From IMG/VR virus record IMGVR_UViG_3300032282_001564, positions 49,158 to 113,157 of that record: DNA of 64,000 nucleotides; one strand, 5' to 3'. Every line of letters begins with the position of its first letter. Position 1 is the stretch's first letter. The notes beneath the pieces are model-generated. The model searched no databases. It was not told where the DNA came from and saw nothing but the letters and a program-made list of their open reading frames with translations. This document shows, piece after piece, positions 1 through 64,000 of this stretch. Both the position numbers and the translations under genes were made by a program. Origin of the DNA: a virus.

Positions 1-132
1 GGTGTTTCACAAGCCGCTGACCATATACACTCAATTACAATAACAGGTAATACTGGATCTATTGGTTCTAGTACATCATTTGATACACGCCCACCATATT
101 ATACATTGTGCTTCTTACAAAAGGCGTATTAA
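1..132 (+). CDS. Partial (3' end) tail/baseplate collar-type protein
   Basis: Frame 1 reads ...DHIHSITITGNTGSIGSSTSFDTRPPYYTLCFLQKAY*. The RPPYYxLxFxxK ending is typical of phage tail collar/baseplate proteins. The TAA overlaps the next ATG (TAATG). Confidence 0.7.
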   Translation, partial: GVSQAADHIHSITITGNTGSIGSSTSFDTRPPYYTLCFLQKAY

Positions 133-722
133 TGATAATTGAGCTTGACAATTATGTAAATGCTGAGGACCTTGCTTATATACGTGAGCAAATTGAACCA
201 CGCATTACCGGATATGGCGAGCCAAACGAATACCATAGGGCTGGCACTACTTTAACAATAGCGAAAATTTCAGAATTAACAGATTTGAATTCTCGTTTGA
301 GCAACATATTCCGCAATGTTAAAGTACGCATCAGAAGAGATTACCGCCCAAGTTATAGTGGCATGGGTGATAGTGGCTACGAATTCCATAGATATCAGCC
401 CGGGGATATTTGCAAACCCCACGGCGACAGCGAAATTGTAGCTGGGGAACCACATTTACGTTACGCCAGTGTGGTACTGCACTTAAATACAGTAGAAACT
501 GGCGGGGAATTAATATTCCCAACCCAAGATATTCGGGTAAAAACAAAAGCAGGAAAAATAGTAGTTTTTCCGCCCTACGGCATGTTTAATCATTACACAA
601 CCCCAAGCGAAGAAGTACGAGATGTAATAGTAACTTGGTTTACATATGATGGATTAAGTGTTGTTAAAAACGGCATAAATATAACGAGCAATCAAGGATT
701 ATTAAATGGCATACACAATTGA
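132..722 (+). CDS. 2OG-Fe(II) oxygenase (prolyl 4-hydroxylase-like)
   Basis: HxD (PHGD), 'SVVLHLN', 'GGELIF', distal His (NHYT) and Arg (VRDVIVTW). ATG at 132 is coupled to the upstream stop. Confidence 0.85.
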   Translation: MIIELDNYVNAEDLAYIREQIEPRITGYGEPNEYHRAGTTLTIAKISELTDLNSRLSNIFRNVKVRIRRDYRPSYSGMGDSGYEFHRYQPGDICKPHGDSEIVAGEPHLRYASVVLHLNTVETGGELIFPTQDIRVKTKAGKIVVFPPYGMFNHYTTPSEEVRDVIVTWFTYDGLSVVKNGINITSNQGLLNGIHN

Positions 723-2532
723 CCTTAGCAACGGTACCAGTCTAATTACAGGCGGTCTTTCAGACGGAACCGTAGATACTAGCCACACAAGTTTAGTTTT
801 AATTGGTAAAAACTACGCCGGTTACGGACAGTTCCTCAATGACAACTTTGTTCGATTGTTGGAAAACTTTGCTAACAGTACTAGCCCAGCTAATCCTTTA
901 GCAGGACAATTATGGTGGGACACAACAAACGCGGTTATGCGTGTATACACCGGCAATAGCTGGAAAATTTCTACAGGTGCTACATCAAGCCCTGCAAGTA
1001 GTCCTCCTGGAGACCTAAGCGCCTTGGGTGGCGACCTATGGTTTGACAGTACAAACAACCAATTAAAGTTATACACTGGTAGCCAATGGTTAGTTGTTGG
1101 TCCAGTTGCAACAACAGCAACAGGTGACTCTGGTGCGTTTCCGGCTCTAATTACAGACTCGGGCGGTGCTGTGCGTACAATCGTACAACTTAAAATTAAA
1201 GGTATTGTATATGCCATATTTGCATATGAAAACTTTAACACAAGTACACCAGGCTTTGCCACAATCCGTGCAGGTTTAAACTTTAATACAAACAATACCC
1301 CAGCAATGGGCCTAAGCACACAAGATACAGCCGCTACAGCAAGTACACTAGTACAACGTGACAGCAGTGGTGGTATTACTGCCGCATCAGTAGCATCAGG
1401 GACTATTAATACCACCGGATTGATTACAAGCGGCGGTGGTTTTAGCGGATCACTAAGCGGTAACGTTGCTGGCCAATTAGTTAACTCGACTCAAGTATTA
1501 GCTACTACTGTTAGTACAGCTAGTACAGTAACAGCCGCAGGCGGTTTTGTCGGCACAATAAACACAGCCGCACAACCAAACATTACTACCTTGGGTAACG
1601 TATTCAACTTATCAACCAATGGTCAAACTAGTTTAACTGGTTATGCTACTTATAATGGTGCTGAAATTGCTACTACTGGTGCTAATGCTAGTATTACTTT
1701 TGGCTACTTAGACAGCACTATCATTGGTTCTATTACACCACGTCTAGGTAAGTTTACAGATTTAATTGTTAGTAACGTAGCATATCCATTTGCAACTGGC
1801 GTTATTAACTTAGGACAACCCGGTGCAGTATGGAACGGTGTTTACGCTAACGCGGCAATCACCAGCAGAATTATTAACTCTGGTAATGCATCCATTGGTG
1901 GTATATTAACTGTTACTGGTAATGCCAATATGTTGGCTAACCTAAGCATTACATCTCAAGTTAATGCAACAACGGTAATGGCGTCGGTTGCAAATATTTC
2001 AACTAGCGTTTATACTCCTTCATTAACAATAGTCAATGGTACTGTTTCTGGTAACATCAATCCTAGTGCTAACCTAGTTAGCAATTTGGGCTCAGTAACC
2101 AACTGGTACAATAACATTTATGGTACTGCTATCCATGCGTTATATGCTGACGTTGCAGAACGATTCCACAGCGATGCTCCATATTCACCAGGAACTGTAG
2201 TTGAATTGGGCGGTCCAGTAGAAATTACCAAAGTGAAAGACGAATTAAGCGATAAAGTCTTTGGCGTCATAAGTACTAATGCGGCTTACTTAATGAATTC
2301 CGGTGCCGGTTCAAACGAAACACACCCACCTGTAGCAATGAGCGGACGAGTTCCAGTTAGAGTAATTGGTTTAATCGCCAAAGGTGAACGTTTAGTAAGT
2401 GCTGGAAATGGTTTAGCTCGAGCTGGAAAATCCACAGAATTAACACCTTGGAATGTAATCGGACGTAGTTTAGTTGACAAAACGGACACCGGTGAAAGTA
2501 CAATTGAAGCTATTGTAAAAATAAATTCATAA
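706..2532 (+). CDS. Tail fibre/virion protein with C-terminal chaperone/autocleavage-like domain
   Basis: Repeated GQLWWD/GDLWFD motifs, G/T/S/N-rich body, C-terminal 'YADVAERF...GTVV..GG...VISTNAAYLMN...GRVPVRV' domain. Confidence 0.8.
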   Translation: MAYTIDLSNGTSLITGGLSDGTVDTSHTSLVLIGKNYAGYGQFLNDNFVRLLENFANSTSPANPLAGQLWWDTTNAVMRVYTGNSWKISTGATSSPASSPPGDLSALGGDLWFDSTNNQLKLYTGSQWLVVGPVATTATGDSGAFPALITDSGGAVRTIVQLKIKGIVYAIFAYENFNTSTPGFATIRAGLNFNTNNTPAMGLSTQDTAATASTLVQRDSSGGITAASVASGTINTTGLITSGGGFSGSLSGNVAGQLVNSTQVLATTVSTASTVTAAGGFVGTINTAAQPNITTLGNVFNLSTNGQTSLTGYATYNGAEIATTGANASITFGYLDSTIIGSITPRLGKFTDLIVSNVAYPFATGVINLGQPGAVWNGVYANAAITSRIINSGNASIGGILTVTGNANMLANLSITSQVNATTVMASVANISTSVYTPSLTIVNGTVSGNINPSANLVSNLGSVTNWYNNIYGTAIHALYADVAERFHSDAPYSPGTVVELGGPVEITKVKDELSDKVFGVISTNAAYLMNSGAGSNETHPPVAMSGRVPVRVIGLIAKGERLVSAGNGLARAGKSTELTPWNVIGRSLVDKTDTGESTIEAIVKINS

Positions 2533-2547
2533 TAGGAAATATAGAAT

Positions 2548-3567
2548 ATGGCGTACCAACAACTAGGACTAATACAAGCATCAGATTACAATGCTTTAGT
2601 CGATACCAACTGGAGTACATCGGCAAATACTCTTAATGCTATTTGGTCCGGTGGACAATATGACGGCGGATATGGCCAAACAGCTATTCCGCAAGTTTCA
2701 ACTGCTGGTACAGTAACAGCTACACAATGGGCGTCATTAATCAATACTTTAAACAGCGTTAAAACACACCAAACAGGTACAGGTACAGGTATTAGTGCTA
2801 CAACAGCTGGTGGTACAATTAACTATCTAACTACATTACAAAGCAGTTTAAGCACAGCATGGTCAAGCCGTTTGTTGTTTAACAGCGTTCAAGGTACAAC
2901 ATCCACTGGTAGTACATACAGCCCTAACTACACATACACCAATGCTCCAACTTTGCGTAGTGATACTATTGTTCGTACTATTACATTTGCATCAGCTGAC
3001 CAAGCTCGTTGGTTCTTTAATGCCGGTGGTCAAATTAACTTTATTGTTACTAGCTGTTCAAACGGCGACGGTACAAACCGTTCTGGAGATATTGTTACTT
3101 TAGTTGGTACAAACTTTGCTAGTTTAACAGCGTTCCGTGCTCATACAAACGGCGGACGTCAGGGCACAGGTGGCACAGCTAACACCAACAACACAGCACT
3201 TGGTTATTATGAAATGACTACAAGCCCACAAACCCTTTCCCAAATTACTAGTACAACCAGTTTATATACCGGTGACTACATGACATTAACTGCTTACACA
3301 AACGGTACACAAGGTCTATACCAAGACCGCGGTAGCGTATTGTACATGGCCTTAACTTATGTAAGTGCATTGCGTACTGACGGTATTTACACAACCAGCG
3401 ATCCACAGGGTTCACAAGGCTCACAAAAAGAAACTGGCGGTGTTAACTACAGCAACTACTGGTACTTTAACGATTCATTAAACGTAACCATTAACCATCG
3501 TGTTGACGTAGTATATCCAGAAACAACAAACATCTCCAATACTTGGGGTACTGTAACAGTTTCCTAA
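2548..3567 (+). CDS. Virion structural protein (tail-associated, Thr/Gly/Ser-rich)
   Basis: 339-aa ORF with structural-protein composition directly after the tail fibre; 'ARWFFNAGGQI' motif. Confidence 0.65.
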   Translation: MAYQQLGLIQASDYNALVDTNWSTSANTLNAIWSGGQYDGGYGQTAIPQVSTAGTVTATQWASLINTLNSVKTHQTGTGTGISATTAGGTINYLTTLQSSLSTAWSSRLLFNSVQGTTSTGSTYSPNYTYTNAPTLRSDTIVRTITFASADQARWFFNAGGQINFIVTSCSNGDGTNRSGDIVTLVGTNFASLTAFRAHTNGGRQGTGGTANTNNTALGYYEMTTSPQTLSQITSTTSLYTGDYMTLTAYTNGTQGLYQDRGSVLYMALTYVSALRTDGIYTTSDPQGSQGSQKETGGVNYSNYWYFNDSLNVTINHRVDVVYPETTNISNTWGTVTVS

Positions 3568-3577
3568 TCCAAAGTAG

Positions 3578-3606
3578 TTGACATACCGGGTGTAGACTAG
3601 TATAAT
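3578..3606 (+). promoter_or_regulatory. Consensus sigma70 promoter
   Basis: TTGACA (3578-3583), 17-bp spacer, TATAAT (3601-3606). Confidence 0.85.
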
Positions 3607-3628
3607 TACTGTCTACACCTTTCTTTCT
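3589..3628 (+). terminator. Intrinsic terminator-like hairpin after the structural genes
   Basis: GGTGTAGAC (3589-3597) pairs with GTCTACACC (3611-3619), inner AGTA/TACT, followed by TTTCTTTCT. Confidence 0.6.
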
Positions 3629-3631
3629 ATT

Positions 3632-3946
3632 ATGAGCGAACTCGAAAAACTTACTGCCGAAATACGACAGGCCACTGATTATCAAATTAATAAACGCATC
3701 CTACGAGAAAAAATCCAAACAGATTTGCATTTACCCTATAATGGCGGATTGTTTAAAATTACACCCGAGCTATTAGCCTTTATGCAAGGTTGGCCAATTG
3801 ATGATATGTATCTTGAAGATGCATATGGTAATCCTATTCAAGTTGACCGACAGGTATTTTTGATTCAAGCACAACAGCATTATCAACAAGTAATGAACAG
3901 ATGGCATCAACAACATGGCGAACTTAAGAAAATCCGCAAAGTCTAG
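3632..3946 (+). CDS. Hypothetical protein
   Basis: 104-aa ORF, first gene after the consensus promoter. Confidence 0.75.
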   Translation: MSELEKLTAEIRQATDYQINKRILREKIQTDLHLPYNGGLFKITPELLAFMQGWPIDDMYLEDAYGNPIQVDRQVFLIQAQQHYQQVMNRWHQQHGELKKIRKV

Positions 3947-4730
3947 GGGCGCCGTAGTATTTGCTCTTAATAACGGGCAAACAGATTATGTAGCCATGGC
4001 GGATCAAACAAGCCGTTTGATCCAACACAACATGGGCATGCCAGTTACACTTGTTACAGATTTAACCAGCGAACCGGAGTTTGCGTATGATCGTATTGTT
4101 CGTATAGACATTGCTGGACACAATTTTAAATTAGATAATGCCACAGTTCGTTGGCGTAATTTTGGACGCTACATGGCATACGAAGCCAGCACATATGATG
4201 AGACATTGTTGCTAGACACTGACTATCTAGTACTTGATGATAGTTTGTTAAAATTATTTGCCACGGACTTTGACTATAGACTAATGCATCACAACGTAAC
4301 TGATTCTGGTCCGCTGTATGAAGAAATGGGAGAAACTAGTTTACCATTTATCTGGGCCACAGTAGTAGCATTTAGAAAAACTGAACGCTCAAGACTATTC
4401 TTTAATCTTGTTGGACGTATACAACGTAATTACAACTACTATAGGACTTTGTTTAATGTTCGCGAAAGTAATTTTAGAAACGATTATGCATTTGCAATGG
4501 CTAATATAATTATAAGTGGTTACGACATTAACGAAGACCAAGGCATTCCTTGGCCAATGTACACATTAGAAAAACCAGTGGTGTCTATTAAACCTACTGA
4601 TAATTTCTTACATGTCAAGTACGCCGATTTGGCAACAGTAGTTCCTTACCAGAATATACACGTAATGGATAAAGAATATTTGTTAAGTGACAATTTTAAA
4701 AATTTAGTAGGAGAACTCTGTGAATCATAA
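3915..4730 (+). CDS. GT-A fold glycosyltransferase-like protein
   Basis: 'YDETLLLDTD' DxD motif, 'RNDYAFA'; resembles GT8/nucleotide-diphospho-sugar transferases. Confidence 0.6.
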   Translation: MANLRKSAKSRGAVVFALNNGQTDYVAMADQTSRLIQHNMGMPVTLVTDLTSEPEFAYDRIVRIDIAGHNFKLDNATVRWRNFGRYMAYEASTYDETLLLDTDYLVLDDSLLKLFATDFDYRLMHHNVTDSGPLYEEMGETSLPFIWATVVAFRKTERSRLFFNLVGRIQRNYNYYRTLFNVRESNFRNDYAFAMANIIISGYDINEDQGIPWPMYTLEKPVVSIKPTDNFLHVKYADLATVVPYQNIHVMDKEYLLSDNFKNLVGELCES

Positions 4731-5538
4731 AGAACAAGCTGGCTTTGTTACTTTTGCACAGAACACAGACCAAGTTGATTATTTAGAACTGGCCGCAGTA
4801 CAAGCACAAAACATTAAACTAACACAAAAGTTAAATCGTACAGCAGTAATAGTAGATAGTGCAACCAAGGAAAAAGTAAATGACGATCATCGTGGCGTTT
4901 TTGATTATATCATTGATCTTCCCCATGATTATAATGATCCTACTAATGCTAGAAAGTTTGCTAATGAGTGGCAAGTCTTTTGGCTTACGCCTTTTAAAGA
5001 AACTGTTAAATTAGAAAGTGATTTACTGTTTACTCGTAGCATTGATCATTGGTGGACAGCATTTAGGTTACGCAACGTTTGTTTAAGCGTAGGGGCAAGA
5101 GATTATCGCGGTAATAGAAATTATAAAAATTTATACCGTAGAGAATTTCCAGAAAATGAACTACCTGATGTATACAACGGATTAATGTATTTTAGATATA
5201 GCCAAGAAGCTGTACAATTTTTTAATGTTGCCCGTGCTGTTTTTAATAATTGGGCACACATAAGAGACAACCTACTGATTAACTGTAGAGATGAAACTCC
5301 GAGCACAGATGTACTGTATGCGGTTACTGCACTTATAGTTGGACCAGAAAATTGTACAGCACACAGTTTAGATTTTATAAACTTTACACACATGAAATCG
5401 GCATTCAATGGATGGAGTGATAACCGTATGTGGACCGACACAGTAGTCGGCGAAACAGATGGTAATATGATACGAATTAATAATTTAAATCAATACCATC
5501 CGGTACATTACTACGATAAAGATTATGTTAAAAGATGA
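4720..5538 (+). CDS. GT-A fold glycosyltransferase-like protein (paralog of the previous gene)
   Basis: 'TPFKETVKLESD' (ExD variant of DxD), 'YNGLMYF', 'STDVLYA'. Confidence 0.55.
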   Translation: MNHKEQAGFVTFAQNTDQVDYLELAAVQAQNIKLTQKLNRTAVIVDSATKEKVNDDHRGVFDYIIDLPHDYNDPTNARKFANEWQVFWLTPFKETVKLESDLLFTRSIDHWWTAFRLRNVCLSVGARDYRGNRNYKNLYRREFPENELPDVYNGLMYFRYSQEAVQFFNVARAVFNNWAHIRDNLLINCRDETPSTDVLYAVTALIVGPENCTAHSLDFINFTHMKSAFNGWSDNRMWTDTVVGETDGNMIRINNLNQYHPVHYYDKDYVKR

Positions 5539-5866
5539 AGATGTATTTGCGTTACTAACTCCTGCACCGCAAGTAGAAATAGAGTATAGGATCTACTACA
5601 ACGATGCAGGCGATATTACGCATTGCTCAATGATAGAACACGCCGATGGAAATTACATTGTTGTGGATAAAGACACATACAATAATTATTTCCAATACCA
5701 CATAGTCAACGGTAAGTTAAAAAAGATAGAATCGGACGCTAGATATATCGTAAAATTGCGTAAGTCAACAAAAGGATATCCTGTAGTAGCAGGAAACGCC
5801 AGCTTAATATTAGAGCCGGGCGAAACACATGAAAATATAGAATACTATGAACGAACAGATAATTGA
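5525..5866 (+). CDS. Hypothetical protein
   Basis: 113-aa ORF overlapping both neighbours. Confidence 0.7.
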   Translation: MLKDEDVFALLTPAPQVEIEYRIYYNDAGDITHCSMIEHADGNYIVVDKDTYNNYFQYHIVNGKLKKIESDARYIVKLRKSTKGYPVVAGNASLILEPGETHENIEYYERTDN

Positions 5867-6743
5867 TATTGCTGATATAGATTGCATTTACCTTAGTTAT
5901 GATGAACCACGTAAAGAAGAATTTTGGATTATGATTCAAAATATGGTTCCTTGGGCTGAACGTGTTGATGGTATTAAAGGGTCAGACGCCGCACATAAAG
6001 CGGCCGCAATGACTAGTACCACTGATTGGTTTGTACTAATTGATGGAGACAATATACCAGACCCTGACTTCTTTAATAAACAATTAATACTAACAGACGA
6101 ACACCAAGGTGGTGCATTTCGTTGGCGAGCTCGTAATGTTGTTAACGGATTAATGTATGGCAACGGTGGTATGAGTGTGTGGTCAAAAGAATTTGTAATG
6201 AATATGCGTACACACGAAGCAAGTGATGGTACTGCGGCCAACGATGTAGAGTTTTGTTTTTATCCTAACTACTACAGTATGAATGATTGTTATAGTACAA
6301 CACATCCTAATGCTACTCCATTCCAGGCCTGGCGTGCCGGATTCCGCGAAGGTGTTAAGATGTCGTTAGATCGCGGAGCAAAGCCTAGTCTTGAAGAATT
6401 TGAACAGCGTGTACATAGTCGCAATTATGATCATTTGTGCATTTGGCAAAGCGTTGGCGCCGACGCAGAAAATGGCTTTTGGTCTATTTACGGAGCACGA
6501 CTTGGTACTTACATGACCATGATTGAAGGATGGAATCACAAAGAAGTACAAGACTTTGATGTGCTGGCTAAACTATGGGAATCGTTTAGCCAAGACGGCG
6601 CTGACCAATGTTGTAGTGTAGGCGACACACTACGTAGAAAATTAGGCATGCCTATAGTAGATATGGATCCTGCTGAAAGTGAGTTCTTTAAACATCACTA
6701 CAGATCGCAACATAAAAATTTAGGAATAATGATTCGTGAGTAA
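5847..6743 (+). CDS. Glycosyltransferase-like protein (GT-A)
   Basis: 'YLSYDEP', 'GIKGSDAAHKAAA', 'IDGDN' DxD, 'AWRAGFREGVKM'; homologous to the C-terminal part of 31779-33434. Confidence 0.6.
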   Translation: MNEQIIDIADIDCIYLSYDEPRKEEFWIMIQNMVPWAERVDGIKGSDAAHKAAAMTSTTDWFVLIDGDNIPDPDFFNKQLILTDEHQGGAFRWRARNVVNGLMYGNGGMSVWSKEFVMNMRTHEASDGTAANDVEFCFYPNYYSMNDCYSTTHPNATPFQAWRAGFREGVKMSLDRGAKPSLEEFEQRVHSRNYDHLCIWQSVGADAENGFWSIYGARLGTYMTMIEGWNHKEVQDFDVLAKLWESFSQDGADQCCSVGDTLRRKLGMPIVDMDPAESEFFKHHYRSQHKNLGIMIRE

Positions 6744-8121
6744 AAGCGATTTTATGTCTGCCGCAGAGCAGATGCAGGCAAAGCTAGGCCCAGCACTATG
6801 TTTGGCTAAATGGAAACAAGTAAGTTTACATTTACCTACAGGGTTAACTAACAGTTGTTATCATCCTCCGCTACACACAATCGATGCTGAAGAGATTAAA
6901 ACAAAACCCGGAGCACTACACAACACAGCACATAAAAAGGCTCAGCGTGTTATTATGCTTAAGAATGAGCGTCCGCAAGAGTGTAGTTATTGTTGGACAC
7001 AGGAAGACTTAGGTAATTTAAGCGATCGTCATTATAGGTCAGGTGAGCCTTGGGCCGCAGAAGATTATGACGTTATTAAAAACAGCAAAGGAACTGAAGA
7101 TGATGTTATTCCGTCGTATGTCGAGGTTAACTTTAATCATGCGTGTAATTTGCGATGTAGTTATTGTAGCCCTCAGTTTAGCAGTAGCTGGCAAACAGAA
7201 GTGGACAAGTATGGCGGCTACCCAACAAGTGTCATTCATAATGATCCTAGTCATTTTACTGGCAATCGTCGGCCTATACCACATTCCCACGATAATCCTT
7301 ATGTTGATGCCTTCTGGGAATGGTGGCCTACACTATATCCTAAACTAAAACATTTCCGCATGACCGGTGGTGAGCCATTGATGGACAAGAATACATACAA
7401 AGTATTTGACTATGTATTGGCCTTACCTAACCCAGAATTGCATTTGGATGTGACCAGCAACTTCAGTGTGGAAGATAACTTGATGAATAAGTATCTTGAC
7501 TATGTAAAACAATTATGTTCTACACAAATTGAACATTTTATGCAGTATGTTAGTGTAGACACCGGCAACGTCAAACATGCTGAATATATCAGGCACGGAC
7601 TTGATATGAATCGACTACACGAGAATGTCAACAGATTCTTAACAGAAATTCCATACCGTAATAGTCTAACATTTATTATTACCATGAATAATCTAAGTGT
7701 ACTTGGATTACAACGACAATTAAATTGGATTCTTGAATTGCGTAAAAAGTACAGCACTACATATCAACGTGTTTGGTTTGACACTCCGTTGCTACGTACA
7801 CCGACTTGGCAAAGTCTACAAATACTGCCACCTGTGTATGCCGGTGTGCTAGAACGTGTGGCCGATTGGATGGAATTACATTTAGAAACCGCAGACAAGC
7901 CATTTCAAGGTTTTAAAGACTATGAAGTACAGCGTATGCGTAGGGATATAGATTGGATGAAAGAAGGTTGTAATCTAGATCCAAAATATGTTAAACTGCA
8001 ACGTGCAGATTTTTATCGTTTCTTTAATGAACACGATAAACGTCGTGGCACAGACTTTTTAGCAACATTTCCTGAAATGCGAGAATTTTGGAAAGAATGT
8101 GAGTACCATGCCAAGAATTAA
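6736..8121 (+). CDS. Radical SAM protein with N-terminal Cys-rich (twitch/SPASM-like) domain
   Basis: CNLRCSYC, 'TGGEP', N-terminal C..W...SCYH...CSYC. Confidence 0.9.
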   Translation: MSKSDFMSAAEQMQAKLGPALCLAKWKQVSLHLPTGLTNSCYHPPLHTIDAEEIKTKPGALHNTAHKKAQRVIMLKNERPQECSYCWTQEDLGNLSDRHYRSGEPWAAEDYDVIKNSKGTEDDVIPSYVEVNFNHACNLRCSYCSPQFSSSWQTEVDKYGGYPTSVIHNDPSHFTGNRRPIPHSHDNPYVDAFWEWWPTLYPKLKHFRMTGGEPLMDKNTYKVFDYVLALPNPELHLDVTSNFSVEDNLMNKYLDYVKQLCSTQIEHFMQYVSVDTGNVKHAEYIRHGLDMNRLHENVNRFLTEIPYRNSLTFIITMNNLSVLGLQRQLNWILELRKKYSTTYQRVWFDTPLLRTPTWQSLQILPPVYAGVLERVADWMELHLETADKPFQGFKDYEVQRMRRDIDWMKEGCNLDPKYVKLQRADFYRFFNEHDKRRGTDFLATFPEMREFWKECEYHAKN

Positions 8122-9457
8122 TAACGAGTCAGACTTAGAATACAAACGCCGTGTAATTGACATTAAGTCAGAAAGTTTCTGCGGTGCAAAATGGTATAAC
8201 GCTACTATATGGCTAGGTTCAGGTATGACTACAAGTTGTCATCACCCTTTACCGCATAAGGTAGAAGTAGCAGATGTCATAGCAAATCCTAAAGCATTAC
8301 ACAATACAACACAAAAGAAGATAGAACGCAGTCAGATGCAAAAGGGCGAACGTCCTACAGGTTGTGAATACTGCTGGAAAATCGAAGACATTGGTCGCGA
8401 CAATATTAGCGACCGTGTTTATAAAACTGTTATATACCAAGACAAGGACTTAGACTATGCATACAATCTTGACCCAACCACTGATGTGGATTTACAAACT
8501 CTTGAAATCGCCTTTGACCGCACCTGCCAGTTTGCTTGCTCTTACTGCAACCCTGCCTTTTCTTCCACCTGGGTCAAAGATATCGATCGCAATGGCCCTT
8601 ATACTGGCCTTGTCAGTGATGGCCGTAACCATTTCACTCATTCGCATGGAAGTAGCCAACTATACCGCTTTGGTGAAGAAAATCCATATGTCACAGCTTT
8701 CCACAAGTGGTGGGAATCAGATCTACATAAGACGCTTCAAGAACTCCGTATTACAGGTGGAGAGCCACTTATGTCAGGCGAAACGTGGAAACTTATCGAT
8801 TGGTTTAAGACGAACAAGGGCAAAAGCAAGACACGTCTAGCAATTAATAGTAACCTAGGTACACAAGTAGATATTGATCGTTTGCTTGCAAGTATTGATG
8901 GTGTTGAAATAGATTTATATACCAGCAACGAAGCAATGAATCTACAGGCCGAATATATCCGCGATGGGCTTGTATTTGATGATTGGGCAAACAATGTAGA
9001 ACGACTACTAGACTCAGGTAAGTTCCGTGGGCTTCACGTTATGTGTACAATTAATGCCTTGTGTCTCGATAGCCTTGATAGTTTTCTTGAAATGGTTTAT
9101 AACTGGAAACTAGAATACGGCAAAGACAGTATTAATTTTTCTCTAAATATATTACGCTTTCCTAGTTTTCAAAGTCCGCTAGTATTACCTGACTCGTCAA
9201 GAACGTACTATAGAGAAAAACTGCAAGAGTGGCTGGATCATAACTACAGCAGTGAATTTATACACCGCTTTGAACTTGATCAGTTAAAACGATTAATAGA
9301 TTATCTTGACGTAGTTAAAACTCCACATGCCGGCGCCGCAGAGCAAGAAATATTGCGTAGGGATTTTAAATTGTTTTATCAACAATACGATCAACGCCGC
9401 GGCAAAAACTTTACAGAAACATTTCCTGCATTAGCAGAATGGTATAATACACTATGA
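8108..9457 (+). CDS. Radical SAM protein with N-terminal Cys-rich domain
   Basis: CQFACSYC, 'TGGEP', N-terminal FCGAKW...SCHH...CEYC. Confidence 0.9.
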   Translation: MPRINNESDLEYKRRVIDIKSESFCGAKWYNATIWLGSGMTTSCHHPLPHKVEVADVIANPKALHNTTQKKIERSQMQKGERPTGCEYCWKIEDIGRDNISDRVYKTVIYQDKDLDYAYNLDPTTDVDLQTLEIAFDRTCQFACSYCNPAFSSTWVKDIDRNGPYTGLVSDGRNHFTHSHGSSQLYRFGEENPYVTAFHKWWESDLHKTLQELRITGGEPLMSGETWKLIDWFKTNKGKSKTRLAINSNLGTQVDIDRLLASIDGVEIDLYTSNEAMNLQAEYIRDGLVFDDWANNVERLLDSGKFRGLHVMCTINALCLDSLDSFLEMVYNWKLEYGKDSINFSLNILRFPSFQSPLVLPDSSRTYYREKLQEWLDHNYSSEFIHRFELDQLKRLIDYLDVVKTPHAGAAEQEILRRDFKLFYQQYDQRRGKNFTETFPALAEWYNTL

Positions 9458-10770
9458 GTAAAGACTTTTATAACAAAGGTTACGATTATATGGCTCGCAA
9501 GCCATATTTCATTGAACGTGAAGAACTAACACCACGCCAATGGCAATTACTAACTGAAAGCGATCGCTTCTGTATGCTTCCGTGGATGCACATGCATGCC
9601 TTTCCGGATGGTCGTGCTTATCCTTGTTGTTTAGCTGACTACTGGCATCCAGTCGGTGATTTACGCAAAGACACAATGGCGGAAGTATGGAACCAAGACG
9701 CATATAAAACAATGCGTACAAATATGTTAACTGAGCGTGAGTGCAAAGAGTGTACAAAATGTTACGAACAAGAAGCAAATGGTTTCTTTAGTATGCGTAA
9801 CGATAGCAATCGTAATTATGGACATCATATAGCCGAAGTAGAAAACACCAAGCCAGATGGCACTAACCCAGAATTTAAAATTCGTTATTGGGACGTTCGC
9901 TTTAGTAACTTATGTAATTTTAGCTGTCGTAGTTGCGGTCCTATTTTTAGCTCAAATTGGTATAACGATCATGTAAAGTTATATAATCGTAAACCTGATG
10001 TACTTGGTCGTGATATGGCTAGAGTTGAATACACTACCGGTGACGAAGATAATATGATAGCTCAAATGATGCCACACGTACCACATCTAGAGCAAGTATA
10101 CTTTGCCGGTGGCGAACCATTGATCATGAAAGAACATTACTTTCTGTTAGAAAAATTAGAAGAACTAGATAAAACAGAAGTGCGAATTCAATACAACACA
10201 AACTTTAGCGAACTACGCTACAAGGACAAGCACGTATTTGATTACTGGCGAAAGTTTAAGAATGTCAGTGTGGGTGCAAGTCTTGATGCTAGTGGAGCCA
10301 GGGCAGAGCTAATGCGTAAAGGAACAGACTGGGCACAAGCAGTTGATAACCGTCGACGTATGCAAACAGAAGTGCCACACGTAGACTTTTATATCAGTGC
10401 CACAGTTAGTGCTATGAACATTCTACACGTACTAGACTTTCATCAAGAGTGGACTGAATTAGGATTAATTAGAGCACAAGACTTTAATGTAAATATTTGC
10501 CAAAGTCCCGAATGGTATCGTATTGATATCTTCCCTGAATGGTTTAAGAACGATGTTATTATTCCTGCATATGAACGACATATTGCTTGGTTGGAGCCAC
10601 AGGATAATCTTAAACGTGCCACTAACGGATTTAAGTCAGCCTTGAACTTTTTACGTTCCGGAGATCAAAGTCATCACTGGCCACGCTTTGTAGAAGAAAT
10701 ACGTAAGTTAGATGAAATACGTGGCGAAGATTTTTGGGCAACTTTCCCAGAGCTTGCTAGTTTAAAATGA
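9454..10770 (+). CDS. Radical SAM protein with N-terminal twitch/SPASM-like domain
   Basis: CNFSCRSC, 'AGGEP', N-terminal FCMLPW...PCC...CTKC. Confidence 0.9.
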   Translation: MSKDFYNKGYDYMARKPYFIEREELTPRQWQLLTESDRFCMLPWMHMHAFPDGRAYPCCLADYWHPVGDLRKDTMAEVWNQDAYKTMRTNMLTERECKECTKCYEQEANGFFSMRNDSNRNYGHHIAEVENTKPDGTNPEFKIRYWDVRFSNLCNFSCRSCGPIFSSNWYNDHVKLYNRKPDVLGRDMARVEYTTGDEDNMIAQMMPHVPHLEQVYFAGGEPLIMKEHYFLLEKLEELDKTEVRIQYNTNFSELRYKDKHVFDYWRKFKNVSVGASLDASGARAELMRKGTDWAQAVDNRRRMQTEVPHVDFYISATVSAMNILHVLDFHQEWTELGLIRAQDFNVNICQSPEWYRIDIFPEWFKNDVIIPAYERHIAWLEPQDNLKRATNGFKSALNFLRSGDQSHHWPRFVEEIRKLDEIRGEDFWATFPELASLK

Positions 10771-11768
10771 TAAACTATAAAGATATACGTAGCGTACATT
10801 TTGAGATTAGTACTAGATGTAATAGTACTTGTCCTGATTGTCCACGCAACTTTCGCGGGGTAGACTTAGTAGATACATATCCAGTTACTGATATGAGTCT
10901 TGCTGATGCTAAACGTGTGTTTACTGTTGATTTCCTACAACAGTTAAATCATATTACTATCAATGGTAACTTTGGTGACTTTGTTACTGCACGTGATGGA
11001 TTAGAAATTGTAAAGTATTTTAAATCGGCTAACCCTGGTTTGTATATAGAAATTAGTACCAACGGTAGTGCTCGCCCGGACATCTGGGATCCATTAGGTC
11101 GACTAGGTGTTAAAGTTTATTTTAGGCTTGATGGATTAAAAGACACACATCATCTATATAGACAGGGAACAGACTTTGAGTTTATACTAGATAATGCCAG
11201 CAAATTTATTGCCGCCGGTGGCAATGCAGTTTGGTCTATGATTGTATTTGATCACAATCGCTACCAAATTGAAGAAGCCAGAGCAATGAGCCAAACTTTG
11301 GGTTTTCAAGAGTTTGATGAAGTATACGCAGGGAGAGATGTAATGCCTGTGTTTACTAGAGATAAAAAATTAAGTCATGTAATTGGTGACTATCGCGGTA
11401 GCACAGATTTTGATCAACTATTCAATGCCTATAACTATTATAAAGTAGATCCTACTGTAGCGGTAAAGGCAGAAAAGACAAATTATAAAATTGATTGTTA
11501 CGCTAAACGTAATCAAGAAATATACATCTGTGCCAATGGCGAAGTTTATCCTTGCTGTTGGATTGGCAACTATCCACGACATAGTTGTGCTCGCCCTAGT
11601 AACTATCAACTACAGCCGTTAATTAAAGACAACAACGCAATTGAACATGGAATAGAAACAGCCATTACATGGTTCAACCAAATAGAAAAAACTTGGGATA
11701 TAGATGGAGTCCCAAATGGTAAAATATATGAATGCAACGAAACCTGCGGAATTAAAAATGCTTCCTAA
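10767..11768 (+). CDS. Radical SAM protein with C-terminal SPASM/twitch domain
   Basis: CNSTCPDC, 'GNFGD', C-terminal C...GEVYPCC...CNETC. Confidence 0.9.
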   Translation: MINYKDIRSVHFEISTRCNSTCPDCPRNFRGVDLVDTYPVTDMSLADAKRVFTVDFLQQLNHITINGNFGDFVTARDGLEIVKYFKSANPGLYIEISTNGSARPDIWDPLGRLGVKVYFRLDGLKDTHHLYRQGTDFEFILDNASKFIAAGGNAVWSMIVFDHNRYQIEEARAMSQTLGFQEFDEVYAGRDVMPVFTRDKKLSHVIGDYRGSTDFDQLFNAYNYYKVDPTVAVKAEKTNYKIDCYAKRNQEIYICANGEVYPCCWIGNYPRHSCARPSNYQLQPLIKDNNAIEHGIETAITWFNQIEKTWDIDGVPNGKIYECNETCGIKNAS

Positions 11769-12972
11769 GACTATCTGTATGCTACCTTGGATTAGTGTTG
11801 AAACTAGCCCAATGGGTACAGTACGCCCGTGCTGTATGGCACATGATGAGATAGTAGATGACAATGGAAAGAAATACGACTTAAATGAAACAACGATTGA
11901 AGAAGCGTACCATAGTACTTATATGCAAAAATTGCGACAGGAGTTCCGTGATGGAAACAGACCGGGAACCTGTAACCGCTGTTGGGAGGAAGAGGCAGCG
12001 GGCCGAGACAGCAAACGAATCCACAGTCAAGTTCGTCTTAAAGAACTGTTTAAAAAAGTAGACTGGGATAATAACAATCCTGACCAACTTTGGTTTGTTG
12101 ATTTAAAACTAGGTAATATCTGTAACTTAAAATGTCGTATATGTGGCTCGTGGTCCAGCTCAAGTTGGGCTACAGAAGAAATGGCCTACTTAGAACCTGG
12201 ACGCAACAAGAAAGAACACATTGCCTACACTTGGTTAAAACAAGGCGCATGGCCACGTAAGACAACAACGTTCTGGGATAATATGCGTGAGCTTATTCCT
12301 AACATCAGATACTTTGAGTTTACTGGCGGTGAGCCTTGGATGATTCAGGAGCACTGGGACCTATTAAAATTTGCCGCAGATAATAGATACAGTCAAAACA
12401 TTGACATACATTACAACACCAATGCCACACAAGAGCTAGGCGAACATACTGCGGTATGGAGCAAATTTGGTCGGGTAGACATTGCCTTCAGCGTTGACAA
12501 TGTGGAAGAACGTTTTGAATATGAACGTTACGGTGCTGATTGGGTGTTGGCAAATAAAATCATCGACGATGTGCATTTTGCCAAAGAAGTGGATAGCCCT
12601 AACATAACCACACAACTTTGTTTTACTATCAATATTCAGAATGTTTACTACCTAGATGAATTACTTGCGTGGGCAAACACTAAAAACTTTGGTGACATAT
12701 ATTTTAATATGCTACACAGTCCAGACCATATGAGCATACAGCATATGACTCCGCAAGCACAAGAATTAGTCTTAAACAAACTTAAAACTACATTTTGGAC
12801 TAGCCGTAAGTATCAAGAAGAAATCAATAGTGTCATTAATTTTATCGAAGCGGGCCCAGGTAGTGATGGTCAAGAGTTCTTACGTAAAATGAAACAAACA
12901 GATGCGTATCGCAAACAAGACTTTAGAGATACACATAGAGAAATAGCTATTGCTATGGGTTATGAAGATTAA
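11758..12972 (+). CDS. Radical SAM protein with N-terminal twitch/SPASM-like domain
   Basis: CNLKCRIC, 'TGGEP', N-terminal ICMLPW...PCC...CNRC; ATG at 11758 chosen. Confidence 0.9.
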   Translation: MLPKTICMLPWISVETSPMGTVRPCCMAHDEIVDDNGKKYDLNETTIEEAYHSTYMQKLRQEFRDGNRPGTCNRCWEEEAAGRDSKRIHSQVRLKELFKKVDWDNNNPDQLWFVDLKLGNICNLKCRICGSWSSSSWATEEMAYLEPGRNKKEHIAYTWLKQGAWPRKTTTFWDNMRELIPNIRYFEFTGGEPWMIQEHWDLLKFAADNRYSQNIDIHYNTNATQELGEHTAVWSKFGRVDIAFSVDNVEERFEYERYGADWVLANKIIDDVHFAKEVDSPNITTQLCFTINIQNVYYLDELLAWANTKNFGDIYFNMLHSPDHMSIQHMTPQAQELVLNKLKTTFWTSRKYQEEINSVINFIEAGPGSDGQEFLRKMKQTDAYRKQDFRDTHREIAIAMGYED

Positions 12973-13903
12973 ACTAGTTCACTTCAACAATGAATTTGGT
13001 AAATTTGTTTACCCAGCGTTTGCTGATTGTTTTTCTAACTACTTTGAATTAGAAGAATATGATACTACAAAAACGTACGATAAAGCCAGTACTGTATTTG
13101 TAATTAACACGCATCAATATATTTTTGTTAATCATTTAGTAAACGATGGATACAAAGTTTTAGTAGAAAATCTACAGGAAAATTCTATTAACACACCATT
13201 GTCAGGCGAGCGAGTACAGCATATGATTTGTGTACACGATACTCGCATTACTGATATGATTACTGTACCTTTGTATTTTTGGTACAAAGAAAGTCGGCAG
13301 TTTGACTACAGGTCTTTACCAAGAACTAACACAGCCGATCTTAAATTTTTATTAATGATGAATTACCAAAGGGGTTTTAGAGATGCAATACATTATGTGT
13401 TTGACGACATACGTAATGAAGGCCTATATAGCTATGTTAGCCACGGCATACAAATGCCCAGAGACATTAGGCAAAGCCAACCCCATTGGGATAGATACAT
13501 TAACGCCGAATGGTATAACCGTACACAATTTAGTGTAGTAGTAGAAACGGCAATGACCCGTGGCCCAAGGGAAGTTTTTATAACAGAAAAAACAACAAAG
13601 CCGTTGGCAATGCGGCATCCGTTTATTACTTTGGCTTGTCCCGAAACACTAGCATTACTTAGAGCCGCAGGATTTGAAACGTACAATAACTTATTTGACG
13701 AAACATATGATACGGTCTTAGATGAACATGAAAGAATTAGAAACGTATATCAACAAGTAAAAAATTACAACCATAATGGTTACGATAAAATTACACAAGA
13801 TAAAATAGACTATAACTATAATTACTTTTACGATTATAATCAAGTAAACAAAAGATTTACACAAGACATAGTAACACCAATATTAGAATTTGCCAATGAA
13901 TAA
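12962..13903 (+). CDS. Hypothetical glycosyltransferase-like protein (TEK...KP...PF family)
   Basis: 'VVVET...FITEKTTKPLAMRHPFI...GFETYNNLFDETYD'; paralog of 33433-34587; loosely like the GT10/GT-B C-terminal motif. Confidence 0.5.
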   Translation: MKIKLVHFNNEFGKFVYPAFADCFSNYFELEEYDTTKTYDKASTVFVINTHQYIFVNHLVNDGYKVLVENLQENSINTPLSGERVQHMICVHDTRITDMITVPLYFWYKESRQFDYRSLPRTNTADLKFLLMMNYQRGFRDAIHYVFDDIRNEGLYSYVSHGIQMPRDIRQSQPHWDRYINAEWYNRTQFSVVVETAMTRGPREVFITEKTTKPLAMRHPFITLACPETLALLRAAGFETYNNLFDETYDTVLDEHERIRNVYQQVKNYNHNGYDKITQDKIDYNYNYFYDYNQVNKRFTQDIVTPILEFANE

Positions 13904-15197
13904 ACCCGAAACACTATGTATGGCTCCATGGGTACATACTTACCTAAGCCCGCAAACTGAAAGACGTATGTGCTGTGCGTCTAGAGAGCCTGCACAAAAC
14001 TTTCAACAGTATATTGACACTAGTTCGGGTACTGGAAAGTACATACCTATTACGTTAGATAAGCATTGGAATAGTGAACACATGCGTAGTGTACGTCGAC
14101 GCATGATGGCCGGAGAAACATTACCAGAATGCGAAGTGTGTAATGACAAACTTTTAAACACAGACGTTTACCGTAGTTATTTTGAACGCCTGTTTGGGCA
14201 TAAGTATTTACAAGTAGTAGAAAATACAGATTCTACAGGCTATACAACAATGAAGCCTGTTTCGTGGGATTACCGTTTCAGTAATCTTTGTAACTTCAAA
14301 TGTCGTATGTGCGGTGATATGTTATCCAGTGCTTGGGAAACAGAACAACGTCAACATAATATGATCGACTGGAAAGATCCAAACACACACTGGATGAAAC
14401 CTGAAGTCAAAGAGCAAATAACGAAGTTTCAAGACACCCAGGTAGAGCAAGAGTTTGCTACTGCTGTTGAAGAGCACCGAATAGAAGAGGTGTATTGGGT
14501 GGGAGGTGAACCGCTAATGTACGAACAACATTGGAAGTATATGCGGCGCATCATTGAACTTGGAGATGGAAAAAATGTTTATGCTAGGTATAACACAAAT
14601 CTTAGTCGCGTTAATTATCGTGGTATTAATCTCTATCGGGACATACTATCTGGGTTACGTGACTGGCAAATCTGTGCAAGCATCGACGGAACGGGCAGAA
14701 TTGGAGAGTATATTAGATCAGGTCTTAATTTTGATTCGTGGCTTGAGAATCTCCGCGAGGGACTTAACTACAACCGTAGCCGCCGCCAAATCCGTTTGGA
14801 TTTCACTCTTACTACACCAGGACTCTTTGAAGTACAAAAGATACAAGAACTTGCGGACTCGCTCGGAATAGATGTTCTTGCCAAAGTAATTTTTAGTTTT
14901 AGCCCGGACATAGTTATGTCACCTTTAGCCCTACCCAAGGACGTATTACATCCTTGGGTAGACGAGATTATTAACCAGATGCAACATTCCGGCGGCGCCT
15001 TAAAGGATATCTTAGTCCAGCTAAAAACTAGACCTACTTTTGCTGAACAGTGGCCTGACACTTACCAACAAATGGCTCTAAAGGGCAAATTAAGAACTTT
15101 AGAGATTGAAAAAATTCGAAATGACAAGTATACTATGCGTGACATCTTGGCAGAACGTCCAGACGCATTAGCTTGGTGGGATTCAATTGGCAATTAA
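13896..15197 (+). CDS. Radical SAM protein with N-terminal twitch/SPASM-like domain
   Basis: CNFKCRMC, 'VGGEP', N-terminal LCMAPW...MCC...CEVC. Confidence 0.9.
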   Translation: MNKPETLCMAPWVHTYLSPQTERRMCCASREPAQNFQQYIDTSSGTGKYIPITLDKHWNSEHMRSVRRRMMAGETLPECEVCNDKLLNTDVYRSYFERLFGHKYLQVVENTDSTGYTTMKPVSWDYRFSNLCNFKCRMCGDMLSSAWETEQRQHNMIDWKDPNTHWMKPEVKEQITKFQDTQVEQEFATAVEEHRIEEVYWVGGEPLMYEQHWKYMRRIIELGDGKNVYARYNTNLSRVNYRGINLYRDILSGLRDWQICASIDGTGRIGEYIRSGLNFDSWLENLREGLNYNRSRRQIRLDFTLTTPGLFEVQKIQELADSLGIDVLAKVIFSFSPDIVMSPLALPKDVLHPWVDEIINQMQHSGGALKDILVQLKTRPTFAEQWPDTYQQMALKGKLRTLEIEKIRNDKYTMRDILAERPDALAWWDSIGN

Positions 15198-16266
15198 AAT
15201 ACTATTAAGCAACCCTTTACTTAGAAATGATTTTGTTGATTACACAATCGTTCCTAACGATACCCTGCTGGCACATGATTGGCAACAGGCCTTAAAAGGA
15301 ATATTGCAGTCGGGAAATTTATTAGAAAAAAACTTTTGCTTTATGGGCTTTCCAAAAACAGCTCGTACAGTAGAATATTTGTGTAATGAATTAAACGAAC
15401 ACGTAAAGACTATTAATAAGTTCTTTGACAACGAGTATTTTATTTGGGAAATATTTACTCCTGACAATGTAGTGGGATTTGACTATGCTGAAAATGGCAT
15501 TAACCACGACATGATGAATAAGTTACATAATCACTTTGAACGTTTACAAGGTACTGTTGGCGGATTAAGTGTTTATTACCGAAGTGCTGATTATGAAACA
15601 AAGTATGCTATACGACAATTAAATAATATTTGTCACGAGTTAGAAACATTGATATTAAGCAGACGTAAACTAGCAACAGATCCGTATTGGGTACGCCCTA
15701 GCCAAATTACTACGTTCCTACAAGCACAACGCTATGACTTAAAACAGGAACATCGTCAAGGCTTTGTTACCAACGGATATGATCGTGTCTTTGGCGGCGT
15801 CTATATGCATTGGACACAGATAGGCAAGACATTGTTTGAAGTATTCCGTGATGAAAATGCTCCAGAGCTAACAGCAACAGTATGTGAAGCTATTACAGAA
15901 TTAAAATACTACTCGGGCGAATTCGACATTGAGTGGGGCAATAATGTAGTGCGTAATGGTGGTCATCCTTGGCACGACAAAGAACAAAGTCATTTTGAAC
16001 AGTGGTTAATTGAAAACAATAGAGATCCTCAGGATCCTGAATTGAGTTTAGGCTACTTGCCATTGGGACAAGTAGATTTAATGGCCAGCTTTGGGACCAC
16101 AGATTACAAACAAATTTGGGACGTATTAGGTAGTCACTTAGATATACACAGTATAGAAATAGATGGAGTCAGTAGGACCTACGAGTATTGTTGGTCAAAT
16201 CCTGGCTACAAACAAATGCAAATAGATATAATGAAGCCAGGATATGATTATAGTAGCCGGGGGTGA
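15187..16266 (+). CDS. Hypothetical protein
   Basis: 359-aa ORF with TTG start and His-containing motifs 'LHNHFE' and 'NNICHELE'. Confidence 0.75.
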   Translation: MAIKILLSNPLLRNDFVDYTIVPNDTLLAHDWQQALKGILQSGNLLEKNFCFMGFPKTARTVEYLCNELNEHVKTINKFFDNEYFIWEIFTPDNVVGFDYAENGINHDMMNKLHNHFERLQGTVGGLSVYYRSADYETKYAIRQLNNICHELETLILSRRKLATDPYWVRPSQITTFLQAQRYDLKQEHRQGFVTNGYDRVFGGVYMHWTQIGKTLFEVFRDENAPELTATVCEAITELKYYSGEFDIEWGNNVVRNGGHPWHDKEQSHFEQWLIENNRDPQDPELSLGYLPLGQVDLMASFGTTDYKQIWDVLGSHLDIHSIEIDGVSRTYEYCWSNPGYKQMQIDIMKPGYDYSSRG

Positions 16267-17056
16267 TAGTTTTGTTTACGGTAGTGAGTTAGCAGACTGT
16301 AATGGAGAATACAGTCAAAGCACCTTTACGGCGCTACTAGCCAGTGGACAAGAATACGAATGTGTAGCGTGGCCGGGCAACGGCAATGACGCTATTGCTC
16401 GTCGTGTTGTCAGTGAGTGCGAAGCACTATATCCAGTAAAACCTTTTGTTATTGTGTCTTGGACTTTTCCCGGACGATATGAATTCCGTTTTAACTACCA
16501 TACTGGACAGCGTACAGGCAATTGGTACAGCATCAATGCCTGGACAGTAGAACAAGATGTTACTCGTATTGAACGCGAGTTTATGATAGAAGACAAAGAT
16601 ATATTAGATTATCAAGTTGCTACAATTAAACGTGCTAGACAAACCGGTGTTGCTGATTTTGCTGAAACTTTTTACAAACACATAGGTGATAGCGAGTACT
16701 GGGAAGTATACAGTAGTCTTAAAGAAATAGTATATTTGCAAAACTATTTAAAAGCCAATGGCATTGGTTATATGTTTACTTGTGCAGATAATAGCATTTG
16801 GTACAACTACACTATCAATAATGCCGACACTACAATACATAGCCTAACTGAACAAATACACAGAGACCAGGAGCATTGGTTTTGGTTCCCTGCAGGATCC
16901 GGTAGTCATCAAACCGAACAGCCAAGAGGGTTTTACCAATGGGCAGTAGAGAATAAATACCCAGTAGGCACTACACATCCTCTCGAAGCGGCACACGCTG
17001 ATGCCGCTAAATTAATGAAAGATCAATTCAATGAACTGGTTAAAAAATCTGTATAA
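16244..17056 (+). CDS. SGNH/GDSL hydrolase-like protein
   Basis: 'GDSFVYG' block I, 'GNGNDAI', C-terminal 'THPLEAAH'. Confidence 0.7.
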   Translation: MIIVAGGDSFVYGSELADCNGEYSQSTFTALLASGQEYECVAWPGNGNDAIARRVVSECEALYPVKPFVIVSWTFPGRYEFRFNYHTGQRTGNWYSINAWTVEQDVTRIEREFMIEDKDILDYQVATIKRARQTGVADFAETFYKHIGDSEYWEVYSSLKEIVYLQNYLKANGIGYMFTCADNSIWYNYTINNADTTIHSLTEQIHRDQEHWFWFPAGSGSHQTEQPRGFYQWAVENKYPVGTTHPLEAAHADAAKLMKDQFNELVKKSV

Positions 17057-17132
17057 CAGAATTAAGTTAGAAATTCGCTATCGCAAAAAACTTAAAGAGT
17101 TGCGTAAACGTGATCCTTTTATTTACAAATGA
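17031..17132 (+). CDS. 33-aa basic peptide (MNWLKNLYNRIKLEIRYRKKLKELRKRDPFIYK), absent from the ORF track
   Basis: Fills the gap between the SGNH gene and the halogenase; its stop overlaps the halogenase ATG (ATGA). Confidence 0.7.
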   Translation: MNWLKNLYNRIKLEIRYRKKLKELRKRDPFIYK

Positions 17133-18703
17133 TTAATGTTTGCATAGTTGGCGGCGGCTTTACTGGATGGATGACTGCGGTTATCCTAAAGAAAGAATGC
17201 CCTCGGGCTCGTATTACTATTATTGATAGCCCTACCGAGCCACAACGCATGGGCGTCGGCGAAAGCTGTCCTGACAATTGGCTCATATGGTTATTAGACC
17301 ATCTTAAAGTACCAATGGATCAACGTAGCGATTGGTTTAAGAACTGGCTACTTGAAACTAACAGTATGCTCAAGTATGGTGTACGTTGGTATGATTGGAA
17401 TGGCGTAGGCACAAGAGATTTCTTAGTTCCATGGACTCCAAACTCAGACGCACATAATATAATGAATGGCGGAATTATACAGTTTCCCAAGACAGCCGCT
17501 GATGCATACAAGATGTCAGACATATGGTATGAGTTGTACTTGCAAGGCCGACGCAACATAGAAGATTTTAACGTTGACCTAGGCGACCTATATTGGACTA
17601 TCAGTCAAAATCGTGTTCCATACTATCAAGGTAAGTTTCATAATTTCCAAAGTTACACTTGTCAAATTAATACCACAGATGTAACAGCATGGTTCAAACG
17701 CACATACGCACACGAAATAGATCAAATATTAAATGTAACAATAGCCGACGCAGAATTAACAGAATCGGGTGCTGTCCGTGCTGTAGTTGATACAGAAGGC
17801 AACAGACATACTGCCGATCTGTTTATTGACTGTTCGGGTTTTAAACGTATTTTTAATCGTTACGTAGATTTTGATTTCCGTCCTGGATATAATCGTGTTG
17901 TCCATCGTTCAGCGGCTGTTACTATCAATCGTTATAACAGCAACGAAGATATACTAAATGAAATGGTGCCTTACACACGTTTCAATACTATGCGTAATGG
18001 CTGGCGCTGGGAAATACCTTTACTAAAGACCAAGAGCTTTGGTTATGTCTTTGATAGAGAATTTACTAACAAAGAAGAAGCATTTGCTGAGTTAACAGAA
18101 CGCACAGGTACTGACCGTCGTGTATTAGATCCTGTGCTAATAGAATGGGAACCAGGATTCTGCAGACGTGCTTGGTCTAAGAATGTAATTACCTTGGGAC
18201 TAAGTACAGGCTTCATTGACCCAATTGATGGTAACAGTATTGCTACACAACGATTACAAATAGATCATATTGTTAATGCTGTACGTAACCCTACTAGCCT
18301 TAACACTGAACGTGAAACATACAATCAAAAAGTTGACCGTATGTTTGCAGATATCTGTTTACGCAAAGATGTAACCTTCTGTCTAGCACCACGTAATGAT
18401 ACAGCCTATTGGCAACGCAATAAAACTCTTTATGATAAACAAGAATTATTAGATCGTTGCCGTGAGCGTCTAAACAATAATGAGTTCTACGGACGTTACC
18501 CATTGTTCTACGACAATGCTTGGCTAGTTTATTTTATCTACTACGGCAATGATGCCAGTTTCCGTACACGCACAAGCGACCCTGAGTTCTTAGATTTTGC
18601 AGATACTTTCTTTGTACATAAAAACAAAGTAGGACAAGCCCGTGCAAAAATCATGCCTACCCAAGTGCAATGGCTTGATTCTATTGGTGCAAAAGTGTTG
18701 TAA
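17129..18703 (+). CDS. Flavin-dependent (tryptophan halogenase family) enzyme
   Basis: GGGFTG FAD motif, 'GVGES', 'LKYG' Lys, 'FIDCSGF', WxWxIP (WRWEIP), 'GFIDPIDG'. Confidence 0.85.
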   Translation: MINVCIVGGGFTGWMTAVILKKECPRARITIIDSPTEPQRMGVGESCPDNWLIWLLDHLKVPMDQRSDWFKNWLLETNSMLKYGVRWYDWNGVGTRDFLVPWTPNSDAHNIMNGGIIQFPKTAADAYKMSDIWYELYLQGRRNIEDFNVDLGDLYWTISQNRVPYYQGKFHNFQSYTCQINTTDVTAWFKRTYAHEIDQILNVTIADAELTESGAVRAVVDTEGNRHTADLFIDCSGFKRIFNRYVDFDFRPGYNRVVHRSAAVTINRYNSNEDILNEMVPYTRFNTMRNGWRWEIPLLKTKSFGYVFDREFTNKEEAFAELTERTGTDRRVLDPVLIEWEPGFCRRAWSKNVITLGLSTGFIDPIDGNSIATQRLQIDHIVNAVRNPTSLNTERETYNQKVDRMFADICLRKDVTFCLAPRNDTAYWQRNKTLYDKQELLDRCRERLNNNEFYGRYPLFYDNAWLVYFIYYGNDASFRTRTSDPEFLDFADTFFVHKNKVGQARAKIMPTQVQWLDSIGAKVL

Positions 18704-18741
18704 AAAAGCGACAGACCAAAAAATACCCAAAATAGTATACT
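18696..18741 (+). promoter_or_regulatory. Palindromic operator-like box abutting a sigma70-type promoter
   Basis: TGTTG-TAAAAAAG-CGACA (18696-18713) then CAGACC...TATACT. Confidence 0.5.
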
Positions 18742-18772
18742 GATTACTTATTGTAACTCTTTTGGGGGTTTT

Positions 18773-19306
18773 GTGAGTAATCGTATTCTTGTTGCCGTTA
18801 GCATAGTCATTGTTATTATGCTTGTCCGTATTGATATACGAACTACGGATCTAGCTGATAGGGTTGATAATATTGAACGGGTAGTTCATACTAATCATAG
18901 AATTGAATATACTAAACGTGACATTGAATGTTTGGCACGAAACATTTACTACGAAGCTGGTGTTGAATCAGACATTGGCAAGTATGCTGTAGCCCACGTT
19001 ACTGTTAATCGTGTTAAATCTGGTTATTGGGGTAATACTGTTTGCAAAGTAGTTCATGCTCCAAAACAATTCTCCTGGACATTGATTAAACGCCTGCGTC
19101 ATCCTGACCCGGCACTATATGAACGCTGTAAAGATATTGCCGTTGCTACACTAAGTGGCCGTGGTGTTAAAGGTCTTGAGCGTAGTTTATTCTATCATGC
19201 TGACTATATTAAAACTCCACATTGGGCCGATCCCAATCAACAAGTAAAGAAAATCGGACAGCATCTTTTCTACAATAAAGCAAAGAATTCCAATTTGGAA
19301 ATCTAA
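18773..19306 (+). CDS. Cell wall hydrolase (SleB/Hydrolase_2 family) with N-terminal membrane anchor
   Basis: 'CLARNIYYEAG', 'VAHVTVNRV', 'VVHAPKQFSW', 'FYHADY', 'IGQHLFY'. Confidence 0.9.
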   Translation: MSNRILVAVSIVIVIMLVRIDIRTTDLADRVDNIERVVHTNHRIEYTKRDIECLARNIYYEAGVESDIGKYAVAHVTVNRVKSGYWGNTVCKVVHAPKQFSWTLIKRLRHPDPALYERCKDIAVATLSGRGVKGLERSLFYHADYIKTPHWADPNQQVKKIGQHLFYNKAKNSNLEI

Positions 19307-19309
19307 AGG

Positions 19310-19338
19310 TTGACGTAGTCAAAGTTTTGTAGTACAGT
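19310..19338 (+). promoter_or_regulatory. Sigma70-type promoter
   Basis: TTGACG, 17-bp spacer, TACAGT, upstream of the three-gene cassette. Confidence 0.55.
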
Positions 19339-19404
19339 AACACTATTGCCGATGGACATGTCATGGGGACTACGCCGGAGGGAATTACAACTAGGAGAAT
19401 TATT

Positions 19405-20607
19405 ATGGCGACAGCCAATTTCATTGCAGTACAACCGCAGTCATATGCGGCACAACAAAACGCCCAGTATAACCACTCGGGTTCAAAGTTCGTAGATCTT
19501 GGTACAAGATTTAACAACACAATCTCAAACCTTCCACGCATTAAACAAACAGGTGCTCGTAGTATGATTACGAATGCTTGTAACGAGTTTATAAAAAAGC
19601 ATACCCACCTTACCTGTTTTGAAGACATGGATCTTGCTATTGCTGGCGAGACTTATATGTCAGAAATTCTAATTGACATTACCATTCAGCGTATCCTTAA
19701 CTTGCCTTGGTGTGCAGAAATTCTAACTAACTTCCGTGAAGTGCAAGCAGACCCGATTAAACTTTATGAAGTCACTGCTGGCGGAGACTTAGCAGATCGT
19801 TACCCTGTAGGTACTAAACTGTTTGCTAGTTGGGACGCCCAGCACACCGCTATTGTCTACTGGATTATTGCAGTAATGATCTTTAAACAAGATCCTAAAA
19901 AAGTCAAAGTGCCAAGTATCTTGTACAAGGTTAAAAACCGTGCAGATATCCGTATGAACTTTGTAGGCGGTAATAGCGACAAAGGTAAACTTACACTAGA
20001 CAAGATTGACTTGTTCCGCCAAATGGTACTAGGTGTACGTCTTGACGGCAACACCGAGCCTAAATGGATTGAATCTGAACTTAAACAGCAATACCTTGAA
20101 GGTGCTGATTTGTTTGTAACGGCAGAAAAATTTGGCGATACTCATATGCCAGGTGCAATTAGTCGTATGGCAGAGATTGACAAGTACAGTAGTGACATTA
20201 TTCGTAAGTTTGCACTATACACAACTACTATACCCGCACCCCGCCCAATTGATTCGCAGGAAATCGAGATCATGTGTGCGTGGTTTAACCTTGCCAAAGA
20301 AGATGGCATCGACTACACTGATGACGAAGTAATTAGCATTGGCAATCATTTGCACCATTTGTTTAATGCAGACTTCCATGAGTCTAGTCCGTTCTGGGTT
20401 AAGGTGCGTACAGCCTACGAGCATTGGCATAAGAAATACTATGCTGGCCTACCATCTACACATCAACCCAAGCACATGAAGATGAGTAAGAATTGGAACA
20501 CTGGCGGCACGTTCTTGTGGCACCAACTTACCAAGACTTGGAATGGCCGTATTCCGGCACTAAACTCCAGTACTCCGTTTATGCCTGCTGTAAAGGACTT
20601 GTACTAA
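19405..20607 (+). CDS. ParB/DGQHR-like domain protein
   Basis: 'IDITIQR' and 'WDAQHT' resemble the QR...DGQH(R/T) signatures; GGAG RBS before ATG 19405. Confidence 0.5.
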   Translation: MATANFIAVQPQSYAAQQNAQYNHSGSKFVDLGTRFNNTISNLPRIKQTGARSMITNACNEFIKKHTHLTCFEDMDLAIAGETYMSEILIDITIQRILNLPWCAEILTNFREVQADPIKLYEVTAGGDLADRYPVGTKLFASWDAQHTAIVYWIIAVMIFKQDPKKVKVPSILYKVKNRADIRMNFVGGNSDKGKLTLDKIDLFRQMVLGVRLDGNTEPKWIESELKQQYLEGADLFVTAEKFGDTHMPGAISRMAEIDKYSSDIIRKFALYTTTIPAPRPIDSQEIEIMCAWFNLAKEDGIDYTDDEVISIGNHLHHLFNADFHESSPFWVKVRTAYEHWHKKYYAGLPSTHQPKHMKMSKNWNTGGTFLWHQLTKTWNGRIPALNSSTPFMPAVKDLY

Positions 20608-20608
20608 T

Positions 20609-21205
20609 ATGGATATCCTAGAACAAAACCTAAAAGAGATTAGGCCTAAACGTAAGTCTAGTGTAAAACGCAACGACAAAGCCTATACAGATTGTTTAAC
20701 TACGACTACCGCAGAACTTGAGCGTCTACTAGAACTGTATCGTACTACAGTATTTGATGAAGACATGCGGGCTCGTTTGCTACGTGATAGCATTGACCAT
20801 CATATCCGTCGATACCACGGGTACGCTATCCAAGGCAAAATTAAATCACACTATCATCAAAAGGGTGTGAGTTTAAAAGCCAAGGATACAATCTTTGAAC
20901 ACGTTATTCCAGCGGCACAGGTGCGTGACTTGTTGATTGAAAACAAGCTGTCTATTAATCAAGCACTAAATGTACCTACGTGTCGTGTATCACGCAAAGG
21001 AAATAGTTTGCTTAATGCCAGAGGTATGCATGATCGTAATACTGATCCGTGGAACTTCTTTAAACGCTATAAAGCAGGTATGGCAGACTTAGACAGCGAT
21101 GGTAATACAGTATTCCCAGAGTTTGAAGCATACAATGGTCAATTGGTTACTGATCTTGATACTTGGACTTTGCGTGATCACTTTAACTTGTTTGGCGTAG
21201 TATGA
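20609..21205 (+). CDS. Hypothetical protein, possible HNH-like nuclease
   Basis: 'IFEHVIP' followed by N-containing segment, as in DUF1524-type HNH domains. Confidence 0.4.
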   Translation: MDILEQNLKEIRPKRKSSVKRNDKAYTDCLTTTTAELERLLELYRTTVFDEDMRARLLRDSIDHHIRRYHGYAIQGKIKSHYHQKGVSLKAKDTIFEHVIPAAQVRDLLIENKLSINQALNVPTCRVSRKGNSLLNARGMHDRNTDPWNFFKRYKAGMADLDSDGNTVFPEFEAYNGQLVTDLDTWTLRDHFNLFGVV

Positions 21206-21960
21206 CACCTTTGATTACACAAGAAGTGGCCGTAAACATTGCGGCACATACTCAGATGGCATGGCAGTACGGAGCACCAAATGATGATGCAGGTGAAATT
21301 ATAATCACCTGCGGACTTAAACCTTGGTATCCCGAAGCCGAACAGCGTGGCGGATCAACAACTATCGTTGACGTTAAAGTTGGACGTATAGCCTACGACA
21401 TTAAGTGTAGAGATGTCTTAGGCATCTTTTTAAAAGAGCATAGTGATAAACAAAAAGCACGAGCTCCGGGCAAAGAATATCATAAAATCAATGACACACT
21501 ATTTGTTAGTTTACCTAAGTCGGTAGTTAGTCCTGTACGACGTCCAAGTGTAGATCTTGAAAACTACACAGGCGATTGTCAACGCATTATGACCGAGCAA
21601 ATTGCTGAGTATAGAGCTTATGCTAATCGTACCATGACTGAAGCTGGATGTAACGAACTTAGGAGTGTGCTGTTGCTCTACGGAGAAAAGAATGGCTACA
21701 AGGCCATGTATGTTGAAGAACAGGCATTTGGTACACCCACGCCCGACTCTTATGCAACAGGCAAAGGATATCATGCCTACGACAGCAATAACAAGCTCTT
21801 GTATGAAATCCTGGACTATAGCAAGGGCAGTAGTAACTTCAACAAACGGTTTGATTGCACTACAGGATACCTTTTTGTTTGGCCCAGCCAAGCATTGGGT
21901 ACGCAAATTAGCACCCTGGAAACCTGGGAAAAAATGGGGAATTTTGCCCTAAAACTATAG
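21202..21960 (+). CDS. Hypothetical protein, possible PD-(D/E)XK nuclease
   Basis: 'GE...IVDVKVGRIAYDIKC' fits E...D...DxK. Confidence 0.4.
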   Translation: MTPLITQEVAVNIAAHTQMAWQYGAPNDDAGEIIITCGLKPWYPEAEQRGGSTTIVDVKVGRIAYDIKCRDVLGIFLKEHSDKQKARAPGKEYHKINDTLFVSLPKSVVSPVRRPSVDLENYTGDCQRIMTEQIAEYRAYANRTMTEAGCNELRSVLLLYGEKNGYKAMYVEEQAFGTPTPDSYATGKGYHAYDSNNKLLYEILDYSKGSSNFNKRFDCTTGYLFVWPSQALGTQISTLETWEKMGNFALKL

Positions 21961-21983
21961 TGTTGCGAAAAAACCACACGTAC

Positions 21984-22007
21984 AAGCCCCTGTTTATGGG
22001 GCTTTTT
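21984..22007 (+). terminator. Intrinsic terminator
   Basis: AAGCCCC-TGTTTAT-GGGGCTT followed by a T run. Confidence 0.8.
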
Positions 22008-22023
22008 GCCCTAAAAATTTCGG

Positions 22024-22052
22024 TTGAGCCATAATTCCCAAAATGCTATACT
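22024..22052 (+). promoter_or_regulatory. Sigma70-type promoter with extended -10
   Basis: TTGAGC, 17 bp, TGcTATACT; palindromic box at 21961-21978 upstream. Confidence 0.7.
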
Positions 22053-22083
22053 ATGGGTATAGTAATTAATAAGGAGCTAGAAA

Positions 22084-22347
22084 ATGCTGAAATTTGAAAA
22101 CATTGCTAAAATTGGTGACACTATCCGTGCATACGATTTTAAACCCATGGTTGGCCGTGAAGACTGCTATGTCGAAGGTGTTGTTAAGAAAGTCGACAAC
22201 CGTGGCTATGACTGTTTTGTGATTGACGTTACTTACGACTCGTGGAGCGACGCCGAAGACAAAGGCCGTGTTGGCAAAGAAGTTCTTGTTCCGTTTGAAG
22301 TCAGTTTCATGGAATTTGATGCTCGTGTTATGAACTTGAGCCGTTAA
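22084..22347 (+). CDS. Hypothetical protein
   Basis: 87 aa with a strong AAGGAG RBS. Confidence 0.8.
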   Translation: MLKFENIAKIGDTIRAYDFKPMVGREDCYVEGVVKKVDNRGYDCFVIDVTYDSWSDAEDKGRVGKEVLVPFEVSFMEFDARVMNLSR

Positions 22348-22351
22348 GGCG

Positions 22352-22380
22352 TTGACGATTAATTGCCAATAAGATATAAT
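22352..22380 (+). promoter_or_regulatory. Sigma70 promoter
   Basis: TTGACG, 17 bp, TATAAT. Confidence 0.8.
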
Positions 22381-22411
22381 AGAACTGTAACAACTTTTTA
22401 AGGAACCTGTG

Positions 22412-23521
22412 ATGAGCAATACTATTAGTGAGAATCGTACCGTTACCCCAAATGAATGCCGTAGCCGTTTGCTTCGTGCGTTCAAAGTAAAACGTCCTGT
22501 TTTTATTTGGGGTCCTCCCGGAATTGGCAAATCAGAATTGGTTGCTGGACTAACCGAAGAACTTGGTGGTCATTGCATCGACTTGCGTCTAGGCCAGATG
22601 GAGCCCACTGACTTGCGTGGTATCCCGTTTTATAATAAAGATTTGGGCAAGATGGATTGGGCTGAGCCCGTGGATCTGCCAACTGAAGAAATGGCTAAGG
22701 ACTATCCTATTATTACCTTGTTCTTGGATGAGATGAACGTGGCGGCTCCTGCTGTACAAGCGGCGGCGTATCAGTTGATTCTTAACCGTCGCCTAGGCAA
22801 ATATAAATTGCCGGACAATGTTGTGCTGGTTGCCGCAGGTAACCGCGAAAGCGACAAAGGTGTTAGTTTCCGTATGCCAATGCCGTTGGCAAACCGTTTC
22901 GTTCACTTGGAAGTACGTGCCGACTACGACAGCTGGAACGAATGGGCTGTTAAGAATCGTGTACACAAAGACGTGGTAGGTTACATTGGTTTTGCCAAAC
23001 AAGACTTGATGGACTTTAACCCACGCTCGGCATCACGTGCCTTTGCTACTCCACGTTCATGGAGCTTCGTGTCCGAATTCTTGTACGACAATGATGCTAC
23101 TGACCCAGAATTGAGCGATTTGATTGCTGGTACTATTGGTGACGGCTTGGCTATTAAGTTCATGGCTCACCGTAAACACGCAGGTCAGATGCCTAAGCCT
23201 GAAGATATCTTGCACGGTAAGGTTAAAGAACTTAAAGTCAAAGAAGTGTCAGCTATGTACTCGTTGACTGTTTCTATGTGCTATGAGCTTCAAGACGCAT
23301 TTACTAAACTTGGTAAATCTAAGATTAGCGAATGGCATGAAATGGCAGATAACTTCTTCCGCTTTATGATGGATAACTTTAGCACTGAGTTGGTTGTTAT
23401 GGGTGCTCGTGTTGCACTTACTACATACAACCTGCCCCTGGTGCCAGGTAAGCTCAAGAACTTTGACGAGTTCCACAAACGCTTCGGCAAGTACATTATT
23501 GCCGCAGGCGGTAAGAACTAA
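22412..23521 (+). CDS. MoxR-like AAA+ ATPase
   Basis: Walker A GPPGIGKS, Walker B LFLDEMN, 'AAGN', 'LANRF', 'TPRSW'. Confidence 0.9.
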   Translation: MSNTISENRTVTPNECRSRLLRAFKVKRPVFIWGPPGIGKSELVAGLTEELGGHCIDLRLGQMEPTDLRGIPFYNKDLGKMDWAEPVDLPTEEMAKDYPIITLFLDEMNVAAPAVQAAAYQLILNRRLGKYKLPDNVVLVAAGNRESDKGVSFRMPMPLANRFVHLEVRADYDSWNEWAVKNRVHKDVVGYIGFAKQDLMDFNPRSASRAFATPRSWSFVSEFLYDNDATDPELSDLIAGTIGDGLAIKFMAHRKHAGQMPKPEDILHGKVKELKVKEVSAMYSLTVSMCYELQDAFTKLGKSKISEWHEMADNFFRFMMDNFSTELVVMGARVALTTYNLPLVPGKLKNFDEFHKRFGKYIIAAGGKN

Positions 23522-23538
23522 AGGTTGCTGTCACAGGC

Positions 23539-23574
23539 AAGGAGGCAGGAGAAATCCGTAAGCCCTCCTTTTTT
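23539..23574 (+). terminator. Terminator-like hairpin
   Basis: AAGGAGG pairs with CCTCCTT, followed by TTTT; inner GGA-GAAA-TCC hairpin. Confidence 0.6.
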
Positions 23575-23577
23575 ACT

Positions 23578-23775
23578 ATGAACTACGACTTTTGCCCCGA
23601 ATTAGATACCCCAGAGATCTGTGTAATAATGGATCGTAAGTGGTGGGTAGAAAACAAGGATGCAATTGGTGCTTGGTTAGGCGAAGATAAGATAGCTCTA
23701 GGACAGATGATGTTATATATTCCCAAGCCAGCAGATCGTACCTACTTTATGTTACGGTGGCCACAATGCTCATAG
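23578..23775 (+). CDS. Hypothetical protein
   Basis: 65-aa ORF ending in 'YFMLRW', a common small phage-protein ending. Confidence 0.65.
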   Translation: MNYDFCPELDTPEICVIMDRKWWVENKDAIGAWLGEDKIALGQMMLYIPKPADRTYFMLRWPQCS

Positions 23776-24050
23776 AAGCAATAGTGTTAGCAGTTGGTGT
23801 TGGTAGTGTAGTTAGCTACGAAACTACTGGCAAAGGCCTAGCTGACCATGCAATTAGTAGTGTAACCAACAAAGATTGTAAAATAGCAAGGGTCGTACAT
23901 AATGAACAAGTGTGCCAAACTACTGAACCACAAGGATCTGTTATTGTATCAGCGCCAAACCCTCCAGTGGCTAGCAACACTATCGCAAGGGCCAACGACA
24001 TCTTCGCAGAGCGAGCAAGGAAGTACAATGAAGGTAACAAAACTAGATAA
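23766..24050 (+). CDS. Hypothetical membrane/secreted protein
   Basis: Hydrophobic N-terminus, 'TTGKGLADHAIS...DC'. Confidence 0.65.
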   Translation: MLIEAIVLAVGVGSVVSYETTGKGLADHAISSVTNKDCKIARVVHNEQVCQTTEPQGSVIVSAPNPPVASNTIARANDIFAERARKYNEGNKTR

Positions 24051-24333
24051 GCGACATACCGGATATGGTAAATTTATGTATTCGGTTGATGCCGGCGGAA
24101 ACGGGCCTGCTACAGTTGTAATCCTACATCGTTGGAGAGAATGGTGTTGGCAAGTATATGGCCCTGGTATTGAATTGCGTTTTATTGCATCCAACGATGG
24201 ATATCGTATGGGAAAGACCATGGGCATTGATCTTCCAGATCGGTGGGCTTGGCAAACCGAGTTTGGGAACCATAAACTGTATTTTAAAGATGAAGAAACA
24301 ATGAGCGGATTCTTGTTTCAGTGGAGTAAATAA
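24028..24333 (+). CDS. Hypothetical protein
   Basis: ATG at 24028 after AAGGAAG; 'WREWCWQVYG'. Confidence 0.65.
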   Translation: MKVTKLDKRHTGYGKFMYSVDAGGNGPATVVILHRWREWCWQVYGPGIELRFIASNDGYRMGKTMGIDLPDRWAWQTEFGNHKLYFKDEETMSGFLFQWSK

Positions 24334-24334
24334 C

Positions 24335-24379
24335 CGTTGTTTTTTAGCCACAGACAGTTAATTCCCATAATGTTATAAT
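24335..24379 (+). promoter_or_regulatory. Palindromic operator-like box plus promoter
   Basis: CGTTG-TTTTTTAG-CCACA (24335-24352) overlapping CAGACA, 17 bp, TGtTATAAT. Confidence 0.6.
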
Positions 24380-24405
24380 ATAAGTATTGTAAAGGAGCCC
24401 TTCAA

Positions 24406-25662
24406 ATGTCAGACACTACACTATCAGAAAAAAGCAAAGCAGTCACAGTTACTGATCCCAAAATTGATGCCGCCGCTAAAGAAAAATTGGTAACGGCACG
24501 TATTGGTTTGCTACTCCGTGCTCCGTTTTTTGGCAATCTTGCTACACGCCTAACTCTTATTAATGCCGACGATTGGTGCCCTACTGCCGCAACCGACGGA
24601 CGTCGTTTTTATTACAATAGCCAATTTGTCAATGCACTTCCGCTCAAACAATTAGAGTTCCTAGTTGGCCACGAAGTATTGCATGCCGTTTATGATCACA
24701 TGGGACGTCGTGGCAATCGTGATCCTAAATTGTGGAATATTGCTGATGACTATTGTGTAAACTGGGACTTGGTAGAACAGCGTGTTGGCGATAAAATTCC
24801 AATCGCCCTGTACGATCAGAAATACAAAGGCATGAGTGCCGAAGAAGTCTACGATGACTTGTACGAAAACGCAGACAAAATTAATGTTGACGAACTATTA
24901 AAACGTCTATTGGACGAGCACTTGGATGGCGAAGGCGATAGCGATGGCGAAGGTGATGGCGACAAGCCCGGTAACGGTCGCCCTAAACTCAGCGAAGAAG
25001 AAAAGAAGGCTATCCGTGACGAGATTAAAGATGCTGTACTAAATGCGGCTAATGCCGCAGGTGCTGGCAATATCCCTGGTGGTGTTAAACGTCTTATTAA
25101 GGACTTGACTGAGCCAGTTATTAGTTGGAAAGAACTGTTGCCCCAGCAGATTGAATCGTGCATCAAGTCTGACTTTACTTGGATTCGTCCTAGCCGTAGA
25201 GGTTGGCATATGGATGCAGTTATGCCTGGTATGAAGCCCGGCGAGCAGATTGATGTTGTTATTGGTATTGACACGTCTGGTTCTATTACTGACAACGATC
25301 TTAAGATTTTCTTGAGTGAAATCAAAGGTATTATGGAATCCTACGATGAGTACAAGATCCATGTACTGGGTTGGGACACTGAAGTTCATAACCACGAAAT
25401 CTTTACTAGCGACAACCTAGAAGATATTAGCTCGTTTGAACCTGGCGGTGGCGGTGGTACAGATCCGCATTGTGTTTGGAATTGGTTGCAAGAGAATCAA
25501 ATCGAACCCAAGAAGCTGATTATGTTTACTGACTTCTGTTTCTTTGGTTGGAGCCCAGCAGAAGTTGAGCAGTATTGCGATACTGTTTGGATCATCAAAG
25601 GCAACAAATCAGCAGAGCCCGAGTTTGGCGTGTATGCTCACTACGAGGACGCAGAAAAATGA
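24406..25662 (+). CDS. Metallopeptidase-like/VWA domain protein (DUF2201 type), MoxR partner
   Basis: 'TAATDG', HEVLH zincin motif, MIDAS DTSGS, 'GGGTD', 'FTD'. Confidence 0.85.
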   Translation: MSDTTLSEKSKAVTVTDPKIDAAAKEKLVTARIGLLLRAPFFGNLATRLTLINADDWCPTAATDGRRFYYNSQFVNALPLKQLEFLVGHEVLHAVYDHMGRRGNRDPKLWNIADDYCVNWDLVEQRVGDKIPIALYDQKYKGMSAEEVYDDLYENADKINVDELLKRLLDEHLDGEGDSDGEGDGDKPGNGRPKLSEEEKKAIRDEIKDAVLNAANAAGAGNIPGGVKRLIKDLTEPVISWKELLPQQIESCIKSDFTWIRPSRRGWHMDAVMPGMKPGEQIDVVIGIDTSGSITDNDLKIFLSEIKGIMESYDEYKIHVLGWDTEVHNHEIFTSDNLEDISSFEPGGGGGTDPHCVWNWLQENQIEPKKLIMFTDFCFFGWSPAEVEQYCDTVWIIKGNKSAEPEFGVYAHYEDAEK

Positions 25663-25820
25663 TGTCACAAATGGAAAAATGTATTGTTGGTCTTTTTGCC
25701 TCTATCATTGTCATAATGTTTTTAGGCGCAGGTATTGCCGCAGACCAACGTAATAACTGTAGACTAGAATTGGCCAAGGCTGGCCGTAGTGTCGAAGACA
25801 TTGTAAAGATCTGCCCATGA
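25659..25820 (+). CDS. Small membrane protein
   Basis: One transmembrane stretch; overlapping start/stop. Confidence 0.6.
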   Translation: MMSQMEKCIVGLFASIIVIMFLGAGIAADQRNNCRLELAKAGRSVEDIVKICP

Positions 25821-25999
25821 ACGAACGTATACTGGAACTGATGCGACAGGCAGACTATCCTGCTCCAGAGATTGCCCTACGTGCTCAGAAGTTGGCCGAG
25901 TTGATTGTGCGGGAATGTGCTGATATTGCGTCAATGAATCAATTTCAGTATGATTCTGTTGGTAACTATGTGTTGAAACATTTCGGAGTTGAAGAATGA
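25817..25999 (+). CDS. Hypothetical protein
   Basis: 'MNERI.EL...AELIVRECA...KHFGVEE', a recurrent small phage family. Confidence 0.7.
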   Translation: MNERILELMRQADYPAPEIALRAQKLAELIVRECADIASMNQFQYDSVGNYVLKHFGVEE

Positions 26000-26232
26000 C
26001 ATTTACTGTAAGCGAAACACCGTGGGTCACTTTGCGTCAAGGTGATCCCAGTTTTCAACTACAAGGTACTTACGCTTTAACTACTCGTGCTGGTATTGAA
26101 ATTACACAGGACTGCCCGAAACATTTAGTTGATAATATTACCTGGGCTATAAATCAAGGTTGGCTCGAAGCTGTAGCATTTGTACCAAAAACAGATCCTA
26201 CGCTGATATGGGATACTTTAAAAAATGAATAA
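25996..26232 (+). CDS. Hypothetical protein
   Basis: Coupled ORF. Confidence 0.65.
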   Translation: MTFTVSETPWVTLRQGDPSFQLQGTYALTTRAGIEITQDCPKHLVDNITWAINQGWLEAVAFVPKTDPTLIWDTLKNE

Positions 26233-26443
26233 ACCGCGTTCAGCAAACGGTAAAACTGGATTACTAATCAGACTGTATAACGGTACTTACTGTTTTCGAG
26301 TGTATAATCGAGACAACACTTTTACTGATTACGATTTACTTCACAGTGACTTATGTGTTACAATTAAAGACAAAGATGCGTTCTTTTATCGAGACGCAAA
26401 TGGTAGTAGTTTAGATCACAGTCCCGCAACCCTAGGAAAATAA
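26225..26443 (+). CDS. Hypothetical protein
   Basis: Coupled ORF. Confidence 0.65.
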   Translation: MNKPRSANGKTGLLIRLYNGTYCFRVYNRDNTFTDYDLLHSDLCVTIKDKDAFFYRDANGSSLDHSPATLGK

Positions 26444-26444
26444 A

Positions 26445-26735
26445 ATGGAATTCCAAGACCCAACTAAATTAAAACCCAAAGCCGCACGTGAGCTGTCGTT
26501 GACTTTGCAAAAACGTATTCTTAAACTAGAGAATACTCTAGACGATTTGATGCGTAGTGTTGAAATTGCACAATACACTAAACAGTATAATGTCACTGAA
26601 GTCTTTGTACGTGATGCCGAAGAACTGCTAAAGGATCGTTTGGTTCTGCCGGAGATTAATCAAGCAAATACCAAGTACACTTTAGTCGAAGGTGAAATAA
26701 GTCAAGAAACCATCGATAAAATTAAATCTAAATAA
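26445..26735 (+). CDS. Hypothetical protein
   Basis: Coupled ORF. Confidence 0.65.
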   Translation: MEFQDPTKLKPKAARELSLTLQKRILKLENTLDDLMRSVEIAQYTKQYNVTEVFVRDAEELLKDRLVLPEINQANTKYTLVEGEISQETIDKIKSK

Positions 26736-27022
26736 TGCTTAAATACGGCGAAGTTAATCCGTTGTCAGTCTTTGGACTGAGAGAATTAGACTATTGTCCG
26801 CCCCATTTTACTCGGGTAGACTTTGCACTTAAGACCAACGAAAAAATAATTTCGGATTGGATTTGGGCAAACTTAGAAGGCCGTTTTTGGTATGGCGATC
26901 ATTACTACAAAGAAGAAAATACAGTACAGTTTACCAAATCTGTAGCATTCGAAAACGCCGGTGAAGCCAGTATGTTTGCTCTGATACTGGACCAAATTAA
27001 TAAGAGCAATTACGACTTCTAA
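26735..27022 (+). CDS. Hypothetical protein
   Basis: Coupled ORF. Confidence 0.7.
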   Translation: MLKYGEVNPLSVFGLRELDYCPPHFTRVDFALKTNEKIISDWIWANLEGRFWYGDHYYKEENTVQFTKSVAFENAGEASMFALILDQINKSNYDF

Positions 27023-27083
27023 GAAAATTTTTCCAGTGTCTTCGTAAGTAGTAAATATATGCATAGTTTACTACGGAGATACT

Positions 27084-27338
27084 ATGTCAGACCAAGCACA
27101 ACAAGATCAAGCACCAGCACAAGAGCCGGTACAATTAAAGATAGCAGACTTGCTATTAGCGGCACAAGTTATTCAACTTGTTAGCCAGCGTGGCGCAATT
27201 AAGCCAGAAGAATTCACACAAGTAGGTGGACTGTATGAGCGCCTTGTAGCGTTCCTACAAGCCAGCGGTGCAATACAACCACCGTCTGCAGACGCACCTG
27301 CTGGTGAACAGCCAGCTGAAGAATTGCCAGCGGCATAA
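27084..27338 (+). CDS. Hypothetical protein
   Basis: GGAG RBS; 'SQRGAIKPEE...VGGLYERL'. Confidence 0.75.
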   Translation: MSDQAQQDQAPAQEPVQLKIADLLLAAQVIQLVSQRGAIKPEEFTQVGGLYERLVAFLQASGAIQPPSADAPAGEQPAEELPAA

Positions 27339-27352
27339 TAAGGAAAATCAAA

Positions 27353-28051
27353 ATGATTAAACACGTCGGTAAACACAATAACAAGAAAATTGTTATACTA
27401 TGGCGCAAAGTACCAAACGAAGACCATATGTCTTTAGTTTGCTACAGCGACACTCTTCCAAGATTAATTCATGACGAAGTTATGAAGGCATTGGAAAGTG
27501 CAATTGGCCAGAACGCTAAAGATTTTAGCGATGTATTATTCCGCACCGTAATGGGTGATGGTCGTAATGCATTAGAAGTAATGCACAAAGAAGGATTTAT
27601 CAAGAAGGTCCCAGCTAGCCAAGTATTAGTGACACCGACTGCAAAATCAAGTGTGCGATTAGATGAATTAAACAACATCTTAGACGAAATGGAAAAAGGT
27701 GAAGAGGCTATTAAGCGTCTTTCAGACATTGACAAAAACTCTGGATTGCAAACCAAGAAACGTCGTACTGAAGGTCGCGAAGTTGGAATGCCTCCTAACA
27801 ATGCTAGTGTAAGCAGAACTAACATTGATGTTGAAGCAACAGATAGTGCCGCGGCATATCTTAAAGGTGCGTTAAGCGACAGCGACTTGGCCGAGCAACG
27901 ACTAAGCCAAGCCCAGCAAATGCAAAAACAAGCCGAGCAGTTATTGGCTGAAGCAAAACGCTTAACAGAAGAAGCGAAATCACTATCACCTGCGAAAAAT
28001 GTCACAACAAAAACCAAAAAAACCGCGACTACCAAAAAGCAAGCGGCTTAA
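27353..28051 (+). CDS. Hypothetical protein with coiled-coil and basic tail
   Basis: AAGGA RBS; 232 aa. Confidence 0.75.
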   Translation: MIKHVGKHNNKKIVILWRKVPNEDHMSLVCYSDTLPRLIHDEVMKALESAIGQNAKDFSDVLFRTVMGDGRNALEVMHKEGFIKKVPASQVLVTPTAKSSVRLDELNNILDEMEKGEEAIKRLSDIDKNSGLQTKKRRTEGREVGMPPNNASVSRTNIDVEATDSAAAYLKGALSDSDLAEQRLSQAQQMQKQAEQLLAEAKRLTEEAKSLSPAKNVTTKTKKTATTKKQAA

Positions 28052-28343
28052 CTTTAGTAGAAAAGACCAATGGGAAAAGTTACTCAAAGAAGTAAAGAAA
28101 GAGCAGGTTCCCATTGGCGTGTTACGTTACATTACTGTTAATCTCAAAGACGGGACCAGTGTCGATGTTAACATTGAAGAAATGTTAGCAGAAGGTGCCG
28201 ATCCTGTTCATGTTGAACATTTAATTAACAGTAAACTAAATGCTCTCGACGACATTATTAAAGATGTCGACTTTCATATCAGCGTTGATAGTGTAGCCAA
28301 CGTAGTACAACCTTTCACAGATCAATTACTTAAGGACCTATGA
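27999..28343 (+). CDS. Hypothetical protein
   Basis: 114 aa, coupled to DHFR. Confidence 0.7.
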   Translation: MSQQKPKKPRLPKSKRLNFSRKDQWEKLLKEVKKEQVPIGVLRYITVNLKDGTSVDVNIEEMLAEGADPVHVEHLINSKLNALDDIIKDVDFHISVDSVANVVQPFTDQLLKDL

Positions 28344-28846
28344 TTAATGCCATATTTGCCGTTGACTTCAACGGCGGTATGGGGTTTAACGGTACATTAC
28401 CGTGGCCTCATAACAGTGAAGATTTAAAGCATTTCCAAAAATTAACAGATGGACATGTTGTAGTCTGCGGACGTAAGACTTGGGACGATCCAAAAATGCC
28501 CAAGCCTCTTAACGGTCGCATTGTGTATGTAGCAACCCATAGGCCTGTTGCTTACGCTACACAGGTTACCGGTAACATAGTTGAAGAGATTGTAAAAATT
28601 GAACAACGGCATTCAGATAAAAAAATCTTTGTCATAGGCGGTGCCGAAATATTAGAAGCCACTTTGGAATTAACGGATAGGATATACTTGACACACATCA
28701 AGGGTTCGTATAAAGTAGATACTAGAATACATTTAAAAGAATATCTAACAGGATTTGTTCCGGTTAGAGCAGAAGTAAGCAAAGATTTTCAATCAACATT
28801 CACTGTCTATGATCCAATATTTAAACGCATTAAAACAAGTCCTTGA
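28340..28846 (+). CDS. folA: Dihydrofolate reductase
   Basis: 'GMGFNGTLPW', 'EDLKHF', 'GRKTW', 'PLNGR', 'VIGGAEI'. Confidence 0.95.
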   Translation: MINAIFAVDFNGGMGFNGTLPWPHNSEDLKHFQKLTDGHVVVCGRKTWDDPKMPKPLNGRIVYVATHRPVAYATQVTGNIVEEIVKIEQRHSDKKIFVIGGAEILEATLELTDRIYLTHIKGSYKVDTRIHLKEYLTGFVPVRAEVSKDFQSTFTVYDPIFKRIKTSP

Positions 28847-29720
28847 ACAAGGCGAACAACGAGATGACCGAACAGGTGTAGGTACTATTAGCCTGTTTGG
28901 CATGCAACAACGCTACGATCTTAGCACAACATTTCCCGCAGTAACAACAAAAAAATTAGCCTGGAAAGCCTGTGTAGGCGAGCTACTATGGATGCTTGAA
29001 GGTTCAGGAAACGAACGTCGTCTTGCTGAGATTACACACGGTGATCCAGAGGGTGCTGTAACTATCTGGACACCAAATGCATTATCGCATTATTGGAAAC
29101 CACACGCACAATACGAAGGCGACCTAGGCCGTGTATACGGTGTACAATGGCGTCACTGGCGTACAGTACAACACGTTAAAACTGGTAGCATTAAAAATGA
29201 AATGGGCAGTTACTTTAGTATCCAGGGTGGTATTCACGAAGTTGAAACTGACCAACTTAGAACATTAATTGAAGGTATTAAGCGAGACCCACACGGACGT
29301 CGACATATATTATCTGCATGGAATCCGGGCGAGATAGAAGCCATGGCCCTGCCACCGTGTCATGTCTTAGCACAGTTTTATGTAAGTAAAGACAACAGAT
29401 TAAGTTGTCAAATGTATCAACGCAGTTGTGACATGTTTTTAGGTGTCCCCTTTAATATCGCAAGCTACAGCCTACTAACGGCCATGATAGCTCAAGTGTG
29501 CGACCTACAGGTCGGGGAGTTCGTTCACGTTCTCGGCGATGCACACATCTACCTAAACCATGTTGAACAGGTAAAAGAACAGCTAACACGTGAACCATTA
29601 CCTGCACCGACTCTTCGTCTTAATCCTGATATCAAAGATATTACTAAGTTTACCATGGCAGACATTAGTTTAGAGGGTTATACAAGCCACGGCACTATCA
29701 AAGCAGAAATGGCAGTATGA
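28809..29720 (+). CDS. thyA: Thymidylate synthase
   Basis: 'DRTGVGT', 'YGVQWR', 'MALPPCH', 'YQRSCDMFLGVPFNIASY', 'GDAHIY'. Confidence 0.97.
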   Translation: MIQYLNALKQVLEQGEQRDDRTGVGTISLFGMQQRYDLSTTFPAVTTKKLAWKACVGELLWMLEGSGNERRLAEITHGDPEGAVTIWTPNALSHYWKPHAQYEGDLGRVYGVQWRHWRTVQHVKTGSIKNEMGSYFSIQGGIHEVETDQLRTLIEGIKRDPHGRRHILSAWNPGEIEAMALPPCHVLAQFYVSKDNRLSCQMYQRSCDMFLGVPFNIASYSLLTAMIAQVCDLQVGEFVHVLGDAHIYLNHVEQVKEQLTREPLPAPTLRLNPDIKDITKFTMADISLEGYTSHGTIKAEMAV

Positions 29721-30685
29721 AGTTTTTAATTACAGGTGGTGCTGGCTTTATCGGGCACAACGTAGTACGTCAGCTCGAAGCACAAGGACATGATTGTTTT
29801 ATTTTAGACAACATAACTAATTATGGTTTTATTGATCATGAAGAGCTTCAATACTTAACCAAAGAAAGATCTAATAGAGTACGCAGTACTACACATCATG
29901 TCGATTTACGTGAACATGATCGTGTTAGCAATTTCTTTTTAAATTTTAGTTTTAGTGCAGATGCGGTTATCCATCTTGCCAGTTTTCCGAGACAAAAAGT
30001 AGTCAGTGCTAACCCAGTATGGGGCAGTGAAGTAATGGCAACTAGTTTGGTAAACTTATTAGAACTTACGAAAAAACATAAAATTCCAAAATTCGTTTAT
30101 GTCAGTAGCAGTATGGTTTACGGAGACTTTGACAATGATGTCAAAGAAGAGTATAATTGTAAACCGCAAGGCCAATATGGCATAATGAAATTAATGGGAG
30201 AGCACCTTGTACAAGACTATACTCGTCGTAACTGTTTTGATCACGTTATTATACGGCCCTCTGCTGTATATGGTGAATACGACGTCGAGGACCGGGTGGT
30301 ATCAAAATTTATGCTCACAGCCATGCGAGGAGGCGTTCTTAAAGTTAATGGGTCAAGGGAAACGTTAGACTTTACCTACGTAGAAGATGCGGCTCGTGGT
30401 ATTGTACAGGCTACACTGAGTCCTAATGCTGTAAACAAAACATACAACATTACCAAGAGCCATAGTTATAGTTTGTTGGATGCGGCTAAATTAGCAGTTT
30501 CCATTGTTGGTAATGGAACAATCGAAGTACGTGATAAAGATGCAGACTTTCCATCACGTGGTGCATTAAACATTGATGCGGCACGTAGAGACTTTGGGTT
30601 CAATCCTGAAGTAGATGTTGAAGAAGGATTTAAGCGGTATCATCGTTGGTTTAAGGAATCTAAATTTTGGCAAGGTCGCTTGTAA
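29717..30685 (+). CDS. NAD-dependent epimerase/dehydratase
   Basis: TGGAGFIG, 'SSSMVYG', YxxxK (YGIMK). Confidence 0.9.
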   Translation: MKFLITGGAGFIGHNVVRQLEAQGHDCFILDNITNYGFIDHEELQYLTKERSNRVRSTTHHVDLREHDRVSNFFLNFSFSADAVIHLASFPRQKVVSANPVWGSEVMATSLVNLLELTKKHKIPKFVYVSSSMVYGDFDNDVKEEYNCKPQGQYGIMKLMGEHLVQDYTRRNCFDHVIIRPSAVYGEYDVEDRVVSKFMLTAMRGGVLKVNGSRETLDFTYVEDAARGIVQATLSPNAVNKTYNITKSHSYSLLDAAKLAVSIVGNGTIEVRDKDADFPSRGALNIDAARRDFGFNPEVDVEEGFKRYHRWFKESKFWQGRL

Positions 30686-31782
30686 CGAAAATCCCATTCT
30701 TTGGTGTAGATCGCCAATATAAAGATCTACGCGACGAAATCATCGACGCAGTGGACGAAGTATATCTAACAGGGCAAGTGTTAGACGGTCCTAATACTGT
30801 GGCGTTTGAACAAGAAATAGCACGTCGATGTAACCGTGAATATGCTGTAGCAGTCAATAGCTGTACGCAAGGTTTGATCTTTGCTCAACAAGTGTGCTTG
30901 CCGGCTGAATCTAGAGTATTAATTCCTACACTAAGTTTTGCCGCAACAATCAATTCAGTACTGTATGCTAAACATACTCCGGTATTTTGTGACACTGATA
31001 ACAATGCATTAATTGATTTAGAAACTATGGACATGGCATTAACAGGTGCAGGTGTTAACTGTATCATGTATGCTAACCTGTTTGGACATTGTGTTGATTA
31101 CGATCGTATGCGTGTGCAAACAGAGTTCTTTAACGAAGATATATTTGTTATTGAAGATGCGGCACAATCATTTGGCGCCAAGTATAAAGGTATACCAAGT
31201 GGCAAGCTAGGCGATGTAAGTGTGCTAAGTTTTGATCCTACAAAAAATCTAAACAACTACGGATCCGGCGGTATGGTGCTTACTGACAGTTTTGCTATAT
31301 ACGAAGATCTAATGGACCTGCGTGATAACGGCAAAAAGATGCATCACCAAGCATTTGGCACCAATAGTAAAATGAGTGAAGCTGATTGTTCAGCAATGCT
31401 GATTAAATTGTCTTATTTTGATCTATGGCAAAAGCGTCGACAAAAAATTGCTGAATACTATACTGCCGAATTATCGGAATACGTTGATGTTGCACTACCT
31501 GGTGCCGATGTTGAAAGTGCTTGGTCAAAGTTTGTTATTCGACTAAGTGAGCGACATGCTCTTAAAGAACGTTTAGCAATGGCTGGTATTGAAACTAAGT
31601 TCCACTACGACAAACCATTGTTTGAGTTACACGTTGGGTTTGACTATATTGATTATGCTAGAGAACTGTTTAGGGAATCGACAGCATTTAGTAGAGAGTG
31701 TTTGAGCCTGCCGATATACCCAGAGTTATCAGACAGTGAAGTAACTCGCGTTATTGAAGTTATTGAAGACTTCCTACGTTAG
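30667..31782 (+). CDS. DegT/DnrJ/EryC1/StrS sugar aminotransferase
   Basis: 'AVNSCTQGL', 'IEDAAQSFG', 'SFDPTKNL' (PLP Lys), 'LSLPIYP'. Confidence 0.9.
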   Translation: MARSLVTKIPFFGVDRQYKDLRDEIIDAVDEVYLTGQVLDGPNTVAFEQEIARRCNREYAVAVNSCTQGLIFAQQVCLPAESRVLIPTLSFAATINSVLYAKHTPVFCDTDNNALIDLETMDMALTGAGVNCIMYANLFGHCVDYDRMRVQTEFFNEDIFVIEDAAQSFGAKYKGIPSGKLGDVSVLSFDPTKNLNNYGSGGMVLTDSFAIYEDLMDLRDNGKKMHHQAFGTNSKMSEADCSAMLIKLSYFDLWQKRRQKIAEYYTAELSEYVDVALPGADVESAWSKFVIRLSERHALKERLAMAGIETKFHYDKPLFELHVGFDYIDYARELFRESTAFSRECLSLPIYPELSDSEVTRVIEVIEDFLR

Positions 31783-33434
31783 CTGGGATAATACTTCCAA
31801 TCCCAGTATCCTTTCAACCACGCCCACTCAAAGCTCAGTTTGAGTTTATCGTAATCTCCCCCGACTTGATTATAGTATAGCACAGCATCATGGGCTCCGG
31901 CCAAACAATATTCAGCAAAATCACCTTCAGCAACTTCGCACCAAGTTGCTAATCTATGACTGGTTTCTACGGTAGGCTCTGTTGCCATAAAGTGCTTGAG
32001 TTTAACTACTTCGCGGAACGCAGTACGCCAGGTCATCCACGGTGTTTGATTAAAGTGTGCAATTCCTGACAATATAGGTACAGACTCATGTGGCTGACTT
32101 AGAGTAAAATCGATGCCAGGTGTATTGTTTTCAAGTACTAACTTTTTATTGTATGCAATAATACCTTGATGTCCGTACTCTAATCCATTTACAGGATTAC
32201 GACTGTTAAAGATATAGTGTTTAGGTTCTTGGAAATAATCTGGTTGCCAATCAAACCAAGGGAACTCACTACCTAGTACTTCTAGTTTGGCAAACACCGC
32301 AAAGAACCACAGAGTGTCACTACGACGTGCGGCTTCTTGGTAAGCGGCAGTACGCCCATTTACTCCACGTACCCATTTTGCATCAGTGTTGCTCATATAG
32401 CATAAGTGCTCATACCAGCGTTCTTCATCTGGTTCGCCGTTACTGATATAAACTATGTCTAACCCGGAAAAATCTCTATCCTTGTGGTATTCGTTTACTT
32501 GATAAACCGACGTTTCGAGGTAAGGATAATCGTAGATTTGCCGCTTAAGGTGTCGCTTTATATCGCGTGGTATCAGTGCCGTAGCGCCACTGCGACTACA
32601 ACGTTCTACAACACGGTCTTTTTCAGTCCACAAGCAAGGGGAAGGAGAAAAACGCATATCCTTTTGATTAGTGAACAGCACGTAAGGTGTTTCGAATTTG
32701 TAATTTTTTACTTCGGTTACCAGATCATCGGAATCATAATAGTAGGCCGGCGTATCAAAACGATCTACATACTGATCATCACAATAGTTTATAACATTAA
32801 ACCAATCTAGCAATTCTAACTCGATCATTTGCTGTTTAAATGATTCTACGTGTATATAGAATGTGTCGCCACGCTCTTGCATACCACTAGGAAAGCAATG
32901 AATCATTTCACGTTGAAATTCATCTGGGTGCCAGGTAAAGTCAAATGTAGTATAGTCACAAACACTATTAATAATCCAAACAAATTCGGTAGTAGCTACA
33001 TTCATAATACGTTTGAATGTATCTAGGTAATTATCTACGAATCTAGTTTTGTGTATGTTTGGATTAAACTCTTTAAGTACATCAAATTGGTGCCGTGCTA
33101 TACTACCGTTGCCATGATCAACATAATAAATGTCAGCATGGTTCACCCGCCTGTTAATTATTTTAGGCAAATAATGTTTTGGTGCATCGGGATTGGATTT
33201 ACAGCCTAGGTATACATCGCCGTTGCGTTGATGTTGACTTTCCCAGACATGAGTAAAATTGCTTTCCCATGGCGGCGGTGTATAATCAAAGTCGAACCCG
33301 CGGTAGTCATTACCCCCATAAATATACCAGTAGTGTGCTGTACGAGATTGTCGTGCGGCATCGGCTAAGTCTATAGCTGGTTTTTCAAATTCAACAATGT
33401 TGGGTTTTGGTCCCCAATAAAAAACATCAAACAT
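31779..33434 (-). CDS. Multi-repeat glycosyltransferase-like protein
   Basis: Repeated 'T..xWI...DY..FDF.W.P' units; C-terminal domain homologous to 5847-6743 ('DIVYISNGEP', 'TWRTAFREVVKL'). ATG at 33434. Confidence 0.6.
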   Translation of the reverse strand: MFDVFYWGPKPNIVEFEKPAIDLADAARQSRTAHYWYIYGGNDYRGFDFDYTPPPWESNFTHVWESQHQRNGDVYLGCKSNPDAPKHYLPKIINRRVNHADIYYVDHGNGSIARHQFDVLKEFNPNIHKTRFVDNYLDTFKRIMNVATTEFVWIINSVCDYTTFDFTWHPDEFQREMIHCFPSGMQERGDTFYIHVESFKQQMIELELLDWFNVINYCDDQYVDRFDTPAYYYDSDDLVTEVKNYKFETPYVLFTNQKDMRFSPSPCLWTEKDRVVERCSRSGATALIPRDIKRHLKRQIYDYPYLETSVYQVNEYHKDRDFSGLDIVYISNGEPDEERWYEHLCYMSNTDAKWVRGVNGRTAAYQEAARRSDTLWFFAVFAKLEVLGSEFPWFDWQPDYFQEPKHYIFNSRNPVNGLEYGHQGIIAYNKKLVLENNTPGIDFTLSQPHESVPILSGIAHFNQTPWMTWRTAFREVVKLKHFMATEPTVETSHRLATWCEVAEGDFAEYCLAGAHDAVLYYNQVGGDYDKLKLSFEWAWLKGYWDWKYYPS

Positions 33435-34587
33435 GTATAATATCGCCAATCATTACGAAAACATATACCAACACCTACGCACTATTATAGCAGATCCTCG
33501 CCTGGCATATCTACATCCTTTTGGATCAACTCAACCAGAAAACATAGAATTGTTTATCAATAAAAATGATACTAGACTACGTAAAGATCCTATATTCATT
33601 TTTTACGATCAAGAACCATTGGACTTAGAATATAACCGAGCGGTCTTTGACAGTATAATACAACGTACAGCGGCTCCGTATATATTAGTTAGCACTGAAA
33701 AAACCAGCGAAGAAAAGAACCGCATACTAGAAGCATATCCATTTGCCGATGTTAATTATTTCTTTCACGTCTTTGCCGCTGCCGATTGGTTTCGCGGACA
33801 CAAGTATTTGCCGGGATTGCGTTTGCCCAGTGATAGGACTTTAAACAAAACATATATTACATTTAATCGACTAACTAGCAATAAACGTGTTTACCGCAGT
33901 TTATTAATCAGTGAGCTTTACAAAAATGATTTATTAAAAGCCGGGCACGTTAGTTTTAGCAAGGATTGTCCCGATGGCGGAAACTTTGCCGACAATTTAA
34001 AATCTAGCGGGTTAGATAATGTACTAGTTGAAGAAGCTATAGCAAACATTGGCAATCTACCTGAGCTACGTATAGACTACTTAGATCAACACATACCAAA
34101 TCAAAGTATGTTATTAACACCTATGCACGAGTTAATGGAAAGTTTTGTATTCCTAGTAACAGAGACTTGTTACTTTGAAAGTAAAACACATTTGACTGAA
34201 AAAATATTTAAACCTATTGCACTACGCATGCCATTCTTGCTGTTAGGTTGTGCTAACAATTTAGAATACTTACGCAGTTATGGATTTAAAACGTTCAGTG
34301 ATTTTTGGGATGAAAGTTACGACACTATAGAAGATCCGGTACTACGTCTACGGGCAGTTGTTGATATTGTAAAAGATTTATCAAATATGAGTCCTGCACA
34401 ACAACAAGCAATGTTACGAGATATGATACCTATACTAGAACACAACTATCAACGTTTTGCCGATGGCAGTTTAGTACGAGATGAATGGAATTCATTGACC
34501 AGCAGTCTTAACAACATTGCCAAACTTTACGAGTTTAAACCACCCTATCGTCCTAACACAAGATTAGGGCAAGCGATTCCATGCTAA
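33433..34587 (+). CDS. Hypothetical glycosyltransferase-like protein (TEK...KP...PF family)
   Basis: 'LVTET...LTEKIFKPIALRMPFLL...GFKTFSDFWDESYD'; paralog of 12962-13903. Confidence 0.55.
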   Translation: MYNIANHYENIYQHLRTIIADPRLAYLHPFGSTQPENIELFINKNDTRLRKDPIFIFYDQEPLDLEYNRAVFDSIIQRTAAPYILVSTEKTSEEKNRILEAYPFADVNYFFHVFAAADWFRGHKYLPGLRLPSDRTLNKTYITFNRLTSNKRVYRSLLISELYKNDLLKAGHVSFSKDCPDGGNFADNLKSSGLDNVLVEEAIANIGNLPELRIDYLDQHIPNQSMLLTPMHELMESFVFLVTETCYFESKTHLTEKIFKPIALRMPFLLLGCANNLEYLRSYGFKTFSDFWDESYDTIEDPVLRLRAVVDIVKDLSNMSPAQQQAMLRDMIPILEHNYQRFADGSLVRDEWNSLTSSLNNIAKLYEFKPPYRPNTRLGQAIPC

Positions 34588-34740
34588 CTCGTGTATGTAA
34601 TACAGTATAGTATTTGCTATTATTTGAGCAATGGCAATGCTTGTGGCGACAAACATTTGCCCTGTGACTATATAACTAATTAGGAATGTACTAGTTGACC
34701 CAACTACTCGCCAGGTTAATGTTTTCCATACTGTTCTCAT
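34564..34740 (-). CDS. DUF2061-like small membrane protein, absent from the ORF track
   Basis: MRTVWKTLTWRVVGSTST...YYIHELAWNRLP; the K..(T/S)WR...HE..W pattern; coupled to the APS kinase. Confidence 0.75.
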   Translation of the reverse strand: MRTVWKTLTWRVVGSTSTFLISYIVTGQMFVATSIAIAQIIANTILYYIHELAWNRLP

Positions 34741-35528
34741 TTTAAGCCAAGTTCTCGACGTATATTAGTAGCACTAATAGCACCAATTTCCTCGTCTGGT
34801 ACTTCTTCTGCGTGTGTATATCCAACTCCGCGACCCCAACCAATGTGTACAATATTAGGTACTACCTGGATATCATATTGTCCTTGATATAGTGGATCTA
34901 GGTCACGCTTGATAAAGCTCTTGACCTTTTCGACTTCAAAAGGATTACTACCTTGCCAGCCCTGTACATCGCGTATCTGTATAATAACTTGTCCTGTACG
35001 TGCCAACAGGCGTTCAAACAACCAACGATGTCCATCGTGCCAAGGTTGCCAACGACCTAACATCTGTACAGTTTCTTTACGCCAATCAAACACAGGACGT
35101 CTACGATTATCAACAATATGGTCGGCAACAAAGTCTGCCCACTTAGTGGCATTCTGTTCATTAATACGGAAATCATAAATTTCTGGCTCAACAAACATTC
35201 GGTTTGTGTCGGCATATCGACCTTCCCGGATAGTGTCCATCCAGACTGTCCAGTCTGCTTTGAAATTATTACGCATTTCAACTAAAGGTGCAACAAAGTC
35301 GCATAATGCATAGTCGGTATTACAAGTAGCAGACAAATCGTACATACGCTTACTTTGACGAATACGACCTGCTTCGCTAAAATCCCAATCATCAAATTGT
35401 TTGCGTACTTCGTCAGCATTAAACCATGTTACGGTTTTGCCACAGTCTTCTAATAGCTTTTTTAGTTCTGTTGCTAGTGTTGTTTTACCAGAGCCAGGAA
35501 GGCCCATAATTAAAATACGTTGTGTCAT
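34737..35528 (-). CDS. Adenylyl-sulfate kinase-like domain fused to a cytidylyltransferase-like domain
   Basis: GLPGSGKT, 'NADEVR', 'DFSEAGR' (CysC-like); C-terminal 'GRWQPWHDGH' HxGH motif. Confidence 0.8.
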   Translation of the reverse strand: MTQRILIMGLPGSGKTTLATELKKLLEDCGKTVTWFNADEVRKQFDDWDFSEAGRIRQSKRMYDLSATCNTDYALCDFVAPLVEMRNNFKADWTVWMDTIREGRYADTNRMFVEPEIYDFRINEQNATKWADFVADHIVDNRRRPVFDWRKETVQMLGRWQPWHDGHRWLFERLLARTGQVIIQIRDVQGWQGSNPFEVEKVKSFIKRDLDPLYQGQYDIQVVPNIVHIGWGRGVGYTHAEEVPDEEIGAISATNIRRELGLK

Positions 35529-37000
35529 GAGTGTACCTTTACGTTATAGAGTTTTTCAAAGCGATCTGCATCTGCACGGTCATTGACCATTGGCTCGCCT
35601 TTAATGTTAAGACTTGTGTTTAGTAGCATTGGACAACCTGTTACAACGTACCATTTTTCTAGTAGTTCCCGGATCCCCGACCCGTCTCTGGAGACAGTTT
35701 GCACCCGACTAGTATTATCGTGATGAGTGATAGCAGGGAATAAAACCGGATGTTTACATACTCCCACGGACTGCATGTAAGGACTATCCACAAAACCACG
35801 TGGCATATCAAAATAATCGTGAACGTGCTCGGCCAGTATGACCGGGGCGAATGGTCTAAATTTTTGTCTTCGTTTGATTTCATTTACTCGATCCTTTATA
35901 TCTTGTCCTCGGGGGTCGGCGAGGAGACTTCTATTCCCAAGTGCCCTTGGCCCAAACTCTGCTTTACCGGAAGCAACTCCAACGATTTTATCGCGGAGTA
36001 AACTATCGAGGACGGCATTAACAGGGTATGGACCGCTAATCTCTCTACCGAGAAATGCATCTTTAAATTGGATCTTACCACCGTAGGCAAGAGCTCCAGC
36101 GCCAAGGCTAGAACCAGCATCGCCAGGATTAGGCATAATCCAAATTTTTTCAAAATATTCACCAAGGTTTCTATTAGCTAAACAATTTAGGGCAACACCG
36201 CCCATGTACACCAAATTTGTGCTCCAGCCAAAGTCCTTTGCCCGACGCATTACATTATATATCAAATTTTCTGCCAATGACTGTGCTGAACTGGCAATAT
36301 GCATGTCTTCGAAGCTTTCTGTGTAATCCCTAGCAATGCCAGTGTGCATATTCTCATTAAATCTTATGTCGTATTCGTTTTCTACTAAATCCATCTTCAT
36401 TACTGAGCTTATGTTTTTGCTACCATAAGCGGCCATGCCCATTAGTATGTATTCTTCTTCATTGGGTTTTAAGCCAACTTGTTGTGTCATAGCACTATAA
36501 AAGAGTCCTATGCTGTGTGGATAGCGTTGTCCCCATAAACGATGATATTGGGCTCGTCCATCTACGTAGTGAGCACCCCATATACTAATTGTGTCCCATT
36601 CCCCAATAGCATCAATTACAACTACTGTGGCCTTGTTAAATGTGCTTGTTTGAAATCCCGCGGCCGCATGGCTTAGGTGATGATTGTGACTACTATATTC
36701 AGGGAATTTTATACCGCCAAGTTGTTTGTTTAATACTTGCTTTAAGGTGATCTTATCCCACTCAACACCTTCACTGCTGTATAGTCTGCGTAATTGTTTT
36801 GCCCAAGGACGCTCATAATAAGCAACGTGTACAATAGGACTGTGTTCCATAACATCGTCAATTAGCCCCGATGCAAGATTGGCATCGTTTTTAATTTTGC
36901 TGTAACGCTCTGAGTGCCCGGCAAACAGTATCTCGCCGTATTCGTTAATTACAGTTGCGGAGGCATCATGAAACCCAGCCGAGATTCCTAATATGTTCAT
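35525..37000 (-). CDS. Carbamoyltransferase (NodU/CmcH family)
   Basis: 'HDAS', 'HHLSHAA', 'DAIGE', 'GGVALNC', 'EFGPRALGNRS', 'FRPFAP', 'LNTSLN'. Confidence 0.95.
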   Translation of the reverse strand: MNILGISAGFHDASATVINEYGEILFAGHSERYSKIKNDANLASGLIDDVMEHSPIVHVAYYERPWAKQLRRLYSSEGVEWDKITLKQVLNKQLGGIKFPEYSSHNHHLSHAAAGFQTSTFNKATVVVIDAIGEWDTISIWGAHYVDGRAQYHRLWGQRYPHSIGLFYSAMTQQVGLKPNEEEYILMGMAAYGSKNISSVMKMDLVENEYDIRFNENMHTGIARDYTESFEDMHIASSAQSLAENLIYNVMRRAKDFGWSTNLVYMGGVALNCLANRNLGEYFEKIWIMPNPGDAGSSLGAGALAYGGKIQFKDAFLGREISGPYPVNAVLDSLLRDKIVGVASGKAEFGPRALGNRSLLADPRGQDIKDRVNEIKRRQKFRPFAPVILAEHVHDYFDMPRGFVDSPYMQSVGVCKHPVLFPAITHHDNTSRVQTVSRDGSGIRELLEKWYVVTGCPMLLNTSLNIKGEPMVNDRADADRFEKLYNVKVHS

Positions 37001-37625
37001 TGATCTTTTCTGCTATTCTTTTGTGTCCTAACTCTAGTGGATGTCCACCCGGGCCTTTAGGACAATCGCCCTGCCAATCTATCATTCCCCATCTAGGCCA
37101 TTCAACATAGTATCTAGGATCTACTTGCATAATTAAATTTACTAGTTTTAAAGAAAATTCATTATACAATTCTTCTCTTAGGTCCGACCACATGCCAAAC
37201 GTGCTACAAAATAAGTAAGGTTTTTCAATTTGTTTTAGATAGCTTTGCAACATAATGATTTGTCTAAACCAACGTTGGTAACTATAAAGTCTATCATAAT
37301 GTAATTTATAATATTCTTCTACCCAGCCAATTTTTCTTTTGCGAGCAGTATTAACATTAACATCCAATAATTCATTTTGATAAGGAACTTCAAAGCGGTC
37401 TGGCTGAGTCCATGCAACTACAATTAGATCGTAGTTGTTAACTTCTTCAAAAACAATACGGATATTACGGTCGTTACTTCCGCCACCTTTGCCTTGGTTT
37501 GTAACATTCCAGTTATTAGCATCGGCTAATAACACTGGCCAGGCTTGTGTTGCAGGATCTGATAACTCTTCACCTGCGGTAAAACTACATCCTACTGTTA
37601 GTACATTTGGTTTAACTAATGTCAT
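36966..37625 (-). CDS. SGNH hydrolase-like protein
   Basis: 'GCSFTAG', 'GGSNDR', 'GHPLELGH'. Confidence 0.7.
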   Translation of the reverse strand: MTLVKPNVLTVGCSFTAGEELSDPATQAWPVLLADANNWNVTNQGKGGGSNDRNIRIVFEEVNNYDLIVVAWTQPDRFEVPYQNELLDVNVNTARKRKIGWVEEYYKLHYDRLYSYQRWFRQIIMLQSYLKQIEKPYLFCSTFGMWSDLREELYNEFSLKLVNLIMQVDPRYYVEWPRWGMIDWQGDCPKGPGGHPLELGHKRIAEKINEHIRNLGWVS

Positions 37626-38001
37626 TTATATTTTCTAAATTATCTAAGTAGGCTTTTAAATTGTTTCCGTGCAGGGTCAGCATCAATGCTTCCTCTTCTT
37701 CAAATACAATTATTTTTTGTCTCTTTAGTAGATAGTACGGACCCTTAAGGTAACGCTCTAACTGTAGTAAGTTGTGATTTGTTAATTCGTCTGGCAATGA
37801 AAATTCATAGCTTTGCATTTTCAATATAGCTTTGACAAATTGTAAACCTTGTAGACTTAATCTGAGACTGTCAACGTCTGTGGGATTCTGCCACCAGCGT
37901 ATTTGCATATTCCCAGCTTCAGCAACAGGAATATCACCAGCCTTGATAAAAATTTGTGTAAGCTGGCGTTGGGTGTAACGCTTAGGGGTAGATTTTTTCA
38001 C
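37612..38001 (-). CDS. Hypothetical protein
   Basis: 129-aa ORF in the operon. Confidence 0.7.
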   Translation of the reverse strand: MKKSTPKRYTQRQLTQIFIKAGDIPVAEAGNMQIRWWQNPTDVDSLRLSLQGLQFVKAILKMQSYEFSLPDELTNHNLLQLERYLKGPYYLLKRQKIIVFEEEEALMLTLHGNNLKAYLDNLENINDIS

Positions 38002-38269
38002 CGGCTTTTAACAGCACAACGGTGAACTTATCTGTCTTGAATAGTACGTTAAGTTTCTTGGCTAGGTTAATAGCATGACCAGGATTACTGAAACTTACCT
38101 TTTTGTACTTAGGTCCAGGGTATGAAACAAGTATGTTGTGAGTTTTTAAATTAATAGGTTGATTGTCGTAAAAGACCGCCCAGATTCCTTCGGAGCTCAA
38201 TACCTGTTCGCTCTTGTAGTTTGTTTTATTAACGTGGTCCAACAACACAGTTGGTTTTGGTCTTGACAT
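37982..38269 (-). CDS. Hypothetical protein
   Basis: 'MSRPKP...GPKYKKVSFSNPGHAINLA'. Confidence 0.75.
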   Translation of the reverse strand: MSRPKPTVLLDHVNKTNYKSEQVLSSEGIWAVFYDNQPINLKTHNILVSYPGPKYKKVSFSNPGHAINLAKKLNVLFKTDKFTVVLLKAGEKIYP

Positions 38270-38318
38270 TTCAAATATCCTTGATATACAATTTATTTAT
38301 CACAGTAATATACGTAGT

Positions 38319-38537
38319 TTATTTAAAAGTGCCACCATTTAATGATACCGTTATATTATTGTCAGCATTGCCGGTATTTTTTGCTAGGTTACTAATAGTG
38401 GCCATTAAATCAAAAATTTCAGCGTGTAAACTACGAGCTTCTTGCGTATTTAAGGTAATAACTTTACCATTGGTTTGATTCATGGTCCTTACCTTGTCAT
38501 TAAACTGTTTAATGTGAAAAGGTAAGTTATTGTCCAT
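38319..38537 (-). CDS. Hypothetical protein
   Basis: 72-aa ORF. Confidence 0.7.
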   Translation of the reverse strand: MDNNLPFHIKQFNDKVRTMNQTNGKVITLNTQEARSLHAEIFDLMATISNLAKNTGNADNNITVSLNGGTFK

Positions 38538-39003
38538 TGGCTTCTTTCATTGATTCAATCATACGTTCTTGTGTTTTAAACGGACCTTGATATTCATAAC
38601 GATTTAGTGTAATAAGTTTTGGACAATATGCACGAACCCAGGTGCTACTAAATTTGATGATATAATAACCGGCACAAAAGAAACTCTTAGACTTTGCACC
38701 TTTTGTATAGATAGGCAAATAGCGTTGAACATCAAGTACTTGATTGTGTGGGAAAGTATTAGTAGGATATCCGTATACATCATAAACATCAAGTTTGACT
38801 TTTTTAGTTTTCTCTGGTTTAGCAAATTCAATATTGTATTTCTTGCTTAGTAATTTAATACTAGGAAAAATTTCTCTTTGATTGTCATGAATATATACAA
38901 CTCCGCCTTCGTCGATAGTCATGATATTACCGACCTTGGATCCTTCGGACTCAACAATCCAAATTTTATTTTTTACAACTGGTTTTGCAATTAGTTCGGT
39001 CAT
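38527..39003 (-). CDS. Hypothetical protein
   Basis: ATG at 39003; 'SFFCAGYY...YCPKLITL'. Confidence 0.75.
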   Translation of the reverse strand: MTELIAKPVVKNKIWIVESEGSKVGNIMTIDEGGVVYIHDNQREIFPSIKLLSKKYNIEFAKPEKTKKVKLDVYDVYGYPTNTFPHNQVLDVQRYLPIYTKGAKSKSFFCAGYYIIKFSSTWVRAYCPKLITLNRYEYQGPFKTQERMIESMKEANGQ

Positions 39004-39362
39004 AATACAATTAATCCTATAATTAGTAAGTATGTCAAGTAGTGTAGGCATTGGTCTGCACCAAACCACACCCAGAACATACGATCCGCAGTAGTTAGTC
39101 CGCGGCTGAGCTGATGTTTAAGCCAGTCAATATGATAATGTAAAACACCATCAATAAGACCGAGTATCATAATATCTAAGAATGTTGCACATACAAACGC
39201 AGTAACAATCATAGTACCAACAGCATGATACAACGCATGATGGATACCACCGGGCATTCCATACACACCCTTTTGTTCAATCATGTAAGGGTATTGCCAA
39301 ACAAAGTCGCAAAGAAAATGTTTTATTCCAAACAACGTTAATAGTGTTAGTATGGTAATCAT
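39000..39362 (-). CDS. DUF3307-like membrane protein
   Basis: 'KHFLCDF..Q', 'HYHIDWLK', 'GADQCLH'. Confidence 0.8.
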   Translation of the reverse strand: MITILTLLTLFGIKHFLCDFVWQYPYMIEQKGVYGMPGGIHHALYHAVGTMIVTAFVCATFLDIMILGLIDGVLHYHIDWLKHQLSRGLTTADRMFWVWFGADQCLHYLTYLLIIGLIVL

Positions 39363-39535
39363 TTATTGATTCTTTCCATTCTTGCTCTGCGGCATGCTTC
39401 TTTAACTTCAATTGGGTAGTCAGGACTGATTTCAGAAATGCTACAGTCATAGCGACGTACTTTGCTATCGTTGTCTAAAACACCGGATAACAAAATAACT
39501 ATAATAGCTATAGCAGTTGGTATTAAAAATCTCAT
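39359..39535 (-). CDS. Small membrane protein, absent from the ORF track
   Basis: MRFLIPTAIAIIVILLSGV...YDCSISEISPDYPIEVKEACRR; overlaps both neighbours by 4 nt. Confidence 0.65.
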   Translation of the reverse strand: MRFLIPTAIAIIVILLSGVLDNDSKVRRYDCSISEISPDYPIEVKEACRRARMERINK

Positions 39536-39702
39536 TTGTTTCTTAAAAAATAGTTAAATGCGGCAATAGCCCAGTACATTAACGCACCAACCCAATCGCC
39601 TTTTCCAAAATCGGCTAAGCCGGCCATAACCAAGAACCCAATTAGGAACCAAGTAATTTCAAAATAATTATATCTGTACCATGCAACAAATTTATCTAAC
39701 AT
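39532..39702 (-). CDS. Small membrane protein
   Basis: Two hydrophobic segments. Confidence 0.65.
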   Translation of the reverse strand: MLDKFVAWYRYNYFEITWFLIGFLVMAGLADFGKGDWVGALMYWAIAAFNYFLRNK

Positions 39703-39703
39703 T

Positions 39704-40699
39704 TTATTCCTTTTCCGGGTATGCGGCTTCAAGCCAGGTTACATATTGGTTAGCATAATCACTCATTTTAACCAAATCATATTTGCCACAAAACTTTAAG
39801 AACTGAGCACCAATCATTGGACGACTCAATGAGGTCGAACCTACTGTAATTGTTTCTTTAATCTTTGTTTTAATGTCTTCGGGTTGTGCAGTAAGATCAA
39901 CTAGCGTAACATTACGACTATAGTCATCTAAGACTTTGTGCTCCACACCATTGTGGTCAACCCAACGCTGTAACATTAGATTATTCCACGCAAAACCTTT
40001 TTTCTCGCGGTCCTCGAAAGCTTCGACGAGTCCCACTTTATTTTTACTTCCAACTTTCCTAACCCCCGGGAAGGCAGAAAAGATATTGTCGGTTGGATCC
40101 CCACGCATACACTTCTCGAATAAAATCCACTGAGGAGCCGGAATTGTTTTTGCCTCCTTAGTTTTTTTATCAATGACTGGCTTACCTTTTTTGTCAAAAA
40201 TACCTTGCGTAGTATGGAGCTCATCGCTAATTCCGTTATATTGATTTACATTTTCTGCTAGTAGCTGGTGAAAGTCTGTGTCGCTACTTACAATGGTGTG
40301 GTGATCCTGAGGGTGACTTTGGATCCATCCTGCCACCAAGTCATCTGCTTCCAACTCTGGGTGCTGGAGAACAGTACAATTTGTCTTTGTGCCGAGGAAC
40401 TCTTTGAGAGCGTCAAAAGTTTCCCAAAATAGTCGATCTTCTTCTTGCTCGCTTTCGGTAAGCGCCGCACGGGCAACTGCCCGGTTTGCTTTGTATGGTG
40501 CATAGTAATCCTTACGCCAGCTACGTCCCTCCAAACAGAAGATAACGTGGTCTGCTTGTTGATCTCTCCAGCACTTATTAACACTATTTAGTGTTACGTG
40601 GATAGCGAAACCCAAGCGATCCCAAGTATCAGCCTGACGATGTGCCGCATGACGGGCACGGAAGAAAGTATTAGCGGTGTCAACAATTAGATATCTCAT
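39704..40699 (-). CDS. rnh: T4 RNase H-like 5'-3' exonuclease (PIN/FEN fold)
   Basis: 'IVDTAN', 'WRKDYY..YKANR', 'EADD', 'SSDTDF', 'GDPTDNI'. Confidence 0.9.
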   Translation of the reverse strand: MRYLIVDTANTFFRARHAAHRQADTWDRLGFAIHVTLNSVNKCWRDQQADHVIFCLEGRSWRKDYYAPYKANRAVARAALTESEQEEDRLFWETFDALKEFLGTKTNCTVLQHPELEADDLVAGWIQSHPQDHHTIVSSDTDFHQLLAENVNQYNGISDELHTTQGIFDKKGKPVIDKKTKEAKTIPAPQWILFEKCMRGDPTDNIFSAFPGVRKVGSKNKVGLVEAFEDREKKGFAWNNLMLQRWVDHNGVEHKVLDDYSRNVTLVDLTAQPEDIKTKIKETITVGSTSLSRPMIGAQFLKFCGKYDLVKMSDYANQYVTWLEAAYPEKE

Positions 40700-40705
40700 G
40701 TAGTA

Positions 40706-40734
40706 ATAGTAGCATATTATTCATATATTGTCAA
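40706..40734 (-). promoter_or_regulatory. Sigma70 promoter giving a probably leaderless rnh mRNA
   Basis: TTGACA (40734-40729), 17 bp, TGcTACTAT (-10 at 40711-40706), 6 nt before the ATG; no SD. Confidence 0.75.
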
Positions 40735-41416
40735 ACATTTCGGTAGCCCAAGCCTGGTGCCCCGCTGTTAACGGATGTCCAGCGGAATCAAATTCAAAAT
40801 TATTTTTTCGACACCAATACTGCATAGTTGGTTTCATAAAATGGTTTTGGTTAATTTGGGTTAATTTGGTTTGTAAGTTTAAGTTAGCGTCCACTAACTT
40901 ATAGTCGAGTTGGTGCTCTTCGTACTGGTAATATTCGTGGTAATCTTTAAGTATTGGTGCAACCTCAATGTCGGTAAATGCATTAAAAAATAGATACTCA
41001 ATGCCTTTGGCTTGGCACACAGTTTGTAATGTAATAATGTAGGTTAATAAATTGTCTACAGAGAGATATGCGTTATGTAAGTATTTATAATAAAATTCAT
41101 GTAGTTTTTTTGGGTCCGGGTTACTAGTCAAAGGTTCATGGAATAATACGTCAGAATTAGTTACTCGAGCATACGTTCCATTTACTACAGGAAGTTCGTA
41201 ACGGCTAGTATCTGTCCACCCTATTGCAAGATATTTGGGAGTGTTGGTTGTAAGATATTCTAATGTAGTTCTAAAGATGCGTTGATTACTTGCACCACCT
41301 TGTGCTAGATTTACTACAGGTGTGTTGACTAATGCGCCAAGTTGATATGGCCAAGCATCTTCTAGTGTGGGTAAGTAATAGCCTTCAGTAAAGCTACATC
41401 CATTAGCCAATAACAT
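40721..41416 (-). CDS. SGNH hydrolase-like protein
   Basis: 'NGCSFTEG', 'GASNQRI', 'GHPLTAGH'. Confidence 0.7.
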   Translation of the reverse strand: MLLANGCSFTEGYYLPTLEDAWPYQLGALVNTPVVNLAQGGASNQRIFRTTLEYLTTNTPKYLAIGWTDTSRYELPVVNGTYARVTNSDVLFHEPLTSNPDPKKLHEFYYKYLHNAYLSVDNLLTYIITLQTVCQAKGIEYLFFNAFTDIEVAPILKDYHEYYQYEEHQLDYKLVDANLNLQTKLTQINQNHFMKPTMQYWCRKNNFEFDSAGHPLTAGHQAWATEMFDNI

Positions 41417-42128
41417 TTTGAACTAAAGGTAATAGGTAATCAGCCCAGGCTTCATGGCCGGCTGTGCCTAAATGATAACTAGTAGGTGTTGCTGTTGGAT
41501 ATCCGCGACCAGTTAGAAAATTATAATAAGTCATGGAATCGTTGTAAGGATCAATGTAACTGGTACCCCAATCTTGTACTTTGGCACCTAGATGTTGTAG
41601 ATTTTTAATGTTGGCAAAACTATGATAGGTACTAAAAAAGATATGTTTAACTTCTTGTTCTTCCAATTCTTTATGGAACTGGTATATAGTATCGTGTGCA
41701 GAAATAGTTTGTTGATTAATAACATTGGAGTCTGCTTGATTGATCACCCACTCTTTGTAGCGTGTTTCAAGTTCCTTGGGTACAGCATCATATCCGCTGG
41801 CAGTTACTTGATAATATGTACCATCGTGTAACCACTCTTCGCGTTCCCATGTAGCCCAACCTATGATAACAATATCAGGCTTGTCCATAGTTGCAAGATA
41901 ATCTCTAGTGGTACGAATGATACGACTATTGCTACTAGCAGATTCAGCATTGCAATGTAGTACAGCAAACAAGTGATTGGCTAACAAACATCCATAACTA
42001 ACACGTTCATTATCGGGATGAGGCTGCCGGCCAAGACCGTAGTACAAAGGATCATCTTCGGCAAAACAAAAGCTGTTTACTGCTTCAGCGCCAGCACTAT
42101 GACTGTCGCCATTTACATATACTATCAC
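41403..42128 (-). CDS. SGNH hydrolase-like protein
   Basis: 'NGDSHSAG', 'SSNSRI', 'YHLGTAGH'. Confidence 0.7.
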   Translation of the reverse strand: MIVYVNGDSHSAGAEAVNSFCFAEDDPLYYGLGRQPHPDNERVSYGCLLANHLFAVLHCNAESASSNSRIIRTTRDYLATMDKPDIVIIGWATWEREEWLHDGTYYQVTASGYDAVPKELETRYKEWVINQADSNVINQQTISAHDTIYQFHKELEEQEVKHIFFSTYHSFANIKNLQHLGAKVQDWGTSYIDPYNDSMTYYNFLTGRGYPTATPTSYHLGTAGHEAWADYLLPLVQNVIG

Positions 42129-42556
42129 GATACTTCGGTCTTCCCGTTACCAAGATCTCTACGTTGAATTTCACGAGGGCGTTCACCAATTGGTTGATTG
42201 GCTTCCCATTGCTCGTAATTTTCCGCTATAACATTTTTACAAACGTCTTGGAACCATTGATCAACCATGTCGCTATCAGTCTTGCCTTTGTAACCAGCAC
42301 GTACTAGATTAGTAATAAACTTATCGTTCCAATCTAATTCAAATGCGCCATTGCCAATGTTGTCTGGGTCTAGTTCTACTTGAACTACGCTAACCCAAGG
42401 TTCTCCTTTAGCGTCAGCAATTTGACGTGGAGTCATTCCTGTAAAGTCAATTTTCTTTGTGCGTGGTGTTTTTGCGGCTACTGCTTTTACAGGAGCCTTT
42501 TTAGCCACTGGCTTTTTTGCTACTGTTTTCTTTGCTACTGGCTTTTTAGTTGCCAT
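42125..42556 (-). CDS. Hypothetical protein with histone-like Lys/Ala/Pro N-terminus
   Basis: KKPVAKKTVAKKPVAKKAP repeats; 'GAFELDWNDKF'. Confidence 0.75.
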   Translation of the reverse strand: MATKKPVAKKTVAKKPVAKKAPVKAVAAKTPRTKKIDFTGMTPRQIADAKGEPWVSVVQVELDPDNIGNGAFELDWNDKFITNLVRAGYKGKTDSDMVDQWFQDVCKNVIAENYEQWEANQPIGERPREIQRRDLGNGKTEVS

Positions 42557-43034
42557 TGTCGTTCTCCTTAACTTCCATCCATGTATGGTCGCCCATATAT
42601 TTTACTTGAGTTATATACTCATAGTCAACCGGCGGACCGGAAGACCAATCCGCAGGGCCATTATGAGTTAAAATTGTTTTGTTTTTTCGTTGATCCCATA
42701 CCAACCAATAACACTTGCCCATTACTACTTGAAACTGATACTTGGCGGCATGTACTGCATCTGTTACTTCTAGCCTACGTTTAATATCGTGTGCTTGTTT
42801 TTGTAATACTGTAACCAATTCCATAATACGATCGTACTCTTGCTGGGCATACATCCTAGCATGATTGATCATTAGATCTTTTTGCTTAGTAACAGGAATT
42901 AGGTCAAACTTTGGTCCGCCCGATTCAGTAGGATAGGGACTAACATTCCTATTAAAGAAAGGAATTAGTTCACCAGTAGACGTAGAATCATAACTTAGCC
43001 TACCATCGGCTGAGTTAGACTTTTTCTCGGTCAT
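42546..43034 (-). CDS. DUF2452-like hypothetical protein
   Basis: 'PYPTESGGPKF', 'AKYQFQVVMG', 'DHTW'. Confidence 0.65.
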   Translation of the reverse strand: MTEKKSNSADGRLSYDSTSTGELIPFFNRNVSPYPTESGGPKFDLIPVTKQKDLMINHARMYAQQEYDRIMELVTVLQKQAHDIKRRLEVTDAVHAAKYQFQVVMGKCYWLVWDQRKNKTILTHNGPADWSSGPPVDYEYITQVKYMGDHTWMEVKENDNGN

Positions 43035-43384
43035 TTGATCCAGTGTTGTGCTAATACCATCAAGCTCAACCAAGCCCACATGGTGTTAAATCCTACTAAG
43101 GTTGGTAATGCTTTTTTACGACTAGCCCAAATAAGTGTTATGCTGGTTAACAATGTTAGATAATACAATTCCCAAATACTAATGCCAAAAATTAGTCCCG
43201 GAATAATAATGATAGCCTTGGCTACCCAACTAACAAACTCTACTGTATTATAGTTTGTCCAATATTCTCGTGTAAACAACATCATGTAGCATTCTCTGAT
43301 ATTGCGCCAGCCACTGTGCGTGTAACTGATTGCTATCAATACTGCCCATACGCCACATGCTAATAAAATTTGATTTGTTGTCAT
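43031..43384 (-). CDS. Membrane protein
   Basis: Several transmembrane segments. Confidence 0.7.
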   Translation of the reverse strand: MTTNQILLACGVWAVLIAISYTHSGWRNIRECYMMLFTREYWTNYNTVEFVSWVAKAIIIIPGLIFGISIWELYYLTLLTSITLIWASRKKALPTLVGFNTMWAWLSLMVLAQHWIK

Positions 43385-43614
43385 TTCTTTAAACTCCATA
43401 TTAAATGTTCAATTTTTTCATGATATCTAAACTCAAATACAGCCTCCCCAGGCCCATGATACATTGCTGTACCTTCGTATACTTGACGCAACCATAACCA
43501 ACGTCCTGTTATGGCACTACGTTTAGGACACCATAAAAATCGTAGTCGCCAAATGGCACGATCGTAAAAATAATCGTATGTTTCTACGCCGGGAATATAT
43601 CCAACTCCCATCAT
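43381..43614 (-). CDS. Hypothetical protein
   Basis: Coupled ORF. Confidence 0.6.
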   Translation of the reverse strand: MMGVGYIPGVETYDYFYDRAIWRLRFLWCPKRSAITGRWLWLRQVYEGTAMYHGPGEAVFEFRYHEKIEHLIWSLKK

Positions 43615-44465
43615 GTGCCCCACTCATTCTTAAACAATGGCACCTGTAGTCGATCACTGTAACGTAAACCATTACGCATGGCAATATCTGCTACTGAACG
43701 ATTATTCAAAGCATATACGCTTTCAACACCGCCTACTGGCATTAAGTATACGTGACCTTTAAAGCCGGCTTTACGATAAGCGGCAATAGCACATTCTGCA
43801 TCAGCAAAATCTTGTTCGGTTGCAATTACAAATTTCAAGTATGCTGTACCAACTTGTTCGTATTCACATACAACTTCTGGAAGGATAGCATCTTCCCACT
43901 TTTCACCACTACATGGAAGTTTGGCACTAACACTAAACGTTAATTCTTTCTGCTCACATCCATATGTCCAATAATTGTCGATTAAATATTGTTTAAATTC
44001 TTCTGTTAGTTTTTGGGTTCCATTTGTTTCAAATGTAATTTCTTTAAGACCTTGCATTTTAGGATGACTTAACAAGTCTGGATAAGCACGTTGCCAACCT
44101 AACAAAGGCTCACCACCGGTAATAACCAAGTGTTCATCTTCCCAGTGATTGTGTGGCAGTATCTCCATAATACGATCTACGATTGCATCACTAGTAAGCA
44201 TTGGACTTAAATCTTTAAATGCAGGATGCCAACTTGCATAGCTATCACAACCTGTGCTAACTAGTGGCAAGTCTTCATACTTATTAAACATATGAGCAAC
44301 TTCGGCAATGTCTTCTGCTTCTCCACTTAGTTCACCACGTGGCATACCAAAGCCTGCACATTTAAAGTTACATCCAAATGTACGTAAGAACACACTTGGT
44401 ACACCCATGTAACGTCCTTCGCCTTGTATGCTGTAGAATAATTCTGCTATTTTGATTTTACTCAT
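43611..44465 (-). CDS. queE: 7-carboxy-7-deazaguanine synthase (radical SAM)
   Basis: 'ELFYSIQGEG..GVPSVFLRTFGCNFKC', third Cys after an insert ('GCDS'), 'ITGGEP', 'ETNG', 'RLQ'. Confidence 0.93.
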   Translation of the reverse strand: MSKIKIAELFYSIQGEGRYMGVPSVFLRTFGCNFKCAGFGMPRGELSGEAEDIAEVAHMFNKYEDLPLVSTGCDSYASWHPAFKDLSPMLTSDAIVDRIMEILPHNHWEDEHLVITGGEPLLGWQRAYPDLLSHPKMQGLKEITFETNGTQKLTEEFKQYLIDNYWTYGCEQKELTFSVSAKLPCSGEKWEDAILPEVVCEYEQVGTAYLKFVIATEQDFADAECAIAAYRKAGFKGHVYLMPVGGVESVYALNNRSVADIAMRNGLRYSDRLQVPLFKNEWGT

Positions 44466-44727
44466 AGATTTTTGACCATTGTTTAAGTTTCTCTTGTTTA
44501 GCTCTAGCGGCTTCTTCTAACCTGTCGGCATTTAAAATACCGCGGTCTACTAGAATATCGACTAGTGCAAGCACATCGCCAATTTCCATTTCTAGCATAG
44601 TGCTATGTTTAAGGTTAGTTTTGTAGTGTAGACTATCTAGACCAAATCGTCTACACTTACTAACTTCTTGAATAACTTCTGCACATTCTTCTTGCAGAAT
44701 ATCTAGAGCTTCTTGGATACGATCCAT
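44458..44727 (-). CDS. MazG-like nucleotide pyrophosphohydrolase
   Basis: 'QEECAEV' and 'EIGDVL' (EExxE...ExxD). Confidence 0.75.
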   Translation of the reverse strand: MDRIQEALDILQEECAEVIQEVSKCRRFGLDSLHYKTNLKHSTMLEMEIGDVLALVDILVDRGILNADRLEEAARAKQEKLKQWSKIYE

Positions 44728-45056
44728 TAGTGGTTCCTTTTACCGTCAAACACACAAACAAAATAAAGATCCACAGCGCCTGTATTATGTACACGATGGA
44801 ATACACCATCTTTGATTAATACAACATCGCCGGGCCCAACTTTGAAACGATCGCTGTCAAGTTCCATTTCGCCAGTGCCCCAAATAAATTGGTACACTTC
44901 TTCTTGACCAGCATGACTATGTCCGCTAGTACTCATACCTCTGTGTAAGGTAGTTGAACTAACAACTAGGTTTTTTAATTCTTTATTGTCTTTAACAGTA
45001 TAGCGTTCGTCTTGTTTAACGATTTCGCCACCTACATCGTATCCACCAAATTTCAT
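44727..45056 (-). CDS. Cupin domain protein
   Basis: 'GHSHAGQEEVY', 'GDVVLI..GVFHRVHN'; ATG at 45056. Confidence 0.85.
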   Translation of the reverse strand: MKFGGYDVGGEIVKQDERYTVKDNKELKNLVVSSTTLHRGMSTSGHSHAGQEEVYQFIWGTGEMELDSDRFKVGPGDVVLIKDGVFHRVHNTGAVDLYFVCVFDGKRNH

Positions 45057-45057
45057 A

Positions 45058-45507
45058 TCATCCTTCGTATATAGCTGAGTTAGCACCGTGTTCTGCACAT
45101 TCTACCCTTACGCAATAACAACGGTTATTAGTCTTTTCTCGAATCAATTGATTGGCAAAGTTGAAAGCGTGTTCAGCAAACTTCTCTGCACCCACACCAT
45201 CAAAGATTCGTATCTCTGCTAAGTCTAGTGTTTCTAATTCACGAAACTTGGCCAAATGTGGATCTTGTCGATCCAACGCCAACTTGTGATCAAAGTTATC
45301 TTCTAACCATGCTTTGAGCAGTTTAAGTCCGCCAAAGTCTACTGCCCAGTTCTTGTTGTCTAATGTATCACACCCAAATGTGAATGTGAATGCTAGACTG
45401 TAACCGTGTAGCAAATGACAGTGACTATGGTCAGCATTGGGTTGACGGAATACAGCACTTAGCCCAATGTTGTGTCCATAGTGTTTTGTTGAATAAAATT
45501 TTGCCAT
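45058..45507 (-). CDS. queD: 6-carboxy-5,6,7,8-tetrahydropterin synthase
   Basis: 'CHLLHGY', 'VDFG', 'FDH', 'GAEKFA', 'EHGANSAIY'. Confidence 0.9.
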   Translation of the reverse strand: MAKFYSTKHYGHNIGLSAVFRQPNADHSHCHLLHGYSLAFTFTFGCDTLDNKNWAVDFGGLKLLKAWLEDNFDHKLALDRQDPHLAKFRELETLDLAEIRIFDGVGAEKFAEHAFNFANQLIREKTNNRCYCVRVECAEHGANSAIYEG

Positions 45508-45590
45508 TGTAATTCTCCTATGTTATTATAGCATAGGCCTGCAGAATTTGTATAGCGGGATGAATGCCAGAAAGGCCGCTGTTTGTGGGG
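45508..45590 (-). ncRNA. Candidate riboswitch (preQ1-I-like H-type pseudoknot plus SD-sequestering hairpin) in the queD leader
   Basis: RNA AGCGG-CCUUUCUGGCAUUCAUC-CCGCU-AUACAAAUUC-UGCAGG-CCUAUG...CAUAGG-AG...AUG. Confidence 0.55.
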
Positions 45591-45596
45591 ATAATA

Positions 45597-45752
45597 CTAT
45601 TTAGTATCATCCTGTTTTGTTTTTACTTCTTCTACTCGTTTTTCTTTGTAGACCGGTTCGGGCAAGTATGGAGTGATAACATAGTAGTTAGCACCATACC
45701 AACCGATGGCTGAAAAGAAACCTACTACAGTCCAAGTAGCAATTAATATCAT
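45597..45752 (-). CDS. Small membrane protein, absent from the ORF track
   Basis: MILIATWTVVGFFSAIGWYGANYYVI..., 51 aa, coupled to the upstream stop. Confidence 0.6.
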   Translation of the reverse strand: MILIATWTVVGFFSAIGWYGANYYVITPYLPEPVYKEKRVEEVKTKQDDTK

Positions 45753-46126
45753 TTTTTTTTCCTTTGAAATTCTAGATGAAATTTTAGTGCCGCACCACAG
45801 GAAAATTGTTCGCCTTTTTTAAACCGTAGTCCATTTAATTGAAATGGTTTTAGTACACGATCGCCATTCCACCAACTGCGTTGACATTCAATGTAGCCCA
45901 GTTCTTCTAACTGATTGCGTAAGGCTTTAAACTCTGGGCCGTCGTCACTGCCAGTTGAACTCCAGTTGCCAATACCCTTGAGTGCGTTAACAAGATCGTC
46001 GTCGGTAACAACGTCTTTGTTTAAATAGGAATTATACTCTTTATGTATAGTTAGATGCCACTCCAGTGTTTCATCTAGGTAAAACTGTTTTAACGCCACC
46101 ACTCCTCCCAAGGAAACACACACCAA
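45749..46126 (-). CDS. Hypothetical protein (start uncertain)
   Basis: 'LRNQLEELGYI...WWNGDRVLKPF'. Confidence 0.65.
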   Translation of the reverse strand: MVCVSLGGVVALKQFYLDETLEWHLTIHKEYNSYLNKDVVTDDDLVNALKGIGNWSSTGSDDGPEFKALRNQLEELGYIECQRSWWNGDRVLKPFQLNGLRFKKGEQFSCGAALKFHLEFQRKKK

Positions 46127-46641
46127 ATAGGTTCTTCCATCTTGTTGATGCTTAAACCTACATAGTCCACATCTTTAAAATCGCTGGCTTCGTTGTTGAT
46201 CAATACAGCAAAGCGAACATTGTTGCCAAATACCTCGTCCCAAGCCGGATCATCGGGCAGGCAACCACTGCGCCAATCTTCTTGGATCCAGTTCAATGTA
46301 GAACCAGTGTCATTGATATCGTCAACAATTAGGATATTTTTCTTGAATGCTGGATCAGATCTGCCAGCGTTTTCAATAACAGTAAGATCTTTGGGCACAT
46401 AGCCAAACGCTTCTTCGGCCATCCATAGATTGCTTTCTGGGCCAATTTCGCTGTCACGCAAACTTACATTAAGCGTCTGCATTGGAATATTCATGTAGTG
46501 ACTCAGCATAGTAGCAGGAACCAATCCGCCACGTGTTAGTCCCACAATATAGTCTGGACGCCATTGATCTTCGGCCATACCACGGATAATATCGTGCATC
46601 CAGGCCCGAACAGTTGAATCTTTGTAATATACTTTAGACAT
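46090..46641 (-). CDS. Purine phosphoribosyltransferase (Gpt/Hpt-like)
   Basis: 'GLTRGGLVPA', PRPP loop 'ILIVDDINDTGST', 'WCVFPWE'. Confidence 0.9.
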   Translation of the reverse strand: MSKVYYKDSTVRAWMHDIIRGMAEDQWRPDYIVGLTRGGLVPATMLSHYMNIPMQTLNVSLRDSEIGPESNLWMAEEAFGYVPKDLTVIENAGRSDPAFKKNILIVDDINDTGSTLNWIQEDWRSGCLPDDPAWDEVFGNNVRFAVLINNEASDFKDVDYVGLSINKMEEPIWCVFPWEEWWR

Positions 46642-46957
46642 AATCTTCTGCTTCTTTCAGGTTGTGTGATTGAATTTGGTCCATGAACTTAATTAAAAAC
46701 ATACTTGCTACGCTGGCATCAGCACCATCAAAACGGATCATTGTAAGATTGGTGCCGTCCTTGGTCACGTAGCTAGTTTTTGCTTTACCATATTGTACTT
46801 GATTTATAATATGTTCGCGACCTCTCCAGTCATACTCTTTAACCGATGTGGCTCGACCGCCAATCAAGTTAAACCATTCTCCCATTTCGTTTGTAAGTTC
46901 TGGAACCATAAAACGGATTTCATAGCCTCTCTTGCAACCAGGGGGTAAAGGAATCAT
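46634..46957 (-). CDS. Hypothetical protein
   Basis: 107-aa ORF. Confidence 0.65.
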   Translation of the reverse strand: MIPLPPGCKRGYEIRFMVPELTNEMGEWFNLIGGRATSVKEYDWRGREHIINQVQYGKAKTSYVTKDGTNLTMIRFDGADASVASMFLIKFMDQIQSHNLKEAEDYV

Positions 46958-47039
46958 CGTACAAGGTGGTGCATTTGGTAGTAAATAAAAGCAACTAGAA
47001 CAAGAGCTGAAATAGTTAGTCCAACAATTTCGGATGTTT

Positions 47040-47504
47040 TCATTTTACTGCCCTTTCTTGAAGATATTGTTTGTGTTGTACCCACTTAGTTGATTCGTTA
47101 CTGCCTTTTAAGAAACCCCACTCACGTACATGAGGCCCAGGAAAAAACAAAGTCCAAGGAGTTACCCCAGGCTTGAGTTCAATGCGATGAAAGCTATTAG
47201 GACGACATACCCTAAAATGTCCGGGCCCACGCCACATGCGATACTCGCCAAACTTTTCACCCAAAGTGTTAATTTTTGGAATCCACTCATAATAACCTCC
47301 AGACAGAATTAAAGTGCAATAGCCCCAAGGATGATCATGTACATCATCGGGATCGGATTTAAGAAATTTATGTAAGAATGCATTAAATGGAAACCATGTG
47401 CGTTCTTTTAAGAAAATGTAGTAGCGTTCAAGATATGGTTCGTTGTCAATACGATCCATAATGATACGTTTACGTCCCATTTGTTCTAATAGCTTTAACA
47501 GCAT
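47040..47504 (-). CDS. Cupin-like hypothetical protein
   Basis: 'HKFLKSDPDDVHDHPW', 'GGYYE', 'HRIEL', 'EWGF'. Confidence 0.7.
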   Translation of the reverse strand: MLLKLLEQMGRKRIIMDRIDNEPYLERYYIFLKERTWFPFNAFLHKFLKSDPDDVHDHPWGYCTLILSGGYYEWIPKINTLGEKFGEYRMWRGPGHFRVCRPNSFHRIELKPGVTPWTLFFPGPHVREWGFLKGSNESTKWVQHKQYLQERAVK

Positions 47505-47506
47505 TT

Positions 47507-47860
47507 TTATTCCTTGGTAAGAGTTAATACAACGGAAAGTTGTTCAGCCGCTTTTTTGTACTGTGCTAGAGCATCAGCTATAGTTACATTTTCTTTAGCA
47601 CGAGCTTCAAGCTCTCGGTCAGTTCGCATTTTATCTAAAGCCCAATTAATAGCATCTTCGGCTACGGGACTTAATCTAACATCAACATAGTTAGTCATAA
47701 TGCGTTGCCATACATTGCCATCAAATACTTCTAAGTCTTGGCCAGTGTATCTAACTTGCCCTGTAGCAGGATTAACACTGGACAAATTAACGTAAATAGA
47801 TCCTGGTTGCCCACCATTGACTTGAACATACTGACTTGAAGAACTAATACCTTTGATCAT
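47507..47860 (-). CDS. Hypothetical protein
   Basis: 117-aa ORF. Confidence 0.7.
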   Translation of the reverse strand: MIKGISSSSQYVQVNGGQPGSIYVNLSSVNPATGQVRYTGQDLEVFDGNVWQRIMTNYVDVRLSPVAEDAINWALDKMRTDRELEARAKENVTIADALAQYKKAAEQLSVVLTLTKE

Positions 47861-48159
47861 GACCGCAGTATTTCCATGCTAACAATTTGACCAATGCGTT
47901 CAGCAACTGGTTCACCGTCGGGAATTAAATGAGTGTGAGATGTATGTCTATCAGTTTTGTGATCGTAATTTGTCATTTGTACAACAACACCGCCATGGCA
48001 TGCCATAACTTTAAACGATAAGCCTTCAACATTAACACTATTGTCTCGCATAACTCGACTAGGTACAGCACAATCCTCACCAATGGTAAGGCTGTTACGA
48101 ATGTTCCGATTGTAGTCCCAACCCCATTTTAGAATAAAAGACCAAATTAATCTAATCAT
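47857..48159 (-). CDS. Hypothetical protein
   Basis: 100-aa ORF. Confidence 0.7.
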   Translation of the reverse strand: MIRLIWSFILKWGWDYNRNIRNSLTIGEDCAVPSRVMRDNSVNVEGLSFKVMACHGGVVVQMTNYDHKTDRHTSHTHLIPDGEPVAERIGQIVSMEILRS

Positions 48160-48929
48160 CGCGGTGCAAATTCCTGTTGTAATTTAATGTTATCAAAGAA
48201 CTCTTTCTTTGTATTCATGTCTGTTTCAAACGCACCTGTTAATACAGTAGTTTGTGTTAGACTGCTACCGGCCATAATACCGCGATTCTCACAGCATCCG
48301 TGTGTAGCTTGAATATAAACTGCTATGTTCTTTGAGCCTGTTGCTGTGGCAATTTCCCTAGCAATGTCATTACAAAGTTCCTCCTGGAGAGTACCACGTC
48401 GGGCACACCATTGGGCGATACGTGTGTATTTGCTAAGGCCAATAAGCCTATCAGCGGCAATGATACCAATGTAAGCAACACCAGTAACGGGCTGATGGTG
48501 ATGACTACACATACTACGAAGCTCACTGCGAACAACCAACATACCCTTGTAACCATCTTCTATCTCATTTGGAAAACTTGTTGCGTCTGGTACAGGATCA
48601 TAACGACCAGACATAATTTCATTAAAGTACATCTTAGCTAGTCGCTTTGCAGTACCTTTTGAGTTGGGATCATTTTCGCGATCAATTAGTAGTCTGTCGA
48701 GCACTACTTCAAATGCTTCTGTAGCTTCTTTAATTAAGATAGCTTTGTCTTCTTCGCTGACATAATCGCTAATGTTGTCACCGGCCCAAAAACGTTTCTT
48801 GTCACGTTTCATTTGGAAGCGAATAGCGTCACCGAGGTAACCTTCTTCGTAGCCTTTGTCGCTCATTTTCATTGCGGCATCTTCATACCCTGGATGGTAT
48901 GGCGCTTCTTCTACTAGTTTGTTTGTCAT
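48156..48929 (-). CDS. folE: GTP cyclohydrolase I
   Basis: 'SMCSHH', 'GLSKYTR', 'LQEEL', 'HGCCENRG'. Confidence 0.95.
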   Translation of the reverse strand: MTNKLVEEAPYHPGYEDAAMKMSDKGYEEGYLGDAIRFQMKRDKKRFWAGDNISDYVSEEDKAILIKEATEAFEVVLDRLLIDRENDPNSKGTAKRLAKMYFNEIMSGRYDPVPDATSFPNEIEDGYKGMLVVRSELRSMCSHHHQPVTGVAYIGIIAADRLIGLSKYTRIAQWCARRGTLQEELCNDIAREIATATGSKNIAVYIQATHGCCENRGIMAGSSLTQTTVLTGAFETDMNTKKEFFDNIKLQQEFAPR

Positions 48930-48970
48930 TGTTTCTCCGAGTTAATGCCGAGGATGGCTAGTTTTTTAAA

Positions 48971-48999
48971 ATTATATAATATCTAGACATTGAAGTCAA
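48971..48999 (-). promoter_or_regulatory. Sigma70 promoter of folE
   Basis: TTGACT (48999-48994), 17 bp, TATAAT (48976-48971). Confidence 0.75.
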
Positions 49000-49570
49000 T
49001 AGTTCGTAAGTCCGGATATTGATGATATTTAGGCTCTGGATCAACAAAAGGTAATTTTTCCAGACCTAAACTACAAGTTTCTAAAGTTGGACAGTAGTGA
49101 TATCCTTCTTCAAAAGTTGTTTGTTCTTCCCATGGGCTGATACGTAGGTCACGACCATCGCTACGCATACGACTAAACATCAAGTATTCAGCTTTATCGT
49201 CTAACAGTATTGCGCCAGCTTTGCCAATGCTTAATGGTTTACCGTGACCAAAACTTAGACATTGTAATTGCCCTGCACGATACATATTGGGACGTAGTAG
49301 TCTAGCACTATCCCAAATACGTGTGCCGTGGAAATGATACTCGCCGACAGATTGCCAATAATCTGTTTTAAAATTATAACTAATATCTAGTTTATGCATC
49401 AACTGCGGTATACTTAGATATGTAAAGGCTGTGAATTCGCAGTACTTATTTCTTTCGTGTCTAAAGCAAAGTTCTAGTGCGTGTGTGCATCCATCAGTAA
49501 CAACTGCATAAGGAGCACCGGTATAACGTGCTAGTTCTTCTTCGAACTGAAATAGTATGTCGTAGGTCAT
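48983..49570 (-). CDS. Short DegT/DnrJ-family PLP protein
   Basis: 'FEEELARYTGAPYAVVTDGCTHAL', 'WDSA', 'LSFGHGKPL..GKAGAIL'; only 195 aa. Confidence 0.75.
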   Translation of the reverse strand: MTYDILFQFEEELARYTGAPYAVVTDGCTHALELCFRHERNKYCEFTAFTYLSIPQLMHKLDISYNFKTDYWQSVGEYHFHGTRIWDSARLLRPNMYRAGQLQCLSFGHGKPLSIGKAGAILLDDKAEYLMFSRMRSDGRDLRISPWEEQTTFEEGYHYCPTLETCSLGLEKLPFVDPEPKYHQYPDLRTIDFNV

Positions 49571-49926
49571 TCTGATAAATGATCCTGTTTAATTTCTCTA
49601 ACTGGACAGTCAAGTCTTTCAGCAATGGCATTCTTAACACGTATACGTTGATTGTTCCAATCGCGTATAGCAATAGCACGACGTCCAATTTCTTCTAATG
49701 CTAGTTCTGCTTCACGTCCTGTTTTTAATTCAGCTTCTAAGTCCCAAATTTGATTGTGTATAGAAACTAGGTTAATATACAGATCCTCAATAGATTCCAT
49801 CTCTAATGGAATAGCTTGATTCATGTACCAAGTAAGTTCTTCAGCGTTAGCACCATTGGTGCGTTTAAATTTAACGTCAGCAATAGCTAACCGATCAATT
49901 AATTCAATAACAGGAAAATGTATCAT
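49567..49926 (-). CDS. Helical hypothetical protein (DUF4254/DUF6165-like)
   Basis: 'ELIDRLAI', 'IWDLE', 'NNQR'. Confidence 0.6.
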   Translation of the reverse strand: MIHFPVIELIDRLAIADVKFKRTNGANAEELTWYMNQAIPLEMESIEDLYINLVSIHNQIWDLEAELKTGREAELALEEIGRRAIAIRDWNNQRIRVKNAIAERLDCPVREIKQDHLSE

Positions 49927-50894
49927 TTGCGAGTGTACCACTTATAGGCTGAATCAATGATAGTTTTAATATCACTGTTAACCGGAGTCCATCCAAGTTC
50001 TTCTTGAGCACGGCTAGAATCAGCAACAAGCTCTGCTGGGTCGCCTGCACGAATAGGACCGTAGTTTACAAATGGTAATCCGTATTTTCCGTTAACATAG
50101 TCTACAATTTCTTTATTGCTTGTACCTTTGTTAGTACCTAGATTAAATGTTTCGCTGGAGATTTGTCCTTTACGAGCAAAGTAACCAACTGCACGTACAT
50201 GAGCTAGAGCAATGTCCCATACATGAACATAATCACGAATACAAGTACCATCCTCGGTATCGTAATCACAGCCGTTAATAGTAAATGCACGACCAGCGAT
50301 GCTGGCTTCTAGTACACGAGCAACAATATGCGTAGCTTCGGGTTCTTGGCCTAAGTCATGTGTAACAGGCATAGCACCTGCGGCATTAAAGTAACGGAAG
50401 CAAACAGTATTAATACCATAGGCACGACCGTAGTCTTGTAGTACCAGCTCGCAAGTGGCCTTAGTACTACCATATGGACTCAGTGGCTTTACTTCGTCGT
50501 ATTCTTTGATAGGCAAGCAGTCGGGTTCGCCATATACTGACGCACTAGAACTAAACATAATAATAGGTTTCTTGTCTAAGTTCTTGACCAAGTTCATCAA
50601 TGCAATAGTTTTAACTACATTATTTTCGTAGTACTCTGCAGGATCGGTCATCGAAGGACCGACTAAACTAGTGCCTGCACAATGAACAATAACGTCCGGA
50701 GCCAAATCGAAAATAGTGCTAAGACTAGCGTCACTAACAACATCTCCAATAAAAAATCCATCGATATCCTTTAATGTATGATCACGTTGAACACGATCAA
50801 TAACAAATACTTGATCACCGTTTTCTTTAAATGCACGAGCAACGTGGCTACCAATATAACCACATCCGCCAGTTACTACAATTTTCTTAGTCAT
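49923..50894 (-). CDS. galE: UDP-glucose 4-epimerase
   Basis: TGGCGYIG, 'SSSASVYG', YGSTK, 'RYFNAAGA', 'DGTCIRDYVHV'. Confidence 0.9.
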   Translation of the reverse strand: MTKKIVVTGGCGYIGSHVARAFKENGDQVFVIDRVQRDHTLKDIDGFFIGDVVSDASLSTIFDLAPDVIVHCAGTSLVGPSMTDPAEYYENNVVKTIALMNLVKNLDKKPIIMFSSSASVYGEPDCLPIKEYDEVKPLSPYGSTKATCELVLQDYGRAYGINTVCFRYFNAAGAMPVTHDLGQEPEATHIVARVLEASIAGRAFTINGCDYDTEDGTCIRDYVHVWDIALAHVRAVGYFARKGQISSETFNLGTNKGTSNKEIVDYVNGKYGLPFVNYGPIRAGDPAELVADSSRAQEELGWTPVNSDIKTIIDSAYKWYTRK

Positions 50895-50990
50895 TATATT
50901 TCTTTGTAAAGATATGCACTAGCCACAGTATGCCTAAGTTTAACATAAAATATATAGACAATACAATAGCAATCTGAATATCTAATTCAC

Positions 50991-51212
50991 TCACTCGGGT
51001 TTGCCACCTGTGCAACTACCACCATCAAACCAAAGTCCCATTGCTTCTTTGCGATACTTTTCTAGCTCAACTTTATCAGCCCATTCTTTTAATTCTTCAT
51101 CATTGCGAGCATGACTGCCATCGCAGTAAGGTTGGTGTAGACTACGCCCACACCCGCAACGAGCACGACCATCGTCTATTGCTTGTCTATCTTCGGTAGT
51201 GAATGTTGTCAT
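50991..51212 (-). CDS. CDGSH iron-sulfur domain protein
   Basis: CGCGRSLHQPYCDGSH. Confidence 0.85.
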   Translation of the reverse strand: MTTFTTEDRQAIDDGRARCGCGRSLHQPYCDGSHARNDEELKEWADKVELEKYRKEAMGLWFDGGSCTGGKPE

Positions 51213-51337
51213 TCTGTTTGAAACTCCGGATTAGATTGAATAGTCAGGCCATGCCAACCACAGCATTTACCAGTTGGACTGCGGCCGCAACCACACTTGC
51301 CAAATTCTTCAGGGGTTTCCTTTACTCTCACTTGCAT
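51209..51337 (-). CDS. Second CDGSH-like mini protein (42 aa), absent from the ORF track
   Basis: MQVRVKETPEEFGKCGCGRSPTGKCCGWHGL... Confidence 0.7.
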   Translation of the reverse strand: MQVRVKETPEEFGKCGCGRSPTGKCCGWHGLTIQSNPEFQTE

Positions 51338-51338
51338 A

Positions 51339-52037
51339 TTAATCTTTCTTGTCACCAAAAAGTTGTAGTAAGTTCAAAAACAAATTAATAAAATCCATAT
51401 ATAAAGTCAATGCACCGCTAACTTCTGCGGCAGGGCTAGTATCCACACTGAGTTCTTCACGAATCTTTTGTGTGTCATACGCAGTCAATCCCAAAAAGAT
51501 AACGATAGCTAGGGCACTAATAACCATTTGCATCACAGTTGAGCCGATAAAGATATTAACGATGCTGGCAATAACAATAGCAATTAGGCCAACAATCATA
51601 AACTTGCCCATGCTATCTAGGCTACGTTTGGTAAAGTAACCATATCCGCTCATGACACCAAACAAGATAGCCGCACCCATAAACGATGACACAATTGACC
51701 CCATGGCAAACACAGCAAAGATAGTGGCAAAGCTCAGGCCCATCAATGCCGCAAAGCCATGTAGGCATAACTGTGCTACACCTTTGCTGGGATTATTGCC
51801 CAATACATAACCAATACCAAATATTGCCGCAAGTGGTGCAAAGATTACAATCCACTTTAGTACACCAGTGAAAAAGAATTGCAACAACTCTGGACTGGTA
51901 CCTACCAAGTAACTAATCATCATTGATACTACAACTGCTAGACTCATATGTCCGTAAACACGACCCATGGCACTATTGATTTCTTCTGCTGAGCGATAAT
52001 TTAAAACGCCGTTATCTGTATAATTTGCACCAAACAT
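51339..52037 (-). CDS. Bax inhibitor-1/YccA family membrane protein
   Basis: Multiple transmembrane helices, 'TAYDTQKI', 'ALTLYMDFINLF'. Confidence 0.9.
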   Translation of the reverse strand: MFGANYTDNGVLNYRSAEEINSAMGRVYGHMSLAVVVSMMISYLVGTSPELLQFFFTGVLKWIVIFAPLAAIFGIGYVLGNNPSKGVAQLCLHGFAALMGLSFATIFAVFAMGSIVSSFMGAAILFGVMSGYGYFTKRSLDSMGKFMIVGLIAIVIASIVNIFIGSTVMQMVISALAIVIFLGLTAYDTQKIREELSVDTSPAAEVSGALTLYMDFINLFLNLLQLFGDKKD

Positions 52038-52059
52038 ATTACATCTCCTTAATTAAAAT

Positions 52060-53259
52060 TTAATCTGTAACTGGAAACTCTTTGTAGAGTCGTTCCAACG
52101 ATACCGCAGGATCCCACTCTTTGCAATACTTTTTACGATTAGCACGACCTTTGGCAGAGTCTGGATCGTAGTCGATCCACGTAAACTCTGTGCCATCGCA
52201 TTCAGGGCAATGACTATTGTAGTCATCATCGTCACGCATTTGATCACGCATGCCAACCCAACCACATGTTTTATTATCACATTGTGCATCTGCTGGTTCT
52301 GGTGGTTGGTTAACCCATGAACTTGTGTCCCAGTTATAACCAGACCAGGTAACAACTTCTCCGGTGATTGGCTTAAACTGTCCATATTCCCATTCACCAA
52401 ACTGTGCGCCATCCCAGTAGGCCGAACCATAGGTTGTGCCAAAGTGTCGCCAGGTACAACTGTAGTAACCAGGAATAGTGGGTTTAACTTTCTTAAACTT
52501 AAATGTCTCGGACCGTTCCCATGTGCTGGGACTTGTACCGCACGGAGGATGACCCCAATCTTTTTCTTCTGGACTATAAGTTTCCCATGAATTACTATCT
52601 TTTACAAGATACATTCCAAAGTCTGAACTTTTGCCATCTGTACTACCGCCGAAGTTATCAATATCTTCGCCATCATACGTAACACCGTTTACTAGTTCTT
52701 CACCGTCGATTTCGTCATAATTCAATTCTAACTTTTCAATGTCAAATGGCTCACGGAGTTCTATTTCACCTTCGAAGAATGTACCTTTTTCATTACTGCT
52801 ACCGATAAAAACTACAGTACCTTCTGGCTTACTACCAATCCATACTTCGTCTTGGCAATTCCATACTGGGCTGTCTTCACTGCCACCATCACAATCCTCT
52901 AGGCTTTTTTGGAAAACTGTCTCACCGTTTTCATCTTCAATCTGTAGTGTACCAGCACTACGGCTAACACCATGGACATGTGCCATATCATCGCATTCGT
53001 ACCACGAACCTGGTGGGAACGGCAACCGATCAACATCAAGATCCATTTCATCTTGAACAGTATCTTCATCGCTCCATGCAATTTCAGTAAGGTCAACTTG
53101 GTTATCCATACAGTAGTCCCATACTTCACGGTCTACAGTACCCATAACCTTTTCGCCACCATAACCCCACATACTAATCTTGTATGTGCGTGGTGTAAAT
53201 TTAAGTACAGCTACTAGTTCTTCGGCTGTAATTTCTTTAGTTTCTGCTTTAGTTGCCAT
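52060..53259 (-). CDS. Acidic hypothetical protein with C-terminal Zn ribbon
   Basis: ATG at 53259 after GGAG; C..C and CPEC near the C-terminus. Confidence 0.7.
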   Translation of the reverse strand: MATKAETKEITAEELVAVLKFTPRTYKISMWGYGGEKVMGTVDREVWDYCMDNQVDLTEIAWSDEDTVQDEMDLDVDRLPFPPGSWYECDDMAHVHGVSRSAGTLQIEDENGETVFQKSLEDCDGGSEDSPVWNCQDEVWIGSKPEGTVVFIGSSNEKGTFFEGEIELREPFDIEKLELNYDEIDGEELVNGVTYDGEDIDNFGGSTDGKSSDFGMYLVKDSNSWETYSPEEKDWGHPPCGTSPSTWERSETFKFKKVKPTIPGYYSCTWRHFGTTYGSAYWDGAQFGEWEYGQFKPITGEVVTWSGYNWDTSSWVNQPPEPADAQCDNKTCGWVGMRDQMRDDDDYNSHCPECDGTEFTWIDYDPDSAKGRANRKKYCKEWDPAVSLERLYKEFPVTD

Positions 53260-53459
53260 ATCTCCTCCCTGAGATTCTTTTCCATGTTTCGGTATTGTTG
53301 AACTTCCGACAATAATGTTTGATTTAGCGTTGATATGTATTGACATTGTTGCCGTTCTTTTTCAGATAAATCTGGTACTTCAACTTCTCTTAAAGGTGCC
53401 GAAGTACGTCCTGCAATAAAGGACAATACTCCAACAACCAGTAAAAGAATGTATTCCAT
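53214..53459 (-). CDS. Hypothetical membrane-anchored coiled-coil protein
   Basis: N-terminal transmembrane segment. Confidence 0.6.
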   Translation of the reverse strand: MEYILLLVVGVLSFIAGRTSAPLREVEVPDLSEKERQQCQYISTLNQTLLSEVQQYRNMEKNLREEIWQLKQKLKKLQPKN

Positions 53460-53466
53460 TAATAAA

Positions 53467-53655
53467 TTAAGCCTTTGCTTCTTTACGAGCGTTTTTAGTT
53501 TCGGTAATTTCGTTACGGCGAGCCTTAACTGCTTTACCTAATTCTGCCAATGCTTTACGAGCACGAGTACCTGCGGCATTGTTACCTTTTTCAAATTTCT
53601 CGTGTTCAGCTTCATATGCTTCAAGTGCTGATTTAATTTCTGTGTGTGCTGACAT
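53467..53655 (-). CDS. Histone H1-like (Hc1-type) small basic protein
   Basis: 'KGNNAAGTRARKAL.EL'. Confidence 0.75.
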   Translation of the reverse strand: MSAHTEIKSALEAYEAEHEKFEKGNNAAGTRARKALAELGKAVKARRNEITETKNARKEAKA

Positions 53656-53666
53656 TTTAATTCCTT

Positions 53667-54857
53667 TTAATATTTTGATTCATGTGTATGTTTACGATAA
53701 TCCGTACTCATACGTTTCCATTGTTCACCCTTGCCCTCAAGGATATCAACAATTCGGTCAATGGTTCCATCAGTCCAATCACTGATCAGTCCCATGTTGT
53801 GATGCGGTTCTTGTAATAGACCCCATAGCTTGGTCATTGCGTCGTCTAGTGACCAAGGGACATAGAGCCTGTCAGGGTCATTTGCAAAAGTTTCAGGGAA
53901 ACTGCGATAAGCAGGATATAAAACGTTGGCTCCGAGAGTATCTGCTTCAGAGACTGTGTTTGAGACCCAATCTTGGAGAGCACAATTAAACAGCACACGA
54001 GTATCGTTAAGGAGAGCATAGTAGTCGTTCTTTTCTAAGTCTTCGTATAGTGTTAACAATCCGCGGGCCTGTAGATCACGTGTGCGTTGCATATAGCTAT
54101 CGTTATTAGACTTTAATTTACTACCAGCAAATACACAAAACTCTACACTACTCATTGGGTAGCTATTTTTATATTCTTTATGCCAAGCTTCAATCAAGTC
54201 CATATAGAAGTCTGGTTGTTTCTCTTGGTCCCAACGAGCCGCAAAGCCTACACGATATTTGCGTTCATTAAATGGCTTCAGTGGACCAGCAATACGATTG
54301 CGTACTTCTTCTTTGCCAAATGCAAGTCCGCTGATATTATAGATTGGGCTTTCCCAGCCAGCAATCTTCATGTGCATGGCCATTTCTTCATTTGACGCAA
54401 GGGTAATATCTACGAACGAGTCCACCATCTTTTCATAGAGGCCCATCCATTTAGACATGCCCCATACGTGTACAAAGTCATCCGGATCAATGGATTGAGC
54501 AAGACAGCGAACGGCAATACGAGGACGATGAGCAGGATCGATTTGATCAAGAATGTAAGGTAAGCTCTCGATACCGGGTTGAAACATGTCTTCAAAGTAG
54601 ATAACGTCTTCATAGGTAACTTCTCCTTGTTTCATCTTGCGTACAAGATTCATTAGCTGACTCATACCAAAGTAAGTACGACCATGTGCATCAAGTACTT
54701 GCCCAGTTACAATAGCTTGGTCATTGCTTAATGTTTCGCCAGTAACCAATTCATAATTAATACCACGACGTTTAAATACTCGTTCGTTCCAGTCCTGTAA
54801 CTGTAGCGTATAACGTGCTTTATAGGGCTCTAGGCCCATGTACCATAATTTTCTCAT
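53667..54857 (-). CDS. GT-B (GT4-like) glycosyltransferase
   Basis: 'FAARWDQEKQP', 'ALQDWVSNTVSEA', 'YPAYRSFPE'. Confidence 0.8.
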   Translation of the reverse strand: MRKLWYMGLEPYKARYTLQLQDWNERVFKRRGINYELVTGETLSNDQAIVTGQVLDAHGRTYFGMSQLMNLVRKMKQGEVTYEDVIYFEDMFQPGIESLPYILDQIDPAHRPRIAVRCLAQSIDPDDFVHVWGMSKWMGLYEKMVDSFVDITLASNEEMAMHMKIAGWESPIYNISGLAFGKEEVRNRIAGPLKPFNERKYRVGFAARWDQEKQPDFYMDLIEAWHKEYKNSYPMSSVEFCVFAGSKLKSNNDSYMQRTRDLQARGLLTLYEDLEKNDYYALLNDTRVLFNCALQDWVSNTVSEADTLGANVLYPAYRSFPETFANDPDRLYVPWSLDDAMTKLWGLLQEPHHNMGLISDWTDGTIDRIVDILEGKGEQWKRMSTDYRKHTHESKY

Positions 54858-55219
54858 TTAATAAACTTTCCTAATTCTGGAGGTTCCCACCCCAGTGGTT
54901 TCAATACCTTGCCATCTTCACGCTTACGCACCTTGCCAGTTTCTTTGTCAATCTTAGCAAAGTTAGTACGCATTACTTCTTTCCATGCACCTTCAGCGTC
55001 GTAACCTGCTGAATGAATAGCACCAATAGTAACAACAAGAATATCAATTAATGCGTCTAGTTGTTCAACTTCATCATGTGCCAAGACGGCCTGGTGAAGT
55101 TCTCCGACTTCTTCGTCAATCAATTTCATGTACATTGCATACTGACTTAAATCTGAGCCATCAACTTGTTGATCACATGCCCGCATAAATTTTTCTTGAT
55201 CACGAAAAGGATTTGTCAT
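54854..55219 (-). CDS. MazG/PRA-PH-like NTP pyrophosphohydrolase
   Basis: 'LIDEEVGEL', 'DALIDILVV', 'EVMRTNFAK', 'REDGKVLKP'. Confidence 0.85.
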   Translation of the reverse strand: MTNPFRDQEKFMRACDQQVDGSDLSQYAMYMKLIDEEVGELHQAVLAHDEVEQLDALIDILVVTIGAIHSAGYDAEGAWKEVMRTNFAKIDKETGKVRKREDGKVLKPLGWEPPELGKFIK

Positions 55220-55352
55220 TTTCTACCTTATCCAAAGAATATACATCGCAGGATCTAATACGATAAATGGAAAACATTACAGCCTCGTGCAATGTCTTGA
55301 AGTATTTAGACACTAGAGTTCCGCCTGACAAATAATATCTCAATTTATACAT
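55200..55352 (-). CDS. Small hypothetical protein, absent from the ORF track
   Basis: MYKLRYYLSGGTLVSKYFKTLHEAV..., 50 aa, fills the gap. Confidence 0.5.
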   Translation of the reverse strand: MYKLRYYLSGGTLVSKYFKTLHEAVMFSIYRIRSCDVYSLDKVENDKSFS

Positions 55353-55689
55353 TTTTCTTTTTAAATTCTTCTACATCCTTAACCGCAGATTTTAACACTT
55401 CTGCATAATTAAGTGCCTGTTGTTGCGTTAAGATTAAACTAGCTTCGCATTCTACATAGCCTTGAGTAAGCAAGGTCCAAATAGTTTGCCAGCGATTTAA
55501 TTTCCACCATTTACTTTTAGTAGTAGTGTAAATAGTGACGCTAATACTATTAGTGTCATCTGCTTCTACCCACAAGTTGTGGCTATGGTTTGAATCACTG
55601 CACTCGCAAGCAACCTGGTATGATTTAGCATCACCAAAATCACCTTGTTTTAAAATACCTTCAGCAGGTTGTTGCGGTGCTAGTTTCAT
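55345..55689 (-). CDS. Hypothetical protein
   Basis: 'VACEC...H' motif. Confidence 0.7.
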   Translation of the reverse strand: MKLAPQQPAEGILKQGDFGDAKSYQVACECSDSNHSHNLWVEADDTNSISVTIYTTTKSKWWKLNRWQTIWTLLTQGYVECEASLILTQQQALNYAEVLKSAVKDVEEFKKKNV

Positions 55690-55961
55690 GAGTGATCTCT
55701 ATTTTTCCATGGGCGATTAGTATCGCGGGGCTTAAAGTCAGTGCGTTCACGCTTAGGAGTACGCCATTGATCCCAAGGTTCACGACCTTTGGTCATTTTA
55801 ATGAACTCGCCATAAGGGCCACGTTCATTGTACAAGTGCTTCTCGTCGTATGGATATCCATAGTCACGGCAGAATTGGTGGTACACTTCCAAATCTTCAA
55901 AGATTTGCTCTACCTCTGGTTTCAGACGAAGGTACTTGTTCAGCCATTCAGGTTTGGCCAT
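55686..55961 (-). CDS. Hypothetical protein
   Basis: GGAG RBS; 'IFEDLE...FCRDYGYPYDEKHLY'. Confidence 0.75.
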   Translation of the reverse strand: MAKPEWLNKYLRLKPEVEQIFEDLEVYHQFCRDYGYPYDEKHLYNERGPYGEFIKMTKGREPWDQWRTPKRERTDFKPRDTNRPWKNRDHS

Positions 55962-55976
55962 GATTTACTTCTCCTA

Positions 55977-56441
55977 TTAAATTACGATTGAATGTGTTGG
56001 ACGGGTGAGGTTATAAGAAATTGAGCATCCGTTTTCACCGTCCTCAGATACATCAATTGTTACTGCACGATTAGGGTAACGTGCGGCAATTTGTACGTAC
56101 AAGTCGTCAGCGATCATTTCACAGGACTTGTAGTTTAATTCTAAAACTCGATTTTCATTATAGGGACCGGTCCCACTGTAAAGGTTCTCGAGCCAGCGTT
56201 TGAATTGGATGAATTCGATATCTCTGTCATTATGGAAGACATCGATCCACACGCGGAAATGGAAAATGTGGCGATGAGGAGTAGCAAGAAAACTAACATC
56301 GTATTCATCACCTGTTGCCAGTAACGGATCGTTAGCGGCCGCCGGATAGCAGTGAATACCTTCTTTGCTAAACGTGACCCAGATTTGGCGTTGTGCCGCT
56401 TGTTGGATACGTTCAATTTTATCTCGTTGCTCTTGGTTCAT
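55977..56441 (-). CDS. QueD paralog (T-fold), DpdL-like candidate CDG decarboxylase
   Basis: LxxxHRHxF motif (LATPHRHIF), 'RDIEFIQFK', 'SCEMIA', 'VSEDGENG'. Confidence 0.75.
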   Translation of the reverse strand: MNQEQRDKIERIQQAAQRQIWVTFSKEGIHCYPAAANDPLLATGDEYDVSFLATPHRHIFHFRVWIDVFHNDRDIEFIQFKRWLENLYSGTGPYNENRVLELNYKSCEMIADDLYVQIAARYPNRAVTIDVSEDGENGCSISYNLTRPTHSIVI

Positions 56442-56953
56442 TTGATGACTTCATCTTGTGTATATTTTGACCAATCCGTAAAAACTTTACGGTCCCTTAA
56501 TTCGTGTACGCTGTGACACCACACACCTGGATTTGTTTTAGCAAAGTCTGTGTCGTCTAGCTTAATTGTAGCATTATATCCTAGCATTTGTATATAGGGC
56601 AATTTAACCGAAATCATCGGAATAAAGTTGTTATATTCAACCAAACAGCCTTCAACTAATCCTTCAACAGCCTTAACATCTAGGTCAAGGGTACATAAGA
56701 ATCCGGCTTGTAATGCTTCTTGGATCATTAACTCCCATTGCTTCCATGTTTCGGCATCGTTAACTTCTGGATTGGGGAAACTTTGGTTAGCACCAAAATA
56801 GATATGACTACATTTATGATCTTTGGCTAGGTTCACAATGATCTGCTCATTCTGAATACCAATAACAAAAAGTGTTTTGTGTCCGTATGCAGGACTGTGT
56901 TCTACTTCACGTCCTGTAAAGAAATCTATTTGATTATGTCCGTCTCTGTTCAT
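56438..56953 (-). CDS. Hypothetical protein in the dpdA operon
   Basis: 'FTGREVEHSPAYGHKTLFV', 'HIYFGANQSF', 'KLDDTDF..TNPGVWC'. Confidence 0.75.
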   Translation of the reverse strand: MNRDGHNQIDFFTGREVEHSPAYGHKTLFVIGIQNEQIIVNLAKDHKCSHIYFGANQSFPNPEVNDAETWKQWELMIQEALQAGFLCTLDLDVKAVEGLVEGCLVEYNNFIPMISVKLPYIQMLGYNATIKLDDTDFAKTNPGVWCHSVHELRDRKVFTDWSKYTQDEVIK

Positions 56954-57146
56954 TGCTTCTCTCAGTTATATTAGATTTAATTATAGCAATTTCGTCTTTA
57001 ATATGCAACTTTTGTTTTTTCAAATCTTCAAGTTGAAAGTCGCTAAACAAACCCGTTTTTTCTAAACCGTCAATTCGTTTGTTTAATCTATGATGCTCTT
57101 CTTCGAGATGTTTTAAATGGTTAGAAAGGTGAGTGAGGTCTGACAT
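56934..57146 (-). CDS. DUF465/YdcH-like coiled-coil protein
   Basis: 'HHRLNKRI...LKKQKLHIKDEI'. Confidence 0.75.
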   Translation of the reverse strand: MSDLTHLSNHLKHLEEEHHRLNKRIDGLEKTGLFSDFQLEDLKKQKLHIKDEIAIIKSNITERSNEQRRT

Positions 57147-58748
57147 TTATTCTCCTAGGTGTTCAAGTTTTTCTTCATCAAAATCGGATTCTTCTGTTTG
57201 TTCTTCGTCAGCAACTTCAAACAAAGCATCAAACATTGTTTGACTGTTAAATGCTTTCTTACCTTTGAATCCGCGAGTGCCTACAATTTCCATCCAATAG
57301 TATTTGTAGTATTCAATGATGGCCATTGAATCTTCTTTGGTAGGAGCGGCAAATATTGCTTCAACTGCATCTTCAAACTTGACAAAGTCGCCGGTGCTAC
57401 GTTGCATCATTGCTGGGCGGGTGCCTGAATCAAAACGTCTATTTGCTTCTTGTACTGCTGTAATATGCATCCAGACATTGTGTCCCATTAAGAGAGCATA
57501 GCTAAAACTATCCCAAGATGTTTTACCCCATTTGCCGTTTTTATTAACGTCGGGCAATAGATCATACATTTCAGGATCTTTAAAGTTTTCTTCTGTAAGT
57601 ACAACACCAGACTTAGGTACGCCGGGCCTGTAAATACAAATATCTTTCATTTGTAACAAATCGCTAATAGGACTATCTTCCCATCGGGGGTATATTCCAT
57701 CTGCCACGACTCCTTGACTCCACTTGCGAGTGTCAACTGCGTAGGCTTTATTGTCAGCCGATGGAGCCATACGGTAACTCCATTTATCACCATCGGGGAA
57801 TACGTTTTCAAAGTAAACTTGCCCGTTAGCGGTGGCCAAAAAAGGGCTGGCACAATCGAAACTGATTGTAAATTGGGGATTGACATATTTCCTCACCATA
57901 CGTTGTATAACTGTAAGTAATACTGCCCATTCTAATTTGCTTGTACCCAAGAAGTGCATCCAATCGTGTACGCCTTCTTGTAGTAAGTTATCATACTTTA
58001 ATGTGATCAATCGTTTAAGAATTAACTCAACGTCACACATATTCTGCCCACCCATTGACCAACCGTTAAAGTGTGTGTCCGGATAAACTGTAGGATCGCA
58101 ATAGTGTTTCATTGTTTGATACCATTCTTCGGCATCTTTATGATTAGCACCTTGTAACACGTTTAGTACTTTCATGCCGCCATTTTTAACTCCTTTGCGA
58201 TTCTTCATATAAAAATCGTTGTTAAACTTTGTAGCGTCTACTGCTTCTTTAAGTGTACTAATACCGCATTTTTCGCTGGCATTCTTATCGTGAATAACCC
58301 ACGTCGGAATATCAAGAGTCATGCCATATTCAGCAATGCCGTCAAGCCAAGCTAAAACTTGTTCGCGTTTTTTCTGAGCTTTCGGGCATCCTGAACCAGC
58401 TTTCCAATCTCCTTCCCATAGCCCTTTGGCAATCTGGAATCCACCAGAGTCGCCTAAGACTAGTGTGTTGGGATCTCGATTTCGAACCATGTCCTCGGAC
58501 CAATCTTGTTTGGTCAAGTCCAGGTTAGCATGGCCGCCGGAGTAAAGCGACCATTTATATGGGAACAGGGCTTGGTGTGCATTAAGCCAATTCATCTGTT
58601 CCATATCCGTTATACCCTGCGGAAAACGTGCAGGGTCTACATATTCTTCGTTACGTTGTTTGCCTACAAAGGTAGCATAGAAGCCGCTAATAGCCGGCAA
58701 AAATATTGCATAGTCGTTTTGTTTAGCAGTTAAGTTATCTTGGGTCAT
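57147..58748 (-). CDS. dpdA: TGT-fold transglycosylase (DpdA family, inserts 7-deazaguanine bases into DNA)
   Basis: 'GDSGGFQ', 'LDIP', 'VLQG', 'HFLG', 'SFDCASP'; no CxCxxC Zn site; located with folE/queD/queE. Confidence 0.8.
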   Translation of the reverse strand: MTQDNLTAKQNDYAIFLPAISGFYATFVGKQRNEEYVDPARFPQGITDMEQMNWLNAHQALFPYKWSLYSGGHANLDLTKQDWSEDMVRNRDPNTLVLGDSGGFQIAKGLWEGDWKAGSGCPKAQKKREQVLAWLDGIAEYGMTLDIPTWVIHDKNASEKCGISTLKEAVDATKFNNDFYMKNRKGVKNGGMKVLNVLQGANHKDAEEWYQTMKHYCDPTVYPDTHFNGWSMGGQNMCDVELILKRLITLKYDNLLQEGVHDWMHFLGTSKLEWAVLLTVIQRMVRKYVNPQFTISFDCASPFLATANGQVYFENVFPDGDKWSYRMAPSADNKAYAVDTRKWSQGVVADGIYPRWEDSPISDLLQMKDICIYRPGVPKSGVVLTEENFKDPEMYDLLPDVNKNGKWGKTSWDSFSYALLMGHNVWMHITAVQEANRRFDSGTRPAMMQRSTGDFVKFEDAVEAIFAAPTKEDSMAIIEYYKYYWMEIVGTRGFKGKKAFNSQTMFDALFEVADEEQTEESDFDEEKLEHLGE

Positions 58749-59353
58749 TTTGAAGTGTTTTGTAACAAGCGATAGTCGTCTGCGTAAACGTTTTTAAGTT
58801 TTTGTTCTAGACTCGGAGTAAGCCGACCACGTATGAAGTTACTAAGTTGATTATTGTCGTAATTAGTTTCTTTACTATTGTCGTCTAGGCCGTCTGTTAC
58901 ATTTAGCAAATGTCCTGTTATAGTAGAAATTGAATCAACCAATGTTTTATGATCAAGTGTAATATACAATCGTTTAACTATATTTGGTATTTCATTTATA
59001 AATACTGTCTGCGGTGCAGTATGATCATCAAACACGATGGTATCAAACAGTAGCCGTTCAACTGCTTCGTTGTAATCTGCAACAAAATGATCACTGCCGT
59101 AATTTTCGCCTAGCACATAAGAACACAAATAAGTGGAAATACCACTTACCCAACGTTCAACTGGATCTCGGAGGACAATAATAACATTTTTATATGTTCC
59201 GTTAGTTAAATTCCAATGAGTCCACCCATTGTCTTTAAGTAAGTTGGTAGTAAATGTACTAGCATTTTTGGGTATGTTTAGATAAAAGTATTCTTTATCA
59301 GGAGATAACATACCCCCACCAATTAAATGTCCGCGTTTGATCAAATTGAACAT
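58745..59353 (-). CDS. Sulfotransferase family 2-like protein
   Basis: 5'-PSB 'NIPKNAST', 3'-PB 'RDPVERWVSG', 'YADDY'. Confidence 0.8.
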   Translation of the reverse strand: MFNLIKRGHLIGGGMLSPDKEYFYLNIPKNASTFTTNLLKDNGWTHWNLTNGTYKNVIIVLRDPVERWVSGISTYLCSYVLGENYGSDHFVADYNEAVERLLFDTIVFDDHTAPQTVFINEIPNIVKRLYITLDHKTLVDSISTITGHLLNVTDGLDDNSKETNYDNNQLSNFIRGRLTPSLEQKLKNVYADDYRLLQNTSK

Positions 59354-60079
59354 TTACTTACTTTGTGCTGGTAACAAATAATGATAAACAGCAAGTCCAG
59401 AGTCCACAGTAATTTCTGCTACACCCTCGTCACTGATCTTAAATGTTTTGTCTCCTGGCAAGCTCAAGATGCTGTTGACTACAGCAACTGGCCAATATAG
59501 TTGTTTGCTAAGACTGCCACCACACCCTGGAGCAAAAGTAAAATTGCCAGCGTGGCTACTATGGTCACCGAAGTAAAACTTCAAATCACCATTTTCAGTC
59601 TTTGTGCTGAATGCAGTAGCATCACTATGTGCCATGCTTTGGAATTTAAGTTTCTGAATACTTTGTGCGGTTGGCACAATACTAACACCCCAGTTAATTT
59701 GTTTTTTCATTACAACATTTTTAAGCTGGTCGTTAATAATAGCCGCACTCATAAAGCGATAGTTATTTTTAAAGTCGCCTGTTTTGTTTTCAAAGTCAAT
59801 ACCACTTGGGTCCGTACCTTGTTTGGTTACTGTAATTTTAGCACTTTCTTTATATTCGGGAATATTAAGAATAGTGTTTAGTCGATCTAGGTTTGGCATA
59901 CCAAATGTGCCAACAAAGTCTGCTACCGGTGCTTTAAATTCTGCATTTAAAATAACAGTTTTAGTCTGTTGATCAAAAGCGTTAATAGTTGTTTCTGTTG
60001 ATGTGCCTGTAATTTTAATTAAGTTAATTACATTCAAGCCATATGTATGTTGTACAATATCTTTTAAGTGGTCAAGCAT
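59354..60079 (-). CDS. DNA polymerase sliding clamp-like protein (gp45-like)
   Basis: 241 aa near PolB; 'GTFGMPNL..L', 'YRFM', 'YHYLLPA' ending. Confidence 0.6.
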   Translation of the reverse strand: MLDHLKDIVQHTYGLNVINLIKITGTSTETTINAFDQQTKTVILNAEFKAPVADFVGTFGMPNLDRLNTILNIPEYKESAKITVTKQGTDPSGIDFENKTGDFKNNYRFMSAAIINDQLKNVVMKKQINWGVSIVPTAQSIQKLKFQSMAHSDATAFSTKTENGDLKFYFGDHSSHAGNFTFAPGCGGSLSKQLYWPVAVVNSILSLPGDKTFKISDEGVAEITVDSGLAVYHYLLPAQSK

Positions 60080-60102
60080 TTGTGTTCTCCGTAAGTGTTG
60101 TT

Positions 60103-60131
60103 AGTGTATAGGTATATTTAGAATTTGTCAA
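60103..60131 (-). promoter_or_regulatory. Sigma70 promoter
   Basis: TTGACA (60131-60126), 17 bp, TACACT (60108-60103). Confidence 0.75.
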
Positions 60132-61063
60132 TAGTTGTATCTTTTTATTTCGCCCAATGTTTGATGTGCTTTTGGTGTTTCAAGCATACCAGGTTTTTTA
60201 ACTTCAAGCCAGCTAATAGCCTGCTCACGTGCTTGGTCGCTAATAACTTCAAGTCCTAAACTTTCACATAAAGGTATCAACATACTCTTTGGCATGTATG
60301 TCATAAAGAAGTTCTCGGTATATCCGGCACCTGCTGGTCTATCACCATCGTTGTAGCTAAACAAAAACACACCGCCAGGGCGTAATAATTCTTTGGCGTG
60401 TTTAAGATATTCTTTTATTGTATCCAAACTTCTATAATTTAAAAAGTTCCAACACAATATAAAACTAAATTGGTTCTTTGGTAGTATACTTAGATCATGA
60501 TCTGGGGTTAGGTACACTCGTATTCTACGTTGATATTCTTCAGGGAAATCTTTAATAGCACTATCAGTAAATTCTCTGTAGTGGTCAACAATGTATAATG
60601 GGTCGGCACTAACCATGTGCTGTGTTAATTCTCCGTCCCTGCACCCAATTTCCAATGCTGGATATTGCCAACTTGTATAAAGCCTAATGCGGGTTACAAT
60701 CTCATCATAAATTTCATCACTTAACGGCAATACTCGAATTGTACGTATTTTTTCTACAGCATCGTACTTTAATTCTAGTTTATAGTTGTCACTAAAGAAT
60801 TTTTGCCCTTCAACAGATATGTATTCGTTAATGCTGTCTAATAATGATTTGTATAATTCGGTATTGTAACAAAGATTATCTTTGAGATTATTTAGATCAC
60901 TAGCAAGGCTGTGTACGTTATCTGTAAAGGTACTTGGAGTAGTACTGCCACGTATAGCGTATAAATTGTTTTGTAAAATATCGACGTCGGTTGTAATGGC
61001 ATTTGTGTTATATGCCTCTTGTAACCTATCTCGAAGTTGAACAATTTCGCTAAACTTTATCAT
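60128..61063 (-). CDS. Class I SAM-dependent methyltransferase with N-terminal helical extension
   Basis: 'ALEIGCRDG', 'LLRPGGVFLFS'. Confidence 0.8.
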   Translation of the reverse strand: MIKFSEIVQLRDRLQEAYNTNAITTDVDILQNNLYAIRGSTTPSTFTDNVHSLASDLNNLKDNLCYNTELYKSLLDSINEYISVEGQKFFSDNYKLELKYDAVEKIRTIRVLPLSDEIYDEIVTRIRLYTSWQYPALEIGCRDGELTQHMVSADPLYIVDHYREFTDSAIKDFPEEYQRRIRVYLTPDHDLSILPKNQFSFILCWNFLNYRSLDTIKEYLKHAKELLRPGGVFLFSYNDGDRPAGAGYTENFFMTYMPKSMLIPLCESLGLEVISDQAREQAISWLEVKKPGMLETPKAHQTLGEIKRYNY

Positions 61064-63720
61064 TCGAATGTAAACAAATCATCAAAGGTTGTTTTAATAT
61101 CTGTGCTTTCGGCAATACGCCACTCTAGTACACCTAATAAGTTCTCTACCTTTTGATCTACAATAGTCATTTCCATACTTGAATCATCAAACGGCAACTC
61201 TTTGAACCACTGCGGAATATGAGTTTCATCTGTTGGGTAACCCACGGATGTATATCCCACTGGATTGTCTTTGAGTTTACATACAACAGTTTTCATACCG
61301 TCTACAATAGTTGTAGAATAGTTGTCACCATGCATACGTTTTAGGTTATTCCAGTTCATCGCGGCACGAACGTGCCCGGGCATGTTGGCTCGACCTAGTC
61401 TAGCTTCTTCTGCTGAGTACTTGGTCAAGTTGTTTACACGCTTAGGTGTACCTTTTTCCCAAGCCGGGCGTTCAGCAAACAGCAATTTAAAATCTTTAAC
61501 CTTGGCAATAATGTGTTCTTTTTCTTTGCCAGTTAATACGTCTAGTAGAATATCACTTAAGAAGTCTTGTACTACTTTAGGTGTATCCGACCGCTTCAAG
61601 TCAAGACCCATGGCTTTAACTTTACCTGGCTTGCCGTGTGTATCTAAACGCACACCTTCCATATCAAAGATTAGTACAGCATAGCGTTTTTTCTTAATAA
61701 ACAAACCTTTGGCCGCAATAAGTTCGCGACCTGCTTTAATAATAGCACCCATGTCACGTGGACAATGGCAAGCACGTTCCATAAACGCAGGGAAGCTATC
61801 ATTTACAGAGTCGGCAATAGTGTCATATAGTTGTACACAGATTTCTCTGTTCCACTCCATTGAGCCTTTGTCTACTTCCTCTTTGATTTGCGGCCAGGCT
61901 GAGAAATAGACCGAGTCCGTGTCCCCGTAGATGATAGCGTCGCCGACATGGTTATACTCCCCCGTAATCGCTTCGTTGACATGACTGTCCATGTGCTTCG
62001 CGATGATACGCCCAGTGAGCGTAGTCGACTGGCCAATGCGTTGATCGAAGAAGCGACACCCCGGGTTAAGGATCGCGCCGTATAGCGAATTGAGGTTAAT
62101 TTTCTTAACGAGTTGCCTTTTATCCCAGAACGCTTGATCTTCCTTAGATGTTGCGGCTTTCTTTTTAGCTTGCATTTCTTTTCGTTCTGCATACCACCTT
62201 TCTAGCAGTCCGGGAATAATACCCTTCATGTCGAATCTAAATATTGTACCATTGGCACTTAATGTCCAAGGTTGATTACTATCGAATATTAGCCTCCACA
62301 CGTCTTTGGCGCTCATAACATCACTAGTACCGTCTTGCCAGTCTAGTGTTATTTCTGTTCCGGGCTCCATATTCATTACTGCTTGATACTCTAATGTACC
62401 AAACATATTTTCCCACGCATCAGCAAATGATGAACCAGCGGCCATCTTTTCCTTAATGTAGTGGTCGGTCATTATCGTCCGGAGTTGCCCGACGATTGTT
62501 TCCGGTCCCATGTTGAGGGCTCTAATAGCCGAGGGATAGAGCGAGTTGATATCGATTGCTCCGATGTACTCGTGAACCCCCCTTTTGGGATAAGCAACAT
62601 AGGCACCTGCGGCTTGAGTTTCTCCTTGATCATCTCTACTTCTCCTGTTTGGAACTATCATATTACGAGAATGAGCTTCATTGATAATAGCTTGTTCTGT
62701 AACAGCAACCGCACCCATTGTGGTTGGCAACAAAACAGTATTGTCATGAGCCAGTTCATTAGCTAGATCTAAGAAACGTAATTTCTTATCTAATCTAGCC
62801 AACAACATAGTATCCTGTCTATTGTAATCAATAAACTTTGGAAAATCTTTATTATAAAGTTGATCTAATGTACCTTCGTACTGTAACTTACGTTCATCAA
62901 GTTCGTATTCGCCAATGGCGTCCAAACTATAACTATGACGTTCTTCGTATGTGTATTTGCGATACAGTTGCATATAGTCCATATGCACACGACCAATTAA
63001 GTCAAACGTCAAGTTCTCTGCACCAAAGCGTTCAAAGGTACGTTGTTTTGGATATTGTCCCCACAGGCATAGACGTCGTGTATCGTCTTTGGACAGCACA
63101 CGGTGTACCCGCATGGTTACATACGGAATATCGAAGCCTTCTGAGTTCCAACCACTTAAAATATCTGCATCTTGTATCAAGTCCAAAAACGTGTCAAGCA
63201 TATCCTCTTCACGTTCAAATAGGAAACAGTTATCGTATTGTTTACAAATTTCGTCAGCAGTCTCCCAACTATAACTCTTAGGTGGAACCACCATAGTTAC
63301 AAGTTTATCCATCCAGTCTAGGTAAACTGAAATAGCAGTAATGGGATTGAATGGATCTTCGGGTTTACTAAAACCTCTAAGTGGATCAAAGTCCACCTCA
63401 ATGTCGAAGAAAGCTGTTTGTAGTTTGGGAGATTCTACACCTAAGTAATTGTCTTCAAGGCAACGGAAGATAGGATTAATATCCGACTCCCAAAGTCGTT
63501 TGTTTGAATTGACTTTTACTTCTTTGTGGAACTCTTTTGAATTGCGTGTAGTGAATCGGGTAACAGGCGTATCGTAAATGGTACGATGTTTTCCCCGAGG
63601 GTCATCATAGTAAAATGTGTAGTTAGCTGGATACTCGCGATAAACACGTTCTCCATTAACACGTTCTACTACATGAATACGATCTTTGTCTCTGTCAAAC
63701 AGAGCGTCAATATAACTCAT
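61060..63720 (-). CDS. Family B DNA polymerase
   Basis: Exo 'FDIEV', 'WNSEGFDIPY', 'YNRQD'; pol 'DINSLYPS', 'KINLNSLYG', 'YGDTDS', 'KKRY'; ATG at 63720 after AAGGAG. Confidence 0.97.
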   Translation of the reverse strand: MSYIDALFDRDKDRIHVVERVNGERVYREYPANYTFYYDDPRGKHRTIYDTPVTRFTTRNSKEFHKEVKVNSNKRLWESDINPIFRCLEDNYLGVESPKLQTAFFDIEVDFDPLRGFSKPEDPFNPITAISVYLDWMDKLVTMVVPPKSYSWETADEICKQYDNCFLFEREEDMLDTFLDLIQDADILSGWNSEGFDIPYVTMRVHRVLSKDDTRRLCLWGQYPKQRTFERFGAENLTFDLIGRVHMDYMQLYRKYTYEERHSYSLDAIGEYELDERKLQYEGTLDQLYNKDFPKFIDYNRQDTMLLARLDKKLRFLDLANELAHDNTVLLPTTMGAVAVTEQAIINEAHSRNMIVPNRRSRDDQGETQAAGAYVAYPKRGVHEYIGAIDINSLYPSAIRALNMGPETIVGQLRTIMTDHYIKEKMAAGSSFADAWENMFGTLEYQAVMNMEPGTEITLDWQDGTSDVMSAKDVWRLIFDSNQPWTLSANGTIFRFDMKGIIPGLLERWYAERKEMQAKKKAATSKEDQAFWDKRQLVKKINLNSLYGAILNPGCRFFDQRIGQSTTLTGRIIAKHMDSHVNEAITGEYNHVGDAIIYGDTDSVYFSAWPQIKEEVDKGSMEWNREICVQLYDTIADSVNDSFPAFMERACHCPRDMGAIIKAGRELIAAKGLFIKKKRYAVLIFDMEGVRLDTHGKPGKVKAMGLDLKRSDTPKVVQDFLSDILLDVLTGKEKEHIIAKVKDFKLLFAERPAWEKGTPKRVNNLTKYSAEEARLGRANMPGHVRAAMNWNNLKRMHGDNYSTTIVDGMKTVVCKLKDNPVGYTSVGYPTDETHIPQWFKELPFDDSSMEMTIVDQKVENLLGVLEWRIAESTDIKTTFDDLFTFE

Positions 63721-63786
63721 TTCTCTCCTTTGTGCGACTTTGAGCTCACACACACTCTACCTGTCCTTAAGTGGACGAACCTATAC

Positions 63787-63815
63787 ATTATACTAATTAA
63801 TTATCATTCTAGCAA
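63787..63815 (-). promoter_or_regulatory. Sigma70 promoter of the polymerase gene
   Basis: TTGCTA, 17 bp, TATAAT. Confidence 0.65.
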
Positions 63816-64000
63816 GAGCTATTAGATCAATTGTGCTCAGAAGCAAATAATTTGCTACCATACCAAAGGATCCTCTGGTCCAAGCGGCCCAGCAATAAAT
63901 TATGCATCCAGTAATCCAAAACGGATACATAAGTACCAGTGGTGGATTAGGTACTGTAAGCATCATAGCCACACTACAGCCGATGCTTAGGCACCATGCA
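63793..64000 (-). CDS. Partial membrane protein (3' end)
   Basis: ...AMMLTVPNPPLVLMYPFWITGC...TRGSFGMVANYLLL...*. Confidence 0.65.
   Translation of the reverse strand, partial: AWCLSIGCSVAMMLTVPNPPLVLMYPFWITGCIIYCWAAWTRGSFGMVANYLLLSTIDLIALARMIIN

Follow-up and report, generated by a model that had tools for sequence, protein, structure and literature searches.

Introduction

The preQ1-I riboswitch is an H-type pseudoknot with a canonical P1 helix, whose conserved top G-C pair serves as the floor of the ligand pocket (PMC11625349). Its A-rich L3 lies in the minor groove of P1, and the dinucleotide preceding the P1 3' strand is UC in type I or AC in types II and III, with the C pairing to the ligand (PMC11625349). 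L1 begins with UU in types I and III or with UC in type II, and the short P2 includes nucleotides of the Shine-Dalgarno sequence (SD) (PMC11625349). The preQ1-II and preQ1-III riboswitches are also pseudoknotted aptamers on leaders of the queuosine pathway, and in class III the ribosome-binding site (RBS) lies away from the pocket.

A 7-deazaguanine (dDG) pathway comprising FolE, QueD, QueE, DpdL, and DpdA, with no QueC, is encoded by Cellulophaga phage phiST (PMC10516641). Here we analyse a queD leader in an uncultured jumbo phage of similar gene content. We know of no RNA regulator described for a phiST-type 7-deazaguanine pathway. Our literature search returned nothing relevant on a class IV preQ1, preQ0, CDG, or 7-deazaguanine riboswitch, and no paper describing the queD-leader motif. 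On balance, we favour reading this leader as an RNA switch that acts in cis and is built around a compact H-type pseudoknot, a putative aptamer for a guanine-faced ligand that is wired ON in the locus analysed.

Results

The queD locus

The window, that is, the whole 64,000-nt stretch analysed, lies within a 113-kb IMG/VR record (IMGVR_UViG_3300032282_001564) with an estimated completeness of 31%. Relatives of the phage span 222-357 kb at 96-100% completeness, and we therefore call it a jumbo phage. All genes around the queD leader are on the minus strand. The relevant features are as follows.

45058-45507, minus strand: queD-like gene, T-fold, 149 aa, with the motif CxxxHGY (PF01242, 1.5e-13; phrog_2389, 3.8e-40)
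45508-45596, minus strand: 89-nt non-coding gap between a 51-aa ORF and queD
45515-45519, minus strand: SD AGGAG of queD, from sequence reading
48156-48929, minus strand: folE, GTP cyclohydrolase I (PF01227, 5.4e-39)
43611-44465, minus strand: queE-like radical SAM gene (phrog_2076, 2e-49)
55977-56441, minus strand: DpdL-like protein with LATPHRHIF, 154 aa (from translation; phrog_17812)

The gap agrees with the roughly 85-nt non-coding leader described in the initial annotation. Its order on the mRNA is UAUUAUCCCCACAAAC-AGCGG-CCUUUCUGGCAUUCAUC-CCGCU-AUACAAAUUCUGCAGGCCUAUGCUAUAAUAACAUAGGAGAAUUACA-AUG. The LATPHRHIF of the DpdL-like protein corresponds to LxxxHRHxF, the signature of DpdL, a proposed CDG decarboxylase (PMC10516641). 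The window thus resembles phiST in having FolE, QueD-like, and QueE-like proteins and a DpdL-signature protein, and no QueC. It differs in that DpdA is represented by a lead from an embedding search only: a 533-aa ORF had no match in Pfam, PHROG, or PDB sequence searches, and resembles viral TGT-like and DpdA clusters at the embedding level only. A cupin, a MazG-like protein, and a phosphoribosyltransferase are also encoded in the window. QueC, which the initial annotation had likewise not seen, was found in none of four related genomes of 96-100% completeness, and neither was a Pfam-type TGT (PF01702).

Architecture of the pseudoknot

The queD leader holds a 45-nt H-type pseudoknot (window 45580-45536, minus strand) with the following elements.

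45576-45580, minus strand: P1 5' strand AGCGG, pairing with 45554-45558
45569-45575, minus strand: L1 CCUUUCU, delimited by column counts over 92 distinct sequences
45561-45568, minus strand: P2 5' strand GGCAU-U-CA, pairing with 45536-45543
45559-45560, minus strand: L2 UC (U45560 and C45559), the C directly 5' of the P1 3' strand
45554-45558, minus strand: P1 3' strand CCGCU, supported by covariation
45544-45553, minus strand: L3, the 10-nt A-rich tail AUACAAAUUC, family consensus WWANANAYUC
45536-45543, minus strand: P2 3' strand UG-C-AGGCC, supported by covariation, its last two C's common to the anti-SD hairpin

The two P1 strands enclose the 17-nt loop CCUUUCUGGCAUUCAUC, and the tail after P1 starts AUACAAA. 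This part was drawn in the same way in the initial annotation and is confirmed, with P1 covarying. P2 consists of G45568-C45536, G45567-C45537, C45566-G45538, an A.G mismatch, U45564-A45540, a U.C mismatch, C45562-G45542, and A45561-U45543. The A.G mismatch is present in the window copy, and the U.C mismatch is conserved in the family. A pseudoknot had been proposed before, and the covarying P2 bears it out; its earlier register, with CCU and GCA pairing to UGCAGG, gives way to the conserved pairing of GGCAU-U-CA (45568-45561) with UG-C-AGGCC (45543-45536). The SD is outside P2 and starts 16 nt 3' of it. No intrinsic terminator was found after the knot in the window leader.

Covariation and conserved positions

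We counted pairs for P1 and the pseudoknot helix P2 in a MAFFT alignment of 58 distinct copies. There, 87.3% of the cells pair, compared with 36-48% after sliding the 3' partner by 1-3 columns. Double-sided changes occur in 11 of the 13 pairs, and none of 500 shuffles attains the observed covariation score. A second alignment of 92 distinct copies was made with covariance model R1, which was built from P1 only, so that P2 was not fitted to the model. In this alignment, 87.9% of the cells pair against 29-47% after sliding, the covariation score is 0.476 compared with 0.146 ± 0.011 in shuffles, and 11 of 13 pairs again change on both sides. The check suggested at the outset, covariation in the queD leaders of relatives, thus came out positive for P1 and P2 with 58 as well as 92 sequences.

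P1 pairs in 97-98% of the cells, with double changes in four of its five pairs (AGCGG/CCGCU, ACCGG/CCGGU, UGCGG/CCGCA, AGUGG/CCACU, and AGAGG/CCUCU), and is topped by an invariant G-C. P2 joins the loop segment immediately 5' of L2 to a segment beginning within a conserved UCYGC block, and spans eight positions including the internal U.C mismatch (U in 88/92, C in 92/92). Its clearest signal is the change from UCA...UCUGC to UCG...UCCGC, that is, from A-U to G-C, and its distal pairs occur as GGCG:CGCC, GGCAU:AUGCC, GGUG:CACC, GAUG:CAUC, and GACGC:GUGUC.

Conservation extends to the loops. Across the 92 sequences, L1 starts with N-C-U, its first nucleotide being A in 36, U in 32, C in 24, and G in none, its second C in all 92, and its third U in 91, followed by a spacer of variable length. 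The first loop base C, regarded as an anomaly in the initial annotation, is therefore one of the three bases that the family uses. L2 is N-C, with C in 91/92 preceded by U in 64, C in 15, and A in 13. L3 has A invariant or near-invariant at three positions, and its UC is invariant. When kinship among the leaders is ignored, L3 position 4 is a pyrimidine where the middle P1 pair is C-G and an A where it is A-U or U-A, a pattern that would be expected from a minor-groove triple.

The leaders of the window's subtype (type a, see below) taken alone pair in 82.3% of the P1/P2 cells, against 30-50% after sliding. As P1 and P2 covary within type a, the RNA is under selection there too. The nested minimum free energy (MFE) of the queD leader is not unusual (z = -0.82). 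The alignments indicate that compensatory changes keep the fold in considerably more than 100 distinct leaders of phages. We conclude that the queD leader carries a real structured RNA, which is abundant and restricted to phages.

Distribution

A QueD protein search of IMG/VR gave 80 loci of 85-95% identity, nearly all with the leader element. R1 found one strong copy each, at queD, in five large relatives (222-357 kb). Weak R1 matches elsewhere in the window genome, of at most 14.6 bits, were rejected as extra copies and taken as chance; one example, 59913-59953, lies inside a gene on the opposite strand. With a loose IUPAC pattern in IMG/VR, 72 of 80 were true motifs of 30-61 bits among the matches listed, and every full-scoring copy among these is immediately 5' of a QueD-like gene. 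The motif-bearing QueD-like genes include 157-195-aa subfamilies with 35-48% identity to the window protein. The motif being kept across such subfamilies, the RNA is better conserved than the downstream protein.

A stricter pattern gave five matches in 185,579 GTDB genomes, all of them true motifs and all in metagenome-assembled genomes (MAGs), four of Bacteroidota and one of Nitrospira. A bacterial origin of the motif was rejected, because all five MAGs also carry a phage-type polB, 57-86% identical to that of the window. In a Haliscomenobacter MAG, the motif and the phage polB are on one 183-kb contig. We read the GTDB matches as binned phage contigs; the co-binning is a weak hint at Bacteroidota hosts. 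In the IMG/VR and GTDB pattern searches, the motif was found on phage DNA only.

BLAST against cultured phages gave no match with either a 1.2-kb region or the 51-nt aptamer as query. R1 with filters off scored at most 9 bits in the queD regions of BUCT-ZZ01, phiST, phiSM, immuto_2-6A, MA9V-3, and Pan1, and in most of these six cultured phages queD has no leader. This marks a difference from phiST, whose queD is without leader and motif.

Comparison with the preQ1 riboswitches

The phage motif shares with preQ1-I the H-type pseudoknot, the 5-bp P1 with a conserved top G-C, the UC or AC before the P1 3' strand with a near-invariant C (91/92) at the specificity-C position, an A-rich L3 of about 8-10 nt after P1, a C as second L1 nucleotide, and a position in front of a gene of the 7-deazaguanine pathway. 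It differs from preQ1-I in P2, which has eight positions with the conserved U.C mismatch instead of about four steps; in the SD, which in the window is 16 nt downstream of P2 and not in it; in L1, which has 4-9 nt and starts with A, U, or C instead of UU or UC; in L2, which has just 2-3 nt; and in the conserved UCYGC block, which has no counterpart. The phage wiring, moreover, points to ON, the genomes are without QueC, and the motif was found in phages only. Of the class I preQ1 layout noted in the initial annotation, P1, the NC before the P1 3' strand, and the A-rich tail hold, whereas the short P2 does not.

The Rfam model of preQ1-I, RF00522 (gathering threshold 39 bits), had no match at gathering; at E<=10 it again matched neither 45300-45900 nor the motif at 16 related loci, nor the five motif-carrying MAGs. 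In a search of the whole record, its best matches were elsewhere, at no more than 16.2 bits. As the P1, L2, and L3 features agree, the P2 and L1 features do not, and RF00522 gives no score, we do not class the motif as preQ1-I, to which it had been assigned, and file it as a preQ1-I-like architecture that is not a member. Models of preQ1-II (RF01054) and preQ1-III (RF02680) had no match at E<=10 in the leader or related loci, and these riboswitches are much larger folds with extra helices. Nor did any other Rfam family give a match in the leader, whether at gathering or at E<=10. We consider the motif most likely a new riboswitch variant whose fold is related to preQ1-I.

Expression platforms and switch logic

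Downstream of the knot, the leader can adopt pairings that compete with it.

45517-45537, minus strand: anti-SD hairpin CCUAUG-cuauaauaa-CAUAGG, with arms CCUAUG at 45537-45532 and CAUAGG at 45522-45517
45503-45556, minus strand: full OFF-state fold, nested MFE -17.7 kcal/mol, a three-part helix

As noted initially, CCUAUG/CAUAGG can cover the AGG of the SD AGGAG. In the full OFF fold, this hairpin over the SD is joined by GCUAU (45556-45552, P1 3' strand) pairing with AUGGC (45507-45503, start codon) and by AAUUCU (45548-45543, where L3 passes into the P2 3' strand) pairing with AGAAUU (45516-45511, SD and spacer). The hairpin has -5.9 kcal/mol with six base pairs and +0.3 with the four left after P2 takes its CC. 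The unpaired probability of the SD is 0.00-0.04 in the free leader and 0.78-0.97 with the knot nucleotides withdrawn, a test that can only raise accessibility, is therefore biased toward ON, and reflects base pairing alone, not steric hindrance by the knot. In the window, 13.3 pairs are expected between the RBS and the aptamer's 3' half, compared with 3.0 after shuffling the aptamer half.

We scored the wiring on the whole RBS; scoring the SD only misses the start-codon sequestration of types b and c. Four types of expression platform are found behind the one conserved aptamer.

Type a, that of the window, 46 distinct leaders: 6.3 RBS:aptamer pairs native and 3.8 shuffled; the anti-SD hairpin overlaps P2
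Type b, 40 distinct leaders: 4.0 native and 3.3 shuffled; the P2 3' end plus RUC pairs with GAUGG at the start codon in 28/32
Type c, 16 distinct leaders: 4.0 native and 2.7 shuffled; by sequence inspection, UGCCAUUG can pair with CAAUGGCA at the start codon
Type d, 28 distinct leaders: 4.3 native and 4.7 shuffled, no excess; the SD is about 9 nt after the knot

The anti-SD arms are identical in all 46 type-a leaders and hence offer no covariation for the OFF fold. RNAalifold on the type-b platforms found the start-codon helix, with no double-sided covariation.

Since P2, as defined by covariation, overlaps the strand that sequesters the SD and AUG, formation of the knot should free the RBS. 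The modelled switch logic should thus be ON in the window, and it is probably ON in types a-c; the signal is strong in the window, moderate in types a-c, and absent in type d. For a biosynthetic gene, such ON control would be out of the ordinary. The 3' half of the window knot (P1 3' strand, L3 end, and P2 3' strand) would double as the complement of SD, spacer, and AUG. With the knot absent, the three-part helix would bury the RBS; with the knot stabilised, that helix would lose its partner strand and queD would be translated.

The initial annotation had taken the ligand-bound state as translation off. In its scheme, a genuine class I preQ1-type switch, the bound knot and the SD hairpin together block translation, and a mutually exclusive GGCCU/AGGCC helix opens both when the RNA is free. 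The layout does resemble preQ1-I, the helix is possible in the window copy (-5.8 kcal/mol), and a knot 16 nt before the SD could sterically hinder the ribosome. The helix is, however, possible in only three of the 92 distinct relatives and thus not conserved, the covarying P2 takes the very CC on which the SD hairpin depends, RF00522 finds no match even at E<=10, and the four near-complete relatives have neither QueC nor a Pfam-type TGT. We regard this scheme as highly improbable, and keep the ON switch as our reading.

Several features generally expected of a riboswitch are found here: an aptamer in the 5' UTR, covarying helices, invariant junction nucleotides, nucleotides shared between aptamer and platform, and varied platforms, with type d lacking the overlap.

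Promoters and transcript ends

A sigma-70 match of at least 10/12 is present upstream of P1 in 37 of 130 distinct contexts, 14 of them a perfect TTGACA-N16-18-TATAAT. The distance from the end of these matches to P1 is 5-24 nt, with a mode of 7 nt, and the transcript predicted in those relatives would begin at the foot of P1, 0-2 nt ahead of it. A consensus promoter about 7 nt before P1 places the knot at the extreme 5' end of the mRNA in many relatives. Some other relatives have T4-late-like TATAAATA variants upstream. The window leader had no strong upstream promoter match, and its queD leader may be transcribed by read-through from upstream genes.

Such a position raises the question whether the knot is a ligand-independent structure of the mRNA 5' end, which protects from 5'-end-dependent decay or fixes the level of translation. 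The predicted starts 0-2 nt before P1 and the type-d leaders, where no RBS pairing competes, would suit it. We nevertheless hold it to be quite unlikely: a hairpin serving stability would not require the invariant unpaired positions (the L1 C, the L2 C, and the A's and UC of L3), within genomes of 220-360 kb the motif stands at QueD-like genes exclusively, and types a-c do have competing RBS pairing.

A second promoter-like site lies within the window leader.

45525-45554, minus strand: internal sigma-70-like promoter site TATACA, 18 nt, TGcTATAAT, matching 10/12 with an extended -10

It has the -35 and -10 hexamers at a spacing within 16-18 nt; the -35 lies within L3 and the -10 within the loop of the anti-SD hairpin, flanked by the invariant hairpin arms. 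At 9/12 or better, 44 of the 46 type-a leaders have the site, and none of the other 83 leaders does. Judged by its sequence, a share of the queD transcripts may start past the aptamer and escape the switch. The embedded site suggests a two-transcript design, undescribed for riboswitches.

The same site could mean that the downstream half of type a works mainly at the DNA level, as a sigma-70 promoter with the operator palindrome CCTATG...CATAGG of a DNA-binding repressor around its -10, the knot being a relic or serving read-through transcripts only. In line with this, the match with an extended -10 occurs in nearly all type-a leaders and in none of the others, and the palindrome arms do not vary, unlike P1, P2, and the loops. 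That P1 and P2 covary within type a alone, and that types b-d keep the knot without such a promoter, make this explanation very unlikely to us, and we retain the RNA switch.

The folE leader

A smaller pseudoknot is found in front of folE.

48935-48958, minus strand: folE-leader mini-pseudoknot with P1 GCC/GGC, loop AUCCUC, and tail AUUAACUC, then SD GGAG (R2, 42.3 bits)
48971-48999, minus strand: promoter-like site TTGACT, 17 nt, TATAAT, from sequence reading

The leader runs TTGACT-17-TATAAT, then AAAACUA-GCC-AUCCUC-GGC-AUUAACUC-GGAG-AAACA-AUG. On 43 distinct relatives, three of the four stem pairs covary, with the variants GUC/GAC, GAC/GUC, GCC/GGC, GGCA/UGCC, and GGG/CCC, and the loop AUCCNC and tail ..UAAC(A)UCGGAG are fixed. 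Within the loop, UCC is the complement of the SD's GGA. Read as a knot, the motif has AC or UC as L2 before the P1 3' strand, an L3 ending in AAYUC, and UCC:GGA as P2; both strands of this P2 are invariant, so it has no covariation of its own. The candidate P2 lies on the SD itself, which would give OFF wiring to a mini-knot whose core appears the same as that of the queD knot.

A core common to two leaders of one pathway could also point to a protein-binding translational operator, with a phage RNA-binding regulator or QueD itself coordinating queD and folE and no small molecule involved. Strong sequence conservation of the loops, as in protein sites, and the restriction to phages, which fits a phage-encoded partner, agree with such an operator. 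Opposed to it are the P1/L2/L3 side, which agrees feature by feature with a known small-molecule aptamer, and the lack of a candidate regulator gene consistently adjoining the motif; the motif's presence before QueD-like proteins that are just 35-48% identical speaks against QueD autoregulation. We therefore rate the operator as unlikely and continue with the ligand-binding switch.

Candidate ligands

The queD knot is proposed to be an aptamer for a small guanine-faced heterocycle, which would stack between P1 and P2 and pair with the L2 cytosine, as in preQ1-I. A pathway without QueC makes a ligand other than preQ1 reasonable, and its fit to the QueC-less phiST route to 7-deazaguanine makes preQ1 an unlikely ligand. 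A 7-deazaguanine base, either CDG or 7-deazaguanine, is possible.

More speculatively, the ligand may be a dihydroneopterin-type pterin. If the folE knot shares the core and is wired OFF while queD is wired ON, the ligand should lie between FolE and QueD; such a pterin, as FolE product and QueD substrate, would be the most economical choice, and could offer guanine's pairing face to the L2 cytosine. That a single fold, made in two sizes, detects dihydroneopterin triphosphate or a closely related pterin, turning folE off and queD on, is a tentative proposal, and we see it as rather unlikely. THF riboswitches are pterin-sensing, and the chemistry recognised would be similar if the queD ligand is a pterin. 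Their folds differ from the phage knot, and no THF riboswitch family of Rfam matched the queD leader.

Should a ligand be bound, the motif would be an uncatalogued riboswitch class, seen so far in viruses only, that regulates a 7-deazaguanine DNA-modification pathway. It would represent a minimal preQ1-I scaffold rebuilt with a long P2 and a remote RBS for ON logic, probably for another ligand, and would provide a natural sensor, 45 nt long, of a pterin or a deazapurine. With the folE motif as its partner, a specific ligand hypothesis can be tested directly. If the pterin proposal is true, this phage-only relative of preQ1-I would respond to a new ligand and act in opposite senses on two genes of the same pathway, and the phages would hold their pterin pool steady while diverting GTP into DNA 7-deazaguanine. 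With R2, the folE motif was found in the window genome and in one of four complete relatives, hence in two of the five genomes with the queD motif; pairing of the two motifs is frequent, not obligatory.

Sequence features of the queD and folE leaders

The queD knot, the conserved H-type pseudoknot in the queD leader, was inspected in A2, the alignment of 92 distinct phage copies. Positions 4 and 6 of the A-rich tail L3 track the middle base pair of helix P1 (columns 5/33 versus 39 and 41), with mutual information of 0.94 and 0.74, respectively, kinship not being controlled; this is the pattern that would be expected from L3-P1 base triples. Contig L107 carries two copies of the motif, the degenerate one (27 bits) having UUCGC in place of UCUGC. 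This copy stands ahead of a 229-aa methyltransferase-like gene, and the intact copy follows 1 kb downstream.

Motif copies on L107
L107:6-54, degenerate second copy
L107:1000-1048, intact copy at queD

A promoter-like site was found by sequence match inside the queD switch, and its -10 is flanked by the palindrome CCTATG...CATAGG. The site is kept in 44 of the 46 leaders of the window's subtype (type a) and is absent from the other subtypes. A smaller second conserved element occupies the folE leader, downstream of a near-consensus promoter. It is composed of a covarying stem of 3-6 bp with the loop AUCCNC; its tail, ..UAACUC, runs up to the SD GGAG, to which the UCC of the loop is complementary. 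The folE-leader element and the queD knot have an NC / AAYUC core in common.

Leader elements in the window
45525-45554, minus strand, sigma-70-like promoter with extended -10, embedded in the queD switch
48935-48999, minus strand, folE-leader element and the near-consensus promoter ahead of it

Deazaguanine and neighboring genes

All QueD-like proteins downstream of the motif (window 45058-45507; loci L094-L173) have CxxxHGY, different from the CxxxHGH given as the QueD signature (PMC10516641). The window also encodes a DpdL-like protein (phrog_17812), whose LATPHRHIF matches LxxxHRHxF, proposed as the signature of the CDG decarboxylase DpdL (PMC10516641); BLASTP detected no similarity between this protein and the window's QueD. 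For a 533-aa ORF, no sequence match to Pfam, PHROG or PDB was found. In an embedding search it fell close to clusters of viral TGT-like proteins (0.93) and of DpdA (0.88), a lead that makes it a candidate for the transglycosylase. Interspersed among the deazaguanine genes are sugar-tailoring genes, which encode a carbamoyltransferase, an epimerase/dehydratase, a DegT fragment, and a sulfotransferase-like protein.

Genes in the window
55977-56441, minus strand, DpdL-like 154-aa protein
57147-58748, minus strand, 533-aa ORF resembling viral TGT-like/DpdA clusters in embedding
34737-37000 and 48983-50894, sugar-tailoring genes

The motif and a QueD-like gene also occur on L215, a 183 kb contig in a Haliscomenobacter MAG. 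As L215 carries a polB with 72% identity to the window's polB, it is read as a phage contig binned into the MAG, with a downstream pathway unlike the window's. The neighbors of its QueD-like gene encode FolE, a HIT protein, two large radical SAM proteins (one B12-binding), a GT2 glycosyltransferase, and a methyltransferase.
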